From the IMG/VR virus record IMGVR_UViG_3300029951_000019: a stretch of DNA of 20,000 nucleotides; one strand, written 5' to 3'. Source of the DNA: an uncultured virus (IMG/VR IMGVR_UViG_3300029951_000019) (taxonomy: Duplodnaviria; Heunggongvirae; Uroviricota; Caudoviricetes). The translations under genes and the position numbers were made by a program. Below are positions 1 to 20,000 of this stretch, one piece after another (the stretch's first letter is position 1; each line of letters starts with the position of its first letter). The notes under the pieces are model-generated. The model had not been told where the DNA came from, did not search any database, and worked only from the letters and a program-made list of their open reading frames with translations.

Positions 1-498
1 GAAATCTGGAAGGCTGCACACGGCCCGATACCCGAGGGCTTCGATACCCATCATCGGGACCACGATCCAGACAACAACTCGATCGACAATCTCGTCTGTG
101 TGCCCAACGAGGTCCACCGCTCTCATCACGGGGATCAGCCGCGGAGCGATGCTCAGCGCACGGCATGGGCGGCTAACCAGCAGCTGGCCGCAGAATGGCA
201 CCGCAGCGACGAGGGGCGTGCCTGGCACTCCGAGAACGGAAGGCGAGCTTGGATCGGGCGCGAGCCGCGCACGCTGGCGTGCGCGCATTGCGGCGAGGTG
301 TTCGAAACTACCGACCGCAACGAATCGACGCGGTTTTGTTCTGGGAAGTGCCGCGCCTATGCCCGAAAGGCGAGCGGAATCGACGACGTGGACCGCACGT
401 GCGAGGGCTGCGGCGAGACGTTCCGCATCAATCGCTACGCCTCGACCCGAAATTGCTCCCGCGCATGTTCTTGGACTGTCCGACGCCGGACGGGCTGA
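1..498 (+). CDS. HNH endonuclease with C-terminal Cys zinc-finger repeats, nested out-of-frame inside the intein (5'-truncated)
   Basis: Frame +1 from nt 1 reads EIWKAAHGPIPEGFDTHHRDHDPDNNSIDNLVCVPNEVHRSHH (HNH core), then CAHC..FCSGKC and CEGC..NCSRAC; TGA at 496-498. Confidence 0.88.
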   Translation, partial: EIWKAAHGPIPEGFDTHHRDHDPDNNSIDNLVCVPNEVHRSHHGDQPRSDAQRTAWAANQQLAAEWHRSDEGRAWHSENGRRAWIGREPRTLACAHCGEVFETTDRNESTRFCSGKCRAYARKASGIDDVDRTCEGCGETFRINRYASTRNCSRACSWTVRRRTG

Positions 499-562
499 CG
501 TATACAACCTTTCCGTCGAAGACGTCGAGGAGTACTTCGCCAACGGCGTCCTGGTGCACAAC
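2..562 (+). mobile_element. Intein (C-terminal portion) inserted in TerL; splice junction Asn(560-562)/Cys(563-565)
   Basis: Blocks F/G: ADVYNLSVEDVEEYFANGVLVHN|C in frame +2. Confidence 0.93.
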
Positions 563-748
563 TGCCGCTACCTGATCATGTCGATCGGTGGTGAGTCCCG
601 CTGGCACTTCCCTGGCGAAGAGCCTGAGACAACCCACGTCGACCCGCAGGCCCAACCCGCGGTCACCGTTCCTCTCCCTCCGGCGCAGCTGCCGACGAGC
701 TTCGGCGGTTTCCCCGTCGCGACGGGGGGCGGTGGACCGTGGGGCTAG
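2..748 (+). CDS. terL: Terminase large subunit, 3' part (5'-truncated by the window), containing the C-terminal part of an intein
   Basis: Frame +2 is open from nt 2 to TAG 746-748. The intein end VHN is followed by CRYLIMS, matching the TerL C-terminal nuclease motif DH..DA(L/C)RY. It lies directly upstream of, and overlaps, the portal gene. Confidence 0.8.
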   Translation, partial: KSGRLHTARYPRASIPIIGTTIQTTTRSTISSVCPTRSTALITGISRGAMLSARHGRLTSSWPQNGTAATRGVPGTPRTEGELGSGASRARWRARIAARCSKLPTATNRRGFVLGSAAPMPERRAESTTWTARARAAARRSASIATPRPEIAPAHVLGLSDAGRADVYNLSVEDVEEYFANGVLVHNCRYLIMSIGGESRWHFPGEEPETTHVDPQAQPAVTVPLPPAQLPTSFGGFPVATGGGGPWG

Positions 749-2346
749 GAGCACGTATCCGCGATGCCTTCCGCCGGACCCCGGTAGCCGAGGCCGCCCC
801 GGCCGGTCCGTCGGCTTCGGCTGCGGCGGGCGCGCAGCGTATCGGCTACGAGTACGGCACGGCGCTCATGCCGACGACGTCGCGCACCGCGGCAGCGTAC
901 AGCCAGGAACGCCAGCAGGTCATGACGCAGCTGTACCAGGCGTACCTGACGTGCCCGTGGGTGGCCGCGCCGATCGATCTGATCGCACGCACGGTCACTG
1001 CGGGCGGCCTGCAGGTGGTGTCGGATGCGCTGTCGGACGACGGGACAGTGCCGCCGGACACGCCCGAGGTGACACGGCTGCGCCGCCTGATGCGGTATGT
1101 GAACCCGCGCCAGGACATGGTGCAGCTCCTGCGGTCCGCTGTGATCGACCTGAACTTGTTCGGGGACGCGTACATCGAGATCGTGACGCTGCTGGGCGAG
1201 CCGGTCGCGCTGTACACCCTGGACTCGACGACGATGACGGTCGTCGCGGACGCGCACGGCGAGGTCACCGGGTACATCCAGGTTGTGGACGGCCTGGGCG
1301 GCACGCGGACGGCCGAGTTCACTCCGGAGCAGGTCATCCACATCTCGCTGGACGCGCCGCGGGGTGGCTCCTACGGGGTGGGTCCGACGCAGAAGGCACT
1401 GCTGCCGGTGACGGCGTGGCTGTTCACCGAAGCGACGATCAAGGAGTGTTTCCGCCGGGGCGACCCGCCGCGGATCCACGTCGACCTCGGGCACCTGTCC
1501 GACACTGAGGTGCAGCGGTGGCGCGAGCAGTACATGGTCTTCAATCTGGGGCCGAAGGCGGTCGGCAACCCCACGATCACGACCGGCGACGGCAAGGTCG
1601 AGGTCCTGGACCCGCGCAAGGTCACCGACTACCTGGCCGCCAGCAAGCAACTGCGCGACGAGATCATCGCCACGTTTGGTGTCCCGCCGGGCAAGCTGGG
1701 GATCATCGAGTCCGGCAACCTGGGCGGCGGCACTGGGGAGTCTCAGGACAAAACGCTGCGAATCAACACCATCATCCCGGTGCAGTCCCTCGTCCTGGAG
1801 AAGATCAACTTTCATCTGCTGCAGCAGGGCTTCGGCATCGAGGACTGGCACCTCGAATTCCCCGAGATCGACTACCGCGACTCGACGACCGTTGAGAACA
1901 TCCGCGACACCCGCCTGCGCAACGGCTCCTACACCCTGAACCGCGTCCGCGACGAGATCGGCGAACCCCCCGTCGACGGCGGCGACGACCCGGTCCTGGT
2001 CGACCGCCAGAACCTCGTCAAGTGGTCCGACATGGACGCCATGTCCAAGGCCGGCATTGCCATGAAGCTCAAGGGCACCTCCCTGGAGCCCGACGCCCCG
2101 ACACCCGGCACCCCGGTGACGCTCAGCAAGCCGGATCCCGTTGAGCCGCCCGTTGTCCAGCCCGTCCCGTTCGACGCGTCGCCGCTCGGCCCCGAGGACG
2201 GCCCCGGCCTGGCCGGCGACCTGCCGCAAGGCACGGGGCCCCGCGAGAGCCTCGACGAGGAATGGCGGCGCACCTACCGGGCGCGCCGCACCCAGGCCCT
2301 CGCCGAACTCCCGCCTGCCCGCGAACTCGTAGGAGCAGGGAGGTGA
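739..2346 (+). CDS. Phage portal protein (535 aa)
   Basis: Follows terL. Portal-like motifs: YLTCPWVAAPIDLIARTV, DLNLFGDAYIEIV, EQVIHI, DEIIATFGVPPGKLG, TLNRVRDEIGEPP. Confidence 0.92.
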   Translation: MGLGARIRDAFRRTPVAEAAPAGPSASAAAGAQRIGYEYGTALMPTTSRTAAAYSQERQQVMTQLYQAYLTCPWVAAPIDLIARTVTAGGLQVVSDALSDDGTVPPDTPEVTRLRRLMRYVNPRQDMVQLLRSAVIDLNLFGDAYIEIVTLLGEPVALYTLDSTTMTVVADAHGEVTGYIQVVDGLGGTRTAEFTPEQVIHISLDAPRGGSYGVGPTQKALLPVTAWLFTEATIKECFRRGDPPRIHVDLGHLSDTEVQRWREQYMVFNLGPKAVGNPTITTGDGKVEVLDPRKVTDYLAASKQLRDEIIATFGVPPGKLGIIESGNLGGGTGESQDKTLRINTIIPVQSLVLEKINFHLLQQGFGIEDWHLEFPEIDYRDSTTVENIRDTRLRNGSYTLNRVRDEIGEPPVDGGDDPVLVDRQNLVKWSDMDAMSKAGIAMKLKGTSLEPDAPTPGTPVTLSKPDPVEPPVVQPVPFDASPLGPEDGPGLAGDLPQGTGPRESLDEEWRRTYRARRTQALAELPPARELVGAGR

Positions 2347-2348
2347 CC

Positions 2349-2414
2349 ATGCCTACCGGACATCCCACCAGGGCGCAGGACGTGCTTCCCCTGATCCAGA
2401 AGGAGATCGGCTGA
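2349..2414 (+). CDS. Putative 21-aa micro-protein MPTGHPTRAQDVLPLIQKEIG
   Basis: ATG 2 nt after the portal stop, preceded by the strong SD GGAGGT, with mostly GC3-rich codons. Too short for the ORF track. Confidence 0.45.
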   Translation: MPTGHPTRAQDVLPLIQKEIG

Positions 2415-2422
2415 CCGGGCCC

Positions 2423-3013
2423 CTACAGGCCGAGCAGCCGGGCCTTCGCCGCAGCGAACTCCTCGGGCGACAGTACGCCCGACGCGGCCAGCTGCTGCAG
2501 CTTTCCGAGCTCATCCGCGACAGAGCCGACACCAGGCTGAGCAACTGGCTGCTGGAACCGCGCCCGGATGCCGCGGGCTTGTAGCAGGTCGTTGAACTCG
2601 GCGGCACGCTTGGCCTGGGTGGTGATGTTGAAGCCGGTGAGCATCTCCAGGCGGAGCACGATCGCGGCACCGGTGTCGTCGGTGTAGTGGATGTGGATGT
2701 TGTTGTTCTGTTCCAGGCCGCGTGTCCCGTTGCGGGAGCCCGCCGACAGGAGTGCCTCGGCGCCGGTGACCTGCCGGCGGACGATCTGCACGTCGCTGAT
2801 CGCGGCGTAGGGGATCCTGAGCGGCGGCCAGAACTTCTTGCTGCCGATGGTGGGGCTGAGGCCGAAGCGGTCGTCCCAGGTCCGCAGGATAATCTCGCCG
2901 ACCTTCGCCTTCGGTAGCGCGGCGAGGCCGCCCCGGTAGCTGACCTTGTACTCGGCGATCGGCACCGGCGCCCCGTCGACCGGCGTCGGCTTGCTGCTCT
3001 TGAACAGTCCCAT
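2423..3013 (-). CDS. SHOCT-domain protein (196 aa), antisense accessory gene (moron)
   Basis: ATG at 3013 with GGGGGA SD. C-terminal ADELGKLQQLAASGVLSPEEFAAAKARLL is a typical SHOCT motif; the N-terminal region is beta-rich, possibly PH-like. Confidence 0.8.
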   Translation of the reverse strand: MGLFKSSKPTPVDGAPVPIAEYKVSYRGGLAALPKAKVGEIILRTWDDRFGLSPTIGSKKFWPPLRIPYAAISDVQIVRRQVTGAEALLSAGSRNGTRGLEQNNNIHIHYTDDTGAAIVLRLEMLTGFNITTQAKRAAEFNDLLQARGIRARFQQPVAQPGVGSVADELGKLQQLAASGVLSPEEFAAAKARLLGL

Positions 3014-3175
3014 GGTGTCCCCCTGGGGTTCGGTGGGCGGCCAGCTTCGCAGCGCCACATGATCCACCGTCAGCACGTTACGCAACGGTGACGCACGGTT
3101 CGATATCCGCGCGCGCCGATGGACGGCGGCGCCCTTCACGACCGGCCACCCGGCAAATCCCACGAGCGGAGCATC

Positions 3176-3919
3176 ATGGCCCAGGCAGGCGAGCAGGAAC
3201 CCGTCGTCACCGGACGCGTCAACACCGACATCACCGTTGACCACCTGACCGTCAACCGGGGCGCGAACCTGACCAATCAGACCACTGCCCCCGCGACCCC
3301 GTCCGGTGGTGCTGTCGTCTACTCCCAGTACGGCGTCGCCGTGTTCATGGACACCTCCGGCAATGTCACCTCGCTGAAGAACCCGGACCCGACGGCCGCG
3401 GACTCCGGTCTGATCGCCTGGTCCTTCGACCCGGCCGCAGCGGCATCGACGTTCCTGACCACCGCGGGGGTCGTGTACCTCTCGAAGGTCATCGTGACGC
3501 AGCAGCAGACCCTCACCAACGGACTCGTCGAGGTATCTACGGCAGGTGGCACACTGACCGCGTCCGAGAACTACCTGGCGCTGTTCAACTCGACCGGCAC
3601 GCAGATCGCGATCTCGGCTGACCAGAGCACGGCCTTCGCCAGCGCTGGCCTGATCACCGCTGCCTGGGCGAGCCCCGTAGTGAGCGCCGCCCCGGGTGCC
3701 TACTACGTTGGGGTGCTGTGCAACGGCGGCACCGCGATCACCCTGGCCTCAGGGTCGGCGCTCAAGCCCGGCGGCGTCTCGATCGGCAACGCCGGCCTGG
3801 CCACGGCGACGGGCCGGTTCCTGTCCTCGGGTACGTCGCAGACGGCGATGCCGCAGTCGGTGACGCTGGGCTCGGCGTCGGGCAACCTCGCCGCGACGAT
3901 CTGGGCAGCGATCAGCTAG
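3176..3919 (+). CDS. Ser/Thr/Ala/Gly-rich beta-sandwich protein, putative virion fibre or decoration protein (247 aa)
   Basis: ATG 3176 with GGAG SD and host-like codon use. GLIAWSFDPA...AGVVYL...GAYYVGVLCNG resembles C-terminal domains of actinophage minor tail or fibre proteins. Confidence 0.6.
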   Translation: MAQAGEQEPVVTGRVNTDITVDHLTVNRGANLTNQTTAPATPSGGAVVYSQYGVAVFMDTSGNVTSLKNPDPTAADSGLIAWSFDPAAAASTFLTTAGVVYLSKVIVTQQQTLTNGLVEVSTAGGTLTASENYLALFNSTGTQIAISADQSTAFASAGLITAAWASPVVSAAPGAYYVGVLCNGGTAITLASGSALKPGGVSIGNAGLATATGRFLSSGTSQTAMPQSVTLGSASGNLAATIWAAIS

Positions 3920-3988
3920 GGCCACCTGCGGGGCAGATGGCGACTTCAACTCCGCAGGTCTCGCTCAACGCACGGCGGGGGGCGATGG

Positions 3989-5452
3989 GTGAACGGCAGC
4001 ATGATCGCCCTGTATCCGCCGCTTGACCTCGCCGAGCAGCTTGCCGTCCCTGGCGGCATCTTGCCCGAGTCCATGCATTGCACGATTGCCTACACGGGCC
4101 CGGCGGTCGGCGTCGACCGGGACACGCTGCGCAAGGTCGCGGCGAGCCTCGCCGACCGGCCACCGATCCAGGCAAGCATCTCCGGCCATGCCCGGTTCAC
4201 CGGCGGCGAACTGGATGTCATCGTTGCCCTCGTCGACGGGCCCGGAATCGAGGACCTGCGCCGCGACACCCTTGATGTACTCGCCGCGCACGGCATAGAC
4301 GTCCCGCGCGAGCACGGCCACACCGCGCACATCTCGATCGCATTCATCGACCCGGACGCCGAGTCGCCCATCGACCGCATCCCGTGCACGCCCGTCCTGT
4401 TCACCACGGTCAACGCCGTCCACGCAGGCGACCGCACCGGCTACACCCTCGCCAGTGAGACCGCCAGCAGTCTGCGCGAGGACGCCCGGACCGCATTCGC
4501 CACGGGCTGGGCCAGCGTCCGCGACGCCCCGATGACCGACGAGGTCCGCGCAGCCTCGATCGCCGCAGTCGAATGGGCGTGCGGGCATCCCGATGCCCCG
4601 GCCGTCCTCGAAGCCACCATCAAGATCGGGCAGCTTGAAGGGACCTGGGCGCTGATCTACCAGCGCCGCGAGAAGCGCGAGAAGCAGCACCAGGCCGCAG
4701 TCCTCGCCGCCTGGGCCAAGTGCCTGCAACTCATCTCCCTCGACGAACTCGTCGGAAGCTTCCACGCCCAAGCACCCAATCTGCCCGACCAGTCGCCGCA
4801 GGCCATCAGGATGCAGGCCCTCGCCATCGCACGCCAAGCATTCATTGGCGCCAACATGGCCGACCCCGCCTACCAGAAGTTCCTCGACAGCATCACCACT
4901 GCGCTGGGTGATGCCCAGGCTGAAGGTGCAGCGGCAGGGCGTGCCATCAGCGGCAGCAAGCACGACATGGCCGCCGCCTACGACTCAGCCCGCGACGACA
5001 TCAGCGACCTCACGACCTGGGGGCAGGCACCACCCGTCGCAGCGAAAATCATGTCCGGCGCGGCTTCGACACTCGCGCGACTCCTCGCCAAGGGCTTCGC
5101 CGCGAAGCTGACCCTCGCAGCGCTCCTCGCCGCCGTCCGCGCCGCACTCACCGGCGACGGCGCCACCCCGGTCACCGCCCCCCTCGACATGGCCATGGGC
5201 CAGGCATGGAGCAGCGGCGCGGTCGGCACATTCACTGACGGCGGCGTCACCATGCTCAACTACTGGACCGCCGGCGGCAACAACGTCTGCGCGGCCTGCC
5301 AGGACGCCGAGAGCGGCAGCCCGTACGCCATCGCCGACGCGCCCGTGCCGCCGCTTCACCCGAACTGTCGCTGTGTGCTTTCGCCGGCGGATGCCGATGT
5401 CCCCGGCGCTCCCCCGCCGTCAACCGCGATCCCCGACGAAGGCGAGGAGTAG
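3989..5452 (+). CDS. 2H phosphoesterase (2'-5' RNA ligase/Acb1-like) fused to a MuF-like head morphogenesis protein (487 aa)
   Basis: Two 2H motifs, HCT (4076-4084) and HIS (4328-4336). C-terminal MuF motifs NNVCAAC and PPLHPNCRC (HPNCRC at 5357-5374). Located between portal and protease. Confidence 0.82.
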   Translation: MNGSMIALYPPLDLAEQLAVPGGILPESMHCTIAYTGPAVGVDRDTLRKVAASLADRPPIQASISGHARFTGGELDVIVALVDGPGIEDLRRDTLDVLAAHGIDVPREHGHTAHISIAFIDPDAESPIDRIPCTPVLFTTVNAVHAGDRTGYTLASETASSLREDARTAFATGWASVRDAPMTDEVRAASIAAVEWACGHPDAPAVLEATIKIGQLEGTWALIYQRREKREKQHQAAVLAAWAKCLQLISLDELVGSFHAQAPNLPDQSPQAIRMQALAIARQAFIGANMADPAYQKFLDSITTALGDAQAEGAAAGRAISGSKHDMAAAYDSARDDISDLTTWGQAPPVAAKIMSGAASTLARLLAKGFAAKLTLAALLAAVRAALTGDGATPVTAPLDMAMGQAWSSGAVGTFTDGGVTMLNYWTAGGNNVCAACQDAESGSPYAIADAPVPPLHPNCRCVLSPADADVPGAPPPSTAIPDEGEE

Positions 5453-5454
5453 CT

Positions 5455-5826
5455 GTGGCGATCTATCCGTACGGCCGCAAGGTCTGGTCCCTGGACGGCG
5501 CCTCCCTCATTGGGGCGTCCAGCACCTCCTCCGTGGTTCTGGACATCCACGACGTCACCGACCTGTGGCTCGCCGCCTTCGTCGCGAACGCCCCCAGCGG
5601 CACGACCCCGACACTCACCGTCCAGGTCGACCTCCTCGACCAGGACGCCAACGTCTACCCTGCCGCCCTGGCACTGACCGCGCTCACGGCAGCTGGCCAT
5701 CAGTCCGGGTCCTGCGGCCTGCACACCTCGAACCTGGTCCTGCCGATGCTGTGCCAGGTCACGTGGACGCTCGGCGGCACCACCCCCGCGTTCACTGGTG
5801 TGACGCTCAGCCTGTACGGCAGGTGA
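5455..5826 (+). CDS. Hypothetical beta-rich virion-module protein (123 aa)
   Basis: GTG 2 nt after the upstream stop, GAGGAG SD, GC3-rich codons. Confidence 0.7.
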   Translation: MAIYPYGRKVWSLDGASLIGASSTSSVVLDIHDVTDLWLAAFVANAPSGTTPTLTVQVDLLDQDANVYPAALALTALTAAGHQSGSCGLHTSNLVLPMLCQVTWTLGGTTPAFTGVTLSLYGR

Positions 5827-6044
5827 CCGTGTACATGCGACCGGCCAGGGCGCCGGGACGGCACCACGACGAAGCCACCGCTGAGGTCGAGTTCCGCGAC
5901 TGGCTGATCACCGCCATCGACGAGGATTCGCGTGTCCGCGAGGCGATCCTGCGGCTGTTCGCCGCCGACCGGGCCCGCAAGAAGCCCGCACCTCCCCCTG
6001 CAGCCACGGCGCGCGCCGCCCGGACCCGCCGAGGAGGTAGCTGA
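5823..6044 (+). CDS. Hypothetical protein (~73 aa) with a basic C-terminus
   Basis: GTGA overlap with the upstream stop (alternative ATG at 5835) and TGATG overlap with the downstream gene. Core EVEFRDWLITAIDEDSRVREAILRLF looks helical. Confidence 0.6.
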   Translation: MTVYMRPARAPGRHHDEATAEVEFRDWLITAIDEDSRVREAILRLFAADRARKKPAPPPAATARAARTRRGGS

Positions 6045-7855
6045 TGGCCGCCGCTGCGCTCAAGCCATTCACCGGCACATTCCTGTACCCAGGCGTCAGC
6101 CTCAACCGGTGTCTGTACACCAAGGAGCTGATCGGTAAGGCCGTCGCTCGGATGCAGGAGCGCATCGCAGATCCCGACGCCCTACCGATTGTGATGCGTA
6201 CACATCACAGCGCCGGTGATAATTCCCAGCTCATCGTGGGTCGGGTCGTCAGAGTCCAGCAAGCACCCGATGGCTCCGCCCGCTTCGAAGCCCGCTGGTA
6301 CGACACCGCGCCAGCCCGGGACATCGCGGCGCTCGTGCAGCCAGCCGACGGCGGGCCGCCCGGCCTCAAGAGCGTCAGCATCCACGGCTACTTCCTCGGC
6401 GAGACCAAGAGCGTCGAAGTCAACGGCCAGATGGCCACCACCGCCGACGACTTGGAAGTCGACGCCGTCGACATGACGGCAACGCCCGGAGTCGTCCAGG
6501 CGCTCATCGACTCCCCCGGCGGATCGCCGCCGACCGAATCCGCGCCGGCCACCGCCGGGCGTACCCCTATCGCCGAAACCTGGGAGGTCCCCGTGGCCAC
6601 CGTCATCACCGAAGAGGCGGCCACGCCGGTCCCCGAGGCCGCACCGCAGTCCAGCGGGCCGTTCGCCGACCCGGGCTACCAGAAGGACAAGCAGAAGCGG
6701 TACGACCTCTCGACGAAGATCAAGGCCAAGGCGGCGTGGAGCTACATCCACCAGGCCGACAATGCGCGCCTGTACACGTCGAAGCAGCTCAAGAACATCA
6801 AGGCCAAGATTCGAAAGGCCCTCCAGGGCTTCGGCGTGATGGTGTCTGCCGAGAACTGGCTCATCGAAACCGTCGCTCCAGTCTCCGAATCCCTCGCCGA
6901 ATGCTGGGCCATGGACCAGTCCGGCGGCGACATCTACATCTCGCTGACGAACGGGCCGACGACCGTCAGCGTCACCTCGCGCCTCATCGACGCCCACGAC
7001 CTCCAGGCGGTCGGCGCCGCCGCCATGGCCGGCGCCTGCGACGCACTAACCGCCCTGGACCCGGACCTCGACGACGACATCGACGTCGAAGGCGCACCGG
7101 CCGAAGACATCGACCGGGGCCTCGGCGACGCCGACGAACCCGAAGACGAGGAGGACCCCGACATGGCTGACGAACCCCAGCCCGGCTCCGGCTGCCCGTG
7201 CGGCTGCGGCTGCTCCGTCCCGCACCAGATGGCAGGCGGCCCCGGCTGCCCGTGCCCGTGCAACGACTGCGGCACCTGCAACTCGACGCAGGCGTCCGCG
7301 GACGAGACCGCACCCGCAGTCGCCCCCCAGCTTTCGACGCCGGACCCGGTTGTCGAACCCGTCCCCACAGTGAAGGAGTCCGCCGTGACCGACGTCGTCA
7401 CCCCGGCCGCCGAGACGGCGGCTCCCGCCACCCCGGCACCCACCACCGCCCAGTCCGTCGCGCCGCTGATGGTCGGCCTCACTCAGGAGCAGTTCGCGCA
7501 GCTCCTGCAGCACGTCGCACCGGCCGCACCGGTCGCCGAGGCTGCACCGGTCGCAGCGCCGGCCACCCCTGTCGCGCCGGTCGCCCCCGCTGTCGTGGCG
7601 CAGGAGGCCGCGGCTCCGGTCACCGCACCGGCCCCGACCGAGGAGACCTACACCAAGGCGCAGGTCGACGAGGCCATCAATGCGGCGATGAAGGACGCCA
7701 TTCCGCAGCTCCTCAAGGCCTACGGTCTGCCGCCGCGCGCCGGGCACCGCACCACCGAGACCGACAGCCCCGACGCCAAGCCCAAGACCGGCGCCGAGAT
7801 GTGGGACGACCGCGCCGACCACCTTCTCGGCGACTTCGGGAAGATCGGCGTCTGA
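6044..7855 (+). CDS. Prohead protease / scaffold polyprotein (603 aa) with a DUF6582-like domain and a Cys-rich insert
   Basis: N-terminal protease-like motifs (GVSLNRCLY, MRTHH, GLKSVSIHG, AVDMTATPGV), then FADPGYQKDKQKRY..AAWSYI, then a Pro/Ala linker and helical C-terminus. Upstream of the major capsid gene; GGAGG SD. Confidence 0.75.
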   Translation: MAAAALKPFTGTFLYPGVSLNRCLYTKELIGKAVARMQERIADPDALPIVMRTHHSAGDNSQLIVGRVVRVQQAPDGSARFEARWYDTAPARDIAALVQPADGGPPGLKSVSIHGYFLGETKSVEVNGQMATTADDLEVDAVDMTATPGVVQALIDSPGGSPPTESAPATAGRTPIAETWEVPVATVITEEAATPVPEAAPQSSGPFADPGYQKDKQKRYDLSTKIKAKAAWSYIHQADNARLYTSKQLKNIKAKIRKALQGFGVMVSAENWLIETVAPVSESLAECWAMDQSGGDIYISLTNGPTTVSVTSRLIDAHDLQAVGAAAMAGACDALTALDPDLDDDIDVEGAPAEDIDRGLGDADEPEDEEDPDMADEPQPGSGCPCGCGCSVPHQMAGGPGCPCPCNDCGTCNSTQASADETAPAVAPQLSTPDPVVEPVPTVKESAVTDVVTPAAETAAPATPAPTTAQSVAPLMVGLTQEQFAQLLQHVAPAAPVAEAAPVAAPATPVAPVAPAVVAQEAAAPVTAPAPTEETYTKAQVDEAINAAMKDAIPQLLKAYGLPPRAGHRTTETDSPDAKPKTGAEMWDDRADHLLGDFGKIGV

Positions 7856-7858
7856 CAG

Positions 7859-8425
7859 TCAGTCCGCCGCAGCTCGTGCAGCCCGGCGCTTGCGGGTCTT
7901 CTCGCGTGCGCATGCGCGACAAACACGATGCCCTGCCTTGTTGACGTAGGTGTTGACCTCGTCGAATTCGTGGTCGCGGATGCAGACGTCCTTGGCGGCG
8001 TTCAGCCCAGACACACTGCCAGACCGGTGAGCATTGATCTTCGTGGTCACCGGCTCCAGGTGGTCTGGTCGGACACATCTGCGATGTGGGCACAAGTCGC
8101 CGCCAGGGCACGACCGGTCTCTGCCGTGGCACAGGTGGTCGAGTTCGAGACCTTCAGGAATCAGCCCGACGGCCAACTCGTAGGCAACACGGTGCGCGAC
8201 CTTCGATGGTCTTCCGAATCCGCCATAGCCGTGCGCGTTGACGCCCCCGCCCCAGATCCAGCAGTCGTCCGTCTTCTCTACCTTCGCCCAGAACCGCTGC
8301 TCTTCGGGCAGCCCACTGAGGGCCTCACCCGCATACCTGCGACGCCAGCGCTGATAACAGGGATTGCAGAGACCTCGGGCGTATAAGGCGCGGTAGCAGC
8401 CGTTCAGGCACGCATCAGAACTCAT
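7859..8425 (-). CDS. Free-standing HNH endonuclease (188 aa; alternative start 8455)
   Basis: RFWAKVEKTDDCWIWGG..GYGGF..AHRVAYE..IPEGLELDHLC..RRCVRPDHLEPVT..N, plus N-terminal C..C/GLC..C and C-terminal C..H/CRAC zinc motifs. Confidence 0.9.
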   Translation of the reverse strand: MSSDACLNGCYRALYARGLCNPCYQRWRRRYAGEALSGLPEEQRFWAKVEKTDDCWIWGGGVNAHGYGGFGRPSKVAHRVAYELAVGLIPEGLELDHLCHGRDRSCPGGDLCPHRRCVRPDHLEPVTTKINAHRSGSVSGLNAAKDVCIRDHEFDEVNTYVNKAGHRVCRACAREKTRKRRAARAAAD

Positions 8426-8437
8426 GTCAGAAGCATA
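8426..8437 (-). promoter_or_regulatory. Putative -10 element (TATGCT) for a leaderless HNH transcript
   Basis: The minus strand reads TATGCT-tctgac-ATG: a TANNNT hexamer 6 nt before the start codon, with no obvious SD. Confidence 0.45.
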
Positions 8438-8463
8438 TCGCTTCCGGCTCTCCATCACTTCCG

Positions 8464-8495
8464 AAGCCCCGCCCGGACACCCCGGCGGGGCTTTC
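8464..8495 (+). terminator. Hairpin (terminator-like or 5' stabiliser) upstream of the major capsid gene
   Basis: AAGCCCCGCC (8464-8473) pairs perfectly with GGCGGGGCTT (8484-8493); short T run at the 3' end. Confidence 0.55.
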
Positions 8496-8521
8496 GCATG
8501 CCCACGAAAGACGAGGCACTC

Positions 8522-9880
8522 ATGCCGACCGAACTTGAGGAAGCCCTGACGGCTGCAACTTCCGTCCCGGGCCTCGTGCAAAAGCAGATCGACCCGCTGC
8601 TCCTTGAGTACCAGCGCCGGTTCGCGCCGCTCCTCGCGGCGATCCCGGCCCGCCAGTGGGGCTCCACGCAGTACTTCTTCAACCGGCGCACCCAGCGCCC
8701 GGACGCCGGTGGCGTCGTCGACGGCGGCGCCCGCCCGCTCGGCAACTCGACCTACGAGCAGGCCGTCTTCAACATCAAGCTGTTCCAGGCCGTCGGCGCT
8801 GTGACGGGCTTCGCGCAGACCGTCACCCGCGACCTCGTTGGTGACCTGCGGCAGCTGGAAATCGACGGCACCGTCCAGTCGATGCTGTGGTCCGTCGAGA
8901 ACTCCTTCATCTGGGGCAACGACCCGGCGACCGCCAACGGCCTGTACCCGATCTGCTCCGGCCTGGACTACCTGGTCTCGAACTTCACCAACGGGACCGG
9001 CTCCAACGCCTACACCAACGCGACCGACGGCGCGGGCGCGACCTTCAGCACCAAGATCCTCGACTCGCTGATGGCACAGGTCTCCAGCAACGCGGGTCTG
9101 CCCGTCAACGGCGGCAGCTACATGTTCATCATGTCGCCCGCGATCCTCGGATCCATCTCGCAGCTGCTCAGCACGCAGCAGCGGTTCATGGGCGAGATCG
9201 AGGTCGCCGCCGGTCTGATCGTCCCGACCTACCGCGGCGTCCCGCTGGTCGAGTCCTCGTTCCTCGCGCCCCGCTCCAACCAGATGGGCGCGGTCTCCAC
9301 CGCGACCGCCACCACCGGCGGCACCCTCGCGGCGACCACGTACTACTACCAGGTCAGTGCGGTGATCGCCCGCTTCGGCGAGATCCAGTGCTCCACCGAG
9401 GTCTCCCAGACCACCACTGGCTCCACGTCCACGGTGACGTTGAGCTTCTCCACCCCGACCAACATGCCGGACGGCGCCTCCCCGATCCTGTACAAGGTCT
9501 ACCGGTCCACCACCACCGGCACCGAGTCCCTCGTCGGCGTCGTCGACGCGTTCGACACCACCGGCACTGCCGTGACCAGCATCATCGACACCGGCACCAA
9601 CCTGCAGACCAACAGCTCCGGCAACACCGGCCCGACCCTGTACCAGGGCGGCAACAGTGGGGCGAAGGCGCGCGGCGCGGGCCACGAGGACATCTACCTC
9701 GTGCCGAAGGACCCCAACTTCTTCCTGCGCCCGTACACCCGCGACATGCAGGTCATCCCGCTGGCACCGACCACGACCAGCCCGGACGTCCTCCCGTTCG
9801 CCGTGGTCACCGACACCGTGGCTGCGTTGCGCGCGCCGAAATATGCCGGGCGGTACTCGCGCCTGGTCAGTGCTGTCTGA
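8522..9880 (+). CDS. Major capsid protein (452 aa; SU10-MCP/DUF5309-like HK97 fold) with an inserted Ig/FN3-like domain
   Basis: ATG 8522 with GAGG SD. Motifs include IDPLLLEYQRRFAPLL, IKLFQAVGAVTGFAQ, SFIWGND, GLDYLV, TYRGVPLVESSF. Positioned after the scaffold gene. Confidence 0.88.
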   Translation: MPTELEEALTAATSVPGLVQKQIDPLLLEYQRRFAPLLAAIPARQWGSTQYFFNRRTQRPDAGGVVDGGARPLGNSTYEQAVFNIKLFQAVGAVTGFAQTVTRDLVGDLRQLEIDGTVQSMLWSVENSFIWGNDPATANGLYPICSGLDYLVSNFTNGTGSNAYTNATDGAGATFSTKILDSLMAQVSSNAGLPVNGGSYMFIMSPAILGSISQLLSTQQRFMGEIEVAAGLIVPTYRGVPLVESSFLAPRSNQMGAVSTATATTGGTLAATTYYYQVSAVIARFGEIQCSTEVSQTTTGSTSTVTLSFSTPTNMPDGASPILYKVYRSTTTGTESLVGVVDAFDTTGTAVTSIIDTGTNLQTNSSGNTGPTLYQGGNSGAKARGAGHEDIYLVPKDPNFFLRPYTRDMQVIPLAPTTTSPDVLPFAVVTDTVAALRAPKYAGRYSRLVSAV

Positions 9881-9890
9881 TCCCGCGCCA

Positions 9891-9921
9891 GGCCCCGGCC
9901 GACCAGTCCTCGGCCGGGGCC
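9891..9921 (+). terminator. Perfect 12-bp GC hairpin after the capsid gene
   Basis: GGCCCCGGCCGA (9891-9902) pairs with TCGGCCGGGGCC (9910-9921) around a 7-nt loop; no U tract. Confidence 0.6.
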
Positions 9922-9960
9922 AGCTCATCCCCTGCAACTCCTTGAAGGAGGCGACAGTCC

Positions 9961-10233
9961 ATGTGGCTGCGCAAGAGCCGTGCGCCCGGGTCGGCGCCGG
10001 GCGGCTATAGCTGGACGACCGCCGAGGATGCGGTCGAGGTCCCCTACGATCTCGGTCTGCAGCTCCTCGGTATCCGCGACGCGGGCTTCTCCGAGATCGC
10101 ACCGCCCGAGGTCGCTCCGGAGCCCGAGCCAGACCCGGCCGATGACGACAACAGCGACAACGGCGAGCAGTCCGACACTCCGGCGCCGGCCAGGCGCGTC
10201 GGACGTCCGCGCAAGACGCCCGTCGCAGAGTAG
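9961..10233 (+). CDS. Small hypothetical protein after the capsid gene (90 aa), acidic linker and C-terminal GRPRK
   Basis: Strong AAGGAGG SD; usual position for a small post-capsid gene. Confidence 0.75.
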   Translation: MWLRKSRAPGSAPGGYSWTTAEDAVEVPYDLGLQLLGIRDAGFSEIAPPEVAPEPEPDPADDDNSDNGEQSDTPAPARRVGRPRKTPVAE

Positions 10234-10242
10234 GGGGCGGTC

Positions 10243-10896
10243 GTGGCCGACACCGTAGCGCCGCTGGCCACGCCCGCCCAGTTCTCGGAAGGGCCCTTGG
10301 CGGACCTGGTGCGGGACTACTCCACCGATGCGCTGATGGACCTGCTGATGGAAGCGACCCGCATGCTGGAGGACTACGCCGACCGCAGGCTGGCGCCGTT
10401 CACCGACATGGTTGAGACGCAGCGCGCGGACGCCTTGGACATCGAGGATGCCCTCGACGCGTATGTGCCGTTGGATCCGACGTCGCAGTTGGGGTTCTCG
10501 CGGGCGCAGTCGCTGGGTTCGACGCTGCTGGTGCGGCACTTCTGGTTGCGGGAGTTCCCGCCGCGCACCCCCGAGTACTGGGCCGGGTCGTTGACGAGCG
10601 TGCAGTTGCTGCGTTCGTTCTCGGGCGTCCAGGACGTGGATGTGACGCAGTTGCAGTACGAGCCGGACACCGGGCATGTGCGTTTCCAGCTGGGGACGTT
10701 CGTGCCGCCGGGGACGACGATCGTGTCCACGTACTCGGGCGGCTACTCGACGGTCCCGTCGTCGCTGGTGCGGGCGTGCAAGTTCGCGACGGCGAGCCTG
10801 GCGGTCGCTGAGCTCGATCCGGCGGTGCAGTCGCATGATCCGGATGACCTGTGGTCGCGGGCCACGCAGATTGTCGGCTCGTACGCGAGGGGCTGA
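10243..10896 (+). CDS. Head-tail connector/adaptor protein (217 aa)
   Basis: LATPAQF, LLMEATRMLEDYADRRL, TYSGGYSTVPSSLVRACKFAT are typical of gp6/gp15-like adaptors. Confidence 0.75.
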   Translation: MADTVAPLATPAQFSEGPLADLVRDYSTDALMDLLMEATRMLEDYADRRLAPFTDMVETQRADALDIEDALDAYVPLDPTSQLGFSRAQSLGSTLLVRHFWLREFPPRTPEYWAGSLTSVQLLRSFSGVQDVDVTQLQYEPDTGHVRFQLGTFVPPGTTIVSTYSGGYSTVPSSLVRACKFATASLAVAELDPAVQSHDPDDLWSRATQIVGSYARG

Positions 10897-10898
10897 CC

Positions 10899-11324
10899 GT
10901 GGCGGCGAAGCGCAAGGCGATGTCGGCGGCGACGAAGGCCAAGATTTCGAAGGCCTTGAAGGGCAAGCACCACAAGCACCACGGGCACAGGGAGTCCGCA
11001 GCAACTCGCGCGAAGATCGCTGCGAAGCTCAAGGCCCGCTATGCGGAGCGCAAGAAGGCACGGCTGGCGCGGCTCGCCGCGGCGAAGGCCGCGCGCGCGA
11101 AGGCCAGGGCTGCGAAGACCGCCGCCCGCAAGGCCGCGCGGAAGACCGCCCGGAAGTCGCGTCACCGTGTGCTGCGGGCCGGCCAGCGCTCACCGCTCAC
11201 CGCTGCCCAGCGGCAGAACCGGTCCGAGATGGGCTACCGGCCGAAGCGCCGCGTGGGTTCGCGGGTCGGCAACTCCTCGCCTCGGTCTCGCCGGATCCGG
11301 CGGATTCATCACCACGTGAGGTAG
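10899..11324 (+). CDS. Very basic Lys/Arg/Ala-rich protein (141 aa) with two NUMOD3-like motifs
   Basis: GTG 2 nt after the upstream stop, GAGGGG SD, and it fills the gap to the next gene exactly. 48 K+R versus 3 acidic residues; motifs MSAATKAKISKALKGK and HRESAATRAKIAAKLK. Confidence 0.75.
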   Translation: MAAKRKAMSAATKAKISKALKGKHHKHHGHRESAATRAKIAAKLKARYAERKKARLARLAAAKAARAKARAAKTAARKAARKTARKSRHRVLRAGQRSPLTAAQRQNRSEMGYRPKRRVGSRVGNSSPRSRRIRRIHHHVR

Positions 11325-11327
11325 GGG

Positions 11328-11831
11328 GTGGCGGTGGGTACTGCTGATGCGGTTGTCCGTGAGACCAACTGGTTGACGTCGTACAGCCCGGCCGACGGTT
11401 TGCCTGCGCTGTTGTCGTCGCAGGGTGGTCCGTTCGATGTGGTGCAGGCGTACTGGCCGCGCACTGCGGCGACGCGTCAGATTCAGCTGTATGTGACGCG
11501 GCGGGCGATCTCGGTGGAGCGGTTCGGCTTCAGCCGGAAGATCATCCACTATCCGTTCGTCCTGCGGATCATCTGGCCGCTGTCGTCGCAGTCCGGGTCG
11601 GCCGAGGACGTGCAGCAGGCCATGGACAACGCCGTCGAGCTGGTGCTGCAGCGCGTCAACGGGCCTCTGGTGGTGCCGATCAACAAGACCCACGGCGCAC
11701 GGTTCATGTCCGTCGCCGAGGACCCGTGCGTGATCGGCGTCGACTTCGGTGATCCCGAGCAGGCCATCGGTCAGGGCCAGTTCCGGGCGACGGTCACCTA
11801 CACGGCCGACGACCGGGACTACCTCTCCTAA
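11328..11831 (+). CDS. Putative tail terminator / tail completion protein (167 aa)
   Basis: Size and position just before the tail tube gene; ends in the terminator-like beta strand FRATVTYTADD. Confidence 0.6.
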   Translation: MAVGTADAVVRETNWLTSYSPADGLPALLSSQGGPFDVVQAYWPRTAATRQIQLYVTRRAISVERFGFSRKIIHYPFVLRIIWPLSSQSGSAEDVQQAMDNAVELVLQRVNGPLVVPINKTHGARFMSVAEDPCVIGVDFGDPEQAIGQGQFRATVTYTADDRDYLS

Positions 11832-11855
11832 CTGCTCCCGCCTGCCTTTCTCTTC

Positions 11856-11886
11856 AGCCCCCTGCGGGTCCCGCCGGGGGTTTTTT
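11856..11886 (+). terminator. Intrinsic terminator-like hairpin
   Basis: CCCCCtGCGG/CCGCcGGGGG stem followed by TTTTTT (11881-11886). Confidence 0.65.
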
Positions 11887-11914
11887 CCATGCCGTGACTG
11901 CCCCGGGAGATGCC

Positions 11915-12133
11915 GTGCTGCAGCGCAATACCACCGCCTATCCGTGGACCTGGGCCGGGGATGCGCCGTACGCGGTGCTGCCCGGTGAGACGGCCGACTA
12001 TCCGGTGCTCCTGGCTGGCTGGACGCCGGTCGGGGACGAGGCATCGGCACCTGATTCCGAGGTCGTGAAGACCGCCATCAAGAGCAAGCGGCCTGCCGCT
12101 GCGGACACCCCCGAGGGAGGTGGGCCGCGATGA
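11915..12133 (+). CDS. Small hypothetical protein (72 aa; alternative start 11894)
   Basis: GTG with GGGAG SD; ATGA overlap with the tail tube gene. Confidence 0.65.
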   Translation: MLQRNTTAYPWTWAGDAPYAVLPGETADYPVLLAGWTPVGDEASAPDSEVVKTAIKSKRPAAADTPEGGGPR

Positions 12134-13290
12134 CTCTGCTCGGGCGGTCCGGTTATGTGGGCCTGGCGAAGGAAGTTACGCAGGGGACGTGGGTGACGCC
12201 CTCGTACTTCCTGCCCTGCACGAAGATCGACTTCGAGCCGGTGTTCGACCAGCTCCAGGACCTCAGCTACCGGGGCAACGACTCGAACCTGCAGGGCCTG
12301 TACCAGGGTCCGGGCAGCAGCACTGTCGACCTGGAGTTCCCTGCCTATCCGGATTCGATCGGGTACGCGCTGCGGATCATCGGTCCGGACACGGTCACGG
12401 CCGGGGTCTCCACCACCCTGTCGTCCTCGACGATCGCGGGCGCGACGTCGATCTCGACGGCGGTCACGATCCCGACCGGCTCCACCATCATGATCGACAC
12501 CGGGTTGAAGGTCGAGTACGCCACCACCGGCGTCCCGACCGGCTCCGGGCCCTACACCATCCCGATCACCGCCCCGGCCGCCGGGCTGACGTACGCCCAC
12601 AACTCCTCCGTGGCAGTGGCGACACAGACGACGCACACGTTCAAGCAGTCCGCATCCACCCTGAAGCCCACGTACAGCCTCACCGAGTTCAACTCCTTCG
12701 AGGACTGGGGCTACCCGGGCTGCATGCTCTCCGACGTGTCGATCAAGGTCGATCCGAAGGCGATCTGCACGATCGACGCCAAGTTCACCGGCTGGATCCC
12801 GGCCGTGCAGACCGGCATCACCGCGACATTCAGCGAGCCCGCACCGCTGCTGGGCTGGCAGTTCGCGATGACCAACGCGGGGGCGACCTCGACGCGCGGC
12901 CTGACCTACACCATGGACCTGAAGCGGCCCACGGAGGCGATCCACGCCTCGAATGGCTCCCAGCAGCCGCGCGAGGTCTTCTCGGGCGTCCTGGACGCGG
13001 ACGTCACCTACTCCGCGATCTACGAGAACGACACCGACTACAACCTGTACTTGAGCGCGCTGCAGAACAACCCGACGACGATGACCATGGCGCAGCCCGT
13101 CGGCGCAGGCGTCGACGCGGCGGGCGGTTCGCTGACACTGACGACGAGCCAGCCCGGCTGGTCCAAGGGCAAGCCCGACATCTCCGGGACGTACGCGAAG
13201 GCCGACTTCGCGATCAACGGGATCTACAACACCACCGACGGCGGCAGCGTCCAGGCGATCTTGAAGAACTTCACGACCGCCGCCTACTGA
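12130..13290 (+). CDS. Major tail (tube) protein, siphovirus type (386 aa), with an internal extra domain
   Basis: GYVGLAKEVTQGTWVTP, THTFK, PTYSLTE..YPGCMLSDVSIK, ILKNFTTAAY. Strong GGAGG SD; upstream of the chaperone genes. Confidence 0.85.
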   Translation: MTLLGRSGYVGLAKEVTQGTWVTPSYFLPCTKIDFEPVFDQLQDLSYRGNDSNLQGLYQGPGSSTVDLEFPAYPDSIGYALRIIGPDTVTAGVSTTLSSSTIAGATSISTAVTIPTGSTIMIDTGLKVEYATTGVPTGSGPYTIPITAPAAGLTYAHNSSVAVATQTTHTFKQSASTLKPTYSLTEFNSFEDWGYPGCMLSDVSIKVDPKAICTIDAKFTGWIPAVQTGITATFSEPAPLLGWQFAMTNAGATSTRGLTYTMDLKRPTEAIHASNGSQQPREVFSGVLDADVTYSAIYENDTDYNLYLSALQNNPTTMTMAQPVGAGVDAAGGSLTLTTSQPGWSKGKPDISGTYAKADFAINGIYNTTDGGSVQAILKNFTTAAY

Positions 13291-13297
13291 CGATCAA

Positions 13298-13392
13298 GGG
13301 CTGCCCCGGTGGCAGCCCCTCCAACTCCCCGGTTGCGCGCGTCGGGCGTCGCCGCAACCGGGGCCCAACACCCACGCCCGCAACGCCCCGAC
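13298..13392 (+). promoter_or_regulatory. Structured intergenic RNA: 8-bp hairpin, then an 11-bp hairpin whose loop can pair downstream (pseudoknot candidate)
   Basis: GGGCTGCC/GGCAGCCC stem; CCCCGGTTGCG (13327-13337)/CGCAACCGGGG (13353-13363) stem; loop CGGGCGT is complementary to ACGCCCG (13374-13380). Confidence 0.55.
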
Positions 13393-13404
13393 CAGGAGAC
13401 CCCC

Positions 13405-13836
13405 ATGACCGCCAAGAAGACCCCCGAAACACCCCGGGGCACCGGCTACACCGAGCGCTTCAAGCTCGTCGACTTCTCCCACCTCTCCGCAGGCGGATCC
13501 ATCCTGATCCGCAACCCCAAGCTCCTGCCCCCCGAGAAGATCGAAGCCGTCGTCGCCGCCAGCGAATCCCCCGACCGCGCGGTACAGCGCGCCGCCATGA
13601 CCGAAGTGCTGGTCGAAGTCATCGTCGCGTGGCGCAACATCTACCCCGCCACCGAAGACCTCGCCGACATCGACCTCGACGACGACAGCGACCTCGAAGC
13701 ACTCATGGCGCGCCTGGAATCCCGCGAGCAGGCCCCCCTCGGCAAGCCGTCACTGGAGACCGTCGCACAGCTGCCGCTCGCGATCACGAACCGCTTGGCG
13801 GAGGAGTTCAAGGCCGGCGGGGCAAACCCCACGTAG
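13405..13836 (+). CDS. Tail assembly chaperone (gpG-like, 143 aa)
   Basis: ATG 13405 with AGGAG SD; after the tail tube gene; VIVAWRNI motif; ends GANPT at a slippery site. Confidence 0.8.
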   Translation: MTAKKTPETPRGTGYTERFKLVDFSHLSAGGSILIRNPKLLPPEKIEAVVAASESPDRAVQRAAMTEVLVEVIVAWRNIYPATEDLADIDLDDDSDLEALMARLESREQAPLGKPSLETVAQLPLAITNRLAEEFKAGGANPT

Positions 13837-14087
13837 GCCCCGGTGATCCCTATTTCGAGGACGTGCTGCTCCCGGTGGAGAGCATCCTCGGCGGGACCTG
13901 GGGCCACTCCGAACCTGCGCCCGCGGAGTGGCGCGACTTCGTGCTCATGAAGCGCATGCGCTGGTCGTGGCAGCAGTTGGAGGCCACTCCCTACTATGTG
14001 CGCCGCTACAGCATGGACTTCCTCGGCCTGATCGCGGAGGCCGAGGAGAGGGAGCGCAAGAAGACCGAGAAGAAGTCGCGGAAGTAG
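13824..14087 (+). CDS. -1 frameshift extension of the tail assembly chaperone (gpGT-like)
   Basis: Heptamer A AAC CCC (13824-13830) fits X XXY YYZ. The -1 frame encodes EWRDFVLMKRMRWSWQQLEATP..AEERERKK, with TAG at 14085-14087. Confidence 0.75.
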   Translation, partial: KPHVGPGDPYFEDVLLPVESILGGTWGHSEPAPAEWRDFVLMKRMRWSWQQLEATPYYVRRYSMDFLGLIAEAEERERKKTEKKSRK

Positions 14088-14097
14088 GGGGTGTGCG

Positions 14098-14553
14098 ATG
14101 CCCCTCACCGTTGCGGTCAGCGGGATCAGCGACGCGGTCGCCGCGCTGCGGGCGATGGCTGCGCGCCTGGACACGGCGACCGCGCAGGCCGCCGAAGCAT
14201 CCCGGGACCTGGTCGAGAAGCGTGCCCGCTCCAGCTTGGAGCGCTACTCGCACACGCGCGGCACCAGGACGCCGTCGCCGCGCGGCCAGCCGCCCGCGAA
14301 GATCGACGGCACGCTGCAGAACTCCTGGACGCACACCATGCCCACCCCCGACGGCATCGGCGGCTGGGTGTGCACCCTGTCCAGCGGCCTGGTCTACTCC
14401 CGCATCCAGGAGCTGGGCGGCTGGGCGGGGCGCGGCCACCGCTCGCACCTGCCGCCGCGCCCGTACCTCAAACCGGCCGCCATGGACACCGTGGCCTCCG
14501 GTGACCTGAGGGACACGTTCGCCCGCTTCTGGGCCGAGGCCATCTCAGCCTGA
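14098..14553 (+). CDS. HK97 gp10-like virion morphogenesis/tail protein (151 aa)
   Basis: SPRGQPPAKIDGTLQNS, VYSRIQELGG, LPPRPYLKPA. Confidence 0.8.
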   Translation: MPLTVAVSGISDAVAALRAMAARLDTATAQAAEASRDLVEKRARSSLERYSHTRGTRTPSPRGQPPAKIDGTLQNSWTHTMPTPDGIGGWVCTLSSGLVYSRIQELGGWAGRGHRSHLPPRPYLKPAAMDTVASGDLRDTFARFWAEAISA

Positions 14554-14595
14554 CCCGCCCGCCTCCTGCTTGAACCGACCGGGCGGGGGTGCGCG

Positions 14596-17500
14596 GTGGG
14601 CGATTCCCTGATCCCCCCGATCATGATCGAGCTGGGCGGCACGGCGGCCGACGCCATCAAGGCCATCGCCAGCACCGTCGCAGCGTTCGAGGACCTCACC
14701 GAGGCCGCTGCGGCGATGGGCGATGCCGTCGACGAGGTCTTCGCGTCCCTCGACGCGGGCGTCGAAAGCTTCACGGCCATCAAGACTGCGGCGAAGTCCG
14801 CAAGCACCTCCATGCGGTCGATGGCCAAGTCCACGGCCTCTGTCTCCGCTGCCGCCGATGATGCCGCTGAGGCGATCGACACGGGTTTCGCTGCGATGGC
14901 CGAGGCGTCGGCGTCGATGGCGGAGGCCGTCAAGGCTGCCTCCGTCGAGGCGTCCGAGGGCCTGTCCGCGATGGGTGAGGAAGCCAAGGCTGCAGGCCTG
15001 TCCATGGGCGCCATGGGCGAGGACATCGTCGCGTCGATGCGCGAGGCCGCTGCTGCGATCGCCGAGGCCGCCGGTGAGATCAAGGCCGCTGCGGTGGAGA
15101 TGGGCGAGTCCGTCGAGGCTTCGTCCGCGGAGGCGGGTGAGGCGACCGAAGGGCTCGGGTCCAAGTTCCTGGGCCTGGGTGAGATGTCGGGCCTGCTCAA
15201 GGCTGCGGTGCCGCTGTCGATCGCGGCGATCGGCTACGAGTCGGTCAAGGCCGCGACGACGTTCCAGTCGAGCACGACGCGGCTGGTCACCTCCGCCGGG
15301 GAGATCTCCTCGAACCTGGGGGTGGTCCGCTCGGGGATGCTGAGCATGGCCGGGCAGGTCGGCGTGTCTGCGGACGACCTGTCGCAGGCCATGTACTACG
15401 TCGAGGCCGCCGGTTTCCACGCCGCGGACGGCCTGACGGTCCTCAAAGCGGCTGCGCAGGGCGCGGCGGCGGAGGGCGCGGACACCACGACCGTTGCGCA
15501 GGCGCTGACGGACGTCCTCGTCGACTACCACAAGCCCGCGCAGGACGCCGCGACCGTGACGTCGGAGATGATCGCGGCTGTTGCGGGCGGCAAGACGAAC
15601 CTGCAGGACTTCTCGGGGGCGTTCGCGAGCATCGTGCCTGCGGCGTCGGCGGCGGGGATCTCCTTCGCGGACGTGGCGGCTGCGCTGGCGGAGATGACCA
15701 ACCACGGCTTCCCTGCCGCCCGGGCCTCCCAGAACCTGGCCCAGGCGCTGCGTTCGCTGCTGACTCCGACGGCGGTCATGCAGGGCGCGTTCACGAAGTA
15801 CGGGCTGTCCAGTGACGTCCTGAAGGAGAAGCTGGCCGGGCCGAACGGGTTGACGGACGGCATGGAGTACGTGTCGCAGATCGCCTCGAAGTCCGCGAAG
15901 GAGGGCACGCCCGAGTTCGCGAGCATCCTCAAGCAGCTGATGGGTACCGCGCCCGGCGCGAACGCGGCGCTGGCGACGACGGGCGAAAACTTCCAGGCCA
16001 CCGCCAACGGCATCATCGCGGTCAACAAGGCGTCAGCCGATGCGCAGGGCAACGTGCGCGGCTTCGCACTGGTGCAGAAAAACCTGGGCCAGCAGCTCAA
16101 GGACTTGAAGGCCGGTTTCGATGCGCTGCTGATCCGCATCGGCGACGGGCTCATCCCGGTGTTCTCGGAGTTCATCGGCTACGTCATGTCCCACGGGATC
16201 CCGGCGCTCCACACTCTGGGAACGGCCCTGTCGGGTATCGCGTCGGGGTTCTCGGGTGCGGCGGGCAAGGCACCGGCACCGGCGCAGGGCCTCAATGCGC
16301 GGATGCAGGAGGGGGGCGGTGCACTGCCTGCGCCGCCGCCGTTGACGGCGTGGCAGCAGGTCGGGCAGACGTTGAAGACCGTCGCGGACGATGTCGGCAA
16401 GTTTGTGGAGGCCGCGGCCCGTCTCGGGGCGGTGCTGGTGAAGACGGTGGGCCCGGCGCTGGCGACGCTGGTGGGTGGCGCGGTTCTGGGTGCGCTGTCG
16501 ATTTTGGGGTCGATCCTGTCGACGGCGGTGACTCCGGCGTTGAAGGGTCTGGCGGATTTCGCCGAGAAGCACAAGACGATCATGGATTGGATCGTCGGCG
16601 CGTTCCTCGCGCCACTGGCGCTGCGGCTCGCAGCGCTCGCGGTCATCAAGCCGATCATGGCGATCGCGGGGCTCGCGAAGAGCATCATCACGTTCCCGAT
16701 CAACCAGAGCAAGCAGATCGTGACGTCCGTGAAGAGCATGTGGGCGAACCTCTTCGGCGCGGAGGCGACCAAGGACGCCGAGGGCAAGGCCATCCCCGCG
16801 ATCGAAGGGTTCTTCCCCAAGCTGCAGCGGATCTTCAAGAGCGGTTTCGCGAGCATCAAGTCCGGCTGGGCGAAGCTCTTCGGCACGCAGGAAATCAAGG
16901 ACGACGAAGGCAACGTCACCGGCGTAGTGCAGGGCTTCTTCCCCAAGCTGCTCAAGAAGTTCAAGTCCGGGTGGACGTCGCTCGCCGGCGCCGCGAAGAC
17001 CGGGTGGATGAAGGTCTTCGCCACCCAGGACGTCACCGATGAAGAGGGCAACGTCATCGGCCAGATCCAGGGCTTCTTCCCGAAGATCGGGAAGCTGTTC
17101 AAGTCTGGCTTTACGTCCCTGGTCGGCGCTGTGAAGTCCGGCTGGGGAAAGGTCTTCGGCGCGGAGGAGGCCACCGACGAAGAAGGCAACGTCATCCCCG
17201 CGGTCAAGGGCTTCTTCCCGAAGATCCTCGACAAGATGCAGACGGGCTGGGATTCGCTCGTCCAGGGGGCCCAGTCGGGGTGGGCTGCGATCTTCGGCGC
17301 GGAGGCGATGGAGGACGAGGAAGGCAACGCGGTCCCGGCGGTCGAGGGCCTGTTCTCGAAGCTGGGCGGCACCTTCAAGACCGGCTGGTCGACGCTTTCG
17401 GGCGGCGCGAAGACCGCGTGGCAGGGCATCTTGAACATGAAGAACGCCATCACCGGCCTGAAGGACGCCGAGGAACTCGCCGAGGGCGCGACCGAGGGCG

Positions 17501-18375
17501 AAGCAGTTGCGACGGGCGAACTCGACGTCGCGATGGACGCCAACCCCATCGGGCTGATCGTCATCGCGATCGGTTTGCTGGTGATCGCTTTCCTGTATTG
17601 CTGGGACCATTTCAAGGGCTTCCGTGATTTCTGGATCGCCGCCTGGGGCCTGATCCAGGACGCGGCGAAGGAAGCCTGGAAGTTGATCCAGGACGCCTTC
17701 AACGGGATCGCGAAGGCAGCGGAGTGGCTCTGGAACAACGCGATCATGCCAGCGGTCCACGGCATCGAAAACGCGTTCACGTCGCTAGTCCACGGGGCGT
17801 CGCAGGCCTGGTCCGACATCGTCAGCGCGGGCGAGAAAGCCGCGTCGTGGCTGGCCGGGCTGCCGGGCCGGATCCTCGGCTGGTTCAACGACGCCGGGTC
17901 GTGGCTCTACAACGCAGGCGTTTCGATCATCGAGGGCCTGTGGAACGGCATCCAGTCGATGGGCTCGTGGATCGCCGGGGCGATCATGGGGCTGATCAAG
18001 GACGTGGTCCCGGGTCCGGTCCTGAAGATCCTGGGGATCAACTCGCCGTCGAAGGTGTTCCACGAGATCGGCCTCGGCGTGACCGAGGGCCTCGTCAACG
18101 GCCTGATCGCGGGCGGCCCGAGCACGGCAGCCGCCTCCACACAGATGGCGAAGGGCGTCATCGCCGCCGGGTCGCGGGCCATGGCCGGATCCCGGGCCCT
18201 GGCCATGGCCGGCGGTGGCAGCACCGCCGGCGGTGGCAGCGGCACGGTCTACAACGTGACGGTCAACGTCGCGGGCACGGTGACGTCGGAGAAAAACTTG
18301 CGGGATCAGATCCAGAGGCAGTTCTTGCAGCTGGGTATGCGCAACTCTCAGACGTACCAGCCGTACCGGCGCTGA
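14596..18375 (+). CDS. Tape measure protein (1259 aa), TP901-like core
   Basis: Long Ala/Gly-rich helical protein. Hydrophobic segments, ANPIGLIVIAIGLLVIAF..WDHFKGFRDFW, LGINSPSKVF and VYNVTVNVAG. Confidence 0.95.
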   Translation: MGDSLIPPIMIELGGTAADAIKAIASTVAAFEDLTEAAAAMGDAVDEVFASLDAGVESFTAIKTAAKSASTSMRSMAKSTASVSAAADDAAEAIDTGFAAMAEASASMAEAVKAASVEASEGLSAMGEEAKAAGLSMGAMGEDIVASMREAAAAIAEAAGEIKAAAVEMGESVEASSAEAGEATEGLGSKFLGLGEMSGLLKAAVPLSIAAIGYESVKAATTFQSSTTRLVTSAGEISSNLGVVRSGMLSMAGQVGVSADDLSQAMYYVEAAGFHAADGLTVLKAAAQGAAAEGADTTTVAQALTDVLVDYHKPAQDAATVTSEMIAAVAGGKTNLQDFSGAFASIVPAASAAGISFADVAAALAEMTNHGFPAARASQNLAQALRSLLTPTAVMQGAFTKYGLSSDVLKEKLAGPNGLTDGMEYVSQIASKSAKEGTPEFASILKQLMGTAPGANAALATTGENFQATANGIIAVNKASADAQGNVRGFALVQKNLGQQLKDLKAGFDALLIRIGDGLIPVFSEFIGYVMSHGIPALHTLGTALSGIASGFSGAAGKAPAPAQGLNARMQEGGGALPAPPPLTAWQQVGQTLKTVADDVGKFVEAAARLGAVLVKTVGPALATLVGGAVLGALSILGSILSTAVTPALKGLADFAEKHKTIMDWIVGAFLAPLALRLAALAVIKPIMAIAGLAKSIITFPINQSKQIVTSVKSMWANLFGAEATKDAEGKAIPAIEGFFPKLQRIFKSGFASIKSGWAKLFGTQEIKDDEGNVTGVVQGFFPKLLKKFKSGWTSLAGAAKTGWMKVFATQDVTDEEGNVIGQIQGFFPKIGKLFKSGFTSLVGAVKSGWGKVFGAEEATDEEGNVIPAVKGFFPKILDKMQTGWDSLVQGAQSGWAAIFGAEAMEDEEGNAVPAVEGLFSKLGGTFKTGWSTLSGGAKTAWQGILNMKNAITGLKDAEELAEGATEGEAVATGELDVAMDANPIGLIVIAIGLLVIAFLYCWDHFKGFRDFWIAAWGLIQDAAKEAWKLIQDAFNGIAKAAEWLWNNAIMPAVHGIENAFTSLVHGASQAWSDIVSAGEKAASWLAGLPGRILGWFNDAGSWLYNAGVSIIEGLWNGIQSMGSWIAGAIMGLIKDVVPGPVLKILGINSPSKVFHEIGLGVTEGLVNGLIAGGPSTAAASTQMAKGVIAAGSRAMAGSRALAMAGGGSTAGGGSGTVYNVTVNVAGTVTSEKNLRDQIQRQFLQLGMRNSQTYQPYRR
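16741..17418 (+). repeat. Five 42-46-aa tandem repeats within the tape measure protein
   Basis: Trp-anchored units start at 16741, 16867, 17005, 17143 and 17281; consensus W..(L/V/I)FG.....D.EGN.....(V/I).GFFPK....FK(S/T)G(F/W). Confidence 0.9.
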
Positions 18376-18443
18376 CCTGCCCCGGACTGTCCGTCAACTG
18401 AAGACGCAACGGGTGCCGCCGGGCACTGGATCGGTGGTGCCCG

Positions 18444-20000
18444 GTGAGCAATCCGAAGTTGTCCACCTTGTCGGACGCGTTCAACGAGGGCGCGATCAAC
18501 GCCACCGTTTGGTCGAATGTCACGGGCGGCGCGGCCACCTTGGACGGCGTCAACGACTTGGTGGTCCTCGCGCAGCCGACGGTCAACGGCACCGTGAACA
18601 CGTTCGGCAGCAACACGCTGTTCGACGCCACGTCCAGCAGCATCTACGCCGAGGTGACGCCCGTCGCGAACGGCAGCGGCCACACCCAGACCGCGATGGT
18701 GCTGGCGCTGAACACGGGCAACTCGGTTGCGATGCGGCTGTCCTCAGGTGCCTTCCAGCTCGTCCTGACGACGGCCGGGACAGGCGTGACGACAACGCTG
18801 GCGGCCTACGACCCGTCGGCGCACGGCTGGTGGCGGCTGCGCGAGGCGGCGGGCACGTTCTACGCGGATGCCTCGGCGGACGGCTACAACTGGGCGATCC
18901 TGGCGTCGACGACGTATTCGTGGTCGGCGGCCGGGGTGACGGTCGCGTTCCAGGCGTCGGCGTCGGCGACGGAGGTCGCGGGCAACACGGCGGCGCTCTC
19001 GCACGTCAACACGATGGTCGGCGGCCCCATCAACATCAACTGGCCGACGCTGGCGGATGACTGGGCACCGTACTGGAACAGCAACGGCGGCGACGCGCCG
19101 CTCGACAGGTACGTCAGCCTGGCGTCGCGCATCGAGGGGCAGAGCTCCGTCACCCGCGGCAAGCAGTACGAGCTCGACGAATGCAGAAGTGGCGAGGCCG
19201 CGGCGGTGCTCGCCAACACCGACGGCACCCTTGACCCGCTGAACGCGGCGGGCCCGTACTTCGGCCACATCATGCCGTACCAGCCGTGGCGGCGGCGGAT
19301 GATGTGGCCGCCGTGCCGGAACCTGCTGTCGCAGGTCATGGCGACGGGCGGCGACAGCGGCGGCTTCGGTGCGGGCCTGATCCCGCAGGGCCAGGGCGGC
19401 ATCGACGTCTTCAGTGCCACGGACTCCACGGGCGGCAGTATCGTCACCACGGCGTCGGCGTGGCAGGGCTCCAGCGTGTTCCAGTTCGCGGTCCCGTCGG
19501 GCACCGTGGCGCCGACGCGCATCGTGTACTCCCCGCAGGTCGGCGTCGACCTCACGGCGCAGTACGCGTTCCAGGCGCAGGTCCGCAACCTCACCGCCTC
19601 CACAACGCTGCACGTACAGGCGTTTCTGGGCTGGTACACGCCCGGTACGACGTCACCGACGAGCTACACCTACGGCCCGGCAGTGACCCTGACGGGCAGC
19701 ACCACCGCAGCATGGTCGCAGGTCACCGTGACCGCGACACCGCCGTCGACGGCCGCGGGCATGGCGTACGGCGTCGCGGTGCAGACCACGGCGGCGGCGA
19801 CGTGCACTATCCACGTCGACGGCATGCAGCTCGAGGAAGCCGCGACACCGTCGTCGTGGGCGTGTCCGGGTGTCTGGTACGGCGTGTGGGCGGGCGGCAC
19901 CGAGAACTGGCCGGCGTCGTGGGACATGGGCGGCGTCTACGGCCTGGTGTCGGCGAGCGGCGTCGACATCATGGGCGCCCTGTCGCAGGTCACACTGACT
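18444..20000 (+). CDS. Minor tail / tail-tip (hub-like) protein with an N-terminal lectin-like domain and an inserted CBM-like domain (3'-truncated; absent from the ORF track)
   Basis: GTG 18444; frame +3 is open to the window end. It reads MSNPKLSTLSDAF..YDPSAHGWWRLREAAG..SADGYNW, then TRGKQYELD..G..LANTDGTLDPLN..GPY, then WSQVTVTATPP..VDGMQLEEAATPSSW. Confidence 0.82.
   Translation, partial: MSNPKLSTLSDAFNEGAINATVWSNVTGGAATLDGVNDLVVLAQPTVNGTVNTFGSNTLFDATSSSIYAEVTPVANGSGHTQTAMVLALNTGNSVAMRLSSGAFQLVLTTAGTGVTTTLAAYDPSAHGWWRLREAAGTFYADASADGYNWAILASTTYSWSAAGVTVAFQASASATEVAGNTAALSHVNTMVGGPININWPTLADDWAPYWNSNGGDAPLDRYVSLASRIEGQSSVTRGKQYELDECRSGEAAAVLANTDGTLDPLNAAGPYFGHIMPYQPWRRRMMWPPCRNLLSQVMATGGDSGGFGAGLIPQGQGGIDVFSATDSTGGSIVTTASAWQGSSVFQFAVPSGTVAPTRIVYSPQVGVDLTAQYAFQAQVRNLTASTTLHVQAFLGWYTPGTTSPTSYTYGPAVTLTGSTTAAWSQVTVTATPPSTAAGMAYGVAVQTTAAATCTIHVDGMQLEEAATPSSWACPGVWYGVWAGGTENWPASWDMGGVYGLVSASGVDIMGALSQVTLT

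Follow-up and report, generated by a model that had tools for sequence, protein, structure and literature searches.

A MuF-type minor head protein with an N-terminal 2H phosphoesterase domain in a Streptomyces-type phage, a candidate for capsid-borne delivery

Proteins in which a 2H phosphoesterase domain is joined to a MuF or a portal protein have been described before. Iyer et al. reported such fusions in 2017 and 2022 (PMC5512222, PMC9503650), and the passages of those papers devoted to polyvalent, head-packaged proteins place 2H-MuF fusions among virion genes and propose that they are packaged and injected, acting as anti-signalling enzymes or as RNases. Both the type of fusion and the proposal of a counter-defence function are already in print in those passages, and the protein described here is a further member for which a role is proposed. 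As in those fusions, 2H and MuF are found in one open reading frame between the portal and capsid genes, but here the 2H domain is N-terminal to a stand-alone MuF protein without a fused portal. Among actinophages, portal-2H-MuF proteins (for example, P0123, P0177, and P0198) share the arrangement in which 2H precedes MuF, although in these proteins both domains are in one chain with the portal, which in our case is encoded by a separate gene. P0123 is a close point of reference, as its 2H domain is 53% identical to the one studied here.

MuF proteins of the SPP1 gp7 and Mu gpF type resemble the present protein in the slot that follows the portal, in a helical body, and in a C-terminal region with a Cys/His motif, but they have no 2H domain. 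For SPP1 gp7, the published account of its location places it within the procapsid and has it aid the start of infection (PMC6316719). MuF proteins may also carry enzymes, as in the MuF polymorphic toxins described by Jamet et al. in 2017 (PMC5576092), and many of the carriers of our family are classed as proviruses; in those proteins, however, the toxin is C-terminal, whereas here the enzyme is N-terminal and not an evident toxin, and the words "phosphoesterase" and "RNA ligase" are absent from the text of that paper.

On the enzymatic side, the closest viral systems are T4 Acb1 (gene 57B) and PDE-9 of Burkholderia phage BCSR5 (PDB 9Q2G/9Q2Y), which share with our protein the 2H fold and both His-x-Thr/Ser motifs. 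Acb1 is a free protein of 140-165 aa that has a lid at one terminus, and it is not known to occur in virions; a literature report on phage G did not detect its free Acb1-like protein in the proteome. In the parts of their preprint that concern classification and activity, Doherty et al. (bioRxiv 10.1101/2025.08.21.671373) divide viral 2H phosphodiesterases into eight structural groups, and show that the messengers of CBASS and type III CRISPR are substrates of phage members, with a range that depends on the group, while, of the seven groups that they assayed, two were inactive on all 18 messengers. In the literature that we found on phage enzymes and sponges acting against nucleotide-signalling defences, these are made after infection starts, and none is shown there to be carried in the capsid; a search for a published bench test of any 2H-MuF fusion was negative. 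Rotavirus VP3 is virion-borne. Its C-terminal 2',5'-phosphodiesterase is a 2H enzyme that degrades an immune oligonucleotide (title of PDB entry 4RPT) and matches our domain with Z 13.2, but rotavirus is a eukaryotic dsRNA virus and the enzyme stands in the context of a capping enzyme, so the likeness is one of analogy only.

The window, that is, the whole stretch of 20,000 nucleotides that was analysed, gave no match in a megablast search against 50,697 phage records; its source is a Streptomyces-type phage. The 2H-MuF gene (3989..5452, plus strand) is an open frame of 487 aa that begins at GTG 3989, or alternatively at ATG 4001, which would give 483 aa. The second start fits the public cluster representative, which is 483 aa long. 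A run of G at about 3977-3982 may be the ribosome-binding site, and the GC3 of the frame, 0.85, is similar to that of the adjoining head genes. This is a real gene. An antisense frame at 3965-4963 (minus strand) was rejected as a gene, being a shadow frame with a GC1 of 0.84.

The earlier note on this DNA had read from the sequence an N-terminal 2H domain with two intact motifs, a helical middle region, and MuF motifs (VCAAC, HPNCRC) at the C-terminus, and this architecture is borne out by the motifs themselves, by their conservation among 35 aligned full-length relatives that are 33-78% identical, and by fold models. The 2H domain covers aa 1-155 (3989..4453, plus strand). In its first catalytic motif, HCT (H30-C31-T32, 4076..4084, plus strand), H30 and T32 are kept in all 35 relatives; in the second, HIS (H114-I115-S116, 4328..4336, plus strand), H114 is equally invariant and position 116 is Ser in 9 relatives and Thr in the other 26. 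Both His-x-Thr/Ser motifs are therefore conserved throughout the alignment, and they align with the motifs of LigT, ThpR, and Acb1. Among profiles, phrog_2659 matches the protein with E 6.7e-13, and PF13563 does so with E 3e-5 and 24.6 bits, slightly below its cut-off of 27, while 34 of the 35 relatives are matched by PF13563 at E <= 0.01 (best 1.2e-15). The AF2 model of the domain has a pLDDT of 93.7 and a pTM of 0.87, and, when it was compared with 48,161 chains, each of the top 20 matches was a 2H enzyme (Z 17.9 to 9.2). The next, at rank 21, was CNPase, also a 2H enzyme, with Z 6.2, and all lower matches had Z <= 4.7. Foldseek, which returned 5h7e with E 4.6e-6, agrees with the structural Z-scores and the model confidence in finding in aa 1-155 the 2H fold that had been proposed, with its two pseudo-symmetric lobes about the active cleft. 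Judged by sequence and model, the N-terminal domain is a 2H phosphoesterase with intact catalytic residues, and enzymatic activity is predicted. As a relative by sequence in the PDB, 2qp2 was discarded; it was the sole match of the single protein in phmmer, and its E of 0.073 is at chance level.

The domain is followed by a flexible, variable linker (aa 156-165, 4454..4483, plus strand), with a pLDDT below 50 at residues 157-159 and alignment gaps in 15-17 of the 35 relatives. The earlier note had placed possible Glu cleavage sites here, directly after the 2H domain, but these are not conserved: E157 is present in 12 of the 35 relatives, with a gap in 15, and E164 in 7.

Beyond the linker lies the helical body of the MuF-like module (aa 166-420, 4484..5248, plus strand), for which the full-length model (pLDDT 86.5) predicts helices at residues 162-417. 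Foldseek against BFVD matches this body with "minor capsid", "capsid morphogenesis", and "head morphogenesis" proteins over 267-474 columns (E 5e-5 to 8e-4). Against solved structures, the MuF half gave no match above the noise expected of helical proteins, the best reaching Z 7.0 over 72 residues. A Gordonia GMA2 protein annotated as "putative structural protein" was also among the BFVD matches. The C-terminal Cys/His (zinc-knuckle) motif, VCAAC...HPNCRC (aa 433-462, 5285..5374, plus strand), keeps C437, H457, C460, R461, and C462 in all 35 relatives and C434 in 34 of them. The curated MuF families score this protein below their cut-offs (PF04233, E 0.023 and 15.9 bits against 29.6; TIGR01641, E 2.8e-4 and 21.2 bits against 39.65), a further difference from SPP1 gp7 and Mu gpF, while MuF-type PHROGs match it at E 2.3e-7 to 2e-4 and PF04233 matches 13 of the 35 relatives at E <= 0.01 (best 8e-7). 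Moreover, the MuF end aligns with the MuF domain of P0123 (BLASTP E 1e-10), which scores 49.6 bits against the PF04233 cut-off of 29.6. Past the motif there is just a disordered tail of 25 aa, acidic and Pro-rich at aa 472-487 (5402..5449, plus strand; pLDDT below 50). When residues 170-487 were used as the query, the matches listed included nine close relatives, all with a 2H domain.

Portal, 2H-MuF, a 603-aa gene (orf603), and capsid follow one another, all on the plus strand in the window, as a conserved head module whose MuF slot is taken by our gene. The portal gene (739..2346; PF04860 E 3.1e-27, phrog_12 E 1.2e-40) lies 1.6 kb upstream of 2H-MuF, with two inserted genes between them. In 32 related viral loci, the DNA upstream is long enough for a portal gene to be looked for; 25 of them have one there on the same strand, and in 17 of these it lies within 500 nt. 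Directly downstream is a 123-aa gene (5455..5826) without a family match; of 39 related loci, 25 have a homologue of it downstream. It is followed by orf603 (6044..7855; DUF6582, PF20223 E 2.1e-8), a candidate scaffold or protease, of which every one of 33 related loci has a homologue downstream, and by the major capsid protein gene (8498..9880; PF17236 E 2e-9, phrog_752 E 5.6e-25), present in 22 of 22 related loci. A Val-Ala-Lys protease motif was looked for and is absent from the 2H-MuF protein and from the products of the 123-aa gene, orf603, the capsid gene, and the portal gene; of the 35 relatives, 1 has it.

The association of this 2H clade with head proteins extends beyond the family itself. 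Of the relatives of the 2H domain, 43 are multidomain proteins: a portal domain accompanies it in 10 of these, a Pfam MuF domain in 4, and a prohead protease in 2. The MuF Cys/His motif is found in 33 of the best 150 representatives, downstream of 2H in all but P0238. In cultured actinophages, stand-alone 2H genes adjoin portal or protease genes. From the MuF slot, from the fusions of 2H to portal, portal-2H-MuF, and prohead protease proteins, and from these stand-alone neighbours, which are three independent lines (gene position, fusions, and actinophage neighbourhoods), we infer that the protein is loaded into the capsid, as the earlier note had suggested, and this reading is well supported.

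We regard the product as a MuF/SPP1 gp7-type minor head protein that bears a 2H enzyme, and the following course may be proposed for it. The MuF module (aa ~166-470) would bind the portal, leaving the 2H enzyme (aa 1-155) on a flexible tether, and its docking on the portal during procapsid assembly would enclose a few copies of the enzyme in each head. At infection, these copies could exit the head together with the DNA and would be active in the new host ahead of any phage gene expression. Most likely, they would hydrolyse the (oligo)nucleotide messengers of host immunity, CBASS or type III CRISPR signals for example, in the manner of Acb1-type phage 2H enzymes. Portal binding and encapsidation are likely, and ejection of the enzyme into the host is somewhat favoured, whereas for the whole chain, that is, a 2H-MuF protein that is loaded in the head, injected, and hydrolyses immune messengers, we estimate a probability of about 0.4. 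It is doubtful that the virion is pre-loaded with a broad-range phosphodiesterase that destroys CBASS, type III CRISPR, or related signals from the onset of infection. With few copies per head, a catalytic cargo would probably be more suitable than a sponge. Against head delivery, we count the placement of the 2H domain on the N-terminal side of MuF.

The substrate deserves separate discussion. The earlier note had pointed to Acb1 and LigT as the comparisons of interest for aa 1-155, and both were made. In hhalign, the 2H domain family aligns with T4 Acb1 with a probability of 94.1% and E 1.3e-7, both motifs being in register, and with E. coli ThpR at a nearly equal E of 7.9e-7, so that sequence profiles link the domain equally to the two. 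The surroundings of the motifs are also alike in the Acb1 and PDE-9 alignments (VP..P.E.H.T; LDS..L; Y-T/N-P/A-H-x-T-L-x-Y), and the 2H profile matches the solved phage phosphodiesterase 9q2g/9q2y at E 0.04-0.05. The Pfam Acb1 family (PF23474) has no match to the protein at E <= 1, while it matches 20 of the 35 relatives at E <= 0.01 (best 7.1e-6); PF02834 (LigT/ThpR) likewise does not match the protein and matches 19 of the relatives at the same threshold. We consider the domain as related to Acb1, without assigning it to the Acb1 family. The fold, in contrast, resembles Acb1 (Z 11.0-11.3) less than it does the housekeeping enzymes of the LigT/ThpR/CPDase kind (Z 15.6-17.9). As for the terminal lid, the model of the domain passes straight into the low-confidence linker and a helix, and lids are poorly predicted according to the structural part of the preprint of Doherty et al. 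The inactive groups in that same preprint, as far as its activity data go, imply that an intact 2H site does not predict anti-signalling activity.

Among the alternatives to messenger hydrolysis, the one that survives best is RNA-end healing, in which a packaged 2',3'-cyclic phosphodiesterase of the ThpR/LigT type would open the cyclic-phosphate ends that metal-independent defence RNases of the host leave on tRNA or mRNA, as the first step of repair. In addition to the ThpR alignment, it is favoured by the closest structures, which are LigT/ThpR-type 2',3'-cyclic phosphodiesterases (5H7F, 1VGJ, 4QAK) that cover the whole domain: the top match is Deinococcus CPDase (VIA Z 17.9, rmsd 3.2, 158 aligned), and other LigT/CPDase structures follow with Z 15.7 and 15.6, although these bacterial and archaeal enzymes are cellular single-domain proteins with 14-18% sequence identity. 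A P-loop Zeta/AAA_33 kinase is joined to the same 2H clade in 6 of the 43 multidomain relatives. tRNA ligases have kinase-CPDase healing modules, which these 2H-kinase fusions recall. In the phage record, a PNKP-type phosphatase (PF25109, E 4.5e-33) adjoins an RlaP nucleotidyltransferase (PF10127, E 3.4e-15). The presence of these RNA-repair-type genes in the same record is also counted against the anti-signalling reading. Nevertheless, a search of the 76-kb record, with a completeness of 82%, found neither an RNA ligase (PF09414) nor RtcB, and the PNKP phosphatase is found in just 2 of 10 other records that carry 2H-MuF and in none of the 3 of those that are at least 90% complete. Furthermore, the account given in PMC5512222 of 2H domains in polyvalent, MuF, and portal proteins has them never found alongside RNA ligases. 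Healing seems to us unlikely, though less so than the two alternatives that follow.

An offensive RNase is a good deal less probable. The injected 2H domain would then be Usb1-like, trimming or cutting host RNA to leave 2',3'-cyclic phosphate ends in an early shutdown of the host, and human Usb1 is indeed among the high structural matches (Z 14.3), but this value is below that of LigT and no specifically Usb1-like feature is seen in the sequence. Iyer et al. favour an RNase in 2017, where the relevant passage draws a parallel between 2H-MuF or portal fusions and fusions of the PBECR RNase domain (PMC5512222); however, many carriers are classed as proviruses, and no linked immunity gene was identified. 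It is just as improbable that the enzyme is not delivered at all, acting in the producing cell or the assembling head or being lost before maturation, with the MuF fusion serving co-expression or assembly only, for, although a protease could remove the 2H domain because the linker is flexible and variable in length, fusions of 2H to portal, MuF, and prohead protease across many lineages are hard to explain without encapsidation, and SPP1 gp7, in the published account, lies inside the procapsid and helps infection to begin (PMC6316719).

A head-loaded 2H enzyme would act ahead of host sensing, and few molecules would suffice. If it were the pre-loaded, broad-range messenger-degrading phosphodiesterase considered above, it would be the earliest case shown of an anti-signalling enzyme that the capsid delivers, and MuF and portal proteins would then be a dock onto which actinophages in general load exchangeable counter-defence cargo. 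The 2H-MuF family offers a convenient test case for the 2017 prediction, as far as it is laid out in the passages cited above, being compact, with two modules in about 490 aa, and common in Streptomycetaceae prophages. Public records name it only "2'-5' RNA ligase family protein", a label that omits the head-protein half and that the 2H-MuF assignment corrects. The family comprises 103 clusters at 90% identity, and the named sources of its members are Streptomyces, Kitasatospora, and Streptacidiphilus genomes.

The 2H-MuF gene, in which a 2H phosphoesterase domain precedes a MuF head module, lies in the final 20 kb (the window; G+C 65-72%) of a 76,321-bp IMG/VR virus record classed as linear and 82% complete. 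Its open reading frame, 3989-5452 (+), encodes 487 aa, and its codon-position GC (GC3 0.85) follows the same pattern as in the head genes nearby; by the same measure, a long antisense ORF across it was rejected as a shadow frame. A run of G lies immediately 5′ of the start, for which GTG 3989 and ATG 4001 are candidates; a 483-aa public cluster representative fits ATG 4001. The HCT (4076-4084, +), HIS (4328-4336, +) and VCAAC...HPNCRC (5285-5374, +) motifs are all found where the earlier note had placed them, and its observation on this gene is confirmed.

The N-terminal part of the protein is a 2H phosphoesterase domain. PF13563 matches residues 28-125 at E 3e-5, slightly below its cut-off (24.6 bits; cut-off 27), and PHROGs "RNA ligase" families match residues 3-157 (E 6.7e-13 and 2.7e-9). 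Among 5.8 billion proteins searched, 103 clusters of relatives were found, nearly all full-length and 32-100% identical; those with a named source belong to Streptomyces, Kitasatospora and Streptacidiphilus, under the label "2'-5' RNA ligase family protein". In an alignment of 35 of the 103 clusters, selected for spread, every sequence has H30, T32 and H114, with Ser or Thr at position 116. The AlphaFold model of the whole protein has a pLDDT of 86.5, and that of the domain alone 93.7 (pTM 0.87). The top 20 structural matches of the modelled domain among 48,161 PDB representatives are all 2H enzymes, and Foldseek agrees with them. Deinococcus CPDase (Z 17.9), Pyrococcus LigT (15.7) and E. coli LigT (15.6) are accompanied by Usb1 (14.3), YjcG (14.2), AKAP18 (13.5), rotavirus VP3 (13.2), MHV ns2 (12.7) and the viral phosphodiesterases (PDEs) of phage BCSR5 (11.3), phage FBB1 (Acb1, 11.0) and penguinpox (cGAMP PDE, 10.0), while unrelated folds start at Z 4.7.

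Sequence comparison does not decide between the Acb1 and LigT/ThpR branches. In the PDB, the family profile finds LigT-type proteins (E 0.008-0.05) as well as the Acb1-type phage PDE 9q2g/9q2y (E 0.04-0.05), and at E <= 0.01 PF13563 matches 34/35 relatives, Pfam Acb1 20/35 and LigT_PEase 19/35. Likewise, hhalign with a 20-sequence alignment of the domain gives 94.1% probability (E 1.3e-7) for T4 Acb1 (gene 57B) and 91.7% (E 7.9e-7) for E. coli ThpR. According to the available text of Doherty et al. (bioRxiv 10.1101/2025.08.21.671373), 75 phage 2H PDEs fall into eight structural groups, seven of them tested: groups 3, 7 and 8 are broad, groups 2 and 5 are narrow, and groups 1 and 6 cleaved 0/18 messengers. 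Since two tested groups cleave no messenger, an intact active site does not reveal the substrate. The same paper describes a 15-residue N-terminal lid in phage PDE-9. Most of the more distant relatives in our 35-sequence alignment have an N-terminal extension of 10-20 aa with a conserved Pro-Asp-Tyr/Phe-Ser-Asp-Gly-like motif; these columns, before residue 5, are absent from the window protein and its closest relatives. Many phage records label 2H phosphoesterases "RNA ligase", including RefSeq for T4 gene 57B (T4 record L074:3953-4411, -), and some of these enzymes are labelled "aldolase class I" or "capsid maturation protease"; these labels are misleading.

The remainder of 2H-MuF appears to be a MuF-type head module. 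PF04233 (E 0.023) and TIGR01641 (E 2.8e-4) are below cut-off in the window protein, but several MuF-type PHROGs match residues 414-472 (E 2.3e-7 to 2e-4), PF04233 matches 13/35 relatives, and the Cys/His motif is invariant in all 35 except for C434 (34/35). The helical middle region noted earlier is borne out by the model, which has helices over residues 162-417; a small beta/zinc-knuckle-like end comes next, and the tail is disordered. Predicted "minor capsid", "capsid morphogenesis" and "head morphogenesis" structures align over 267-474 columns (E 5e-5 to 8e-4), whereas matches of this half to solved structures do not rise above noise. Glu cleavage sites had also been proposed after the 2H domain, but E157 occurs in 12/35 relatives and E164 in 7/35, in a short, variable, low-confidence linker. 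A Val-Ala-Lys motif is absent from the protein. A protease might release the domain, but no conserved feature speaks for it. Several 2H-MuF relatives of 714-884 aa (P0077, P0111, P0114, P0122 and P0133) contain an intein (Hint_2 / Intein_splicing) in their MuF half, ahead of the Cys/His motif, a hint at a functionally important MuF site.

The surroundings of the gene are those of a head module: the end of the terminase large subunit, with an intein (1-748), and the portal (739-2346) precede it, and orf123 (5455-5826, +; 123 aa), orf603 (6044-7855, +; 603 aa, DUF6582 at residues 209-269), the major capsid protein (8498-9880), an adaptor and the tape measure (14596-18375) follow. An IMG/VR scan gave 66 related loci, including 42 with a full-length, non-identical 2H-MuF gene. 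A same-strand portal homologue lies upstream in 25 of the 32 loci with more than 2 kb upstream (within 500 nt in 17 of the 25), and the portals of the other seven may be too distant for tblastn; orf603 homologues lie downstream in 33/33 loci and a capsid gene in 22/22. Thus, 2H-MuF holds the classical MuF slot.

With the 2H domain as query, an exhaustive search that used no profile returned 2,459 representatives at E <= 0.001 (915 at E <= 1e-10). Among 43 longer proteins from the best 150 of these, Pfam finds a portal domain in 10, Zeta/AAA_33 kinase in 6, MuF in 4, an intein in 4, prohead protease in 2, and an ADP-ribosyltransferase, a lethal-factor-type peptidase domain and a histidine phosphatase once each. 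P0123, P0177 and P0198 are portal-2H-MuF proteins in which 2H precedes MuF, as in the window; P0123 is 53% identical to the window protein in the 2H domain, and its MuF end aligns at E 1e-10. The Cys/His motif occurs in 33 of the best 150 representatives, 3′ of 2H except in P0238. In cultured actinophages, stand-alone relatives annotated "RNA ligase" lie immediately 3′ of the portal in Gordonia DalanDe (gp19), are separated from it by one small gene in Brevibacterium Cantare (gp9) and follow the maturation protease in Arthrobacter Salgado (gp18). Together, these fusions and neighbourhoods suggest that the enzyme is destined for the capsid.

The interpretation as a head-delivered enzyme is reasonable, but it is already in print. 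2H domains fused to MuF or portal were described in 2017 and proposed to act as RNases or to break down defence-related nucleotides (available sections of PMC5512222), and in 2022 such fusions were taken to suggest head packaging and injection, countering SMODS, cyclic-mononucleotide and CRISPR signalling (PMC9503650, as far as available). Three further papers make no mention of this connection. The MuF-toxin paper (PMC5576092) lacks the words "phosphoesterase" and "RNA ligase", and the Acb1 paper (PMC9117128) lacks "portal", "virion", "packaged" and "fused"; the accessible part of Doherty et al. notes 13 multidomain 2H PDEs and lacks "portal", "capsid" and "fusion". We found no bench test of a 2H-MuF fusion in the literature. 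2H-MuF stands out in that it is a stand-alone MuF protein with the enzyme at its N-terminus, and in that it is spread among Streptomycetaceae (pro)phages.

The SPP1 MuF protein gp7 binds the portal strongly, few copies enter the procapsid, and virions without it are about 25% infectious (PMC6316719 and PMC5576092, available portions). By homology, the MuF module would attach to the portal and bring the 2H domain tethered to it into the head, from which the enzyme would exit together with the DNA. Degradation of immune nucleotide messengers ranks first, at a probability of roughly 0.4. Healing of RNA 2′,3′-cyclic-phosphate ends comes second and is unlikely: the modelled fold is nearest to LigT/CPDase, and the same record (part L005, 11638-12892, -, outside the window) encodes a PNKP-type phosphatase (PF25109 E 4.5e-33, matching the phosphatase half only of phrog_505) adjoining an RlaP RNA-repair nucleotidyltransferase (PF10127 E 3.4e-15), but RtcB and a PF09414 ligase were not found in this 82% complete record, the phosphatase occurs in just 2/10 other carrier records and, in the available text of Iyer et al. 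(PMC5512222), the 2H versions in question never accompany RNA ligases. An Usb1-like RNase, third, seems improbable, and a 2H role without delivery, placed fourth, is similarly hard to credit.

Orf123, which begins 3 nt past the 2H-MuF stop, matches no family, has homologues 3′ of 2H-MuF in 25/39 loci (mostly 45-215 nt away) and could encode either a head protein or an enzyme partner. The orf603 product, with a Cys-rich stretch and long Pro/Ala-rich runs, matches no protease or scaffold family and is this phage group's candidate for the scaffold or protease. A 273-aa SHOCT-domain gene (2423-3244, -; PF09851 at the C-terminus, E 5.6e-7), found in 0/42 related loci, lies between portal and 2H-MuF and resembles an inserted moron; it overlaps at its start with a 266-aa gene (3119-3919, +) that has no Pfam match, a weak match to the phrog_4013 C-end (E 4.4e-7) and homologues in 4/42 loci. 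Both genes are insertions restricted to this phage and a small number of others. The module is also rich in homing-type elements, namely the terminase intein, a minus-strand HNH endonuclease gene between orf603 and the capsid gene (7859 to about 8500; phrog_826 E 1.3e-47) and a NUMOD3-motif ORF overlapping the adaptor gene end (10851-11324, +). The terminase ORF runs from L007:16532-19000, another part of the record, into window 1-748. Its intein has the N-terminal splicing blocks in L007 and its C-end, ...VLVHN|C, near window 491-565; in the stretch that separates the blocks, the terminase frame is about 215 aa of low-complexity, stop-free sequence, and another frame holds an HNH endonuclease gene that is complete (214 aa; L007:18175-18819, with its end at window 498).
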